Assembly (NCBI RefSeq): GCF_964204865.1
Contig: NC_135258.1
Span: forward strand, 10,478,001 to 10,542,000
Length of the DNA: 64,000 bases
From: Styela clava
Taxonomy: Eukaryota
Direction: 5' to 3'
In this document: positions 1-64,000 of the stretch, in pieces
Position numbering within the stretch: position 1 is the stretch's first letter
How the letters are laid out: the number at the start of each line of letters is the position of its first letter
Translations under genes and position numbers: made by a program
The notes under the pieces: generated by a model
What the model saw: only the letters and a program-made list of their open reading frames with translations
The model's database searches: none
Told to the model about the DNA's origin: nothing

Positions 1-66
1 TTGTCATGTGATAGATACATCTATAAACAGGCGCAATTATTTTTTGAAAAAAAATTGCCTTCAAGT

Positions 67-349
67 AGGGCCGGATTTAGACTATGGCTATGCTATTATC
101 TTTAACAATGACGTCATAAAATGTCGTTGATCGATTTTGACGTAAATTATAGATTAATTAAGTTTATGTAAAGTGTATAATGACGCCGTAAATAAATTTT
201 GAATTGCGTGAATACGAAAGCCACTCACTCAATTAATTTTATTTATTCATTCAAAAACATTATAAAGTAGTTCGAAACTGCACGACGAAGCCTATGGCTT
301 GAGGCCTCTAGGCTTCTTCAGCCTACCTTGCCTAATGGTAAATACGACA
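67..349. mobile_element. About 285-bp MITE-like insertion (probable hAT) upstream of PHYH
   Basis: Exact 8-bp direct repeat CTTCAAGT at 59-66 and 350-357; imperfect inverted termini AGGGCCGGATTTA ... TAAATACGACA(CT), 10/13 matches. Confidence 0.6.
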
Positions 350-556
350 CTTCAAGTTAGTAACAAGCAGTGAGTTTGCACTTCAGCATGCTATCTCTTT
401 TTCAAATAATGAGGCAAATAAACTACTAGTCGCCTACTGTATCGGTTATGAAATTGTATATTTTTAAATATCGGGCAACTTCCGGTTTAAGTTTTGAATT
501 TTGGAAATAAAGTGTAATCGATCTTGAACTTTATACATAAAACGACGAACATTATC

Positions 557-3500
557 ATGGCTGCGGTTGATCGACTGAATGTGATCAGGGGCCATATTGG
601 ATATGACGTCCCAAAATTGGTAAGTTTAACTAGTGATTTATTATCTCACATTGTCTAGTATTTAATAATTTCAAATAGAGTTGGAAATAAGTTTTCAAGC
701 TTGAAATTATTAGGGATAAACCGAGCTTTGTTATAAAAATGATTAAATGTGAAAAAAAAAACTGACTGTATCCTCAGCTACAAACAGGAAGCGTTGAAAA
801 CTGGTCAGAACTGAATTGAGCCTAAAGCCAAAATTTGGGCTCATCGTGGTATTCAGTTTATCAAACCTATATCATCCGCGCTGTTTGTTTAATACAGATA
901 TTGTTAAATAGATTGGTGATTACTGAACTGAAAATTGATTGTTACTCATTGGGTGTCATTTTCAGGTTACTAAAATGACTTCATCTTCTGGATATCGGTA
1001 TACTTTAAATTATAATGGTAAACTAACGAACGAACAACGACAATTTTACGAGGAAAATGGATATCTTGTAGTGCGTAAGCTTGTTCCACAATATGAGCTT
1101 GATATTTATCGGATAAGATTTCATGAAATTTGCACAAAACAGGTCAGAACAAAGTACATATTGCCATATCCAAACGCACATTTTATTTGTAGCAATTTAC
1201 TTGGAATAATTGCTTTCTAGTATATTTTTGCGAAAATTCGCTTTGTGATTATTTTTGCATTATCCTTATATTGAAACGTAAAATTTAAATGAATACGTTA
1301 TGCGCCATTTCAAATGCCATACGTGTACGATGTGTTCATTACAATTGTACGAGTCAATTCATCTTTGGTTACATCGCTGGCTGCGTTTTGCCTGCGATTG
1401 ATTCACTCTGACACAAACGTTATTGATTCACTTTGACACAAACGTTTACTTGAACAATATGCATTTTAAAATTGAGGAATCTTCATACTCAATAATTTTC
1501 GGCGATTGTTAAATGCAGTAAATAGTTCTAAAGATTAGTAAGTCTTAATAAAATACAGAAGATTTGCAAATTGGATGTAAAAGTGGAATATCTAAAGATG
1601 AAACATAGTTACACTAAAATGTTTTACACATCTTATCTGCGTTGAAAAAATATAATTTCGTTATGTGTGAGTAAATCATTTATTGAAAATGATGAAGATT
1701 GCCATTCCCGGCCTAGGAATGATGAGGGATGTCTCCATTGCCAAAGACAAGTCAATACAAGGAGAAAAGGCAATTAACAAGATTCAGAATTTTCAAAACG
1801 ATCCTGTTCTTTTCAGTTATCTCCACTCTCCAAGGGTGAGTATTAAATTCCATAATAATTTGGTATTAGTGAAATCTTTCGTAAATAAATTGTTAATCAA
1901 TGAAATTTGGAAACTTTGAATTAGGTACAATTTGTGGTGACTAGCAATAGTAACTGCTAAGCATATGCTATGTAACCTGTTTTGATAAGGATTGGAAACG
2001 AGTAGCGGATGTAAGCAGTAATCTAATGGTAAAAAAGTTCACGAAGACAACTCTGTCATATCTCATTCTTACTTTCCAATAAAATCCATTTCTTGGAATC
2101 TTTATCCAACAAACAGCTTCAGTACAAACACTTTATGATTGGGCAAATTCGGAGAAACCAGTTGGATTTCTGACGATGACATCACAATTCTATTTTGGCA
2201 TCTCCAAAGATATTCTTTTCATTGAAAATTATTAAACGCCTTTCAGATCCTTCAATACGTCGAAGCCATCACTGGACCTGATATAACGGCCATTCATTCA
2301 ATGTTGATAAATAAACCCCCGGACTCAGGTAGGATACTATTTATTATAAAAATGTATATTGGGATCCAATGCTAGCGTAGATACCTTCAAATGTTGAGAT
2401 TATTTTTTTTTTCCAAACTATATGATGGCAAATCTCAGAACTTTCCTAAAAATCCGCATAAACACATGCGGGTATTGCAAACTGTTTTCTTCTAACATTA
2501 TACTGATTTGAGTTTGCTCTTAATAAATGTTTCTTGACCTTTTCTCGTTCACTATTATTGTGTGCAATATAACGTAAACATATTTGTGATGTTGGCCTAA
2601 TGATAATAATTATGCTATAGGCTTTGTTTGCTTTCTTGCCATGACGCTACTGCCGTGTTCATCTGCAATTATGCACGATCTACCGCCTTTTCAATGTAAT
2701 GTAAATGGTAGTCTATAATGGATGATTATAGGGGATATTATTTGCATCCATATTGAACATAATGAGACATATGGGTCATTTTGCTAAGTAAGCTATTGAT
2801 ACCCATGTGGTTGTTGTTGAAGAAGAAAACAGATTACTTTTGCAATTAGTCTCCGCTACTAAACCAATTTCAGCAGTAATAGAAGAACGTGTCTTCCAGA
2901 TTCTAGAGAATAGTAATTCTTATATTTTATCTGAAGCTTATTGTTTCACCCCAAACCTTGCCAATCAATGATGAAGTTCTTTTACACGAGGTCACTCAAC
3001 TAGTAACGGTAAGTAATAATGCCCGTACACCTGTGGTTTGTAATATGTTAATTTCAACGCAATAAATTTTTCACCCAGTTTGTATGGCCTGTTTAAAATC
3101 GCAAAAAATAAAAGATGTTATAGAAAAATGAAAAACTTTTTTCATCGTGTTAAGGTAAGAAGACATCTCGGCACCCGCTTCATCAAGACCTCCATTACTT
3201 TCTACTGCGACCTGAAGATCGGATTGCTGCTGCATGGACTGCAATGCAGAAAATTGACAGAAGTAATGGATGCCTTGTTGTACTGCCAGGAACACACAAG
3301 CAACCGTTGAAAGAGCATAATTATCCCGACTGGAAGGTTTATAATACTGTTCAGTTAGCTACTCTAAATGCTCATGCGATTATTTATGTAAATGGATTCT
3401 TTATTTAGATAAAGCAAATATAATCTAGTACTAATTAAATCTAACGTTTTAGGGTGGTGTGAATAAGATGTATTATGGAGTAGACGACTACGACGAAAAT

Positions 3501-4093
3501 GCTCCCAGACACCATCTAGTGATGGATGAAGGTGATACCGTATTCTTTCATCTATTACTCGTTCATGGTTCAGGAACGAATGTCAGTGATGGATTTAGAA
3601 AGGTGAGTCTTATCTTCAAAAATAGGTTTGAAACTTATTAATAACAAATGCAATTTGAATAAATCAATGAGAAATTGTATTCATGTAAGAGATTTGGAAT
3701 TACCCTAATTTCGTTATATAGTTTCAAATGAAGAACGCAGGTATTTCCTAACGTTCCTCTCTGAATTTTCAATAGTTGTTTATTGATAGATATTAACAGT
3801 TATGTAACTTCGATTAAACTTATCTTTTAATTCACTCATATGTATGTATTCGTGCGACATACAAATTATCAAATTATCGTATACAATTATTTATGAATAC
3901 CCCATTTTAGGCTATTAGTGGGCATTTCGCCAGCAGCCAGTGTCATTTCATTTCACCAGAAGGAACGTCACAGACAAATTATGTGACTGAACTTGCGGGC
4001 ATCGTGAAACGTCAAACGGGCAAGGATGTACCACATGAAGAAGGGGCTCGAGCAAAATATCGGGTGGTTCAAGGAATACGGAAAAACATTTAA
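557..4093 (+). CDS. PHYH: Phytanoyl-CoA dioxygenase (peroxisomal Fe(II)/2-oxoglutarate hydroxylase), 7 coding exons, 324 aa
   Basis: Exons 557-619, 966-1142, 1698-1835, 2247-2328, 3155-3336, 3453-3602, 3911-4093; all GT-AG and phase-compatible, 975 nt ending TAA. Translation contains [25 protein letters not shown] (HxD iron ligands), [16 protein letters not shown], GDTVFFHxLLVHGSG (third His), GFRKAIS (2-OG-binding Arg) and N-terminal PTS2-like RLNVIRGHI. Confidence 0.96.
1397..1446. repeat. 25-bp tandem duplication in PHYH intron 2
   Basis: ATTGATTCACTCTGACACAAACGTT followed by ATTGATTCACTTTGACACAAACGTT (1 mismatch). Confidence 0.92.
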
Positions 4094-7000
4094 TAGTTAC
4101 CTTGCTTGTAAATATTTAAAACGAGTCGAAACATATGGTTTCATCCCAATTGGTTTCTTTAACAATAAGGAATTAAAATAATTGAATATCTATTATTATT
4201 TATGAATATACCGGAAATGCCTGAAAATATGCTGAATATAGTAAAACTTTAAAAGACACAAAAAAGACGAAGAAAATCCGACTTTTCGAGATATTTTTAC
4301 TTCTGTTGACTCAAAATTATCTTCTGTATGCGAGGTAAAACGGAAACGCAGTGTTATTGCAAAAACAAAGTCAAGAAGATTAAATCAACAATGCAAGATA
4401 AACTGTCGTTAAAACTGCTGCTATAATTAACCGTTTGACTTACACTTTGCTTGTTTTAATACATGAAAAAATCAATTCATCCATACTGGGTCACTCACAC
4501 ATTGTACGTTTTCATTTAGTGAAAATACTTATGAATCGTAATCATGAATTGTTTACGTTTGCACTTCTGAGTTCCTTGTACAACTATTTAACCCCAGAAT
4601 TGAGTTGAAACGATTTACTCCTACGGAGTATAAAATAAATTTTAGACGATATCATTCAAACAATAGGCCAAGCGGTGACCAGACTATCCTTGAATAATAA
4701 TATTGTATGGCACCATGTAAAAAAGTAATTGCCAATCATGAAGTTGTCAAGTTCTCCATTTTACAAGATGACTGAAAATATATTCCTACCACGTAATGCC
4801 GGTAATGTTATACGTTTGCAAATTGCAATTCAAGCATTGCGTCACTCAAAAACTAAATGTCACGAAGATTTAATCGGATGCAAATATCAACAAGTTTTGG
4901 TGTCAAAATACTATTCTAAATACACAATATACTCATATTACCATCCCAACGAAATATATATATCGAATAGGTTTTGTTGAAGAAACTAAGCGTTGATGAG
5001 TATTTTAGCTGCGTGGCATGAAATTCGAAATACTTAGTTTCGATTTGAATGTGTAATGATTCACTATAGTAGACGGTAAGTTATCATTAAAAATGTTTTG
5101 TACAAACATGTATGAAATTCTAAAAGGAATAAGTTAAAAATTGGTCACGTTTTGATCTAGATATGAAGCACTCAATTGAAGATAACAACTAATCGATACA
5201 ACTGAGAAACCACATGAGTAATCATTGAGAACTTGCAAAAATGATGCAATTCGTAAATCGGCCCGAAGTTTAAAACGATCAAAAAAAGATCAATCGGCCA
5301 GTACAGAGGTTTAGTATTATTGACGTAGTTGGTGTTCCGGACACATGGCAATGTGTCATGAAAACCAATACTTATTTCAGGAAATAGCGTAAAGTGACTG
5401 TCGAAAAGGAACTAATCTGTCCTTTGAATATGCATTTGGCAAACGGTGCCAACGTTGAGCCGCTGATGCTTGCCGAACCAAAAATAGCCCAGACTGCAGA
5501 CAAGCTTCGATTGACAAGTAATAAGATGCTAAATTGTTTTCAAACAACAAAGTATTCATTGGAGAAATGTTCCGTTCCATGCCCACTCTTTCGTTTTGAT
5601 TGATTGCCTGATTATACTATTCAAAAATATGTGAATTTAATATACAAAACTTCATATTTTTATCATTGTGGTTTAAGTTTACTGACGAATCTAGGAAGGC
5701 TTTGCATGGCCCACATATGTTTTGTAGTAGTTATTCCACACTGTCTTGCATACAGTTGGTATGGCGCACGCGTTCTGAAATGCTGAAATATACTCGGTAG
5801 ACACCCTGTTCCGAACTGAAAGTAACTGTATTTTTGGTTTTTGTCACACTTGCATACAAATAGAAAATTTTAATATATCCTGTATTGTCCGCGCCATTTT
5901 AACTTTCATATAAAAATCAGACGTTCCAATCTGGTCGTGGTGTTCAGCAACGGCGCCACGCCGTTAGGTCATAGGAATGAGACTTGGCACGAGCGTTTCA
6001 ATTTCGTGATTTCGAGCAAAATCGGTTTGGCCGAAGAGCAAAAATTTTGCTTTTTCTGTGCTGAGACTGAGTATTAGTTTATTAATATCCGCTTCCGAGT
6101 AATGCAGCAGAAATGTTCGGGTTCAATGGCGCCTCAAGACTGAGATTAAAAAGTTGGTACAGTTTATAAGCAAGACTATGAAAGGTTGAGATGATTGGAT
6201 AAAGTTGCAAAAACTATTTTACTTTAAAAAGGCTTCGGGTATATGTTACTATTTACAACCAAGAATATAAATACCTCATAAAATTATCTGATATTTTAGT
6301 TCATGATGTACTATCGTATTTTTACGCGTGCCATTTCGAGCAGCATTGTCAGAATACTAAAAAATTCTAAGTCTGTCGTTGACTTACTTTAGCTTTGGTA
6401 GCTAATTCTAAAAACAACACGGATAGCCTACCACACCTGGTTTTATCCTCACCTGTAAACAAATATACAACCTATGTAGAATGCTTACCAACATTCCAAA
6501 ACATGATCAAGTAAAAATATGTTCCGCTCGAGCGAAGGGTATTTTGGGTGTTCAACTTTCGTTTCGGCTCATTAATAACAGGAACAGATTAGAAACATAA
6601 TTATCAATATATAAGTTAGAGTTGGACGTTAAGGCGTTTTTTTTTCTACGGTGAAAATTCGGTCGATGCGGGATGGGAAACTATATTTAGGAATCTCGAT
6701 CATAGTGCTTGAATGGTATAACACTGAGAAAGAAGGATAGAATAATCAAAATCTTTGTAAGTTGTTGTTTTGAAAATGCAATGCCTTTAACATTTCATAC
6801 AATACAATTTACTATTGATGATATAGTAACGTATTTTATACGGTATTTCGATTTGTTGTGATTGTTACAAAGAATATGATTATTCTTAATTTTGGACAGT
6901 TCAGGTAAATAACCCTAACTCAAATATGCGGTTATTTTCATTCATGAATTATCTTTCCATTCATCATGTGTTAGAAGCATATTTTTATGTATCTGTAACA

Positions 7001-10000
7001 TCATCTACCGGCAAACAATATAGGATTATGCAAGTTGAATTCTACCACAATTTCATTATTGCGCGGTTGAAACTATTGCCAAATTGCTAATTGTTTCACT
7101 TCTTGCATTATATAGCAATTTTCAAGTAATCACTGTAGTAATTTTTTGAATGTTTAGCCTTTATTTTCGGAATGCAATACAGACCTTCGAAGTAAAATTT
7201 TTACTTATTGTTAATGTATGGTCCAAAGTAGTTTGGCCCTCGTGCGTTCGTTTCCGCCTCCTTGCTTTAATAATGGTGATTTATAATGTAATATTTGACA
7301 CGACGAAGACAAGCTAGTAACAATTGGATTAGTTCCGAGTATACAACCAGGAAAGTTTTCTAATCTCATGTTCTTGGTTTTCATTATTGTATCTTTATCA
7401 TATATAATCATTTAAACATTACAAGTAATGGAATTCGTGTATAAACAAAAAGCGAACATTTTAATGGCTTGCAAGCTAGCTATATTTAGTAAATGAGCAA
7501 TTTTACAGAACTGTACAGACATTCTGCTCATTTCGATTCATACTTATGAATTTCACACCTCACATTTGAAAAATATTCACCATTTACAACGACTGCTGCA
7601 AGTTTTCTACTATAGATACTCTCATGAAATGATAGATGCTCTCATGCAATATATCGTGAAATTTTGTGATCCCATGGTGGTCAACTATTAATCCAATGTT
7701 ATATTGAAAATATCGTTTAAACGGATTAAAGACATAGGAATATTGAAGTATGAAATTGTAGGGAAAAGTAATTATTACCACCTTGTAACCCAAAATTATA
7801 TATTTCATTTTATTTATAATAAACCGCAACCCGTAATTTTCGAAGTAACAATAAATTTTATTGGTGGCTTCGGAGCCACAGCGACGAAATAATATTTTTA
7901 TATTCGTGAATTAAAATTGAATATATTTTTTGTATGAAATAAAAGCAGAAAATAATATATATACTGAGATTTTTCAATGTGATAGTGCCTTGCACAGTAT
8001 ATTTATATTTTTTAGTCAAAATATAGACTGTACATAATTAGTCGATATTGCCTTCTTATGCTAATCATTCCGGTATTGTCTCAATTTAATTTTCAAACTG
8101 GGCCACCCAGGCTTTACAGTTGAGCGGTGATTGAACATCTGCTCCTAAATAATGAAATAGTTTTGGTCGATGTTAGTCTGTCAATCTTCTTTCGGGAAAG
8201 GATAGAAGTTTTCAAAACATGAGGTAATGTTCGTATGGTGATTGTGTGTAGAGGTGGTGGCCTATAACGTGGCAGGTCTTGTTAGTTATTTTAAAGAACA
8301 ATAGGGAGGATATTGTCACTTAAAATGAAAAACAATTACTGTGATACATGATTGAAAGAAAGACAATGGCGACTCATGTAAGTTTATTCAGTGGATATGC
8401 CCGATACTTCGTTTTAATTTCGCGTACACAACTATCAGTCGTTTGGCGATGGCAACCGAATATGTATGAATAGAACTAGACGTCTCCTACATGCGCATCT
8501 GTCCAAATAAGCGTCACAAACGTACTGTTAGGCAAAGTTGAGTGATAACTGTATTTTATGTGTACATTTGTGAAATGGCATTATGTTTCTTTGTGTTATA
8601 TATATATACAAAATATCAATCTGTCCCGTTGAAATATCTTATTGATATGAAATGACGTTGTATCAAGTGGTAATGTAATGACAGTATAATTTTGATAAAT
8701 TCAAGTATTTTTTTGAAAGACTCGTCAAGAAAAACGCATTCACCAATTGCGCAAATTTCTTATTATTTCTTTGGCCCCGAGTATTGTTTACCCCTTTGTT
8801 ACTTGTTATAAACAAAGACAAATTTTATGAGTAATGTTTGTGGTAAAATGACCAGATGACGCAAAGCGCTTGAAAAGGGTTATGATGCGAGTTTTCATTC
8901 AATCGGATTGTCATTGGAGAAATATGTTTTCATGAAAAAATATGTTGTTGGATTGTTCCGGCACGCGTGCCGTATGCACGTCACTCAATTTAGTCTTCTT
9001 CAAGTTCGCATATGCTTTTTTATTCTGTAATGAAATTGATATAATTGTATTTTGTTAGAAGAGATTTTGTATAAATAAACGAAAAAGGTCTTCAATACAG
9101 TGAAAATTGGAAAATTTAATTTTAATTTTTTAAAAAAAGCAGTCAGGATTGCTGTTGTTCTACTGGCAATTCATTTGTCGTATGTACAATTACTATGAAT
9201 GAACAAAGGGTAGTTTGGTAGATATTTGTTACTTTCCAGATTCTCTAATCTACATTGTGGGCATCAGGTGTAAAGGATATGGTATGCATTGTCGCTTAGT
9301 TTATCAGTTTGTTGGAAAGTTCTAACATAAATCTAACCGCATTGACGTATGACGCACGATTAATCTTTATTATGGCGAGAAATACGTTATCACTTTGTAG
9401 TTTGAAATAATTTTGAATCGGAAATGAATCAGGTAAACAAAATAGAGAAATGGATGTTTTTGCTTCAGCACATCCTCTTTTGTGTTTCATTGATAATTTC
9501 TGGTTAGTGACGACATTATCTGTTATTTACTAAACAGTAAAAGATCCGCCGTGTGTAAAAGAGGTGCGAGAATTTTAGGGTGAAAAAGGCAAGCGTGGGC
9601 AATTACAACTTTATGTCTAGTCCTAATTTTAGATTAGTCAGTCACGGTTCAAGCAAATTTCAATATAAGTTGATAAGTCAAGCCAACAAAATTTTATTTA
9701 GTAGTATTTGGCAACTTCTAAACGACTATAAAAATGTTGAGGATTTTCATCCAAAATTTCAATGCTTCCAATCACATTTTTTGTGAAATATCAAAAGAAT
9801 TTTATGTGGGGGATGTCATATGCATATTATGGATTATAATATTTCGTGCTAGCGTTTCATACTTTCAATATGTCCTTATTTTATTGTATATTTATAATCT
9901 CAGTAAGTCAAAATGAATTTTACAATACAATACTAAAATTGAGTAAGTTAGTATTTGGCAATATATGTTCCAAGCGTACCGTACCAGTGTGTGTTATAGC

Positions 10001-10161
10001 GATATCTCGCAATGTATATTTAACTTATCCTAATTTTGTTTTCACAACATTGGCGGCGTTTTCAGTGATTTTTCTGCTTCCATGTAGACTTGTACTTAGT
10101 GATTTGCATCAACCGCAGGAAGATCGAACGAACTTCGAGTACGGACAAGTCACGCAACGTT

Positions 10162-13100
10162 ATGTCGCTCAGCAGCCGCAGCGAAAACGCGGCAACTCAG
10201 CCCAACGCCGGGGATTGGGATGTACTTTCTTTGCATTCAGATGAGGACGAACTTGAAAGAAATTCTCATTTAAATGTTGGCAAGAGAGCTTCTGCTTCTT
10301 TTGATAAAGATAGTCAGGGTCATAAGTCACCCAGAAAATCTGGTAGAGACTCAGACCGCTCATTTTCACGTAAAGTATGGAAGGTTTTTAGAACTCAAAA
10401 TTCAACTCCACCTGGTGGAAAAGTTTCTCCGCAAAACGATGAGAATAAACGAGGGGGTCCGAGCCCTGTGAGGAAAGCATTTTCTCGGAATCGAAGTGAT
10501 GAAATAGCCATGAAAGCATTTCCAGATCATAGGGACAAGGTCACACCTTTATCAGAACACAAAACAGCTTCTATAAAATCAAATGAATATAACACGACAC
10601 ACTACTCGAACCCCGCATATATCCCATCCAGAGAAGACGAAGATTACAATAGTGTACGTGGAAGCAAACGACGGTCTTATGAAGCCCCAATATATTCGGT
10701 AAACTCGGCTGGGCGTCCGATTCCTATTACAATTGAGGAATCAGAAAACGAAGATGAAGATACGGACTATGATACTTCACCCGAAACCGCTGATTCGGAT
10801 GATTCTCCGATGCCAACAGCGTCCAAAATATTTTTGCGATCGGGTTTTTGCTGCTGCAATGAAGACAATGACACAACTTTTACAGAAGCTGCTAAAGGGA
10901 AACTAGCTACCTGGTGGAGGCGAACATACAAACCAGATTCTAACGGAATATTCCTATGGCTATGCGTTGTTACAACAGCATTCTTATATAATATCTGGAC
11001 TATACCACTACGAGCAACTTATTTATCAGGTACAAATCATGTGATATTTTCTACATTGAGTATTAATAATTCAATTTTGTTTAGCAAACGCTAAATTTCT
11101 TCAAGATGAGCTTATACGTGATCGGGGATGATGCATCTTAATTTTTTTTGCGTTCGGCAAGTCAATTCGTTTATACTGCAAAACTTGTGGCTTGTAACTT
11201 TAACCAGTAGACTACAAAAGATATGGAGGATTGTTTTTAGGTTATCAATTAAAAAGTTTGTTTTGTTAGGCCGAAACCCATTCAAATAGGCTTGCAAGAC
11301 CGGCGGTCATCTACGACATTGATTAATATTGTCTATATATACTTTGACTTATTGTTTAATTTGCGATATTTTTTTGCTTATTTTATTTTAACAGTTTTCT
11401 GATCTGAATACAAGATTGTTGGGAAAATCCTTGCAAAAAAATAGAAAAATTGTGTCTTGTGTCCCCAGTATTATAAATGTCATTAACTATTAACCTGCTG
11501 CAGTCACGATTTGGGATTTATAACACTAATTTGCGAAATGCTGCAACTAATTGTTTATATAAATGCTGCGAATAGTGGAATAGCTTGTAAAATTTTCACT
11601 ATAATTTTACTGCAATATTGCAGTAATAAGATGAAGGCACGAGGCCACAGTTAATTTGAACTATTCTGCAAATGATTTTTTTTGTGGCTGTACTATGGGT
11701 TGCTATTTATTCATATATATTTAACCCAAATAAATATATTTAGAGATTTTTCTCGTTACAAGAAAATCACGATTATAGTTAGTAAACAAGAACATTTTTG
11801 AATCAATATAAATTTGTAGTTTTTTGACTTGGCTAGACATTGAATGTAATGTTTTCTACTTTATTCCACAATCTCTAGAACGAGATAAAAATAGAATTCC
11901 GTTTCGACATTTCACGAAATTAATAAATTTTATTGTCTTCTGTCACGTTTGAAATTTGCTTACGAATTAGATTGTAAGAAACTTTTTCGGTTTTTGTCTA
12001 TTAAATAAAATTAATGAAATTCAAATTTGCAAAATTAATTTAAACTGCGATAGTCCAGTTAATATCCAACTTTTAAGCAATTTATTAATACGGGGCAAAC
12101 AAACAAAATCTAATTGATTTATTACTTCTTAACAACAAATCTATTGCATTAAGGTATTAAACAATGACGGGAATTTTTAAAAATTCAGCAAAAACTCCAT
12201 TTGTCATTTTCTAAATTTATCATCGATTATATAAAATGTCCAATTCCATCCGTTATGTAACAGACCATGAATTGCCCAGTTTTCCACGGAAGGGAAGTGG
12301 CTGCTTTATAGAAGTAATGTTAAAGGTACATTTCATGTTTTCAACTACATGTCTTTTTGACCCCAAAATCTTTGACATCGCGCGCACGCGCCCTAACAAC
12401 GGAATGAAAAAAAGCTCATCACGCCCATTTTTAAATTTGTTTATACAACGCACGTGTCGCTCCGTAACTAAGGTACATAGTAAAGATATATTGATACATA
12501 TAGTATAAATTCACGGTAATTCAAAACTGTTGTAACATCAAATGAAATCAATATGATACCAATCCCCTTGTATGATCTAGTGTATATAGGCTGCTACATC
12601 TTTTATCCACATTTGGCCAAATCATCACATACTATATCGATTAAGTGTTTACATTTACCCAGCAAAGTGTGTTAATTTGTTTAAGGTTTTACGTAGTATG
12701 ATAGGGTGATTATGCAATCTATCGTATGAAACGAAAATAAATGACTCAGAACTGCCCCACTTTTCACCACCCTCGGTGAATTCTTTTACGGGAGCGGGAT
12801 GTTAAAGCACTTTCTCAGGGTTCTCACCTTACGTAATATCAATGCGAAGACATGTTTTGTGCCATATTCATATCTTGCTAACAATGGATGGCGCGTGACT
12901 TCAAAGAGAGTGGAGGTCAACAGATGCCTTATATATCCTATTAATAAAATATTTTTAAGAAACAAGAAAATTTGAAAATAGAAAAAGTTATTTAAAATAT
13001 TTCAGTTTTTAAAATGTTGGAATAATCGTTTTGTTTCAATGTAATTCAGAAAATATTAGACACAATGTGGATCGTTTCGCTAAATTTTGTTATTGTTGAT

Positions 13101-16100
13101 TTTATTGTTGTTTATATTATTGCAATACGACGCATTCAAATTTGTGATTGTAAAAAAATGAAAGAATTTTTAAGAAATTTTCCAATGTGTGCATAATTAT
13201 ATCGAGGAACGTTTCGAAGTTTTATTGCTATAGTTTGTATATCATAATACGAATATTAATTATTATCAACATATAGTTGAAACATATAGAATATATAGTT
13301 GAAAAAGCTTTTGCTATACCTGAAAATTTATCTGGACGAGTATTTTTTACAAATGATTATTTCTCATAATTTCTATATATTAACCAAAACTATTTGCTAA
13401 TATTAGGGTTTGCCATGTAGAAATTAATATTTTAATTTTCAAACAAACACTCCTATGCTTCACGTTTTACAAAAATGAATTAAATGCCTTTTCCTATTTT
13501 CAGAAATACAATCATCATGGAAAGATATCTGGTTTACATTTGATGCACTGTGTGATCTTATTTTTGTTGTTGATATTTTCATCAAGTTCCGAACATGTTA
13601 TATAAAAAGCGGAGTTTTTGTATCTGGTAAACTAATTCTTTTTTTCCTTAGATTGTAAAACTCTTAGAATAATTTTTGTTTGAAAATATGAATATCTTTT
13701 TATTTCCACTCGCTTTTGATCTGATTAAATCATGCAGACTAAATCCTATGAACATGACGAATTCTATTTTGACTCCTATTTTTTATTTTCAGATTTGCAG
13801 CAATTGAATCGTCATCATCGTAAAGAATGGACACTTTTTCTTGATATTCTTGCAATACTTCCTACAGATTTATTATTCATTCACAGCATAAATCCATACT
13901 TTCGTCTGAATCGACTATTTAAAATATATAGAGTTGTAAGTATTTGGTTTCTGAAATAGTTTAAAAATAGAAATTTTCTTTATATTTTTTGAAACCGACG
14001 GTATTTTATATCCATATTTTGTGATAAAGTATTCATAATTTTACAGTTCACTTTTTATCAATGTGGGGAGTTGAGCACGTGGATGCCAAACTTATGGAGA
14101 ACACTCAATTTATTCCACGTATTTCTTGTGGTTATTCATTACAATGCCTGCTTTTATTACGCATTGTCGGAATCAAATGGGTTTGGTGAGTATTTGTTAC
14201 TATTTTTAAGCACATGATTCATAATGGGATGTGGCCTTGATAGCTTTAGAGATATAGAAAATATTTTAAATGTCGTAGAAAAAAATGGCGCTCTGGTTAG
14301 TGGTCACCGAAGTTCAAATTTACGTGATCCGCAGTTGAGAAAGTAAGAAAGAGAAACAAAATATTGTAACGACACAACCGGGAAAAGTATTTTAAATCCA
14401 ATAATCAGATTACAATTTACAATACGCCAGTTTCCTTTCTTCGAATTAATTATGTCTCTCCTCTTTATTTATTGAGTTCTCTTAATGTTAAATTTCCCAT
14501 TGGTTTCTAATGATCATTTCGAATAAAATTACGAATGTACTGTAATCAATTCGACGAACAATTCTCTTTTCAAGCCATTCATTTCATTACAACTATGTAT
14601 TTGTATGATATGAGTCACACACAGAAAAAATCTCGGGGATGCGTTCCTGGATGACAAATACTCATTTGAAAAGAAATATTATACTGTTGTGAACCCCCTT
14701 TCCATTCCATTTCCCTCTAAACATCGAGTAAGTTTGGGCGACACTGTACAACTGTAAAGCACACAAATATGTTATCAACATTCGTTGTTTTTCTTTTGTG
14801 ATTGGCGTTGGTTCAGTACATTACAATTTTATTTACACAGGTACCACACTGACAAGTTGGCCGTACCCTGACCCAACGTACTTTCCAGAATATGCCACAA
14901 TGTATCGCAAATATACATATTCTTTCTATTGGTGTATGGTTGGGCTTGGAATTGTAAACGATCGATACTTTCCGGAAACCAATTGGCAGTAAGTATATCC
15001 GGATCTCAAAATTTTGTAATATGCCCAGTTTTTCAAGAATAAAATGATAATGCAAAAGAATTGCACTCTGACCAATATACTGTGTCAAGATAAAAACCTG
15101 TTTTGATTGCTAGAATTCGCAGGGATCAAACTGTTATATAAACGACTATTCCTCCATTTTGTGCATGAAAATAAACCCATTAATACGTATTTGTTTTGAT
15201 GTGGGGTAATGGTAAATCTCATTTCATAAACAATATTAAAACTTAACACCTTCATTTATTTTACAGATTCGTTTTTTCAATCTACTTACATCTGTTGGGA
15301 ATGCTTTTTTTGGCAATATTTATTGGTAAGTATATGCGTTTAAAAGGAACAAACAAAATATGCTACATCTTCAAATATTTATTGTCTGTTGAAACTCTAT
15401 CAATAATGAAATTTTAACTAATCACCATTCACTGCAAAAATATAATGGATAAAATGAATACATTAGTATAGAAGCTTTGGCTCTATACCAATATGGTGCA
15501 TAAATCCTATCCTAAAGCGAATAATTTAAATAGCTAAACATAGCACCAGCTACGAAATAATTGTTTTTACTCTTGCTTTGCATCATATTGGGAAATAACA
15601 AGAAACTGTAATCAATATGTTTGCAGATTCAAGCCACATTACTTTACAAATAAGATAAATCATGTTGTATCAACGTTTCACTGAAGCATAACCATTCCCC
15701 TGAACCACATGATGTAATACATGCTTCGCATATTCCCTGAAACGCATGTGTTCAACACACTTTGCTAGAGGTGTCTTTCGTCATTGCTAATTTTGTGGTA
15801 TTCCATCATTAGTTAGCCCCATTACTTTTAAAGTAGGGGTAACTTTGCTTTTATAGGTTCAGGTACGTTTTCAGTAGGTTTATCTGAGTATTACTATTCA
15901 TAATTAAGTATTTAATATAAAAATAATCAACATTAAAACTGACTTATAATTGTATATAAAATGATTACATAAAAAAATGATCCTTTATTTGCCCACTCAA
16001 TTAAAATTGACATTGTAATAATAGAATAGTATCGACATGAAAAGTTAGCGGTTGACACGAGTCATAAAACAATTCATTACAGCACTTTTACATTTCATTT

Positions 16101-19100
16101 CAAGACTGTATACTCTTAATTTAATTTCAGTTATTATTCATTTCACATTTATAATGTTCTGTTTGTTTCAAAGGTTTCATTACCGTACTGTTATTCGGAA
16201 AAACTTCTCCAAAGTTTGAGTTTGAAAAGATAATGCTGGACACAAGAGAATATATGAAACAACGAAAACTTCCCAGGGAATTGCAAACTAGAGTTCTACG
16301 TTTTTATCAGTATTCATGGGTGAAGTAAGTACGGAAAATAAACAGCAAATAATACAATATAAACAAGTCTTATGGAATTCGGTGATTGGTGTTTAAATTG
16401 CAATTCCAGTTAATAGAAACAGCTCTTGTGTTCTTAAAAGTTTCTAATATATATGGCTTGGTATTTAGTGTTGTACAAAAATTGAATGTACACTATTTTG
16501 GATTTTCATGACAATTTACGGTATCAAAGCGATAGTTCGTAGTTTTGAAACTTCATTTGTTTTGAAACATCATCAAATCTAAAAATAATCAAATTCATTC
16601 TGTATCCTTGTTAAAACTAACTTCGATTATAATACTTCATACTGAGCAGTTTTAATGTAGTGTTTCATATGCCGATTTATACACAAACACAGGTCGAAAT
16701 TCCGTTTACAACTTTATGCTGTATTTAATAATATATACATTACTTTTTATTCATTTTTGTTTCAGTCAACAATTTCCGCATTTGGACGAGGGAAATATGC
16801 TACGATATCTTCCGGTGTCCGTTCGCCAGGAAATAGAATTACATTCCAACCTAACAGCTTTGAAACAGGTATTGTGACCTTTTGTTTTGAAAGTTACAAA
16901 CGTGACCTAAAGGGTAATCTATCAGTATTTAATTCCTTGGCAACCCCAAAACAGTGAGACTTTTCTCATATTGTCTCCCCCGCAATGTCAAGATATTACG
17001 TAAAATTTAGATTTATTTACATTGATCCTGAAGTAATTTCCCAGAAATAATATAAAGTAAATAATCAGTGATAGATAAGTGAAAGAAAATCATATTTATT
17101 ATCGAGATGATTTACGCACTACCGTACTGCAATTTATGGTTTCTCGTGTTTCGGCTTTGCGAAACCATCATAAAAAGTACTACACCACAGTATGACGTTT
17201 TGTGGCGCATTATCGGTTCAGCTGAGGTCAAGTTCACCCCTTTGATATTTAGGAAACGTGTATCGTATTTACAAAATCAACACAAATATATCAGAATAAA
17301 TTATTTGCCCCAAACGTATTCGGGTATAAAAATATTATTTGAGAAAAAATCAGACAGGTCAATAACCCCTAATAGGTGTTCTAAGGCAGCTGTTCCAATA
17401 CACTAATTGAAATAGGTGGGGCTGCGCTTAATGATGCAATTTTTATGGGGTCTGAAAGTCGGCAATTTATATGTTAAAAGTTTCTATATCATACTTCGAA
17501 GATCTCCACTAGACATCGCATCGCACATAGACGTCGCACCATAACATATAAACAATTTTTGAAATTTTAATAAGTTTTTATATATATTCTTTCCTTTGTA
17601 TGCAAATTTTTTCAAATATCATATTAATCCCGCATGGAATGTCTGCGTTATTGTACTCATCGACCACCTACAATAGTATACAAATAATGCCAAAAGTCAA
17701 TTTACATTTGCGTCATATCGATAATTATGTTTAAAACATAACATTTACAGTGAGCTGTGTCTCCTAAGATATAATCGCATTATATATTGATAAAACAGCA
17801 GACAAAGCCACTCGATTATAACAAATTTCAGTGTCAAACGTAACAGAAATATATGATAGCAGTAGTTCAATTAACACCCTGCGACATTTTTTGTATCGTT
17901 ATTGCAACTATAAATTTATTGAAATATCACCTTGTATGGTTTGTATGTTCGATTTTTAAATAGTCCATGATTATATATCAAAATAAAGTTTCGCGACTTA
18001 AGAAAATACAAAAATTACGTCATAAATTAATCACAAGGTTCAAATAGACCAGCCATAAGAAACTAGCGAAATAGCATCACATTGTTTTTGGCCGCTACCG
18101 TCGAAAATCTGTAATTTAAGTCACCCAGAAAATCCAGATCTTAAAATGGTTTACGATAAGTAAACAAAACGTTTGTGGTTACGACGAGTTTTGTTTAGGC
18201 GTCTGATGAACATCCTGCAATGACAATATTACTTAAATGACCCTTAAAAAATGTCAACAAACTGTCGAGAAAACGCTTGAAAATATCAACCAATAAATCA
18301 TAAAGAAACAGCAAACTCTTCCGATAGACATGAACAAATTTACTGGAAATACAATAATATATTTAATAATTTGAGTTTTACCGATGTGCAATTGAAAACA
18401 GTCATTCAATTTTGGAGTAATGATACTATTAATTCCTCTAAAATCCATAGCCTGTAACTATATATGACCTCAAACCAATAAAAATTACTGTAAACAGGGA
18501 TTTATTTTCAGCAGTCATGTCTTATTGATATTCCAAATACTGTGTTTGGTAAAACTATATTGAGATATGAAAACGCTCTCGGCCCCACACTGTTTTGTAA
18601 TATATTATACATTTAATTAGTATCGAGAATTTTACCAAGTATTTGCAAAATATTTTTGGGCCAATGCCTTGAAATTGCGAGAGTGTGAGACAAATTAACT
18701 CAACATTTATAGTTTGATTACCTGTAATATTCTATTAATTTGTATAATATTAAGTGAATTTCAGATTTATATGAAGTTAAAAATGCGATTGCCTATTGAT
18801 ACGTTTTCACTTTAGATTCCTAGTTTGGCGCGATGCGATTCTAACATCCTTCGAGATCTGGTGATGAGGCTGAAGAGATGCATGTACTTACCTGGACAAT
18901 TTGTTTATAAATGTGGGGAGGTTGGCACTGAGATGTATATTGTCGGCGAAGGGATATTACAAGTTGTCAGGTTGATACTTTTTCATTTTAATAAATTTCA
19001 AATTTTTACCACTATTTGAGGCTGCTTTGATAACGCAACTGCCTCGTAAGGTGAAGAATGTTTATATGAAGGTATATGTCGCATTTTAGATTCCAACATG

Positions 19101-20485
19101 TCCCAGTTATTTGTTGTTGAAGACATCTTCACAACAAAACCCGTTCCAAAATCTCGTTATAAAATAAAAACTGAATACATATTTCTGTAACAGGGAAACG
19201 GATCCTGTAATATATTCACTCAGAGAAGGCGACGTTTTTGGAGAAATTGATTTATTCAACGCGTCGACTAAAAGACGAACGGCCGACGTGGTTTCGTATG
19301 GTTACTCCGAACTGTATGTATTGTCAAGCGAAGACGTGATGGAAACCCTAAAAAAGTATCCAAAATTTATGGTAAGAACCAGTTCTCAGATTTCATATAT
19401 ATATTTTCCTAAGACTGGTTTTCATACACTCGAATCTTTTACAGAACTTGGTGCATCAGCAAGAAAAGCGCCAGAGAAGCAACATGAAAGAATACAGAGC
19501 ATATGGAGGGAAATATCAAGCTTTATCAACAGCAAGTATTCGAAGCCAAGCTGATTCAAAAATTTCTGCATCAAAAGTTCATTTTCACATGAACGGCGGT
19601 GTTCGTCGATCAGCTTCTTTACCAGGGAGCAGGTACATTTTTCAAAGTTTTCGTATGAATGAGAAACACAATTCGCTAGTACCTTGCAAAATTTACATTA
19701 TACAAAGATATGTAATAAAAACATCCCTATGTACTCACCAGGTTTACAATATCAAATCATTTTATCTCATTTGTATATATTTTCTACTCCGTGTTTAGTC
19801 CTGATAGTGGAATACCGTCAACTCCAAGCATGGGACCTTCCTACACCAGTGAATCGCCTTCGAATTTGAATCCACAACAAGAAACACTGAAATCAGAACT
19901 GACAGATAAGATAACATCGCTGTACCAGGACCACATGAAATCACTCAAGGCATCCTTGGATGGAGTTTGGGTAAATTTATTTCCTAACCACTTACTCTTT
20001 TTTCCGGCATATATATATGGCAATATATTAGTCACCATAAGCTTTGAAATATCGTCCACATGTTTACGCCCTTCTCAAATTTGTCTGCTGTGCTTTTTCA
20101 GTACCAAGAGATATCGTACCTGCACCAGAGGCTAGACGACACAGAACAAGAGCGAGACGTAAAAGCGCGGGAAATTACTCATCTTCGTCGCCAACTAACG
20201 AAAGGTATTGCACAAGATATTGCTGTCAAAAAACAGGTGAATGAACAAATTGTGATTCAGGAAGAATCCACGCTCACAGAGTCAATGCCTACGGATAATA
20301 ACAATTCTGTCGAACAATCAGTAAAAGCAGGTACTCAAAAACATGGTGATGATGCAATGCGTGTTGTTGACGAAGAGAAATCTACGTCGCCACAGAAAGT
20401 AATTCGATCTGTGAAAAGAATGGCCAGCGCTTTCGAGGCAGGGGTTCAACCTTTTGGGTCTGTATCGTCAGTTGATGACAGCTGA
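10162..20485 (+). CDS. Cyclic-nucleotide-gated cation channel subunit (CNG alpha/CNGL-like, divergent pore), 13 coding exons, about 936 aa
   Basis: Exons 10162-11029, 13504-13626, 13793-13935, 14047-14185, 14841-14988, 15267-15325, 16174-16324, 16766-16868, 18816-18970, 19194-19371, 19445-19632, 19799-19970, 20102-20485; 2811 nt in frame. Motifs: S1 FLYNIWTIPLRATY, S2 DLIFVVDIFIKFRTCY, S3 LDILAILPTDL, S4 RLNRLFKIYRV, S5 IHYNACFYY, pore helix RKYTYSFYW, C-linker EYMKQRKLPRELQTRV, CNBD GEVGTEMYIV..FGEIDL..RRTADV..GYSELYVLS, C-terminal coiled coil. Start codon less certain (an acceptor lies at 10087). Confidence 0.93.
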
Positions 20486-21761
20486 AACTGAAAGCCAGAA
20501 ACTGGATACATTTTGTTTCTTCTGCCTGCGATGAAAACAGATATGCTTACGGCAGAAAGCATAAAACAATCAATAATATTTTCAAATTTTCATATAATAT
20601 TGCATATTTACTAAATACATTCTTTATAAATTCATTGAAATAGACGTGTCATTATTTTTTCATTGTCGCAGCAGAATAGCAAGGAAGTCATAATTATGAA
20701 TGTTTATCGTAGATGACTTTATCTAAAAGTGACAGTATTAGTGGCCACAAACTATCCTGAACGTTTTTATTTAATTTCACATTCGAGAATCGAATTAAGG
20801 TTAGCATAGACAAATAGTTTGTACTTCAGAACAACTTTTGTTACAAGGTACAACAGAAACACAAGGTCATTCATGAAATTTCGTACCCTTTGTTAGAGAT
20901 GTTCTAGTCTATGATATATATATATTTTAAAAGGTTTTCAAAATTGTATGAATTTGAACAAAATCAACGGAAATATTTGCATACTACACCCCAATGGTGT
21001 CTATTTTATCACAATATGACTCAAGTTCAGAAAAAAATTTGGTTCCAACTTTTGTGGCCACTTTCCAATTTCGACTCCAGCTCTCAATTTACTACACTAC
21101 ATCATAACAAAATTTCGACATCCAAATCTTCTAGGCTGGCAAGAAATATTCTGTCTTAGTTGTAAATCTAGATTACGACTCCCATCTTATGTCTAAATTT
21201 TCAACCTTAGGCTCACAAAAGTTTAATACAATATTCTGACTTGAACGAAGATGGACTAAGGAACGCCAGTCACGATTTCAAAGAAACATCCTCTGTTGTA
21301 TTGGCTTAACACAAAATATTATACATTCATCTTTTCCTACACTATTACAATTGAAGTGAATATAATGGAATTTGCAGATTTTGTTTTATTAGCTATTTTT
21401 CTACGACAGTACATATAATATATATCTTCTAGCAGCAATTGGTACCCGGTTATTTGGTTGTCAGCGGCCATCAGTCGATAGATTATGATCGCTCATATCT
21501 TGTCGGAAGTACCAAGCAGGGCGGTTCAAAACATGCAGCATCTAACTCCGGAACTTTGCATACTTTCCAATATCTTCGAAATTAGTTGAAGTCAGACACC
21601 AACAACCTTATTAAGACAAATTGCCTCTCGCAACCTAACAGAACATGCCGATATTCCATTAGGCATTTCATACATATCAATACGACAGATATTAAGATTA
21701 AACAATTCTCAGAGAAACTTTATGAGGCAAAAGGAAAGAAAATAGCCCAACCCCTATCTGA

Positions 21762-23039
21762 TAGGGTGACCATACGTCCTCCTTCTGGAGGATTTGTGCT
21801 CCTTTTTCGTAAAAATTTTATGTCCCCCGAGGACGCTCTAAAAGGTCAAAATGTCCTCCTTTTTCCAAGGGATTAAATATTTAAAATTTATTCACGACAT
21901 ATTCAACATTTTTTGATGGGTTAAAAAAATTTAGTAAGTAAAAGTAAGTAAGCAATGCATTGATATGTCAATAAAACCTTGATAAACCTCGAATACAAAA
22001 TAGGTTAGAAATACCTTAGTTAGGTTGTTATGACAAACCAGTTATTTCGTCCTCAACACCTCATTTCTAATCTACTAAAAAATTATAGCTCAGTTTTACG
22101 AACAGGTTAAATGTAGGAAATAAGTGTATATAAATTGATATAGGTTCAAGACGTTATTAGTTTCACTAAGTAATACATTTGTGGCAACAAATATTTCATT
22201 AGAGCTTTGCTAAATTATCATCCGTACTGGACGGCCTCAAAATAACGTTTGGTCATAAGGTAGACTATGTCAATTCCTGCAAAAGTCTATAAAAAAGCCT
22301 TTTCAATCCACATTCCAATGCAGTTTAAGAAATGACTGAGCTAACAACATTTTTGAGATGTCGTATCATCTTCCCGATCTTCAAAGTGCAATTTTTATAC
22401 AACAAAAGATTATTGCTACCAGCATCATTGTGACACAACAATGACTATTTCCACGCTGCATATTGATATCTAAGGTTACACCACAATTATCATTTTCTAT
22501 AACCATTCACAAAAGTAGCTTCTCTATTGTGAAGTTCTAATTGCGCTCCTAATCCAGTAATTTCAACCGTTGAACGGGGCTCAACTGGAGCTAGCACAAT
22601 GACGTTTGAGGTTTGGCAGACACGCAAAAGTTTAAAACCACATCTCTAGGTTAAATGCATACTTGTTTATCACGTAAAAATCGTGTTGTTCTGCGATTAT
22701 CTTCAGGTCATTTCATCTTGTTTTTAGCAATTTGTTGAATTTCGATTTTAGCTGTAAATTATGTCAGTAGACCCAGTACGTTATGCCGTCGTGGCCACGG
22801 CCCATGGGCCGTAGAAGAGTCACACCCCTGTAGTACTTGCGGCTACAGTTGCTCGTTGACAAAACGAGAATGCATTATTGCATTGTCGTTACTTCGTCTA
22901 TTGTTATTTATATTTTTAATCCTAAATTATCTAGATATATAATAATATAGATATATAATGTATATCTCAGGCACATGTGAGATTTTGTTCTACCAAACGA
23001 GGTGTCCTCCTTTTCGGGTTTGGAAATATGGTCACCCTA
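21762..23039. mobile_element. Non-autonomous hAT (Blackjack-like) DNA transposon, about 1.28 kb
   Basis: Perfect 13-bp TIR TAGGGTGACCATA ... TATGGTCACCCTA; repeated subterminal GTCCTCCTT motifs at both ends; flanks share CCCTATC (imperfect TSD); no transposase ORF. Confidence 0.8.
22774..22830. mobile_element. Terminal fragment of a Charlie-type hAT MITE inside the Blackjack-like element
   Basis: Perfect palindrome ACGGCCCATGGGCCGT (22797-22812) followed by ...CACACCCCTG, resembling the GGCCCnnGGGCCG...ACCCCTG end of hAT MITEs. Confidence 0.45.
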
Positions 23040-26013
23040 CCCTATCGCGAAATCCTGCAAAAGTATGTGAGGCGCTGAAAAGTGTCGCATGCTTATACAG
23101 TACACTTGAATGTACGACTGTTTCTCAGAAGTCAGAACACTTCATTAGTCAGTTAGTCAAGAGCATCACCAAGCGGGTCATTCGTTACGGAGACTCTGAA
23201 ACTTTTGATTGAATGTTACCATTATCTTATCCATGATTTATACCTAAACACAACTACTAACTGACAAATAGCACTCAAAACCGGCTTGTGCAAAAGAAGT
23301 GTCTTAGCGGTCGCATTAATTTCAATTGTTACATCATCGTTCACTCATTGCTTCAAATCGGTCTATTTTTACGCCGAAAGTTCAATAAAGAATTTTCATT
23401 TTATAATAAAATTCTAATGCATACTATATTGAAAACAGAAACCTCACGAATAGGATTCTAATAACATTTCTGTAAATCCAGTTGATGGGGTTCTGATCAG
23501 CGATATTCATAATAGCCATAAGTTAAATAGAATTTATAGCAATCTAATCCAAAAATGGGATAACCGTAAATCATATTTTTTTTTCACTTCTATTAGTAAA
23601 ATATTTTTGACCCTGCCATAAATTCATCAATAAAAAATTAGTAATTACAATTGTTGAAAGATGGCACTGGCTGCCCGAACTATGGAAATTTAGATACACG
23701 CTATTAATAGAAATTCAATCGGTTGTGGGCGCTCGAGTGCGGTCTTAAACTACCATTGAATTTTCATTTTTTCTTTCCGTATCGTCGCTCATTCGCAATC
23801 GCCTGCTGACGGCAACGTTGTTGTCATTTCACGCTAATGTGAGCAGCGTAATTCAACTTTTGTGTCAGCTCGGTTATCCCACGCTCGGTGTTGGTTTTTC
23901 TCACCTGCGACAGCGATGTATATACGTAATTAATCGGATAAAAATAAGCGACTCTGGGCCTGAGCAAATAATTTAATATATCGTTTTGGCGATAGATTAG
24001 CTTCAAGCACGAATAAATCAATTTAAATAATCTGTCAGACGTGGCACATAAAGATATGTGTTTAATAGGCGCGGGCTATTATAGCGTTGTATTTGGTCGG
24101 TGGAGATTATATAGCTATTAGAAATTTTATTTGGGCATTTCATTTCGAATGAAAATGGGGTAGTAGAAGAAGGGTATGTACTTCATGCCTCGTATGTAGA
24201 GTTAATCCTAAACAAGTAGGTAAAATGAGTGTTCTCACTGGCGACATTTAGTACTGAATCACGAGATTTTATATACGTCAAACCTATGATAATGGATGTT
24301 TCGTGGTTTTCGTGGTCTTATCACTGAATAGAGCGAGGCGATGTAGCTTATTCAAATACTGTTTGTTAGGGCTTGGAGAATAAAATATCATTTTTACCGC
24401 GAAATTATCTGTGCGAAGAAAGGAAGAGTGTATCAGGCATGTGATTTTATTGGATATTAAACTTTCGGTGAGATTTCATAGGCGAATTGTTTTGCGATAG
24501 TTTTACTTATTCGCATTGTTGCATATTGTAGGCGTTATGTTACTTGTACTACTTTTGTTTATTACCGTATTTTTGTTTAGGGAAATGCGCTTAAAAAATT
24601 TGTAGCGTGAGATTTTTTTCGTATTCTGTGCGTCTGATAAGTGTTATTAAATTCCCTGAAATGCGGAGAAATAAAATCTTCATCGCGCAAAAACCCTGGC
24701 TGCATGTCAAATATTCACCAAAATATTCATGGTAAATTTCTTTCCAATTGTCATTAATATATACACTGGTCAGTTCTAGTGACCACAAGTACATTCCGGC
24801 TAAGTAAACTCTATGAAGTTGGGCTAAATGCACGTCGGAATTTTCAAGAAAAACAAGGACAAATACCAACATGTATACTCCTTTCGTTCCTCGAAAGATT
24901 GAAGTGCTTATATCCCGACGAACTTGAGTACGGTACGTGGGCGAAAGCGACACTTCAAAAGATTCCAAGAGGCGGCGAAGCTGATAAATAAATTGAAGTT
25001 TTAATCAATGTTTTCCTACACTTTGAGGAATCACATACACACTTAAGTGCATTTTCTAGTAATCCAATTTTTATGTAAGTGACGAATAAACCTCGCAGTT
25101 TAGCGACTATACGAGTTTATCAAGTTTGGATAGTGTAAGCCATACGATTTTATGTGATGTTACATTTATAGTGTAAATTTTGGATTCCCAATATGAAAGT
25201 TTGTTTTCAAATTGCATTAAACTCCTTGGTTGGTGTCGAATATTTCTGCGCTCCACTCACCTCCGTCTGCCTTGTTCTCACGGTTATTCAGGGTTTTCAG
25301 CTAAATACAAATGACAAACTGAATTTCTTCTGTCAGTTTGTTTATGGTTGCTTGTTTACGATACAGCAGATATGGCCATGCTCGTGTATTGCCTATATTT
25401 TGTAATATTTGCAATACAAATTTTTTTTTGACTATATTGTTTGTGTAGCATACATATATGTGCTGTTAGCTACGCCATACTATATTTAAAATACCGGGCT
25501 AAGTTTCGTATTCTAGTTAACGTTATAAACGCCTATTGGATACATTGGAAGTGTCAAATTTATATTTACGGGAGATACAAATTCCATGGTTTTTTGTAAG
25601 ATTGTTTATTACCTCGTAAATTTCCTGTTGGATTTTTATCACCTATCGACGACCCGCACACCTAACAACGTTATTTTCTTGATTGCTTTTTAAATGCGCA
25701 ATTTGTGATTTTTTTCAGGATTTGCCCCAGGCTGCTTGATTGTTGCAGCCGTTTTGTAATTTTAATAACCGCCTTAGTATCCGACCCCGTTTAAGACCGT
25801 CAAAATTCCATTGTATCAAAAGTGTATTATAATAACAATTTATATTTTAGCAAATTCTTAATTAGGATTTTAAATAGTACTCTTAGTCGCAAATCAGACG
25901 AGAACACACGGATGAGGAGGTTTTGATAGTTTCAAAAATATTTTTGATTCTGACGAAAAGGGAAATATTGCAGCACGACGTTCCTCGAAGCGCTTCAACA
26001 ACAAAGACTATAA

Positions 26014-28820
26014 ATGTCCATTGAAATTCAAAAACGTTTCACAATGTCGCGTAATCGATATACATCAAAATCGTTATTTCTTGTAATATGCCTGGGACTC
26101 TTATTTTGGTTTGATATTACGGATGGAAGAAGAATAAAAAGATCCGTTATGATGGGAATGAACGATAACATTCAATGTATATCTGGAACAATAACTGAAA
26201 GGAATAGTTCGACGTCTATAATACTCACTGGGACCGTAATAGAATGCGATAAAATGAGACCAGATAAATATAACTGCCGTATACAGGTAAGTTGAATTGG
26301 TTTGTATAATGTTATTCCGTTTGTTCAAAAGCAAAATCACAACATTTAAACATATCTGTCTGCAAACTTAGTAAGAACGTATTTATAACACTACGACATT
26401 CAGTATTTTGGTACTTCAGTGAAAAGTAACTTTCTCATACAATAGGCAAACTTCAGAAAAAAAAATTAAAAAACACTGAATTGTTTAGAAACAGACATTT
26501 GCACAATATATCATTAATATAATAACGGCCATATGTGACCCAGGCTTAGTTTATGTACATGAGTGTGGCTCGCATAAACGAAATCGGAGAAACTTTAACG
26601 TAGCGTAGAATATATTTGAACTTGGAATATTGAATCGATTTTTAACATAATCTTGAAAATTTGATTTTTCATCACATATGATATTGATGGATTATGCGCT
26701 TCAAATTATGTCAGCTATTTAGAAATAAATTGGTTACATATTGGTGTATAAAATTCTAATTACTTATAATCGATTTCCTAATCAAATGAGATTCGATTTA
26801 AACCACCCGTCGAAAATTGACTTGTTTACAAGTAAGAACAATTGGGTGCGAGTATTTCCTGATCTTAAACAGGTGTATTTCACAATGCTTAATTCTCGTT
26901 CACATTGAAAAATAAAAAATTGTCAGTCAAACAGTTTTTAAGTCGGGTAATTGTAAAAAACAAGGTGCAATCACAATCAATTCTAAATATCACAAACGAC
27001 TGTTATTTCCGACGGTACAACGGAGTCCGATATTCATCTTGCCGGTTTACATAAAAAATCAAATCATTCTAGCGATCATATTAAAATTGGAACGATTCTC
27101 TACTTGCAATTTTCTATTTTATGCCCAAAATTTTGAAAATTGTGGCTGAGTTTAGAATGTTATCTAGTTTGAACGCCTATTACAAAATCAATTGTTCACC
27201 ACTTTCATCTTTGAGACATTTTTATCTTCACTTAGATTGTTCTAGAAAACTAACTATACCCGACGTAGAGGCGTAAAAAGGTGCAACAGACATCGATGCA
27301 AAACATTTGATAAAACGTTGTTGAAATTGGTCACATATTACTAATGGGTTTGTCACCCACTACGATGGTGCACGACAAATAACTTTCTCAACGCTACCAG
27401 TTTCACCCTTCGTAGATCGGAATTTTCTTTAAAATACGCTGGAACTTATATCTATTATAAAAAATTAATAAATTATAAACCAAAATAATTACAAGCAAAT
27501 AATCTATATGATGCAGTGGTGGCCAACCTGCTTTTGACCGCGATCGACTAAAATCTTCAAAATAGCTCGCGATCGACTAAAATCTTCAAAATAGCTCGCG
27601 ATCGACTGATCGGTAATAACAAAAATGTATGAATACTGAATACGCAGATAACCGCACACATGCATATAAAAATTCCACCGCTGCCAATAAGCTCGGCTCT
27701 GCGGGCGCATTCTCAATGAAATTGCCACAAAATTTGCATTTTTTATATTCCATTCAATTCATTGATTTGATTATATATTTGTACCCGGAGTAAATGTTTT
27801 ATCATTTATTTTAAATTTATTCAAATCATACAATTCAGATTTAGGGTCTGTCTAATTCTTAGTCGTGAGTGTTTTCGATTCCTCCAAACAAAAAGTCAAC
27901 ACATGATATTCTGCAAGTTCATTTCTAAAACTTGGCAGTAGTGAAACTTGCACTTGTTACGTAATAATATGCTCCGTCGGGCTTGTTGATACCGAATTAC
28001 TGCATATGTATATCGTATTTTGCGCATGTACACTACTATATTCTTCATGTTTTAAAACACACAACAGGCGTAGCATGAAACCGATTCAAGGAAATTTTCT
28101 GGCCCATGTTATTTGAGCGATCGACGTGTTGGCCACCCCTGATCAGTATAGCGTGTTATAATCGCCCTTCTTTTTTTCAGGTTTGGCGATTTATGAAAGG
28201 AAGAAAAATTGCCGGAGAACTTGTGAAAATACACGAAGAAAAGATTATGAAAACCACTTATACAAAATCATATGTGGAAATATTTGGATTGGGGAATCCT
28301 GCGTTTTGCGATTCTGAAGTAATTCTTATTATACAATTTCCTACATCATGTTGACTAGAGATAAACCCTGTTTAAAAGTAGTATTTCTAACAAATATATG
28401 CTTGACTGCCAAAAACTTTATATTACCTAATATAAAATATGTGACTGTAACAAAAATGAATGAACGCCGTGAACGTGATAAACATATATTGACTTGTGTC
28501 ATGTCAACCTCGCTTAAAACTTTTATTTTATTGACTGAATGATATTAAAAAAATATAGGATCAATAGTGATTAAATGTCATCAAAAAAAGTAATCGACGC
28601 TGAGATTTTTCAGGCATTGCTTGTAAGACAAAATTTGTCCAGTCAGGTGCTAATTTATGTGTGATTCTGTGAACAATTCAAATTCAATTTTTATTCCAGG
28701 TCAAAGAGGACAAAACAAAAATATTCTTTCTGAATCGTGTTGATGATCGTCTTGTATTGGCAGCCTCACTTCTTCATATTACTTTGAAGAACTTAGAAAA
28801 CACCGAAAATGTCATAAAAG
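26014..28820 (+). CDS. AGRN: Agrin exons 1-3: signal peptide and NtA laminin-binding domain
   Basis: [16 protein letters not shown]|[22 protein letters not shown]|[28 protein letters not shown] parallels vertebrate NtA motifs (VVLTGTVEE, CKVRVWRYLKG, ISGFGDPLICDNQV, RIFFVN, SSLMRITLRNLE); hydrophobic leader [13 protein letters not shown]. Confidence 0.93.
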
Positions 28821-31800
28821 GTGAGTGGAATGTTTCGATACTATTTACATTTCTCTGTGGTGTAAATATTAACGACAGAATCGATGTTATAAATTTCTCG
28901 TGACACTGTTGCAAAAATAGTGAACGTATGTCGTAATAAAGTTTACGAATATCACTGGGCCATGGAAAAACCAAAAGCCATAAGAAAAACTCAAGATTGT
29001 GAAGTAAAAATTTGAATTATCGTTTCCAAGTCGAAATCAGTCGAATAATTTCAAAGCTTCGTATAAAGTTAGTAGATGAAATGAATGACAGAGCTGAATA
29101 CACAGTTCCAACGTGTTAGATTTCTGAAACAAAAAATGCGAATATTCTTCTTTGTTGGAGACACAAAAGTGCATTCTGCTGTTCTTGTGTAATTTCAAGT
29201 GGTAATCAGTTGATTTGACAGCAGTTTGGATTGATTTAATTTATTCGACATACAAAATTGCAAAAACGCGGGAATTCGGGTTTCGGTGTGCTTACTTTGA
29301 TCCTAGAGTTTTGCGACCCAAACTTCATATACGGTGTTGCTCAAACATTCATTTTAAACTAAACACACTTTGAGTAAGGGCCAAGTGTGATTTACGCACA
29401 AACTTTACGACTTCCTTTGTTTTAATATAATTTAATTTGTTATCAAGTGAAATTCACACACCAATTATTTCTAACAAATTGTTTTGACACCGGGTCGACA
29501 ATTTGCCGAAGGTAAATAAGCAACGTTCTTTTCTGTTGCAAGGCGTTGCGCGATGTGTCTGGACAGTGCGACTGTTGTATAGATTAAATTTCACCTCAAT
29601 TTAACTTCATGGGCACATTGTCGGCGTTTTAGGGCGGGACTTCATTATTAAATCTTTATATTATGATATTGAAAGAATTGTGAAAATGCGGGTCGTGAAC
29701 CTATATGGATTTGTTCAATGTATCATATGCTATGAAAAAAACTATGTAAATTATTCCAGATTTAATGGTATTTTTATGCTCTCCATACCTTGTTTGTTAT
29801 TTGGGTTTATCGTATATAAATACCATGACTCGGCATTAATCTGCAAAAAATATCTATAAAGTATATATCTGTCATTATATATATACAGTTTGTGTGAACA
29901 GTTATTTGCCCTCGATTTCCCAGAAAAGCCGTTACGTTTTACAACATTTGCAAAGCATACCTTGTTCGTAAAAGAAATGCCGCTCAAAAGTTTAAAACCT
30001 CTGTATCTTGAAAGGCTGCCGGCGCACGAGCGGGCAACAAAAGGTCTGACGACGAAGTTTCTCTCCTACAATAACTACGCTCGTTCGCCTCATCGGCGTC
30101 GTCGCCACAAGAAATCTGGTTTCCGGTATTACAGGCGCTTATAATATGCTCAGTTATGGTTGTCATAGATGACAAGGCTACGGGCGGATATACGATTCAA
30201 GCCAATTCGGCAACGTGCTTAGTCTTTCCACGCCAATTTGACGAAAGATATCTCACGCTGTGTGGCACTTACGATCATCGCTTTGTCACTTTCATTGCTT
30301 CAAATACAACTAGTTAGGCAATAGTTGAAAATCTTACCAGTTTGATTTCAACCAAGTTGGAATGACCAATTGAGACATCTCAGTCATGATAATACCGAGT
30401 CTACTAAACTAAATACGATATAAAATTTCTGATCAGTGACCGCATAACACCCTGCTATAAAATCGAGAACAAAAATATTTGAGTTAGTCTTTGCAAACAG
30501 ATAGGGCATGCCGGCACACCTGTGGAACATTTTTGCGCTGCCGCATATTTTCGTTATGCTAAATAGGCGCCGAGTTTGCCTGTCTGGGAATGAATTTTTC
30601 GTGCGCTATAGTACATCGTAAATTTTAGTAGATCAACCTGAATTTGCTACAAAATTTTTCTATGTTCTAACTCGAAAATTCTGATCACACGCTTGTTTTA
30701 GACATCTCGAAAAATGTTGATGAACGCCGCAGAAGCATCACCGACAACATCAACATATTTTGGATGCGTTGTACCGTTTCTGTTTTATTTAATTCGTGTA
30801 AGCGTCGCTCTTGATCGAAACTTCGATTGCAGAGTTAAAGCATGCGCCAAAACTCGACTTCATAAACAAAACAGCAATGTTTTTGCGATCCATAACCTAG
30901 TATTTAGCGGTACTACCTATTGTATTAATTGGTAAAAACCGATGTCCTAATAGTTCGGTCGGTCACCGTGTTCCGAAAAAACGTTTGGGCTGATAAGTAT
31001 GCGTTATCTTCGCAGCGGATTAATTATCTCACTTGAACTTTGAACCTTCAGCACACCTTCACTGGTAACATTGTGTTGAATGCTCGCTACTTTATAATTT
31101 AATTCTAACACGCTTTGGGTGAGTGTGATCTCAACTCTAATTATTGGGTAAATGAGATGAAGCATTTTACTTTCACCGAACTGTTTATTTATGTCCATCC
31201 GGAGAGGGGTATGACTTGCCGCGTAAGAACCGTCAAGTCACATTTTGTCAGCAGATTAATCTAATATAGCGAAAATCAATTGTACAAATAATCTTACAGA
31301 AGTATATTTAAGTAGGGATAATGTCATCCCTTGTATAACTAACACCTGTGACAGTTCCTGTGTCAGGTTACACAACTTCGTCATCGCGTGGACAAATGAT
31401 TTGCTTAAACATGTGACGTAATTATAAGGATAATAATTTCAAAGTTTGTTCTTATATCCGACTGTGTCCGTACATCCGTCCGACGTACCGACTATTATTA
31501 CAGTTCTCACTTTGCCAAAAGAGAACACACCCGAAATGTTTTTGATCCATTTAGCTCTCATAACCGGACGACATAGTTTATTTTTCCTGTTGAAGGGAAG
31601 GGATGAGTTTATACGGACGAAATATTGTTATGATTTTCATGGTTTGAAATTTATCAGAGGATACTCAATGACCACTGTCAATTGGTACTTGATATGATTG
31701 ATGGTAAATTACTATAACTTACAAAGATAGTTATTGGTGAAAAGGCCTTCCATAAATTCCGCGTTGACGTCGGGAAGACCATCCGCCTGACCGACTTCTC

Positions 31801-34800
31801 GAACCTTTTGTTTGTGGTATGTCCTATAGCCTATATTTTAAAAAGAAATTGAAATCCAAGTTGTTTTCGTTGCATTGTCAAATTTTCAAAGCGATTGAAT
31901 ATTTGAAATTACGTGGGTACACGGCATCTGATACATACATCTGATAAGATCCATTACAATTTAAAATTCATCTGTTATTCGAGTCAGAAACGTTACATTA
32001 ATAGATTTTTTTAAACTTTATCCACCTTTTCTTTGAATAAATTTTATACCAAACCATAATATCTTGAAAAGGGAAACATTTAATTTGAATAATTTTTTGT
32101 TCATAATATATCAGATTCTGTTGCTGGTTTTAAATTTCTAATTGGGACAATAATTGAAGAATCCTATGTGTGGTTAAAACTCTAGACTACCTGTAGCGAG
32201 GAAACTCTTCCATTTTCAGATTCGCAAACAAATGATGTATACGTTTTTCCTTGCCACAATTCACCGAAATATATCAAGTATCACATTAGTACCTTCAAAT
32301 GTAATTGAAGACTTCAGAAAAAGGGTTTTTTCGCGACTTTTCGCTGTATTTGTTGAATCATATTTCCAGAGTAATCTAGTTTAAATTCGTGTGGTATTCA
32401 CCCATCATACATTACCTACGTTACAGGAATTATGAAGAGAATTGTGGTTTTAAAGGGAAAATATCAAACTATTACCCAACAGTATTTCCTGAAGTTTTAT
32501 ATATAGGAGAAACAACTTTTTTATCACTTTCTCATATTTATCTTTTCATTTCTAGTCACCGTTAAATTTATTTTTAGCATACAGAGGAATTGATTGGCCG
32601 ATACGAGGGCGAAGCTGGCATTGTTATAATTGAACTAATGCTGCTTTCTCACTATAAGAATTTGTATTAGAGGTTCTTAAACCCTAAATTTTATGTGGTA
32701 GAAAATACCGACATTCCTTCTATGCCTATTCATTGTTTGTCGACATATTCAAACACGGAGTCGCTTAATTCTATGCAAACTTGACTCGAGGTGATATACG
32801 ACACGATTTTGTAGTTGTGGTAAATGATTGGAATTCTGTTTTGAATATGAGTATAACAAACAGTAAATTTAATTCGCACAAAACACTTTTTTAATTTTTT
32901 ATCGTCATTAGGTATGAATTATAAATTCTATTTGAAATGGGATTAGTTTCGGTTGATTCCACGATGTCCGATTCGAAGTGGTAACAAAGTGGCGATTTAA
33001 ATTTAATGAGTCAAAACCAAACATAGGAATTAGTTAATAACTGTGTAATTGTTATTCGACGCAGAAATATTTTACAAGACAATTTAATTGATTTGATCAT
33101 TAGAATGAGAAATGTACATCTCGCTCGCTATTAAGACTGGCCCAACAATATTTTAATTATAGGTTAGTGAAACTTGCAATGCGATTTTGGCTGCTATGAG
33201 GTAATATTCAATTTGAGAATTCAGTGATAAGAATGGCAATCTTTGAGGCAAAATCCTTGAAATTTCTAAACGCAATTTCATCCTTGTAATATATCTTATG
33301 TCTAAAAATACGAACATCATCGCGAATGATTTTCTACTTATTTTGGCTGTGTAAAAAAACGACACGAGTGGCTAACTGACGTAATGCGCCCAGCCAAATA
33401 GTGTATGAATAATTATGAACATGATTCGATCGAACTTTTTTAAAATTTGTCGTTTTATGCATTTTCAGTCGAATTTTTTGACATCTGGTATCGTGAATGA
33501 TGTTTTGCACATTTACATCAGTGATTCATGATAGGTGAAACATTACCACGTATAAAATGTACACATTTACAATATCCAGTGGTTTAACATTCATTTAGAA
33601 GAAATTGACAATTTGCGGTCGCTCTCGTTTTACTATTGCGACATCAGACGCCGCACACTTTAAATTTTGATTGACTGTCCCTTGAGCATTATTAGGGCGG
33701 CACTTTTACTTGTAGATTTGACTGCATACTGTTTTACAGTATGTCGCAAAAATTGAATCCGAAGTGAATGATCGTATCACTTTCAACTCTTGAAATAACC
33801 CATTGTTTATCTTGTTTCAAAGCTTCTCGAATCGCTCTATCAAGCCGTCTATTTGTACTTTGATTGTTTGATAAAAAGTGAGTCCTCTCTTTGAAAAGAA
33901 AGACTTTTTTTATAATAATTTCGACTTTATTAGTGATCTGAATGGATTTCACTCTAATTTAGTTTAGTAAAATTTGGCTTAAACCTCAATTTCACTGCGG
34001 AAAATAGATTTTTACAATAAAACCATGATTTTGTTGATTTTTCAATTTATTTAAGTAAGTATTCAGGGTAATAATAATTTTACATTTCTCGCCAGCAGTT
34101 TAGTCGGATTTATAACGTTGGCGAGTAGACTATATTTTTACACAAGGATTCACGCTTTGTCACATTAATCCTATTCATGTTCTTTAATCCGAAATGAGTT
34201 GTTTTAAATCCGACCAATGTTCGCATACTTTACCTTTTGTTTATCTTGTCATAAAAGCTTATTGCTAGAATGTACTGCGCTTAGCCTTACCAATACAAAC
34301 GGCGCGCCTTATTCAGCAAATAAGCGACGGCAACGGCTGTAGCGGCTTTGATATGAGGTACCATATCGCTACTATAGGCTATATTATCAGTTGTTACACA
34401 ACACAGCCCAGCGGAGCTATCCCTTGATCGGATCTGCGTGCGCAGCTGCTCAAGTTGGCTGCCCATCTATCGCCTATTGGTTTCTGAACTAATAATATCG
34501 CAAAGTAAATGAATAAATGTGGCTTATGTTGGTCAGAAAGGACAATTTAAAACATCGTACCCAGCAAACATTATCTCTTTTGTCACGTTTGGTGAGTATG
34601 AGAGGGCGAACCAACGTGATTTTTCTTTTGACCATTGGATAAAAGTGTTTTAATATCCGATATTTGCAAATTTACTTAAAACGGTCATACCTGTGTTCTT
34701 TTTACATAACTTTATACCGAAAAATATTTTTTTTACAATTCGTTTCTACTCACCTATAAAACTCTATATGTATTGGAAATTTCAAGTTCAAGTATTTCGC

Positions 34801-37800
34801 AATATAACACAGTACTGTATTAATATATAGTCCAACTGCAGTAATTTCGATTTTAGATTACCATTTTCACTGTATTGAATAGTTGGGGTTGCGTGGCTTG
34901 AACGTGCTTATGTAATTGACTTTGCTATAAGAACGATCTTTGTATTTCTATGTGGCCTCTATGCAACCTCCGCTCAACGTTCAATAGATATTGTTTTTAG
35001 GTAATTTTCAATTCAAAAAATAAATTCAAATCAAATCGATTGGTACAAAGTAATCCAGACAAACACAAAAACAGTTCAATAAGCTAATGGCTTCATTTCA
35101 AATTGAAATATGACGTCATTGGGTAAAAATCGTTTGGTGGATCGGTGACAAACTGATTTTTTATGCTATCGTTCGCTGTTAGTCACTAAGTCCGATAAAC
35201 AGTATGGCAGAGATCTTCGCCAAAGCCATGGATAAGCGGACATTTGTGCTGTCAACTGTTTTATTTTATTCTGCATCGACCATTTAATTGCCTTCCTATC
35301 TGATCGTATCGTATTCCTGGAACAATATGTTAATTATTTCAACGTAATTCTTTGAGTAAATCTTTTATACATGAAAAGGATTTCACAGTCTCTGTTTGCA
35401 TCAGTCAGGCCGGTATAAATTTAATTAAACTCAGTAGTCTCACTAATCCAATCAATTAATTATCTTCAAAGGAGATTTGCGGTTAATTAGTTATCTGTTA
35501 TCGAGACTGTTCTGATTTTGGATACTGAACGTCCCGTTTTACAGAACTTGAGTGTGCGATAGATCGATATTGGGATTTCACGAAACTTCCCATAAATCTG
35601 AACAGTATTACTTAGTTTTAGCCTACAATGGCCACTAAAAAGTGAACCATCTGAATCTAGCTTATTGTCGATCATATTTGGCCAGCGTTGATTGATTTTA
35701 TTAATTTATTATCTCTTACTCAAATTTACGAGAATCGATGTCAATTGAATCACTTAACTCAATATGGATTTTGTCTTGCTCTTTACCGGCTTAACTAATT
35801 TTTGAAAAACACATATCGATCAAGTTAACAAGTTGGTCAAATTAAATGGTTCATGTCCCTAAGCTATATCACTGAATATTTCTTCAGTGAAATATTATCA
35901 TTTGTCGAAATTAACTGTAAAATCGTGCATTTCATTGTGATTTTTCGGTCTATAATTTGGTAAAAATTTGTCTCAAATGAAAACACAGTATTATTCTTAT
36001 TCATATGCCTTATTATTCTTAGAGCACAAATCATTTTCATCTTCAGCAAAGAGAAGTCGTTGATAATTACGTTTATCTTCTTCGCATCGCCGTTGGTATT
36101 TTTACCACTTTTTACCTCTATGACATAATAATCACACATTTTTCACGCTTCCTAAAATGCCAACATAAAAAACCTCAGATGTGCATAGGATGTCACCGAA
36201 TTGAATTAGTATATCCGATCGAGCAAGGACGGTCCGTAATCTTTTTAATATAAAAGTACACATTAACCACTAACCGACCAAACAATTGCCCTTTTCTCTG
36301 ATTTCAAGATTTTTAACACAGATAAATATCTCAAAATAATAAATAATGCTTTTTGATTCCGTTTCTTCGCGGTTATTATTTGTTATCTTTTTCTCGAGAC
36401 GGAAAAGGGTGTTACACTGTCTGTCTATTTCAGATAATCACAGACCAGGTGATGCATTCTAGTATTAGAAAAAAAGTGGGTCAGGATAAACACACAACCT
36501 AATATTTTGCGATAATCAATTAAAATGTTAAAGATTTACTGACGACTCCACGCCAAAATAATTTTGATCGAATGTTTGAAGTCCGGAACTGCTTAGTGTC
36601 TGAATGTCCTCATATCAAGCGTGAAAACAGCGTGACTATTCATAGCCATGCTGAAAATTCATGTCACGGTGATAACTTATAACAAATATCGAATTGGGAA
36701 AATTACATTTATACATAAAACTCCGAAAAAAAACTTCCATTTCCACGACCAATTATTTAAATGTATTCTTTTCTTTTTCTTTTATATTAAATGTTATATG
36801 CCTGTACAGTTATGTTTATAGATGTAAATCTGTATGTCATATCTGATGCGATAAAATAATGGACAAGAGCAAAGTAGTTCATAATATTCACTATCGTTAT
36901 ATGTGTATTTATTTACCACCGATCAACAATCGTTACACACTGGTTGATTGTTTTCAGATAATAGTGTTCTTTATCTATCGTCGTTCAAAATTTAATCAAA
37001 AGTATACAATCAATATTACGAGTGTCGTCTTCCGTTTAATCTTGTGATTGGCTTCTGTAATGTTGACTTCATTTTCCGATAAATTTGTGTGGGCGATCTT
37101 TGAGTGGTATGATAAAAAACTACTGTGAAGGGACGATGCAAAACATCTATTTCGATTTCAAGTGTCCACATTTAAGGGCAGTTTTTATATATTTTTTTTT
37201 AAAATTATCATATATATAAATTGAATTTTTGTGAATTCCTTAAAATTTTGGAACAATTTATAAAACACTAAACTATACAAGATAAATAAATATGTATAAT
37301 TTGGCCAAGCCGAGTTTTTGGTTACGGTTATCTAACCGCAGAAATCCCGGTAATTTTCATGAAATACGTTTATTATAGGTTAGGTTTACGTTTTATTATA
37401 TTCTGCCGGATGTAACATTTTTGTATTCGACAACAGTCATTGGTATTTTAACAATCCTTAGTCCGTGCTGCACCCTCACACAGTCCACACGTCGTAATAT
37501 TATCATTTTTTCCTGAATATTGTCGCTCGGAATGGTCGATGGGACAAATCCAGCTGTGTATGCCGGCGTCAAACATCTATGTCAGAGAACCAATAAAAAT
37601 AAGTTATCTACAAACTTACTTGACTGTATATGATCAATGGGATGATGTCCATATCTAGGGTGTCGAAAGATGACGATACTATCGGATATCAAGTAACAGC
37701 CGAGGGCTTTGTGGCTTTGTGATACGTCGAACAGCAGACGACACAGATCTCCACTTTATCATACTTTTATTTACGTTGCAGCCTCTCCTTGGCGGATTTA

Positions 37801-40800
37801 TTTACGTGAGCGATGATGTATGCTCATCGAGTTATATATACAAACATTTTTAAATGAATATTGTCGTTAAAACAATTGTACCGTCTTTGCGGAAAACTAG
37901 ATCATATAGATATAAACAACAAAATATTATGTATTCGCTATGAACACGCAAAATTAATCCAAAACACATTCGTATCGTACTCTATTTCAGTTCTTTTTGA
38001 GCTCGAGATATTTGAGACTTGGCGTCTGCTGCTATTATTAGAACAAATGGGCTTCATAATAAAATGAGATTAATTAACCACTAATGAACGCTTATCAGAT
38101 ACGGATATCAGTAGGTTAAAATGGTTATTACATAGTTCTGGTCTGTTCAGAGAAATCAGATTTGGATAAAATGCACCAGCCATCTGAGGCTGATTTATAG
38201 CATGTAAAATGAATTGCATTTCAACACTACTCTTACAACTCACTAGTTAGTTTGGCAGTAGAAGTGTTCGTTTCAGATACATATATTATATCGCGAAGGT
38301 AATATTTTCACATAACGTTTATCTTTAATGGAAATATCTATTACCTAAAATTGTCGTTGCTCTTTTATGTCCTCGTTAGGGATCGCTTGTTTTTCATAAG
38401 TTATAGCGAGATAGGAAACCAAAATAGTCGTTCAATTCGTATAAAAATATTCTCTTAGATGTTACCTGCCCAATGCATCACAAAGAAAGCGTTGATCGAT
38501 TCCCGTCTACCTTTGTCGAGGTTAATGGATAATAATAATACAAAATTTCATTTTGAAGGACGTATTGTTTTTTTTTTTCAGTTACTGTGGTTACCTAAAT
38601 CGTTGGAAAAAGTGCAGAAACCGGATTGTCCGTCTAAAATGGTGCCCGGGGTCAAATTAGCACGTAGTATGTCAGTGACCCATCCCTTATTCAATGTGGG
38701 CGCAACCACATAGTGGAAATCAGATCTGTATCTTGGATAACAAAGTTCTCTAGTCACCAAATGATACATGCTTGCAGCCATTGTTTTAGTTCGGCTCGAC
38801 TTCAATGTGGTGATACAGCTACGAAATATCATTAGTAATTAATTGTGTATAGATCGCACATGTAGTTTGGCTGAATATTGCAAACGGCCACTACCCTCCC
38901 ATTTTTCGAACTTCGCGGTCCATCGAAGGACTGGAATGTTGGTTGCCGACCGACCGTTTTGTGTGCGTACTTCGATGCCACGCCATGCGAAGTGAAGTGA
39001 AAAGACAACTGAGGCAGACTGAAATATTTCAACTTCCCAAAACTCACGTTCCGCTTTGTTTTGGAATTCCAATATGGTTCCGTCTTTGCTAATCATTTAG
39101 TTTATAATTTGAATTTAATCATTTTGCCTCGAAAACGGTGACGTGTTCCACTATTTTGGGTGATTTGATATTGAACCTTTACAATTCCCTGTCGGTGAAA
39201 TACGTAAAAAATCAGATACAAATTAAAAAAATTTTCTTTTAAAATAGCGCTCAGGTACATTCTACTAAAAATAGTTTATGTGGTCGTCTCACATCGCGAA
39301 TCACTAAATATGATATTTGCATGAAACTTGACCCTTTCAATGAAATATGTTCACCAGGCGCAATGCCAATTTGTGATTTTTATTTTTCTCAGTAACAAGT
39401 ATGTTCATACGAATTAAGAGTACCTTTAAACATATACCATCCTCTCCCAGGAATGTTTAACTATTGACTTTGAAGTTCAATGGGTCCGAATTGTTTTGAG
39501 TACTTTAGCCCATGGTTTTTGCACTGTCGACATATCGGCGTGGAGAAATGTCAAAATAACATTGCTCATTTTACGCCTGCACGAGAGGTTTGCAACGCCA
39601 TATGAGTTCTCAAAATGAAATTGTTAAGCGAGAAATACCCTTGCGGTCACAAATAACGCTAATAACATTCGACCTAATGTAATTTTTATATTAAAAATTA
39701 ACCGAAATGAATAAATTCAGTAGTGTTTCTAAAATAAGCTATATTGAGTGATGGATTTGTTGATGTTCTTAGGTTGTAGTTTGACAAAAACTCAGTTATG
39801 TTTGGAATAAAACATCTAACAGTTGACACACATATTTTTGACAAAGATATACCACCAGTCTCTTATTTTGTCACTAATCCTCATACCATTCTTATTTGAT
39901 CAAACATGGTCGCAAAATATAATTCTCCCTACCTATGCTACATAGTTTGTAGGATTATGACTTGTTCAATTGAATTAAGCTGAAGTCTTTGTGAGTGCTT
40001 CAAGGCGCGGTAAATGGTTGAACATGTAATTTTGTTTAATTAAGAAAACTCCGTCTCTTTGATAGTTCAACTTATAGAACTACACAGTTCGTTTCTTGGG
40101 CCAAACCTCAACCAAGTCTAAAATATTTAGTAGAATAAGCCTTGCCTGGTTTAACAAGCATCAAGGTTTATTACTATCATAATAATCGTATGAAATATGA
40201 AAGTAATATATGATAAGTGAATTATTAATGAGACTTGTGTTGTGGTGTAATGACATCACTGTTTAAATTGGCACTTTCGTCCATCATTTGTGACATAATA
40301 TGTTTGAATACACACCTGAATGGGGTTCATTAATAATAATTTTGAAGTAATTGTGGTTTGCTTGACTAAATTGTTTTCGAATGAATTTTGGTTGAATGAA
40401 GTCATATAGTGAGGTATTGGTTAAAACGGCAAATACGAAAAATATTTAATAATAATGTTTTTATCTCCAAAAGAGGAATGGTTTGTTTTTCCATTTCAAA
40501 AATGTTCATAGCATGAATAAATATAGAAGATCATTTTTTTTCAAGAAACAAAGACGATACTAATACAAATTCTAAATGAGACAAACATGCAACTGCTTTA
40601 AACAATGACTAATATATTGCATGGGAGAAAACATTTAAGTGTTATATGAATAGTATCTTGCACTTTTTCCTGACATATGATATTGGTACTATGAGCTTTT
40701 GAACTTTGGAATAATAATTGTTATTATTTTACATGCCATCCCATTAAACTATGAATAGGAACCAAATAATAGTAGTTAATAAGGACTCTTTTTGAATCAA

Positions 40801-43800
40801 CTGATTAGGAAAAAAAAGTTCATTCAAATTCATAATTTTTGTATGGAATTTATTCTGAGCAAGAACCTTAAACAGCAATTTATTGTTTTGTCCAGAATTA
40901 ACTTTAAATGCAAATATTATCATAATATACAGTAATTTTTTTTTTGATGTGAATTTTGCGATTCATCATTTTAAAAAGATTCAATAAATTAACTAATCAA
41001 AGTCATTTATTATTTGTAACATTATAAATTCTAACATGATATAATCCCTAATATCAGTCATATATTATAAATGATTTTAAACTCCAATTAAACGCTCCAT
41101 TTCCTGAGATTATGAACTGGATTATAACTATTTGCATGTTTGATCCCTTGAACATGAACTCAGGTGGGGTAATAACAGTATTCATTGAAGTTTTTTCGAT
41201 TTTCTTAAAATGCTGTGTTTCTAGTAAACAGTATAAGCTGCACAAACCTCTGTTCTGTCTGACTGGATCAATTTTTGAGATATGTTTTGCAATTTTGCTT
41301 CGTTATACTCAAAACCATGTCTTTAGCTCAATTTTTGGATTACCTTAATCTCCTAGTTTTGGATTTTTGCTACAACGTAATAGGGCAATTGGTAACATTT
41401 AACAAATGTTATATAAATCTATGATAAATTTGAAAGATTTTGTGTATGGATAAATTAGATATGTGTTAAAGTTGATATAAAAATATGCCTGTATTTCACA
41501 GAGCATTTTTTAAAATCATGGGACTTTGAAACATTTTTTATAAATAGGTGGTGTAGGGGGCGGGGCGCATGCATGAGAAATATAAAAGTATATTGGTTGA
41601 AGTAATTCGCAAATTTTTAATGAAATAAATGGTGGTGAACACTTTTTATAAGAATGCCTATGATTCAAATGCCAGACATAAAAATGTACATACACTTTGG
41701 AATCAGTGGTTAACAATTTTCCATGATCGATTCAAATGAGTATATTATTCATTGACATTAGATTCATAATGACACTAGATTTTGTCTGAAGTGGAAATTT
41801 GTCAGCATTTGTTGTCTGTTAAAATTCGATAGTAGCACAATATCCAACCACTTCAAAAGACATTCTCATTGAAACTGATATATTGACAAAAGCATGGCGT
41901 TTTCATGTCTTGAACATTTTCACAAGCACTATTCATGTCTTAGTATTTGTATTCTTATGGATTAGGTTTCCTTCTTTTTGACGACAGTCGACTAAATGGT
42001 GTAATTAAGCAGGGGGCAGTCAATTCCCAGGTCACTTTGTGGTGTAATCAATCCAAAGCAGTAACAGGATACTAAACTCAGTTGAGACTCTATCACCAGA
42101 CAATTTTCTGTCTTGATACTCAATGTTCTGATGTTTACATAAGAATTTTCACCACATAGTATTTTAAAATCTATAAGGTTGTGAATATTTTCAAGTAAAA
42201 AAGCACTTTTCAATTACAAAAAAATAATTCTATTAATCATAGTTACCGGTATGTTAAAAACACAAAACCTGAAATGATATTTATATGATTAAAATGCCAT
42301 TCAATAATAATGTGCCGAAACTCTCATATATATATATATAAAATAGTATAAATTAATAATATCTGCTCCTATTTGCATTGAAAATCCATTGGTAACATTG
42401 TTCACATTTCTTTACATATCAGATTATTTAGAGTGAAGCCCTCACCTTAAGTGATTTAAACTACTGATATATAAAATTGTAAAAAAAACAACTGATATGA
42501 TGTTATATGTTTTAATTGATTTAAGAAATACTTAATCAATGTCATAATTTATATTTCATTTGTTACAGGAATGAAAATTGAGGAGGAACCTAAAAAGAAA
42601 CAAGGTGAGGGAAACAATTATGTTCAGTCTACTGATACAGAATATTAAACATTCTTCTCTTTGTGAACATTGTGGTGACTCAAGGTTGACCTGTCTGATA
42701 AGGTCAGCCAAGATAAGCAAAAAGCTGATAATATAATACAATTGTAAACATAAAAGTTATTTCAAATGGTGTAATGCTCTAAGCAGGGTTATAAACAATT
42801 TTTCATGAATAGAAAACTTTTGTATACACTGGCGTTCTCTTATAGTGTAACAAAGTCAAAGTAAATGTTTGGTTGAATGAATAACAATATGTTATCATTC
42901 ATATTCATTTGATATATTGTTTGACATATTTTTTTTAATATTTTAGCATTTGACATGTAGCTGTAAGGCCGTGAAATTAATCAGTAAAATAATCTATCCA
43001 TTTATTTGCATTAATTTGGAATTACACCTCATTCCTTGACATTTACACAATAACATTTATCAATGCCGAAATAATAGTTTTTCTAGTCATGTTATGAATA
43101 TATCTCATATTGAGAATCTTTCATTACACTGTAATTTGATTTTAGAATTTAAAATGTTTTGCACGATAAATTTTTACGAAAATTCAGTTCAACTTGAGCC
43201 AGGAAGTGTCTACTTGTGTTGTGTATTCATATTACAATTATGTGCAATATAACACTTATTGTTTTATTTCAGACCCGTGTCTCATGGTTTTGTGTGGCTT
43301 CGAAGCAAAATGTGAAGCTTCAGCAAATGGAACTGCCACCTGTGTTTGTCCTAAAGTTACTTGTGGCAAGTCGCCAGACTCTTCGGATATCTTTGCTCCA
43401 GTTTGTGGATCAGATGGAGTTACTTACTCCAGTGAATGCAGACTGAAAGCATCTGAATGTTGGTCACAGCGAAGAATTAGAATTGTTTCACGAAGACCTT
43501 GCAGTAAGTTCTTTTTCAACCAATGCCAAATAAGAAACCAGGAATTTTTCTGTTTAATTGAAGTTATGTGAATAGTGGTCCTTAATTACAAGTTCATTTC
43601 AAACTGTTAACATAAATTTACTATGCATCTGTGTAGTTCCTTATTTTTCTGAACTTTTGTAATGGTTTGGTAAGACCACCCACCATGATATTATTAGCAG
43701 CCATGGATCAACCCGATCAACCACATTGAGAAAAATACGTTTATAGTCATACACTATCTACAATGTAAAGATTTAATTTATAAAGGTTTGTTTGAGTTCT

Positions 43801-46800
43801 ATGTCCCTTGGGTTAATTTTTGTGAAAAAAACAAAAAAGTGTTTGTGATACACCTTCCCCCTGCAATTTGATATGTCGGCATGGTGAGTGATACTGATTT
43901 GTAACGTGGTTTATGGTTTAAACAAAAAGGTTTTGTTCTCAAATGTTTGAGAATAACAACAGTATCTTTCAGATATTGTGTATCGTGCAACTTTTCAGGG
44001 ATATTGAGTGGTATAATTGTTATAAATAACATTTTCTTCCACTTAGCAAACAATCGCCGAGCATGGTCCAGTCAACTTGGTTTAAAAACATATTTCTATC
44101 CCCCTGGGCCACCATACCAGCATTTCTGTTATGAGTTTGTTTTTGTGGCTTTAAGGGGAAACACGCTAATTGATGATTGCGTGCCAGTTGTCAATTCATT
44201 TATTTATATACCGATATCTGGTCACTAAGTGATGAACGAATGTCAAAGTTTACTTTTGTTATATTTGTTATTTCAAATTATTTTCTCTTGGATTACTAAT
44301 ATTTACACCTTAATTGATTGTTTTCATATCAGAATCAACAAATTATTTTGACATTCTCGAATGTTTTTATTTGCAAGAAATCATTTATAAACAATTTCCT
44401 AATGACTAATTTCTTCCTTTATGATGTTGTTTTTGATACCAATGAATTCATTCTCTCCATAATAAATCAATGCTGTTTAAATAAACTGACATGTACAAGA
44501 CTAAAAACTCAATTCCTTGTGAATTTTACTTGAACATATAAAATAAATTTCATTTGTATATGTATTATTACTAAACTTTGAGTCGAATGGTCCATATTAT
44601 TCCATACACTCATGTAAGGCGTCTTTTCCAATTCTTGTGCAGGGTGTGAGAATCCCTCAATTCCGGAAAATGATCTTAGCTTGTAGATTTAATTTGACAA
44701 AGTTGTGGATTGATTCCTGTTATTTATGACTCTTCCACCCTAAGCAAACATTATTCTATACCATGGAATTTTATCTTGTCTGCTTCAACCAATCAATCAA
44801 AGTTTGAACTCAGTTTCTCGCAGTTGCTGACTTTGATTTAGATCAATGTCAATATTTATTTATACTTAATTTTAGTTACCTAGTTCTCAATCATCAGAAC
44901 ACTTAAAACTCAACTTATTCCATATTTGATTTATTAATTTTTAATCCTTGTGAATTAAGTTTCCGTAATTCCTGATTGGATTTCAATTCATAAATCATTG
45001 TTTTTACTGAGAATTTAGTTTATAACCAGACAAAATTATGTATCATAATTTCATCATCATAGATTGTAGCACCTCATTTGGTTGCCAGCCAAAGTCAAGT
45101 ATGTGGATACTCAATACCCTATATCCCAATAATTTCAGCTTGTAAACTATATTGAAATTATTGGACAATTTATCGAACTTTATTCTCCATAATTATTTCA
45201 AGTAGCTTGTTGATGATGTAGTATTTTAAAGGGCTAAGAAATCATCATGCAAAACCTAAGTTTTCACATCAGACATTTTACTTTACTACTTACCACCTTC
45301 AACAGCTGAGTGTGAAAGCGCAGGCAGAAACTCTCCTGCTTGTAAAAATCATCCTCGTACTGGCACAATTGAAAGGAGGCTGGAAACTACCGCTTCCCAA
45401 CCAACAACAACATGTATGGGTTGATTGCTTGTGTCATGTTCCGTTGAGTGTGCTTGATTCGATGTTAGTAGTTGTGTTTTAGTGTTGTTTTGTTTGGAAT
45501 CATTCATCTTAGACAACCAGTTTGTAGATTTACTTTTTTAGTAGGCTAATTTTAGAACTTCAGTAAAAACGTTCAGTAGAATATTGATGTTTATGGTATT
45601 AAAGTGGTTTACTGAATCTAATTGATCAGTTGATAAAAGGTAGATTAGTTATTCATCTTTCTTATCTTTTGTATAAATTCTGCAAGGTAAAATCTTATCT
45701 CGTCAATTACTTATTATTCATGTTCATCTATCAACCTATATTTATTCTTGAGGCAGCATTCATTGTATGTTTATCTGTTCATTGAAACTTTCTTTAAATT
45801 CTATTTCGTCACATTCATCTTGTTAAAAGTCTTGCATCCATGATAGTTTGCATGATATGGTTTCATATGTAGATGTCTTGATTTTTTTCAATGTTTGATT
45901 TTGTTGTGATAGCTTAACTCTATGTTGTATTCCTACTTCGAAAAGTTAGTTGAGCTTGTTTTAATGTAGTTAGTGTCAGCTTTATATAGCAAAGGAAAGT
46001 ATATAACAGTTAATGACAAGGAGCATTTTTGCCTTTGTCAATAATTTTTTAATGAAATCACTATATAAACATGATAAATGAGATATCCGGTAACCAGTGT
46101 TAAGTTTAAAGTTTACAACATATTCTTGATGAAAAGAATTGTGAAGTTGACCAATTTGGTTTTGGAATTTGATACTATAAATAAATTCCAAATATTTCAA
46201 ATACTTGTAAGTGTATCAATAACAAAAAATGAAAATCCTATTATAATATGCGATCCATTTGTTAGAATAGGGTTCATTATAAAAGCTTATTGTAAATTAC
46301 TGGTACATATCATATTTTTTTCTACTGTAAAATAAATTTTAGTTTGTTTATGCTGGTCTGAGCCTAACCTCATTATCCTAACTACACTTTGAGTTCACTT
46401 TAGTTAGCCTTATTTTCTTTATGGTCAGGTAGACTGATGAACAATATTGAATGTTAAATACTGGAAACAAAAACAGTAGAAATATTTTTGCAATCTTTCT
46501 GCCCTTTTGAGCTCATAATCTGGTAATTTAGTCAGAATAAATGAGTAAATTATGATCGACATCGTAAAAACTCAAAATTTTGGTTCCGCTATGCAGTTCG
46601 GCACCAAGTGGCTTCTGCAAAAAGGTTATATTTGTGTAGTCGTGTTCAAATACTTGTATATAACAAAGAGTAAAATTTTTCTTTATACACAATCTATTCA
46701 CCATGTTTATTTAATCTTAATATAATATGATAGAGACTGGCTATGACGTACTGGATGTTGCAGCTTTGCAAGTACCCTTGTTTTTTGTAGACTCATTGTT

Positions 46801-49800
46801 CGCTTTACTAAATCTATTTTGTTGTTACTTATTGTGTAACTTGTGAGTTTGCCTAAATCTGTTTGCGTTTGTCTATGAGTTCTGCTTTGATGCTTGCTTT
46901 GTGTAAATATGAGTAATATAACATCTCGTGCATCGTGCCCATTTAATTGGTTTAGTGTAATTTTCTTTGCTTATCTTTTAAATGTGGACTTCTGTTTTTG
47001 TTAATACTAATGTTGTGGTTCGTCATGTTTTTTTTTGAAAAATAATGTATACTATATATAATATGTAGCTTATTGCATTAGTGCGATAGTATATATATAT
47101 ATATATTGTATCATGAACCAATTTTCTCTTTTCAAAATAACTCATCGATATAAGATTTTGCTAAATTAACATATTATTTCGATAACATTTATAGTTCAAT
47201 ATAATCACGATCACACACAAGCAATGTCATAAAAATATTCACCTGTAACTATGATGTTTACTTTTTGAGATAGAAATTGGATAATCACTATTATGACCTG
47301 ATGTTCAGTGATAGCCGAATTCTATTATTAATTTTCCTATTTTTATGTTTTCAGCTCCAGTACAGGAAACCGATCCATGCAAAGGTGTCATCTGTGGTAA
47401 TATGGCAAAATGTGTTGTAGTGGATGGTATGGGAAAATGCCAATGCCATTCTTGTGACAATGCAATGACCAAGCCAGTATGTGGTTCTGACCAAAAATCT
47501 TACCGCTCAGAATGTGACTTGAGACGGGCTGCATGCGAACATTCCCAGAGTCTAAAAGTCCTCAGACGAGCACCATGTGGTAAGTTTTAGATAATTTGAC
47601 AACCTACATGACTTTAGTCAATTGGAATTTTATGCCAGTGCAATTTCTTGTAATTTTAAACCAATATTGTTGTGATTTCTCATCGATAACATTCAACATC
47701 ATTGTCATATCTCAATGATTTGCCCAAATTTCATTGTCAAGTTCAGCACCTGAAATTATAGACACTGTGTAAAACAATTATTTATTTTGCTTTATATGAT
47801 TCTGTTGTTTGATTTGAGTGATACATTAATAAAATTCAATGCCTTAGGAACAGTATTTTTGGTTAGTGTTTGCATGCCCACATCTTATTCTGCTTTTTTC
47901 TAATATTTGCCTAAATGAAATTATCTTTATTTATCACCGGATGAAATAAAATTGGACTAAATTTGCTGAGGAGGTGTTTGCAATCATTTTGAATCTTTAA
48001 CTTTATTATGTCAGTATGAAATTATTTTGTTATTGGTGCTTATAGAATTGGTAGTGTTCAAATTTTCAATCGAATGGTTGAATGAAAATAAATAATTCCC
48101 ACACAGTTATATTAGGACAAATTACAAGGAGTTGGGTGGGTTTGCTCCAAGATAAGAATCATTTCCGGTGTATGTACCATGATATCCCATTAAGAGTCAT
48201 AATCACAATAAATTAGTAATTTGCACTTGAGGGCTCTTGACTTTCCTTTTGTTTGCAAGATGTCTGCATCGTATCTCAAAATATGTTTGATAATACACTT
48301 TAAGAGTTAGTGGTATAGTCTGTTATGTTGCACATTATCTTTTTCGCAATTCCAAGATGCTTGAAGTCTATGTTGGCAAACATTATCTGTTTACCATGCA
48401 TACAAAATTATAACTTGGTACATTTTGTTCTCTTGTATTTCCTCCTCAGTGGGCAAAATATAAAATGCTTACGATATTAAATATCCATTATTATGCCTAG
48501 TATCTATGGGTATAACGACTAATATTTATTTATCTTGTTTTGTATGTTACTTGCTGTATTTGCAGTCATTTAGTAAATGGTAATAATATCATTGTATCAC
48601 CTATCAATTGCTGGACTCCTCTTCATCGTAGTGTGGTTCACGTAACCGCTGGTCAGTTAGCAGCGTCCACTCCTCCATTCGTCCATGCATCTGAAACAAA
48701 TATTTGGTTAACTAATCCCATACTTGACATGGGCTGGTAACCATACCAGAGGCCATGGCTTGCTATATGGTTAAGCCATCTTATCGGCTTTCCTTTTCCC
48801 CGAGATAAATATGTAATTCCTATTATATCATAATACATTTATGTTTATGCAATTTGATCAGAGGAATATAAAATGTTACGTAGAACCAAATCGAACTTAC
48901 AACTTGTCTTTAAAAACATGATTTGCTGGTTTAGATCCATGCGAAGTTTACAATGAAAAAAACAAATCATTTGAGCCTTTATGTGAGGGATCATGCAGTT
49001 TGGATGTTGAAGGAAATCCTCAATGCTGTGATTCAATTGAATGTGAACCATCTAGTGAAGAAATGATGGTGTGTGGAAGTGATGGAAGAACATACATGTC
49101 GAAATGTGCATTACAAAAATATTCTTGTAAAATTGGAAGAGATATATCACAAGTATCTTTGGGTTCTTGTCCATCTCCAAGAGGTAAGTGAATAGTCTGA
49201 TGAAAAAGCAAGTAATTTTGTTTGTTTGTAGGATCGGTTCGTCACGGCAAAATTTCAGCCAATTCTGCATTTTTTTCATGTGCATTGTGTCAATGACTAA
49301 AAAGACAAAATTAATTTTAAGATGAAGGTTTATATTTTGTCCATAAATTTTTGCATAAGACTCAGTTAAACATTACATATAAAAAATTGGCATCTGTCTT
49401 ATTCTCATTTGAAGCACAACAAATGAACAATGAAAGTTTTTCGAATTGTTCTTGACAGAACAAAAGTGGCTTTGTTGTGGTTTTTATGATGGTTGTCTAA
49501 ATACAGCTTCTATTTGCTTTATGAACATAAGCAAATGCCAAAGCATTATCATAAAAGATATCTTGTAAGATATCATTGTCGTTTAAGTGATATATTGTTT
49601 ACACATACAGCAGTATAGTAAAACATCACTATCCCATGAACATTTGGTTGAAAATTGATCTTGCAAAGATCTTCCAATGTTTTCAATATCTATCTATATA
49701 GTTAATATTTCATTGACAAAACTTATTACCAACTCTTACACAAAGCTTGCGATTATGTGATATAATGTTAGAATTATGAATAACATCTAAATTTACATGA

Positions 49801-52800
49801 ATTTACAGAAACAACAATTGTACAAGGCAGCACGAGCATCGCAGCAGATGAAAAATGTCCAGGTAATTGTGATGAATCCTCTCCAGACTTTATTGCTTTC
49901 AAAAGCTCTTTCGAAGAAAATGTCAACAAGGTAATTTGTATAAATATAAATGTGAATCTATTTTCATCTGCTATTGTTATATATATATAAATAAATGTTT
50001 GAAACAAAGATATTGGATTTGGTTTGAACATATTTTCATAAATGATAGGTATTTCATAAAGTCTCTTCAGGTTAATATAGAAATGAAACTTATGCCATTT
50101 GAAACTGCCATTTATCATTAATTATTTCCTTCAGTCTGTCTTATCTAAATTTTCTCGCATTAATAACTCACTGACTTCCTGAACTAATATTTTTGGCAGC
50201 GAACTATGACCTTGAGTTTGAGATAATCACTTTAATCTGACTCGCATGGTGTGTGTGGTCTATAAAGTTCAGAATGTGTTGCAGTGTTCAAATGTGAAAA
50301 AGCACTTACGATTCAGAACATAAAAAATTATGCATTTTTATGAAATTTTCAAATATCAATATTTCCTTATGTAAGAAAAAATATTGGAAATCGTATTCAA
50401 TCATTTTGAATATCCATTTGCTGAAGTGGTTTATCCGGCAATTTAATATATTGAAATATTTTGTTGAAGTAATGTTTATGATGTCCTTAAGTATTTGACA
50501 AAAAATATTTATGAATAATATTTTGGGATTGTTTCATTTTATTAATATTCAGAAAAATACTTATATGCGCAGTTTATATAAAATTGTCATTCATTAAGAG
50601 AAACCTGGATTGATACTGTATGTTTTATCCTATCTTCTATTATTTGCATGTCTTTATTGTATATTTTGTATATCTAAATTTCTTATTCATTTCCAGATTC
50701 TCGAAAGGAAGAACAAAGCTAATAGTGATGCAGGATCTGTAACAAATTTTAAAATTGAGGAAGTAAGAAGAGGTAGTGCTGTTTTAGTTTACAGGTTTGT
50801 TAAATTATATTTTCCACTCGATTTTTTGAACCCAGCTTACAAAATCCAGACATTCCTTCGCATTTACGATAAACGAATTAAGCATTCTTTTGAGTTTATG
50901 ACAAGGTTTAGGCTTACCGTATTACTTCCGATATAAGATATTGATGGTTTATTTGGAAATACATCCTTCATTGTTTTCACGATACAAAATCAGCACATTG
51001 CTGTATATGTTTAGGTGCCTCAGGGCACTGATTTTCTTCCATAATAGTGTTGAGGAAGTTAATATCGTTGCTATTGTGGAAAATATCTGATTGGTGATTA
51101 AGTTGGATGATACCCAACCGGATTTATTGCTAAGCTTAACCTTTGATGGCCATACACCCAATTTGTTGTGTATCCTTAGGCACATTAGTTGCCAAATATG
51201 TTTTATGTTAGCATAACACAATTTTTTGTCTGCATTTTTGTGTTATGGTGATTATATACAAATTTGGCATATTTTGATTCTCCAACTATGTAACTGTTTT
51301 AATTCAAATGATCATGATTTTTTTACCATTTGTGCTGTAATTGACATAAATTCAAGGAAAATGATTTAGTGTTTATTTATTATGTATATGTAATTTGTAT
51401 ATACATATATGTACTTGTATGTATATGTACAAAAATTTGCGTCTTTTAATGTAGTGCTATGATGACTTGGTCTGATATGCCCATCGGTGAAGATTTTGTT
51501 CCTGGTCTTGATACATTGTGGGCATTTGAAAGATTGCATGATCCTGCAGTAGGAGCATTGAAAGAGGCAATTATTTCCATGCATGTTACTTTGGTCTTGT
51601 ACAAGAAACCTGGGGATGATTTTATGGTTCAAGGTAATAATTGTTATATAACTAATTATTGCCATTCCTAAATGTAAAATTTTTAACTTCGAATCAGTTT
51701 TGTATTTTTCACCATTGAGAAGCTTTTTAGAAACATCAAGCTGAAGGTTTATCTTTCAATTATTAGGATTAGGTAAAAATGTTTTATTTAGCATTCATTA
51801 ATTACACAATATTTCTCTCACAATGGAAATAAATATCTGAATCGTAATCTGAAGCTGTGGATATGATTATTTGAAACATCGGACAATTATATTAACAGCT
51901 TCAGATTATGATTCAGATTACGACACATATATATATATATATATATGTTTAAAAATAAAACCCAATTGAACAAGTCAAGTTTATGCATCAAAAACAAATA
52001 CCTGGTTAGCTATTCTAATATGCAACGTCATTGAATGGTAACAGGATGATGGCCACATTTACCATCTGATTAAGCCATCCCATTTTTTCATGTGAATAAA
52101 CCATTTTGTCTACTTTCATCTCCCCCAGCATAAAAATGAAAATCCTATCCATATCCTAATTGAATATATAATTCAGAGGTTTGTGGAATGCTACAATGTG
52201 AGCATGGTGCAAGTTGTATGGTGACAGAAGACAATGCTGGAGGTCTGGAACACAGTTGTGACTGTTCCGCTATTGGCAACGCTGAGCGTCTTCCTGTCAC
52301 ACTTGGATGCAAACTAGCAAACAACAACCGCTTTTATGATAACAAGGTCGCGGTACGTCAAGCGTCTTGCATGTTGAGGTCTTTCTTCACATTCAGAGAC
52401 ATTTGTCGAGGTATCATCGCTCTTTTAATATCTTGTATTTTGTATAAATATGTTAGGATTATTGTTTGTTTTTTTAACCAAAAACTTTTTTTTGTGCTTT
52501 ATTATTTAAAATCTTTTTATAAAAAAGGTAAGTTATATCTGTTACTTAGTTATTGGATGTTTACTTCTCTTATTGTTGTTCTGAAATATTGTGGCTTTTG
52601 CTGAATTGCTGTTTAATGGTAAATGGTTGAATGTTGATGCATTTGATGTATAATGTGAACGCATGTGTATTCTGTGTTGTATCATGCACATATAAAACGA
52701 ATATTTATAAATACTTTTGTATCACACAAGTTCCACCTAAAAATCCGTGTGATGACATTTCATGTGATGGAGATGGAAGTATGTGTATTATTACTAATGG

Positions 52801-55800
52801 AGTAGCAAGCTGTGACTGCGTAACATGCTCTGAAACATTTGAACCTGTCTGTGGATCAAACGAACAGACTTACAGGTAAGTTACTGATAATTTTTCTAAG
52901 CCATTTTCATTACCTAACTTGATAATATGATTAATTCTTTCAATACTGCATTATTAATTTCCACTCATAGGTAATTTCAATTCATTGTATGGTAAAACTT
53001 TTGTAATGTTATAGCATATTTTCTATATTTACAACAGGAGCATGTGTCACTTAAATAGGGAGAACTGCATTCGTGGAACATCTGTAACTGTGGCAAGCAA
53101 TGGAATGTGTGGTTAGTATGCTCTTTATAAATATTTACTTGTTAACAGAACTTATTTTTATTTTTACATCTATGGTAATCTGAATAAACTAATATTATTG
53201 GAAACTGATGTGGAGTGATTCATTTCATATCACAATCAATCATCATCAACCATTGGCTCAGTCATAAATTTGTGTTTCTACCTTAATTTCAGCAAGTCAA
53301 TGTGATGAAGTTGATTGCAGACATGGAGGACAATGTGAGGAATTATTGAGAGGGTCTGCATTGTGTATTTGCCCATCATCGGTTAGTGTTTTGTCATTTT
53401 ACATTAACATGGCATGGGGTTTTTGGAAATCAATCTGAGTGATGATAAAGGATAATATATAGTTTTGGTTTATGGCGGAGTTCTAGGTTTGATAATACTT
53501 ACAATATCAATTTAAATATATTTTATAAAATGCTAATTTAGCAAATACATGTATCTGTTCAATATAATAATTAAATATAACATTTTATTATAAAAACATT
53601 CATATACAACTGACAAAATAATGATGAATATCTTTCTTTCATTTTTTCCTAGTGTATTGAAGTGTATTCACCAGTATGTGGATCGGATGGTATAACATAT
53701 GAAAATGAATGTCGACTTTCAATTGCTGCTTGCAATAAGAAGATGGACATATCTGTTCTGAAGATGATGCCTTGCAGTGAGTACTTTTTGTGGGGTACCG
53801 GTAATATAAATAGAATAAAACCACACAATCGTTTTTACATATAAATCTTGGATATGATAGATGTTGTTTTATTTATTTTTCATGTCAGTTGTTTGTTATA
53901 TTATACATTTTGTTATGAAAAAAATTTCTTAGATGGTACTGAAAGTATAAAACCTCCTACTGAGGAAGTGGAGGAAGGATCTGGAGAAGAGGGATCTGGG
54001 GAAGATGACTGTCATTGTAAATTTGGAGCAACCTGTGATGAAACTATTGATGATGAAGATAGAAGTTGCGTTTGTGATATTAAATGTGACAGGTAATATA
54101 ATTGATCAGTTATTTGTATTTTTCATGTCACAATAACTTTATATTTCTTAGTACCTACTTGTTCAAAGATATGATATATGCGAGGTACAAATAAAAGAAC
54201 ATTGATGTTTTGCAATATTATTTTTCTCCCTCTTGATTTTTATGTATATTTTTCAAAAGGAATCTAGTTTTAATGGACTGCTTTCAAACTTTAGAATCGG
54301 ATCATGGGTATGCGGATCCGATGGAAAAACTTATACTGATGAATGTGAATTGCTCAAAACACAATGTGAAATGCAAAAATTAATCAAAATTGCATCACAA
54401 GGAAGATGTGCGGGTATGTGAATATTGTATTGCAAAAAATATGTAGAAAGACGTGGCAAAAAAATTATGGAGGGTTTTGAAATTTTCATTAAAAAAATTA
54501 CAATTCGACACCATTCTCATTATTAGAACTATACTATGGTTTGAAAGTAATAATAATATACTTCATTTCTGTTTTTGTTTTGTTAGACTTATGCTCAAAA
54601 TCTGTATTTGGTTGTTGTGATGATGGAATTACTCCTGCGAAAGGAAGCAGAAAGGCTGGTTGTCCAGGTATATGTTTAAACATAATTCCATCTGTGGGTG
54701 TGGCTTTATCAGCTTCTATAACTTTTTTCTAATAAAATTTATTTACTTCTGTTATGCTGTCTTTAATCTATCATCGATGCATATTTGAGTTTCCATAATA
54801 AATTATATTTGAAATGGCACAATTCCACAAAATCTTTTTAACTTCAAACCGACCGTTATGTTATATATATGACCTTGTCGCTATATTGCAACCCAGCAAC
54901 CCACATGTTTTGTTTATACAAGCTCTTTTTCAGTGATCGTTATGGTTGGCTAAGTGTAGGGGTCATTAAGCCTTGTTTTTATGTTATCAAATTCCCAGGT
55001 GTTACTAGAAGGCGTTAGAACTTATTTTGATAAATTATGGGTGATTTACAATTTGAATATAGGTTACTAGTTTGCACATGGCTTGATTAATTGTGGTTCT
55101 GTGTGAGGCGCTGAAATTTTTGGTGCCATGTAATATTAATTTGTATTTTTATATCATTTCACTTTACAAGCGAACCCATTCATTCCAATGTCAATATTTC
55201 AATATATTGTTTTATCCACAAATAAAATGGTTTTATCCGTATTAATAATCATCAATCATTATTTGGAATCCTTCAGCATGATCGAAATAAAAAAATCACA
55301 TATAAAATCAGGAAAATTTTTATAAATTTGCATTGACATTTTAAAGTCAACTTTATAGATGGTACTGAATAAATCTTCCTAAAAACATGGATATTTTATA
55401 TGTTCAAATGAGTTGGAGTACTTTTTAGTTCTGGTACTACACTCTGTTTTTTAAATAATTTATTTTCTTTATCTAACAGAAACATGCAAGTGCAACGAAC
55501 ATGGTTCATTTTCTCCACTCTGTAATCACACAACAGGGCAATGTGTATGTAGACCAGGAGTTGGAGGTCAGAAATGTGATCAATGCCAACCAGGATTCTG
55601 GAATTTCCGTGCCATTGCGGAAAAGCGAAGCATTGGATGCATGGGTAAGATAATTGTATAAAAGATTGAATACCATAAAATATAGTTTAAGCTAGGCCTT
55701 TTCAATATAATGGAGCCATTTTATTGGGATTACTTCATCCACTAAGATTAAGGTGAAATACTAACATAAGCGATAATTCTGCATAATAACTATTTAATGA

Positions 55801-58800
55801 AATATTTTCTTTTGAAAAAGTTGCAAATTCAAGTACTAAGCAGAAATTTTATGTAATGGTTGCTACATGCAGTGTTTCATAAACCCCTCTTAGAAATGGT
55901 GTTGGGGATCATTTCCTCGCCTTTTTCAAATCTTGAGATGAATCATATGTCACATTTTTGTCCACAATCATCTTTAGATTGTAGATGTGAAAAGGGAGGC
56001 TCAGTTCGAGACGATTGTGATCAAATGACAGGACAATGTGTTTGCAAAGAAGGAATTACAGGAGTTAAATGTTCAAAATGTGAAAATGGGGAATTAGTCA
56101 CCGACGAAGGATGTGTAGGAGGTAAAATAGAATATCTTTGTTTTTTGAACTTCTTAAAATTAAGAGTAAGGAAATGTTCAGCTTTTTTATTCATGATTCA
56201 TGTATGTAGTGACTACTTCTATAACTTTTATGCAAATTTCAGCCCATGGAAGAGAAACCGCTGGTTCCTGTGGAGAATTAAATTGCCGTTTTGGCCAAGA
56301 ATGTGTTGCTCGATCTGCTGAATCAGGATTATACATGTGTCAATGTCCCCCATTATCTTCCTGTGATACATATGCTAATGGCAAGGTTAGTTAACTATTT
56401 ATGTGCATTCTCATTTGATATATATTTGACATCACTATTTGCGTGACGTTCAAAAGTTTTTTGAAATCGTGGAAATGTTATATATCCTACAATATATGCT
56501 CGACAGTGTTTCAATTTTATACCATCATCCATATTCTTGTTTTATTAACAGTACTTTTGTAATTATCAATTCTTCATTTTTGGTTATTACTTGTTTCACG
56601 TATCTTGTTTATTGCTTAATGTTGCCAGCTTCCAAAATACTAGCTCAATTGATTCAAATGTCCAATGTTTAATATTCGTGCTTATTGCTTGCTTTCTATT
56701 ATTACGGTACTTTGTTTAGCCTTTTACAGTGATGCATTACACTAATCACTCTTTATTTCTTGTTCCTTGCCTCTCTCGCAGTGTATTAAACGTAAAAAGG
56801 CAAGTGTTGTGTGATATAGTTGTTGTCTGTTGTCAAACACAAATGCATGTCTTGATTAGTCTACTTGATAATAATATTGCTAGTGCCACCAATTTTAAAC
56901 TGAAGATGAAACACTTAAACTAACTCCTTTTCCATCCTTATGTATCTGTGTAGAGTGTTTGTTGTAGCATGTTGTTACTATAGTGATTCCCAAGGTTACA
57001 ATAGACATGTAGCCTGGAACATGTAAACACATCACACTTAATTATAGTTTTTACATAATCTCTCAAACAAAAAACAACTTGTTTTCCACAATTTACTAAA
57101 ATGATAAAAATATTATCTTCTTTATGACTGTATTTGGAATTAGTACACAAGGTAATGGGTTTCAGTTAAGCATGTGGTAGAGCTCGGATGAGTATTTATA
57201 CTGTTTATTCATACGAAATTACCTCATTATTTTTCTTTGCTATGCATATGGTATACTGGAATTGATAACATTGACAAATTGGTTGCTACTGACTTTATGC
57301 AAATTTAAAATATGCACCTAAAATAGCAATTAACGTAGTAGATATTTAACATAGGAACCCAAATTATATATCAGTATTCTCTGTGTCATATCAAAAGAAA
57401 AATTTGTGAAAGCACTCGATTTAAAAATTCCCTTTTTCACCTAACCAACAAACGTCATTTACTAATATCAATCTTCATAATATTCTGCACTTATCTCTTA
57501 ATCAAATTACGAATTCCTATGGAAGCAGAACAATGAACCCACGCTGTGACTCTTATAACGATTGAGTACCCTTCATTGTCAAACCCAAATGGTGATGTAT
57601 TTGAGATGTTTTGTTATACATGGCCCAAGAAAGCCGAAGCTGGATTTGGCCGTGATCATCTTAGACGTGTTTCACAGAAAAAAGTTTGTGGCTAAATCGT
57701 AGCCTCAAATGGGCTTCTCGCAGGATTTGTTTTATTTTGATAAAATTCGTGATTTTCTTTAAACCCAAAATTCATTTAATATGAAGCATAGTATCACATG
57801 CTGTGAGCCTGTGACTAATATCCAGCAGTATGCTGTTATTAAATCAAAATGTTTAAAATGAATTTTTCACTACTTATTGTGAATTTATTATGTACTATAA
57901 AAATAATTCATTGAATTAAAATCCATTGGAATTCCTGGAAAATTGTTTACGCATATAGTCAAATAAAATTTATATTTTTTTTCAGGTTATGTATACTATA
58001 ATTTCTAACCTTTTTTATATTTTTTTTAGATTTGTGCATCAAATGGAATAACATATGCTGATGAATGTCAAATGGTAGTAGTAGCATGCAGAGAATCAAT
58101 TGTTCTTACCGTTATCTCTGATGGAACATGTAGCGGTATGAAAATAAATTGTATACAATTTCTCAAATAGCACTGCTCTGTTTCCGACACATTTTATTGC
58201 AAAATATGTATTCTTTTATAGAAATCAATAATTTAGTAATAATATATTTATATATTCTGACAAAGTATTTTGGAATGCTAGAATATGATTTATAATATCA
58301 TGAATACGTTCCATCATTTAATTTTGACTTCCATATTTTTTGTTGTTAAGTAAAAAGTTATAAATCTTTATGTAATATTTTGCCAACAAAATATCATTCT
58401 ATTTTGTTTAGAATATTTCAAATCAAAAAGGCCTGTGGTTCCACCTATTGTTACACCCGCATCCACAACGGCTCAACCTGCTACTACCACTACTACATCC
58501 ACCGCTAGTACAACTATGTCTACTACTACTGCTTCCACCACTTCAAAATCAACTACAACTAGCTTGACTACCCCAGGTATAAGCACAGATATGAATAAAG
58601 TAACTGATTCAACGACAACAATCACTACTACAATGACATCAACAATGGCCGTGAAAACACCAGATCCTGACTTCGATATTGGTATGTGATTTATTTATCT
58701 ATATAGCACATTATACAACTTTTGATACCCCACTCACAGACCACTTTTTTATGCAATGCTGTCAGAAATCTATCCTAACATCTAACTTTTAAGGTAACAA

Positions 58801-61800
58801 TAATTGACTTTGTCTGCACTTTTCATATATGCAAACATGTCAGTTAGCTAAGTAGAAATTTCTAATTATCCCAATTAAAAATCCAAATACACATATTCAT
58901 TTCGACTTAAAATCCTGACTTGTTAACTGGTATTTATAAACATAAATAAAACTTGATTGATAGGCACCATTTTTATTCTTAAAAATAAAAAGATGCAATC
59001 ATATTTCATAATATTTCAATCGCCGCAAATATTACTAACAGAAGTTTCTCTCTTCACCTGATCACTTGATTAAAAATACCAATTGTAAATTTTTTATTTC
59101 AGATGGCAGTGGTGATGGTGGTGAAAATACTGATGGTAATACTACAATTGATGATGAAGATGATAATGAAAATGAATCTTCCGGAGATGAAACTGATGAT
59201 GTCAGTTTAATATAATTTCTGTTAACCATGAATATTACAAAAAATCTTGAAGTTATTCTAGTCTTATATCTATATTGAATATTTATGAAATTAGTTGTTC
59301 GTGTATTTTACTTGAACTATCTATGTTCTTGTTAATTTGGTTTTTCTGTACCAAGTCATTCAAAATTTTGATTTGCGTGTTGCTTATGCAATTGAATTTT
59401 CATGTCTGAATGAAATAATATTATTATTTTAGATTTTCCCCACTGGTCATACAGACGCTCATAATCTGGTGACACCAGGTATGAACAATTTTGTTTTTGA
59501 TTTGTTAAACTGATAAAGTGACAGTTCTACTGATGACATTTTTGATGTGATTTTCTCATTGTGAACATATTGTCAAATTACCTTTTAATGATTATATAAA
59601 ACACATTTTTGAATCGTGACTCATGGCAGTGAGAGAAATATGATATATCTTGTGAAAAATACAGGATAATCTTTCTGTACGAAACATTTATAAAAGATCA
59701 GATTTAGAATTTTATATAGGTACAGATTCAACAGTTTAAAAATATTCTTCTTTTTTTTTAAGCAGCCTTATTGCAGCAAATGGAAATCAGTGTTTCAAAT
59801 TTATGTCTATATGTAATATTTGTTTCGTAGATGTCATGTAACTAACTATACAATGTAAAATGTCAAATACAATGTCATTTGGCTAGTTTGATATTGGGGG
59901 TGCATATTGTCCATATCTGCATGAGTGTGAATATGTATTTTTTACCAGTTTCCTTTATTTATCTTTCCTACATAAGAATATTTTTATTATATTAGTAAAA
60001 AGTTTTATTAAATGCAGTTAGTTTTATTTTATGGTATTTTTATAGAATCAATGCGATCATATCAAGTAGAAACGAAGTTGAAATTTCCTAACAATACAGA
60101 ACCAATAAACATGGATGATTTGTTGAAAGATCCTGAAGAATATGGGGAAACAATTACATCAGTCTTCACTAGGGTAAGTTACTAACTAGCACATACATTA
60201 TGTTTAGTTTAATAGAAAAATGATAACATTTTTAGTGTTCACTCGTGATTTGGGGTCTCTTCTATTCCAGGCTATTATAATAAAATATATAAACTATGTG
60301 ATGATTGCCTTTCTACTTTTTTCTATTACTATATATTTCAACTTGATTGACTTTTTTTGGTTCATATGAGGTGGTGTGTTATTCTAATCTTGTTATCTTT
60401 AGTATCGACTTGAGCTAATGCGTAATCCACTTAAAACCATTTTCTAGATTTATTTTTGACACTTAATCAATTTCCTACTTGTTACAGCTTGGTCTTGTTA
60501 TTGCGGGATTGCCAGGAAGCAGTCCAATAGCACTCACATCTTTGACAAATGCTGCCATAAAACAAATAAATACTGAAGGTATCGTTGTCACATTCCAAAT
60601 TGATGTTTCTGACAAATCTGACCTGAAAGAACTGCAAAATTTTATAAATGCAAATCTGGATGACGGTGAAAGTTTTATGTTCATTGATTCAGGTATACAA
60701 TAAAAGACATATTCATGCAAATTTTTCATTATCATCAAACACAATTAATTTTAGCTTTGGTAAGGAAAGAGACTTCCACAAAGACAATAATAAAACAGAT
60801 TAAGAATGAATTTTGTATTTTATTTGATTGTATATATTTCTCATGAATGGTTTTTTAACCAAATGAGTTATTTTCAAATTCATTTGTAGCATAAACACAC
60901 CATGATATGGTATAGCATTCAATATTTTTTCTCCTGATGGTGTCATTTGTACAGCCATGTGTATGTGTTATCTATTTTTGAGTACTTCGGTAATAATCCT
61001 CGATGATGATTACATTTTTTTGAGTCAGAATTCTATTTATTAAAAACGACACAAGCTGAAGTAGCAAGAAAAGCGAAATATATTTCTATATATATTCGTA
61101 TTTTATACTTTAATCATATATGAAAACATATAAATATGTGCTCAAATATATTTTAAATCTATTTTTATCAATGGTTTATAATATAATAGTTCTTCTATTA
61201 AAATAATTCCAGTTCAGCTTCATCTTTTACACTGCTCAAGAAGATTTTATGTTTCCTGGCACTTAACTGAAGTGTAATTAATTCTTTATTAATTTGTGCC
61301 AATGTTTAAATAGATTGTTTTCAAATTACACTTTATTAATTATTGCATTATTCAAAAATTAATTTTATTGTGCCTTAATTTTATTGTAATTTATCAATAT
61401 CATTGTTTTATCTTAATTCCCATGTGTAGTATGAAAATTAAACCAATTATTTTGAATGATTTTTGCATTTGTCATTATGAAACAATGTTACAATATGTGA
61501 TAAACATTAGAAAAAATTGCTTCGTTATGTGTGACGTAGAAATGTTCTGTGTTGATGTAATCTTTATGAAATGTGGCAACATTGCATGGTGGATATTTGA
61601 AGCAATCATATTGCCCTTTAATTTTGCATAAAACACAATATTCAATTTTATCAAATATGAAGAATGATGCTCATCAAATAAATGATGAATATTATTAATG
61701 AGGAGCACATGAAAAATTTGTAATTAAACATGATTGCTTCAATTTACCTGAAATTATTGCTGAATCAAATCCTAACCTTCCTTCTTTTCTTCTTGTCCCT

Positions 61801-63734
61801 TTCTTTTTGCTGCTTGCTCTTTATGCGTTCTACTTCTAATTAAAAGCAGCATGTGCTCTGTCTATGTTTTAAAAATACTGTATTTGAAAATGTACAAACT
61901 CAAATATAAGTGTATTAAAAAATATAAATAGATAGTGCCATCACAAAATTATGCTTGTAGTTCATTTTGACACTCATATAGAAGGACAATGCTGCTTGCT
62001 GATACTTCGCAAGATAACGCTTTCATGCTTTTGGGGTGACTCAAATTTCAGTTTCCATCATTTATCACATTCCTTCAATAATGTGATAAACTGGTCACAT
62101 TTCTTTTTATGATCCTTTCACAATGTCATCAAAAATTTTAGGTGATAATAATGCATGTTCAAATAGGTAATGGTTAATCTTGTTTTGTGCGACATATTAG
62201 AAGCCAAATTTAACATGCGCAATGTATGATATGGTCTAAAATAGTACTTAATACTTACTAACTGTATTGTAAATCATTATCGTGCTGGAAAAATTTAATT
62301 TATCACCAAAGCACGATAAATTACCGAAAATCAAAACTTTGTTGAAAAAATGCTTATTGCTGCACTATAATGCACAACTAACGCAAATCGCTGCTATTAA
62401 TATGGTAAAAAAACAGTGGGATTTGACTGCTTGTGCAGGTTACCAACCACGCGAGTTCTACAACGATGAAAGTGCAGACGTCCTTAAGACTGAAATTCTG
62501 ACCAATCCTGTCAAAAAATCTGTGTGTAAGTAAAACCAGTATAGTACAATATATAATCAGAATGAAAAATTTTGCTTGGCATTCTGGGTAATTTTTTTCT
62601 TCGTCGTTCCAATATCTTTTGTTTGTTTCAGCACATTTTACTTGTTTCAAATATGCAGCATTTTTGTTTATCTTGGTTTGTGTTCTGATCACTAATATTG
62701 GAAAGCTGATGTATGTTCAAATGAATTACTTTACTTTTATAGACTAATGCTTCACTGAATTTCCTTCTTTCTGCTTTTTTCTTTGTTTGTGTCAAATATT
62801 GTTTTCTTTGTGTTTGTTGAAGCTCTTGCACTTCTTTTTATTTTGATTTTATTCAGCAATAATGTTATATTTTAGATTTGTCCTCGTAAGTCGAATAAAT
62901 GACATACGATTTTGGTGATTTAAAATAAATTTCCTTTCTTTTACCTTAATAGTTACGATTTATGAGGACAACTCTGAGCTTTTCACATGCGTTGCACATT
63001 CTTATTTATTTTCATTCACAGAGCACTGAAATTTTTGATTTACTTTGCTTTTACTATTCATGCATATCTATTTGGCTTTTAATTTTGTTTATTCGTGTAT
63101 TTCCAGCCGTTCGACCAGTTGTACCACCTTTAACCAACTTAATCTATATGGAAGGTAAGATGGTTTATATTTTACACTTTTCGTAAACAAATGGAATACC
63201 TTGTTTACTGGCTGTCAAAATGCAATTGTGGTAGTCGGTATGGAGTAACCTGAATAAGGTTCTTTATATTCATGAGGTCAAGATAATTAGTAAATAGGTA
63301 GTGTATTGAAAATACACATTGTCTTAAAGAAGATACGTTATCAAGCAGGGAAACCTGTGATTAAGTCTAACATTAATTATAACAGAAAAAAAATAAAGAT
63401 AAACATTTTTAATTATAGCAAGTTAAATTTTATGTTTGTTCATGCAACTGGCAATAATATAAGATAATAATATATATCTGATCATCTTTCATTAGTCTTT
63501 TTAAATAAACTATTCAGCTTATAAAATCGATTTTTTACTAGATGATGAATGGTCAGTCCCACAATTTGGTGGGTCATCTTACATGGAATTCAAAAAGATG
63601 TCTGCATACAGTGCTGCAACAATTCATATGACGTTCAAATCTGTTGATTCAGAAGGATTGCTTTTGTATAATGGACAAAATACAGGAAGAGATTTCATCT
63701 CACTTGCTATTATTGGAGGCTATGTGGAATTTAG
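26014..63734 (+). CDS. AGRN: Agrin (secreted NtA-type proteoglycan), 5' portion; gene continues beyond the window
   Basis: In-phase exons: 26014-26286, 28181-28318, 28700-28820 (signal peptide + NtA); 42569-42604 (linker); 43273-43503, 47355-47579, 48935-49183 (FS1-3); 49809-49930, 50697-50794, 51455-51633 (extra SEA-like); 52177-52410, 52731-52875, 53038-53111, 53293-53381, 53653-53776, 53933-54092, 54295-54413 (FS4-7); 54587-54667; 55480-55644, 55978-56121 (LE1-2); 56243-56385, 58030-58135 (FS8); 58412-58681 (S/T); 59103-59200; 59433-59478; 60046-60173, 60488-60692 (SEA); 63107-63154; 63542-63734 (LG1 start). This domain order is diagnostic of agrin. Alternative ATG at 26044. Confidence 0.96.
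27514..28141. mobile_element. About 630-bp hAT-type MITE in agrin intron 1
   Basis: 14-bp TIR CAGTGGTGGCCAAC ... GTTGGCCACCCCTG (13/14 match); GCGATCGAC subterminal motifs at both ends; no clear TSD. Confidence 0.8.
27541..27607. repeat. 29-bp tandem repeat, 2.3 copies, within the MITE
   Basis: CGATCGACTAAAATCTTCAAAATAGCTCG exact at 27541-27569 and 27570-27598, plus a partial third copy. Confidence 0.95.
29924..30144 (+). CDS. Candidate alternative (probably terminal) agrin exon directly after NtA
   Basis: Acceptor ccctcgatttcccag; phase 1 matches the exon-3 donor; 73 open codons EKPLRFTT...[17 protein letters not shown]; GC-richer than flanks. Confidence 0.5.
45306..45413 (+). CDS. Candidate 108-nt cassette exon of agrin between FS1 and FS2
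   Basis: Acceptor cttaccaccttcaacag, donor ACAT|gtatgg, symmetric phase 1-1, open frame [36 protein letters not shown]. Confidence 0.65.
48610..48830 (+). repeat. Interspersed repeat (SINE or LINE 3'-end-like), related copy at about 52033-52156
   Basis: Collinear shared blocks TGGTAAC..GGCCA..TTAAGCCATC..CTTTC-T-TCCCC..ATAAA-ATG-AA-TCCTA in both copies; GC-richer than the surrounding intron. Confidence 0.45.
49809..51633 (+). CDS. AGRN: Three agrin exons (49809-49930, 50697-50794, 51455-51633) encoding an extra 133-aa SEA-like module
   Basis: Canonical splice sites, phases 1-0-2-1, 399 nt open. Reads [31 protein letters not shown]|[20 protein letters not shown]|SAMMTW..., matching the SEA beta1-alpha1-beta2-GS-beta3 pattern. 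Confidence 0.8.
52033..52156 (+). repeat. Second, diverged copy of the same interspersed repeat, ending about 20 bp before the FS4 acceptor
   Basis: Same collinear blocks as 48730-48830; ends in an ATCCT-like tail (atcctatccatatcc). Confidence 0.4.
55480..56121 (+). CDS. AGRN: Agrin laminin-EGF domains 1 and 2
   Basis: [38 protein letters not shown] and [25 protein letters not shown]; GFWNFR and VRDDCxQMTG are agrin signatures. Confidence 0.95.
62439..62525 (+). CDS. Candidate 87-nt cassette exon of agrin between SEA and LG1
   Basis: Acceptor ctgcttgtgcag, donor GTGT|gtaagt, phase 1-1, open frame [29 protein letters not shown]. Confidence 0.6.
63542..63734 (+). CDS. AGRN: Agrin laminin-G domain 1, first exon
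   Basis: [48 protein letters not shown]; acceptor ttttttactag, donor gtgcag. Confidence 0.93.
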
Positions 63735-64000
63735 GTGCAGTTAATATATAAATTTGATAATTGTCCTTCTCAGAGTGCTTGATGACCTCTTTTTAAGAAT
63801 GACTATTGGTTTGGATGGTAAAATTCCATCTTTATTTCTATATTTTGAATTTAAACACATATTTATGCATTCAGACTGATTTTGACATTACTCAAATATG
63901 ATCATGATGTAATAGCCACCATAAGAACTTGTTCAAAATGCTTTTTGAGTTAGGTTGTCAACAGTTACTTAGAATCAAGATCATGATCTCTTCATTATCA

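Follow-up and report, generated by a model that had tools for sequence, protein, structure and literature searches.

A Styela clava CNG-channel subunit with a noncanonical pore loop, placed by sequence in a separate tunicate and acorn-worm clade whose pore region appears to drift

Introduction

Few parts of cyclic nucleotide-gated (CNG) channels are as well conserved as the selectivity filter, and this holds even for the one-copy beta subunits. An earlier note on a 64,000-nucleotide stretch of the Styela clava genome (contig NC_135258.1, positions 10,478,001 to 10,542,000; hereafter the window) reported a CNG channel gene whose pore loop departs from this filter, with IVND in place of TIGE, and proposed either an altered ion selectivity or a non-conducting modulatory subunit. 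The locus raises the question of whether the departure is real and, if so, whether it represents a tuned new filter or a pore released from constraint.

Gene structure and transcript support

Built from the window sequence, the gene is an open reading frame of 936 residues in 13 exons (10162-20485, forward strand), with GT-AG ends at all introns, which bears out the earlier description of an intact gene. Its product differs from the database protein XP_039263695.1 of Styela clava (P0001 in our set) at one of 936 residues (residue 96). The features are as follows, in window positions.

10162..11029, + strand: exon 1, with the ATG, a long low-confidence N-terminus and S1
13504..13626, + strand: exon 2, S2
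13793..13935, + strand: exon 3, S3 and S4
13903..13932, + strand: S4 charges R368, R371, K374 and R377, a series unbroken in five of five clade members
14047..14185, + strand: exon 4, S5
14841..14988, + strand: exon 5, with the turret, pore helix and pore loop; present in spliced contigs and variant-free in two contigs
14900..14947, + strand: predicted pore helix M445-L460, including G459-L460 of "GLG", outside the filter
14948..14962, + strand: filter positions G461-I-V-N-D465, aligned to CNGA1 T359-E363
14963..14974, + strand: R466-Y-F-P469, with the third proline retained (near-invariant, 117/119 proteins)
15267..15325, + strand: exon 6, S6; L489 stands at a position that is Phe in 110/119 proteins
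16174..16324, + strand: exon 7, end of S6 and start of the C-linker
16766..16868, + strand: exon 8, C-linker
18816..18970, + strand: exon 9, first half of the cyclic-nucleotide-binding domain (CNBD)
19194..19371, + strand: exon 10, with the phosphate-binding cassette (19237-19281); G646, E647, R658 and T659 retained
19445..19632, + strand: exon 11, C-helix; M703 (19484-19486) is at the CNGA1 D604 position by ungapped count
19799..19970, + strand: exon 12, where the clade-specific C-terminal helix begins (residues 778-863, 19875-20263)
20102..20485, + strand: exon 13, with the remaining C-terminal helix, the tail and the stop codon

Transcripts were sought in four sequencing runs from three studies, the RNA status of which is the tool's guess, none being recorded as RNA. 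In two of the four runs, from two different studies, one contig each joins all 12 introns and carries the pore exon without any difference; the other two runs are fragmentary and leave the pore exon uncovered. The contigs contain 12 synonymous and 2 non-synonymous coding variants (K96E and H361N), none of them in the pore exon, giving a pN/pS of 0.05 (binomial p 1.4e-6) from 14 coding differences, some of which lie on single low-depth contigs; with only two contigs, constraint and a small sample are inseparable as reasons for the absence of pore variants. No second pore-like exon was found within the 64-kb window. The gene is thus whole, spliced and under purifying selection, and the pore exon is the one truly used. 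The earlier note had named a dN/dS near 1 without expression as the mark of a decaying paralogue, and the data run the other way.

The longest contig of one of these runs (X4) begins with 9 loose letters that are absent from the window and meet it at an AG acceptor some 96 bases 5' of the ATG (10064-10066). They would fit a trans-spliced leader, such leaders being known from ascidians, or a distant 5' exon. The same contig diverges from the window at 20526, in the 3' UTR, and rejoins it at 21447 without GT-AG ends, possibly because of a 920-base insertion/deletion allele or because the contig is chimeric.

Pore loop

The translation of 14927-14974 (+), in exon 5, is YWCMVGLGIVNDRYFP, the trailing WQF being created by the splice to exon 6. 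It pairs ungapped with YWSTLTLTTIGETPPP of CNGA1, and the match to bovine CNGA1 (PDB 7o4h_A, E 2.3e-89) has no gaps across the pore. The resulting pairs, CNGA1 first, are T357>G459, T359>G461, T360>I462, I361>V463, G362>N464, E363>D465, T364>R466, P365>Y467 and P366>F468, with P367 unchanged as P469. The family filter T-I-G-(E/D/G/K/N) is therefore absent from the Styela protein, which reads G461-I-V-N-D465, and both the register and the loss of the filter glycine stand as first described.

How unusual each change is was judged against other CNG-like proteins. Of 191 proteins, 44 multi-domain, 4 short or distant and 1 without a match were dropped, leaving 142, and removal of near-duplicates gave 120 for FastTree and 119 for the counts. 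The filter glycine, called near-invariant in the earlier note, is indeed found at the G362 position in 113/119 single-domain proteins, the exceptions being Asn in Styela, Ser in Ptychodera, Asn in a rotifer, Thr in Artemia and two gaps. Thr occupies the T359 position in 106/119, and Gly is found there in Styela only; a hydrophobic residue at T360 occurs in 6/119, namely four members of the tunicate group and two echinoderm proteins of the TIGD clade described below. The other changes stressed at first are ordinary: Asp at the E363 position is common (42/119), Arg at T364 occurs in 7/119 (five of them as TIGER), and Pro is present at P366 in only 19/119, the remaining 100 being non-Pro. The Asp for Glu, the Arg that follows it and the loss of two prolines all have precedent; what is rare is to lose the filter Gly and the two Thr. 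The candidate reading of GLG as a K-channel signature was rejected: it aligns to T357-T359, at the end of the pore helix and away from the GYG position, in agreement with the first description of a filter unlike GYG or GFG.

Mutagenesis of bovine CNGA1 gives a functional scale for these positions, as far as the available part of the source goes (PMC2229457). In homomers, G18C (G362C) gave only a very low open probability and S10C (S354) no current, and P21C and P22C (P365C and P366C) still conducted, the residue numbers here having been converted from the R1-S27 numbering by our own count. Styela has Asn and Cys at the G362 and S354 positions. By the same count, it retains the scaffold residues Y347, Y349, Y352, L358 and P367, whose Cys mutants kill CNGA1, and its changes fall mainly outside those Tyr, Leu and Pro positions whose mutation abolished current. 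No paper on CNGA3 pore disease alleles was found in the literature search.

In the AlphaFold monomer, residues 445-460 form a pore helix and residues 461-471 a loop, with a pLDDT of 87 at 461-470; since the alignment supplied to the model consists mostly of canonical CNG proteins, this value is no independent evidence on the pore.

Family assignment and phylogeny

The protein is assigned by sequence to the CNG-channel family. Pfam finds Ion_trans (PF00520, E 7.6e-17) and cNMP_binding (PF00027, E 7.1e-13) and no other domain, and among solved structures CNGA1 and CNGA3 come closest (E about 1e-89), versus 1e-33 for KCNH2 and 1e-27 for HCN1. In trees, the protein groups within CNG as against CNGK-type domains, and it lacks a GYG/GFG filter. 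The predicted fold matches best CNG structures in the PDB, with a whole-chain rmsd of 16-21 A between the monomer model and the solved chains. Atlas searches with the core matched generic CNG clusters only. A cyclic-nucleotide-gated cation current is a trait of this family and is putative for the Styela protein.

Orthologues were found in Clavelina (54% identity over the core), Ciona (48%; XP_002122672) and the acorn worm Ptychodera (41%); further members of the clade are P0092, a protein which clusters with the tunicate sequences, and a fragment covering the C-terminus from another acorn worm, Glandiceps. When the pore-loop columns are left out, the five proteins that cover the pore form one clade (SH-aLRT 99-100). 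In three quick trees this clade is sister (SH-aLRT 98-99) to the TIGD clade, which holds genes of Trichoplax, lancelet, echinoderms and protostomes and the Styela gene on contig C3; all our trees are FastTree or quick trees. The phylogeny thus places the gene inside CNG, as against CNGK-type domains, and in a clade of its own. We infer that the TIGD clade is the CNGD of Lagman et al. 2022 (PMC9803222), since the available text names the single gene of Trichoplax CNGD and says that tunicates kept CNGD; another passage of it describes placozoans as being without CNGD.

AU tests (LG+G4), all of which long branches may bias, rejected a grouping with CNGA (p-AU 0.0004). They also rejected nesting with the CNGD genes of deuterostomes (0.0001) or of bilaterians (0.010). 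The clade falls outside CNGB in all trees, and a forced CNGB clade is disfavoured yet unrejected at p-AU 0.098, with the same possible bias. The Arg that is typical of CNGB in S6, three residues past a conserved Gly, is absent: Styela has T497 and the orthologues T, S, T and I. Gene structure agrees with a CNGD kinship suggested by the trees. Candidate splice sites of the C3 gene, compared by eye, coincide in position and phase with four introns of the subject gene, those after residues 473 (phase 2), 493 (phase 1), 578 (phase 0) and 629 (phase 2). Exon 6 has boundaries and phases identical to those of the matching exon of this CNGD-like gene, while 0/10 core introns match the CNGA or CNGB genes, for which the splice sites are likewise candidates compared by eye.

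The subject gene is the fifth CNG gene of Styela, since two CNGA genes (TIGE), one CNGB (TIGN) and one CNGD-like gene of the TIGD clade (TIGEKQSP) are also present, on contigs C5, C18 and C3. Styela and Ptychodera each carry a separate canonical gene of the TIGD clade. In the Styela CNGD-like gene (C3, about 20.92 Mb) a Lys follows the Glu of the filter and two prolines are lost, and the CNGB gene (C18, about 15.64 Mb) has TIGN; pore-loop variation in the Styela genome thus seems wider than the subject gene. On contig C16 (16.148-16.150 Mb), an open frame of 1423 residues with three cNMP-binding matches is possibly an intron-poor CNGK-type channel.

Conservation across the clade

Among the orthologues found, IVND occurs in Styela only. 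The filter strings are GIVND in Styela, TFIGG in Clavelina, TLVGG in Ciona, NFIGG in P0092 and MTVSS in Ptychodera, so that no filter residue is common to all five members, and in three orthologues, as in CNGB1, Gly takes the place of the filter Glu. A conservation of IVND in relatives, which the earlier note had suggested looking for, was therefore not found.

The mean pairwise identity of the filter (461-465) is 0.24 in the subject clade, versus 0.41 for the whole core; the corresponding values are 0.95 and 0.62 in CNGA, 0.59 and 0.51 in CNGB, 0.88 and 0.56 in the TIGD clade and 0.82 and 0.58 in the C-type group. The difference in identity between the pore (456-505) and S1-S4 is -0.10 [-0.20, 0.00] in the subject clade and -0.07 [-0.18, 0.03] when P0092 is left out, the intervals coming from a bootstrap over only five pore-bearing members that ignores phylogeny. 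The same difference is +0.31 in CNGA, +0.12 in CNGB, +0.22 in TIGD and +0.33 in the C-type group. S6 identity within the subject clade is likewise low (0.33-0.35). The end of the pore helix, the filter and S6 are thus no better conserved here than the voltage sensor, in contrast to four of the five other CNG groups. This clade is not alone in the pattern, since a mixed sixth group, which holds the degenerate filter of the rotifer, also has no pore excess (0.00).

Positions conserved in at least 85% of 114 other CNG proteins give the same picture by region. Styela keeps 14/17 of them in S1-S4, 8/8 in S5 and the turret and 2/6 in 456-469. Across the clade the ranges are 14-16/17 in S1-S4, 7-8/8 in S5 and the turret, 2-5/6 in the filter region, 1-4/6 in S6, 4-10/15 in the C-linker and 5-29/34 in the CNBD. 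For the latter, Styela keeps 26/34, Ciona 19/34 and P0092 5/34, and P0092 has no cNMP Pfam hit. Based on these comparisons, the whole pore region of this separate CNG clade would seem to be drifting.

Side observations concern single proteins. P0092 retains S1-S5 and stops before the C-terminal helix. In another CNG clade, P0109, P0156, P0170 and P0165 (rotifer, Artemia, leech and cestode) have filters reading TQNQ, STTS or SAGS, or a deletion; since these proteins fall in a different clade, their filter losses are apparently independent.

S4, nucleotide site and C-terminal helix

In all five members, S4 carries four basic residues in register (R-R-R/K-R). A neutral Met gap in this series, of the kind found in HCNL, was looked for and is absent in five of five. 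At the D604 position of CNGA1, Styela and Clavelina have Met by ungapped count, a count that is uncertain because the C-helix is divergent. In the available part of PMC2233835, Met at position 604 marks the olfactory modulatory subunit and gives CNGA1 selectivity for cAMP.

A long helix (residues 778-863) is common to the Styela, Clavelina, Ciona, Ptychodera and Glandiceps proteins. It had no significant match among the other CNG proteins compared (best outside match E 0.014), and Atlas searches named no family for it. The CLZ domain (PF16526), which underlies the 3:1 assembly of principal subunits (PMC12549891, as far as its available text goes), was absent from P0001 and from the six clade proteins scanned and was found in a fish CNGA control. 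A heptad scan of the helix gave no clean register (at best 0.46 hydrophobic), and folding of residues 775-866 as four copies scored 0.19 against a mark of 0.32, which is evidence neither way.

Discussion

Our working hypothesis, in which belief and doubt weigh about equally, is that the gene encodes an intact subunit from a separate CNG clade of tunicates and acorn worms, modulatory or silent, with a pore that would no longer set selectivity and would be under relaxed constraint. A modulatory or silent role is favoured since a filter that changes from species to species hardly looks like a device tuned for selectivity, and IVND is likely the product of drift in one lineage rather than a tuned new filter. 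The bulky hydrophobic residue at T360 in all four members of the tunicate group runs counter to drift, as it could have been selected. The proposal of a non-conducting or modulatory subunit is thus the better supported half of the earlier inference, and the other half, a rewritten filter and an altered selectivity, loses ground because IVND is confined to Styela and the orthologue strings are unrelated to it.

Such a subunit would be the minority partner in assemblies whose Thr-Ile-Gly-Glu filter would come from CNGA or CNGD-like subunits; canonical potential partners (two CNGA, one CNGB and one CNGD-like) are coded in the same genome. S1-S5, the C-linker and the C-terminal helix would serve assembly, and the nucleotide site contributed by the Styela subunit would favour cAMP (M703). 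The expected outcome for the heteromer is a lower conductance, an altered divalent block or silencing, and the subunit alone would give little or no current; both the assembly and the effect on the partner current are what we infer from the pattern. An ordinary beta-like role would explain the drift incompletely, since the filter of CNGB is far better kept (0.59) than that of the subject clade (0.24). Ligand tuning cannot be the shared job of the clade, given how few conserved CNBD positions P0092 and Ciona keep.

Distinctly less probable, yet the nearest competitor, is a protein in which the central pore does not conduct and which works through another part, as does zebrafish HCNL1, or serves some complex as its membrane scaffold or nucleotide sensor. 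HCNL1 shows the same signature, a filter that varies between species together with a non-conducting pore, and there the argument that such variation means an untuned filter was later confirmed by recordings (PMC7306766, in its available part). The retention of S1-S5 and of the C-terminal helix while the filter, S6, the C-linker and some CNBDs decay, and a filter freer than that of CNGB, would suit this reading. However, HCNL1 conducts through a Met gap in S4 (same source), and all five members here have the unbroken basic series; furthermore, Styela keeps the phosphate-binding cassette and most conserved CNBD positions, and the predicted fold and pore helix are of the CNG-channel type. In its broadest form, to which we attach the same tentative weight, the clade would be an ancient and undescribed tunicate/acorn-worm CNG subfamily without central-pore conduction, a CNG counterpart of HCNL1 that acts as silencer, sensor or alternative-pathway channel through S1-S5 and the C-terminal helix.

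We regard as unlikely a homotetramer that conducts, with changed selectivity or divalent block, and has a hydrophobic residue at T360 and a filter that is wide and poorly selective. The intact frame and purifying selection, the retained scaffold residues that are lethal as Cys mutants in CNGA1, the Asp kept in Styela and the hydrophobic T360 change common to four members are all compatible with it, and single filter charges can switch CNG selectivity, as the available part of PMC2151509 reports. A selected filter should nevertheless be conserved, and the five orthologues have no common filter residue; in a tetramer, the pore would presumably be crowded by four Ile or Phe side chains at T360 plus four Asn at G362, and S6 is also weakly conserved.

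Still less credit can be given to an ordinary, normally conducting CNGD-type subunit with a fast evolutionary rate in tunicates. The sister relationship to the TIGD clade and the four intron positions common with candidate sites of the Styela CNGD-like gene point that way, but Styela and Ptychodera hold separate canonical TIGD-clade genes, nesting in deuterostome CNGD was rejected (subject to the long-branch caveat above), and the acceleration is uneven, striking the pore, C-linker and CNBD and sparing S1-S5. Finally, although near-invariant residues are lost, a decaying paralogue, an annotation error or the reading of a wrong exon can practically be set aside, given the full open frame, the 12/12 introns joined in contigs of two studies, the pN/pS of 0.05, the orthologues from ascidians to acorn worms and the absence of an alternative pore exon from the window.

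Returning to a modulatory or silent subunit, comparison with known systems shows partial likenesses. The CNGD/TIGD subfamily is the sister group, shares the four intron positions through its Styela member and lacks CLZ, but the subject gene stands separately beside a canonical gene, has lost the T-I-G-D/E filter and has its own C-terminal helix. CNGB1 and CNGB3 resemble it in lacking CLZ, in the Gly at the filter Glu position of three orthologues and in the predicted minority role; they differ in the S6 Arg, replaced here by T497, in sharing no introns through the Styela CNGB and in a far better conserved filter, and Styela has its own CNGB. The olfactory modulatory subunit CNGA4 has, according to the available texts, an Asp at the acidic filter position (PMC12549891) and Met at 604 (PMC2233835), but it carries a CLZ helix (PMC12549891), and the CNGA clade is rejected for our protein. 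HCNL1, a zebrafish HCN-like proton channel (PMC7306766, in part), is also a CNBD-family channel with a filter that varies between species; it comes from another parent family, and the subject protein lacks its S4 Met gap and has, in Styela, an intact phosphate-binding cassette. Caenorhabditis elegans CNG-1/2/3 and CHE-6 are likewise diverged accessory CNG subunits beside a canonical pair, as described in the available part of PMC8045692. The rotifer, Artemia, leech and cestode proteins share degenerate filters (TQNQ, STTS) and belong to a different clade.

The A-F scheme of Lagman et al. credits Ciona with CNGA, CNGB and CNGD and describes CNGE as cnidarian-only, in the text available (PMC9803222), and three Ciona CNG genes are listed in the corresponding part of PMC8835908. 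Searches of four supplements of the former for Ciona, Styela and the accession gave 0 hits. The Ciona protein passes the Pfam filter of that study, as given in the available text, and may sit unremarked in its tree; the Ptychodera protein, with no Ion_trans hit, would fail. Full-text literature searches, the coverage of which leaves out most subscription journals, found no description of the clade or of its pore, and the protein is already in databases under generic names. The clade may add a subfamily to the published scheme.

We want to emphasize that the loss of pore constraint across the clade is more interesting than the IVND string itself. Retained in acorn worms as well as ascidians, and combining purifying selection with a free pore loop, such a subunit would be a natural experiment on the roles of CNG subunits beyond the filter. 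The Ciona orthologue XP_002122672 opens the way directly to expression mapping, knock-out and recordings in oocytes.

Two further genes were noticed in the window by eye from translations. Exons at about 940-4090 (+) resemble what we take to be a phytanoyl-CoA dioxygenase. Those at about 26014-58700 (+) resemble what is presumably agrin, with a signal peptide, Kazal/follistatin repeats, laminin EGF and a Ser/Thr-rich stretch.

What the first reader, a model, noticed from the sequence alone, without database searches (positions are those of the whole stretch)
49809..51633. Agrin with an extra, potentially self-cleaving SEA module inside the follistatin array
Seen: three in-phase exons (399 nt, overall phase 1-1, so skippable as a block) lie between FS3 and FS4 and encode ...[22 protein letters not shown]...FKIEEVRRG^SAVLVYSAMM... 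Known: vertebrate agrin has one SEA, located after the Ser/Thr region, and SEA domains of MUC1-type mucins autoproteolyse at G^SVVV with the halves staying non-covalently bound. The canonical-position SEA here (60046-60692) reads TEGIVVTF with no G-S, so only the extra module carries the motif (codons 50772-50777). Inference: a lineage-specific agrin whose laminin-anchored NtA-FS1-3 part could detach from the heparan-sulfate/LG signalling part, i.e. a built-in release point, possibly switchable by splicing. A competing phase-1 donor CCAG|GTAATT at 49862 could also bypass the module.
Basis: partly seen in the sequence, partly recalled or inferred. Interest (0 to 1): 0.8.

Follow-up and report, generated by a model that had tools for sequence, protein, structure and literature searches.

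The report
Extra SEA-like module in sea-squirt agrin
A sea squirt's agrin gene carries, inside its follistatin-repeat array, a 133-residue module, present in every RNA assembly examined, that resembles a SEA domain and keeps a Gly-Ser where some SEA domains cut themselves; Ciona agrin has the same module (printed in 2010 as an "unassigned region"), and neither the fold nor any cleavage has been shown.

Summary
Three exons (49809-49930, 50697-50794, 51455-51633; 399 nt, phase 1-1) lie between a Kazal/FS exon and a degenerate FS-like exon of an agrin gene. Spliced RNA contigs from four runs in three studies carry all four predicted GT..AG junctions. No skipped form and no use of the 49862 donor appeared, although contigs hide rare isoforms.

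The module is single-copy in this genome. It is not private to this species. Four unnamed database fragments share exon C at 42-65% identity. The Ciona intestinalis agrin printed by Banyai et al. 2010 has the same module at the same place, gap-free, about 35% identical by hand count, with ..EVR.GSA.L.. conserved. That paper lists the stretch as unassigned by Pfam. Sea urchin and insect agrins in the same table show no such gap.

SEA identity is suggested, not proven. Exon by exon, Pfam SEA finds nothing, but it also misses the canonical agrin SEA exons. A profile of this genome's own SEA exons aligns colinearly with exon A (P about 0.002) and exon B (P about 0.03, Gly-Ser on Gly-Ser). Exon C shows no SEA signal. 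The motif reads GSAVL, not the canonical GSxxV.

Self-cleavage remains a hypothesis.

The parts
48935..49183 (+). FS3 exon (follistatin/Kazal module), phase 1-1, directly upstream of the insert
   Evidence: Kazal_2 E 2.8e-11. The spliced contigs join 49183 to 49809.
49809..49930 (+). Module exon A (122 nt, phase 1 to 0): ..[18 protein letters not shown].. followed by the predicted SEA helix 1 (..[18 protein letters not shown])
   Evidence: Translation; RNA joints. hhalign to this genome's SEA profile: SEA columns 19-36 on residues 21-38, P 0.0021. 0 of 400 shuffles reach that score, and 6 of 2000 do with HMMER. Single copy in the genome.
50697..50794 (+). Module exon B (98 nt, phase 0 to 2): loop, predicted strand 2, Gly-Ser turn and start of strand 3 (..[15 protein letters not shown])
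   Evidence: Translation; RNA joints. hhalign places SEA columns 46-61 on residues 15-30 with GS on GS, P 0.028. 12 of 400 shuffles reach that score. Single copy.
50772..50777 (+). Gly-Ser codons, the candidate autoproteolytic site (G|SAVL)
   Evidence: Aligned with the invariant Gly-Ser of eight SEA exons of the same genome. Conserved as ..RQGSAILLF.. in Ciona agrin.
51455..51633 (+). Module exon C (179 nt, phase 2 to 1): C-terminal half with the conserved PI..PG..WA..RLHDP..G...V...DDF pattern
   Evidence: Translation; RNA joints. Relatives P0002, P0003, P0004 and P0006 are 42-65% identical. Single copy. No SEA or PDB signal.
49862..49863 (+). In-phase donor-like site CCAG|GTAATT inside exon A; no evidence of use
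   Evidence: Sequence. No contig joint starts here. All four RNA assemblies read G instead of A at 49861, a synonymous CCA>CCG change.
52177..52410 (+). Degenerate FS-like exon downstream (..[13 protein letters not shown]..), phase 1-1
   Evidence: Translation; no Kazal hit; joint 51633>52177. The matching Ciona stretch also falls in the Pfam-unassigned region 431-677.
60046..60173 (+). First exon of the canonical-position SEA (phase 1 to 0)
   Evidence: No Pfam SEA hit when scanned as a single exon.
60488..60692 (+). Second exon of the canonical-position SEA (phase 0 to 1), ..[13 protein letters not shown].. without Gly-Ser at the hairpin
   Evidence: Ciona and vertebrate agrin SEA domains likewise lack Gly-Ser there (Fig S6 of PMC2874008).

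Best explanation
The three exons encode a 133-residue extracellular module of ascidian agrin. All RNA assemblies examined include it. It was inserted at a phase-1 intron between FS3 and the next FS-like unit. It is most likely a divergent SEA-type domain: strand 1 and a small CPGNC loop, then helix 1 (..SPDF..F....FE..V.KIL), strand 2, a Gly-Ser turn, strand 3 (SAVLVY..), then a lineage-specific C-terminal half. Shown here: the exons, their splicing, their single-copy status, their conservation in other species including Ciona, and colinear profile similarity of the first two exons to genuine SEA exons. Inferred: the fold itself. Also inferred is the leading functional idea, that the strained Gly-Ser hairpin self-cleaves by an N-to-O acyl shift, as in MUC1. 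That would leave NtA-FS1-3 held to the rest of agrin only non-covalently, so the two parts could separate under force. My odds: about 0.65 for a SEA-like fold, and about one in two for cleavage given that fold, so about one in three overall.
For: All four junctions appear in spliced contigs of 4 runs from 3 studies. Exons A, B and C each occur once in the genome. Exon C has relatives in four unnamed Logan/ENA fragments with 16 invariant positions. Ciona intestinalis agrin carries the same module at the same place with no indels. The blocks ..ADE.CPGNCD....EVR.GSA.L....GALK.. and ..DDF.. are conserved, and identity is about 35% by my hand count. Eight SEA exons of this genome (three above Pfam's cut-off for PF01390, the other five E 0.004-0.11) all show ..F.NGSV[IV]... 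Their profile aligns with exon A on helix 1 (P 0.0021; 0 of 400 shuffles) and with exon B on strand 2, Gly-Ser and strand 3 (P 0.028; 12 of 400 shuffles). The two matches are colinear and adjacent. The module is phase 1-1 with a phase-0 intron 40 codons in, like the canonical SEA of the same gene, which is 1-1 with a phase-0 intron 42 codons in. SEA autoproteolysis is driven by strain in the scissile hairpin (PMC10556640).
Against: No Pfam SEA hit for any of the three exons at E up to 10. Exon C has no similarity to PDB chains or to a small profile of SEA C-terminal halves. AlphaFold on exon C alone gave pLDDT 57 and two helices, which is uninformative. With HMMER, exon B alone is not significant (285 of 2000 shuffles). 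The motif GSAVL departs from GSxxV with x = V or I. Unlike most SEA domains, the module is not next to a Ser/Thr-rich stretch. There is no BLASTP similarity to the gene's own canonical SEA. The authors of PMC2874008 state that their consensus procedure was applied to Pfam-unassigned regions over 100 residues; their verified architecture assigns no domain to this stretch.
Confidence: 0.6

Rival explanations
1. The module has a SEA-like fold but does not cleave. It acts as a rigid spacer or a binding surface inside the FS array, and Gly-Ser is kept only because the tight turn needs it.
For: GSAVL (Ciona GSAIL) departs from the published autoproteolytic GSxxV, x = V or I. Many SEA domains, including the canonical agrin SEA, lack the cleavage dipeptide. 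Nothing here shows two fragments.
Against: Gly-Ser-Ala sits in the best-conserved block of a module that is otherwise only about 35% identical between Ciona and this species. The following residues are a hydrophobic strand, as in cleaving SEA domains. Cleavage depends mainly on hairpin strain, not on exact flanking residues.
Confidence: 0.33
2. The module is not a SEA domain at all. It is an ascidian-specific module of another or unknown fold, and its resemblance to SEA helix 1 and the Gly-Ser hairpin is chance or convergence.
For: No Pfam, PDB or profile hit for exon C, which is nearly half of the module. Its most conserved C-terminal motif, WA..RLHDP, was not seen in the four SEA C-terminal halves of this genome that I aligned. 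Banyai et al. list the Ciona stretch as unassigned by Pfam. The profile evidence rests on short alignments of 16-18 columns with P of 0.002 and 0.03.
Against: Two independent exon matches fall in the right order and spacing on the SEA profile, with GS on GS. The length from Gly-Ser to the module's end, about 66 residues, fits a SEA C-terminal half. The exon-intron layout resembles that of the gene's canonical SEA. Exon-wise Pfam also misses that canonical SEA, so the negative result carries little weight.
Confidence: 0.3
3. The block is a regulated cassette, skipped as a whole or bypassed through the 49862 donor, so agrin with and without the module coexist.
For: The block is symmetric (phase 1-1), and the internal CCAG|GTAATT is in phase with the acceptor at 52177.
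Against: All spliced contigs in four runs of three studies include all three exons. No joint 49183>52177 or 49862>52177 was reported. The RNA allele at 49861 is G, which weakens that donor's match to consensus. Phase 1-1 symmetry is the rule for shuffled extracellular modules and does not by itself imply skipping.
Confidence: 0.1

Closest known systems
Autoproteolytic SEA domains of the MUC1 type (MUC1, MUC3/12/17, IMPG2 SEA-2, dystroglycan's SEA-like module)
   Same: Helix-1 pattern, then a strand, a Gly-Ser turn and a hydrophobic strand in the same order and spacing as in this genome's SEA exons. Size is about 130 residues. It is an extracellular phase 1-1 module.
   Different: The motif is GSAVL, not GS[VI][VI]V. 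No Pfam-level match exon by exon. The C-terminal half carries its own conserved motif. It is flanked by follistatin modules, not by mucin-like Ser/Thr stretches or a membrane anchor. Cleavage is untested.
The canonical agrin SEA domain (after the Ser/Thr region; window 60046-60692)
   Same: Same gene. Both are phase 1-1 modules with a phase-0 intron 40-42 codons in. Both are too divergent for Pfam when scanned exon by exon.
   Different: No detectable sequence similarity between the two. The canonical one lacks Gly-Ser at the hairpin in this species, Ciona and vertebrates. It lies at a different place in the protein and has no third exon.
Ciona intestinalis agrin XP_002123658.1, 'region unassigned by Pfam 431-677' (Banyai et al. 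2010, PMC2874008, Table S1)
   Same: Same position (after the third Kazal domain, before ..C..LQCEHGA.C..), same length without indels, and shared blocks ..ADE.CPGNCD....EVR.GSA.L....GALK....DDF... This is the orthologous module.
   Different: Only about 35% identical (hand count). The WA..RLHDP motif of the present species and of the four fragments reads WIYDRLYSD in Ciona. The paper gives it no domain name or function.
Neurotrypsin cleavage of vertebrate agrin (alpha and beta sites)
   Same: If the module self-cleaves, both would split agrin into an N-terminal matrix-bound part and a C-terminal signalling part.
   Different: [quoted passage not shown] Its alpha site has no equivalent region in invertebrate agrins (PMC2874008), and the vertebrate FS array has no insert by my background knowledge. 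SEA halves stay associated until pulled apart.

Membership tests
Agrin | NtA domain, array of follistatin/Kazal modules, two laminin-EGF modules, SEA after a Ser/Thr-rich stretch, laminin-G modules, all on one strand in that order | tested here: met
   Pfam on single exons: NtA 3.2e-05, Kazal_2 down to 1.3e-11, EGF_laminin 3.1e-15 and 1e-08, Laminin_G_1 1.1e-07. Ser/Thr-rich exon at 58354-58686 and SEA-like exons at 60046-60692. Flanks of the module match the Ciona agrin printed in PMC2874008.
SEA domain (Pfam PF01390) | Match to the family profile above its curated cut-off | tested here: inconclusive
No hit for exons A, B or C at E up to 10, and none in the genome-wide six-frame scan. The same exon-wise test also misses the gene's canonical SEA, so it lacks power.
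SEA domain (Pfam PF01390) | Colinear similarity to accepted SEA sequences over helix 1 and the strand 2 - turn - strand 3 hairpin | tested here: met
   Profile of eight SEA exons of the same genome against exon A: P 0.0021, 0 of 400 shuffles. Against exon B: P 0.028, 12 of 400 shuffles, GS on GS. The two matches are in order and adjacent. The evidence is weak to moderate, on short alignments.
SEA domain (Pfam PF01390) | Beta-alpha-beta-beta-alpha-beta (ferredoxin-like) fold | not tested
   A fold of the spliced module is a joined step and was left out. AlphaFold on exon C alone gave pLDDT 57, which is unusable.
SEA domain (Pfam PF01390) | Similarity of the C-terminal half (helix 2, strand 4) to SEA | tested here: not met
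   The exon C profile against PDB gave nothing relevant. Against four SEA C-terminal halves of this genome, P was 0.27, no better than column shuffles. SEA C-terminal halves are poorly conserved, so this is a weak negative.
Autoproteolytic SEA subgroup | Gly-Ser at the strand 2 / strand 3 turn | tested here: met
   G-S at codons 50772-50777 aligns with the invariant G-S of the genome's SEA exons and is conserved in Ciona. Whether it lies in a hairpin depends on the untested fold.
Autoproteolytic SEA subgroup | Full motif GSxxV with x = V or I (PMC9478142) | tested here: not met
   The module reads GSAVL, and Ciona reads GSAIL. These are conservative hydrophobic replacements whose effect on cleavage is unknown.
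Autoproteolytic SEA subgroup | Demonstrated cleavage into two fragments that stay associated | not testable with these tools
   This needs protein expression and a Ser-to-Ala control.

The most novel reading that the evidence does not exclude
Ascidian agrin contains a self-cleaving SEA domain inside its follistatin array. The laminin-bound NtA-FS1-3 head would then be tied to the heparan-sulfate, laminin-G signalling body only by a non-covalent, force-sensitive joint. This would be a built-in release point, conserved from Ciona to stolidobranch ascidians. It would do autonomously what neurotrypsin cleavage does to vertebrate agrin.
Probability: 0.3. Interest if true: 0.7.

Novelty: new variant of a known kind. 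Interest (0 to 1): 0.45.

Why it matters
Agrin organises the neuromuscular junction, and Ciona is now an experimental model for agrin splicing and acetylcholine-receptor clustering (PMC12445529). In vertebrates, fragments of agrin are released by neurotrypsin. Both the protease and its sites are absent from invertebrates (PMC2874008).

A conserved, possibly self-cleaving SEA-type module in the N-terminal half of ascidian agrin would give tunicates a different, protease-independent way to uncouple the matrix anchor from the signalling part. It would also add a secreted matrix proteoglycan to the mostly membrane-tethered proteins that use SEA autoproteolysis as a mechanical fuse.

Even if it does not cleave, the result assigns a probable domain type to part of a stretch of Ciona agrin that was listed as unassigned by Pfam in 2010. 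It also shows that the insert is shared by the two ascidians compared here and is missing from the sea urchin, insect and nematode agrins tabulated there.

Tried and rejected
1. Pfam on each exon: no SEA hit. The canonical SEA exons also fail, so this test is uninformative.
2. PF01390 six-frame scan of the whole genome: 20 hits, none in the window.
3. Full phmmer of exon C against 1.84 billion representatives: three real but short unnamed fragments. Two other hits (P0001, P0005) are repetitive artefacts. No full-length protein was hit.
4. Word search with the exon C alignment: one more fragment, P0006. Word search with exon B plus flanks: no candidate.
The cluster look-up gave no names.
6. The protein atlas was closed or did not hold the sequences.
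7. JGI metagenome scan: nothing.
8. PDB sequence searches with the exon C profile, exon A and exon B: nothing relevant.
9. AlphaFold on exon C alone: low confidence.
10. Exon C against SEA C-terminal halves: no signal.
11. Insert against canonical SEA by BLASTP: no similarity, so a recent internal duplication is not supported.
12. Paralogues of the three exons in the genome: none.
13. Literature search for agrins with two SEA domains: none found in the held library.

Left out by rule: any search or fold of the joined exons, and typing the Ciona sequence from the paper into any tool or script. I compared it by eye only.

Full report
**What is there**

On the + strand, three exons lie between two Cys-rich exons of an agrin-like gene. 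They are A 49809-49930 (122 nt), B 50697-50794 (98 nt) and C 51455-51633 (179 nt). All borders are AG/GT. The phases run 1-0, 0-2 and 2-1, so the 399-nt block is symmetric (phase 1-1).

The upstream exon 48935-49183 is a Kazal_2 domain (E 2.8e-11). The downstream exon 52177-52410 is FS-like by its cysteines but gets no Kazal hit.

Other exons of the same strand give NtA, several Kazal, two laminin-EGF and laminin-G hits. A Ser/Thr-rich exon and two SEA-like exons at 60046-60173 and 60488-60692 follow.

Earlier notes of this scan name the genome Styela clava. I did not verify the species. The close match to Ciona agrin described below shows that it is an ascidian.

**Expression**

Four runs from three studies were laid on 48900-52450 as Logan contigs. 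Each holds one long spliced contig that carries the joints 49183>49809, 49930>50697, 50794>51455 and 51633>52177, all GT..AG. The record labels these runs as RNA only by guess, but spliced contigs can only come from RNA.

No contig skips the block, and none uses the in-phase donor CCAG|GTAATT at 49862. Contigs drop rare variants, so minor isoforms are not excluded. There is simply no evidence for a splicing switch.

**Distribution**

Each of the three exons occurs once in the 377-Mb genome.

A full phmmer of exon C against 1.84 billion representative proteins found three true relatives. All are short unnamed ORF fragments from Logan or ENA contigs. It also returned two repetitive artefacts. 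A word search added a fourth fragment.

The four fragments are 42-65% identical to exon C and share 16 invariant positions: PI..PG..WA..RLHDP..G...V...DDF.

**The Ciona match**

The decisive comparison came from the literature. Table S1 of Banyai et al. 2010 (PMC2874008) prints Ciona intestinalis agrin, XP_002123658.1. After its third Kazal domain and before ..DLQCEHGAMC.., that protein has a stretch that lines up with the present module without a single indel.

The shared blocks are ..SI.ADE.CPGNCD....EVR.GSA.L....GALK.. and ..DDF... By my hand count, 46 of 133 positions are identical.

The paper lists residues 431-677 as "region unassigned by Pfam". It recognises only one SEA, at the canonical place (E 0.0017), and counts seven FS domains.

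In the same table, the Kazal coordinates listed for the sea urchin and beetle agrins are regularly spaced, with no such gap, and the architectures given for the nematode and bee agrins show uninterrupted FS runs. By background knowledge, vertebrate agrins have none either.

The insert is therefore present in both ascidians compared (by background knowledge, representatives of two different ascidian orders), and its sequence has been public for years. I found no paper that calls it a domain.

**Is it a SEA domain?**

I therefore left out the Pfam scan, profile search and structure prediction of the joined 133 residues. I also did not type the Ciona letters into any tool.

Exon by exon, Pfam gives nothing. 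It also gives nothing for the two exons of the canonical agrin SEA, so this negative carries little weight.

As a sharper test, I took the genome's own SEA exons found with PF01390 and aligned eight of them. All eight end ..F.NGSV[IV].. just before a phase-2 intron. I then compared that profile with each exon:

| Exon | SEA profile columns | Exon residues | hhalign P | hhalign shuffles reaching score | HMMER shuffles reaching score |
|---|---|---|---|---|---|
| A | 19-36 (helix 1) | 21-38 | 0.0021 | 0 of 400 | 6 of 2000 |
| B | 46-61 (strand 2, Gly-Ser, strand 3) | 15-30 | 0.028 | 12 of 400 | 285 of 2000 |

In the exon B alignment, Gly-Ser falls on Gly-Ser. The two matches are in the right order and adjacent. 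The canonical agrin SEA exons do not align with this profile at all.

Exon C shows no similarity to PDB chains or to four SEA C-terminal halves. AlphaFold on exon C alone was of low confidence.

One structural hint remains. The insert and the canonical SEA are both phase 1-1 modules with a phase-0 intron 40 and 42 codons in. They share no detectable sequence, however.

I put a SEA-like fold at about 0.65.

**Would it cleave?**

Published autoproteolytic SEA domains carry GSxxV with x = V or I (PMC9478142). Cleavage is driven mainly by strain in the scissile hairpin (PMC10556640).

The module has GSAVL and Ciona has GSAIL. Gly-Ser-Ala therefore lies in the best-conserved block of a module that is otherwise about 35% identical, but positions +2 and +5 are not canonical.

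Conservation argues for a constraint on this turn. It does not show chemistry. Given a SEA fold, I rate cleavage as roughly even, which is about one in three overall.

The proposed consequence is a non-covalent, force-sensitive joint between the laminin-binding NtA-FS1-3 head and the rest of agrin. This is inference only. It is an interesting parallel to neurotrypsin processing of vertebrate agrin, which invertebrates lack.

**Verdict**

- SEA-like: probably.
- "Carries the motif": only Gly-Ser is exact.
- "Lineage-specific": yes, but at the level of ascidians rather than this species, and the sequence was already in print as an unassigned region.
- "Switchable by splicing": no evidence.

I class it as a new variant of a known kind: agrin with a second, SEA-like module inside the FS array. 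Interest is moderate and would rise if fold and cleavage are confirmed.

Noticed in passing
window 49861: All four RNA assemblies (three studies) read G where the genome has A. The change is synonymous (CCA>CCG, Pro) and lies two bases before the donor-like GT at 49863. It is most likely a polymorphism of the sequenced individual, since nearby intronic contigs also differ at three places. A-to-G is also the signature of RNA editing, and I could not lay a DNA run to tell them apart.
   Followed up: no
window 52177-52410: The FS-like exon after the module (..[13 protein letters not shown].. with 8 Cys) gets no Kazal hit. Its Ciona counterpart also lies in the Pfam-unassigned region. It looks like a degenerate follistatin module that travels with the insert.
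   Followed up: partly
window 54493-54729: This exon encodes ..[21 protein letters not shown].. and has no Pfam hit. The same GCC.DG.T.A.G...GCP motif stands before the laminin-EGF pair in the Ciona and sea urchin agrins printed in PMC2874008. It appears to be a small conserved unit without a family name in this scan.
   Followed up: no
L012 = G000:C9:102500-112499, minus strand (outside the window): A mucin-like gene has long Ser/Thr-rich exons alternating with two-exon SEA domains. The first exons end ..GF.NGSVIV before a phase-2 intron. These are canonical GS[VI][VI]V sites, probably self-cleaving. Similar SEA exons lie on contig C8.
   Followed up: partly
P0001 and P0005 (hits): The two hits scored over many repeated stretches (17 and 9) in the exon C search are perfect tandem-repeat translations (1196 and 755 aa) with many weak summed matches. 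They are artefacts, not relatives.
   Followed up: yes
window 49809-49930, N-terminal block: A second conserved Gly-Ser stands at the start of the module (..VQGSTSI.., Ciona ..VRGSLSI..), followed by an invariant ADE.CPGNCD with the module's only two cysteines. This may be a small disulfide loop between strand 1 and helix 1. It has no counterpart in the genome's other SEA exons.
   Followed up: no
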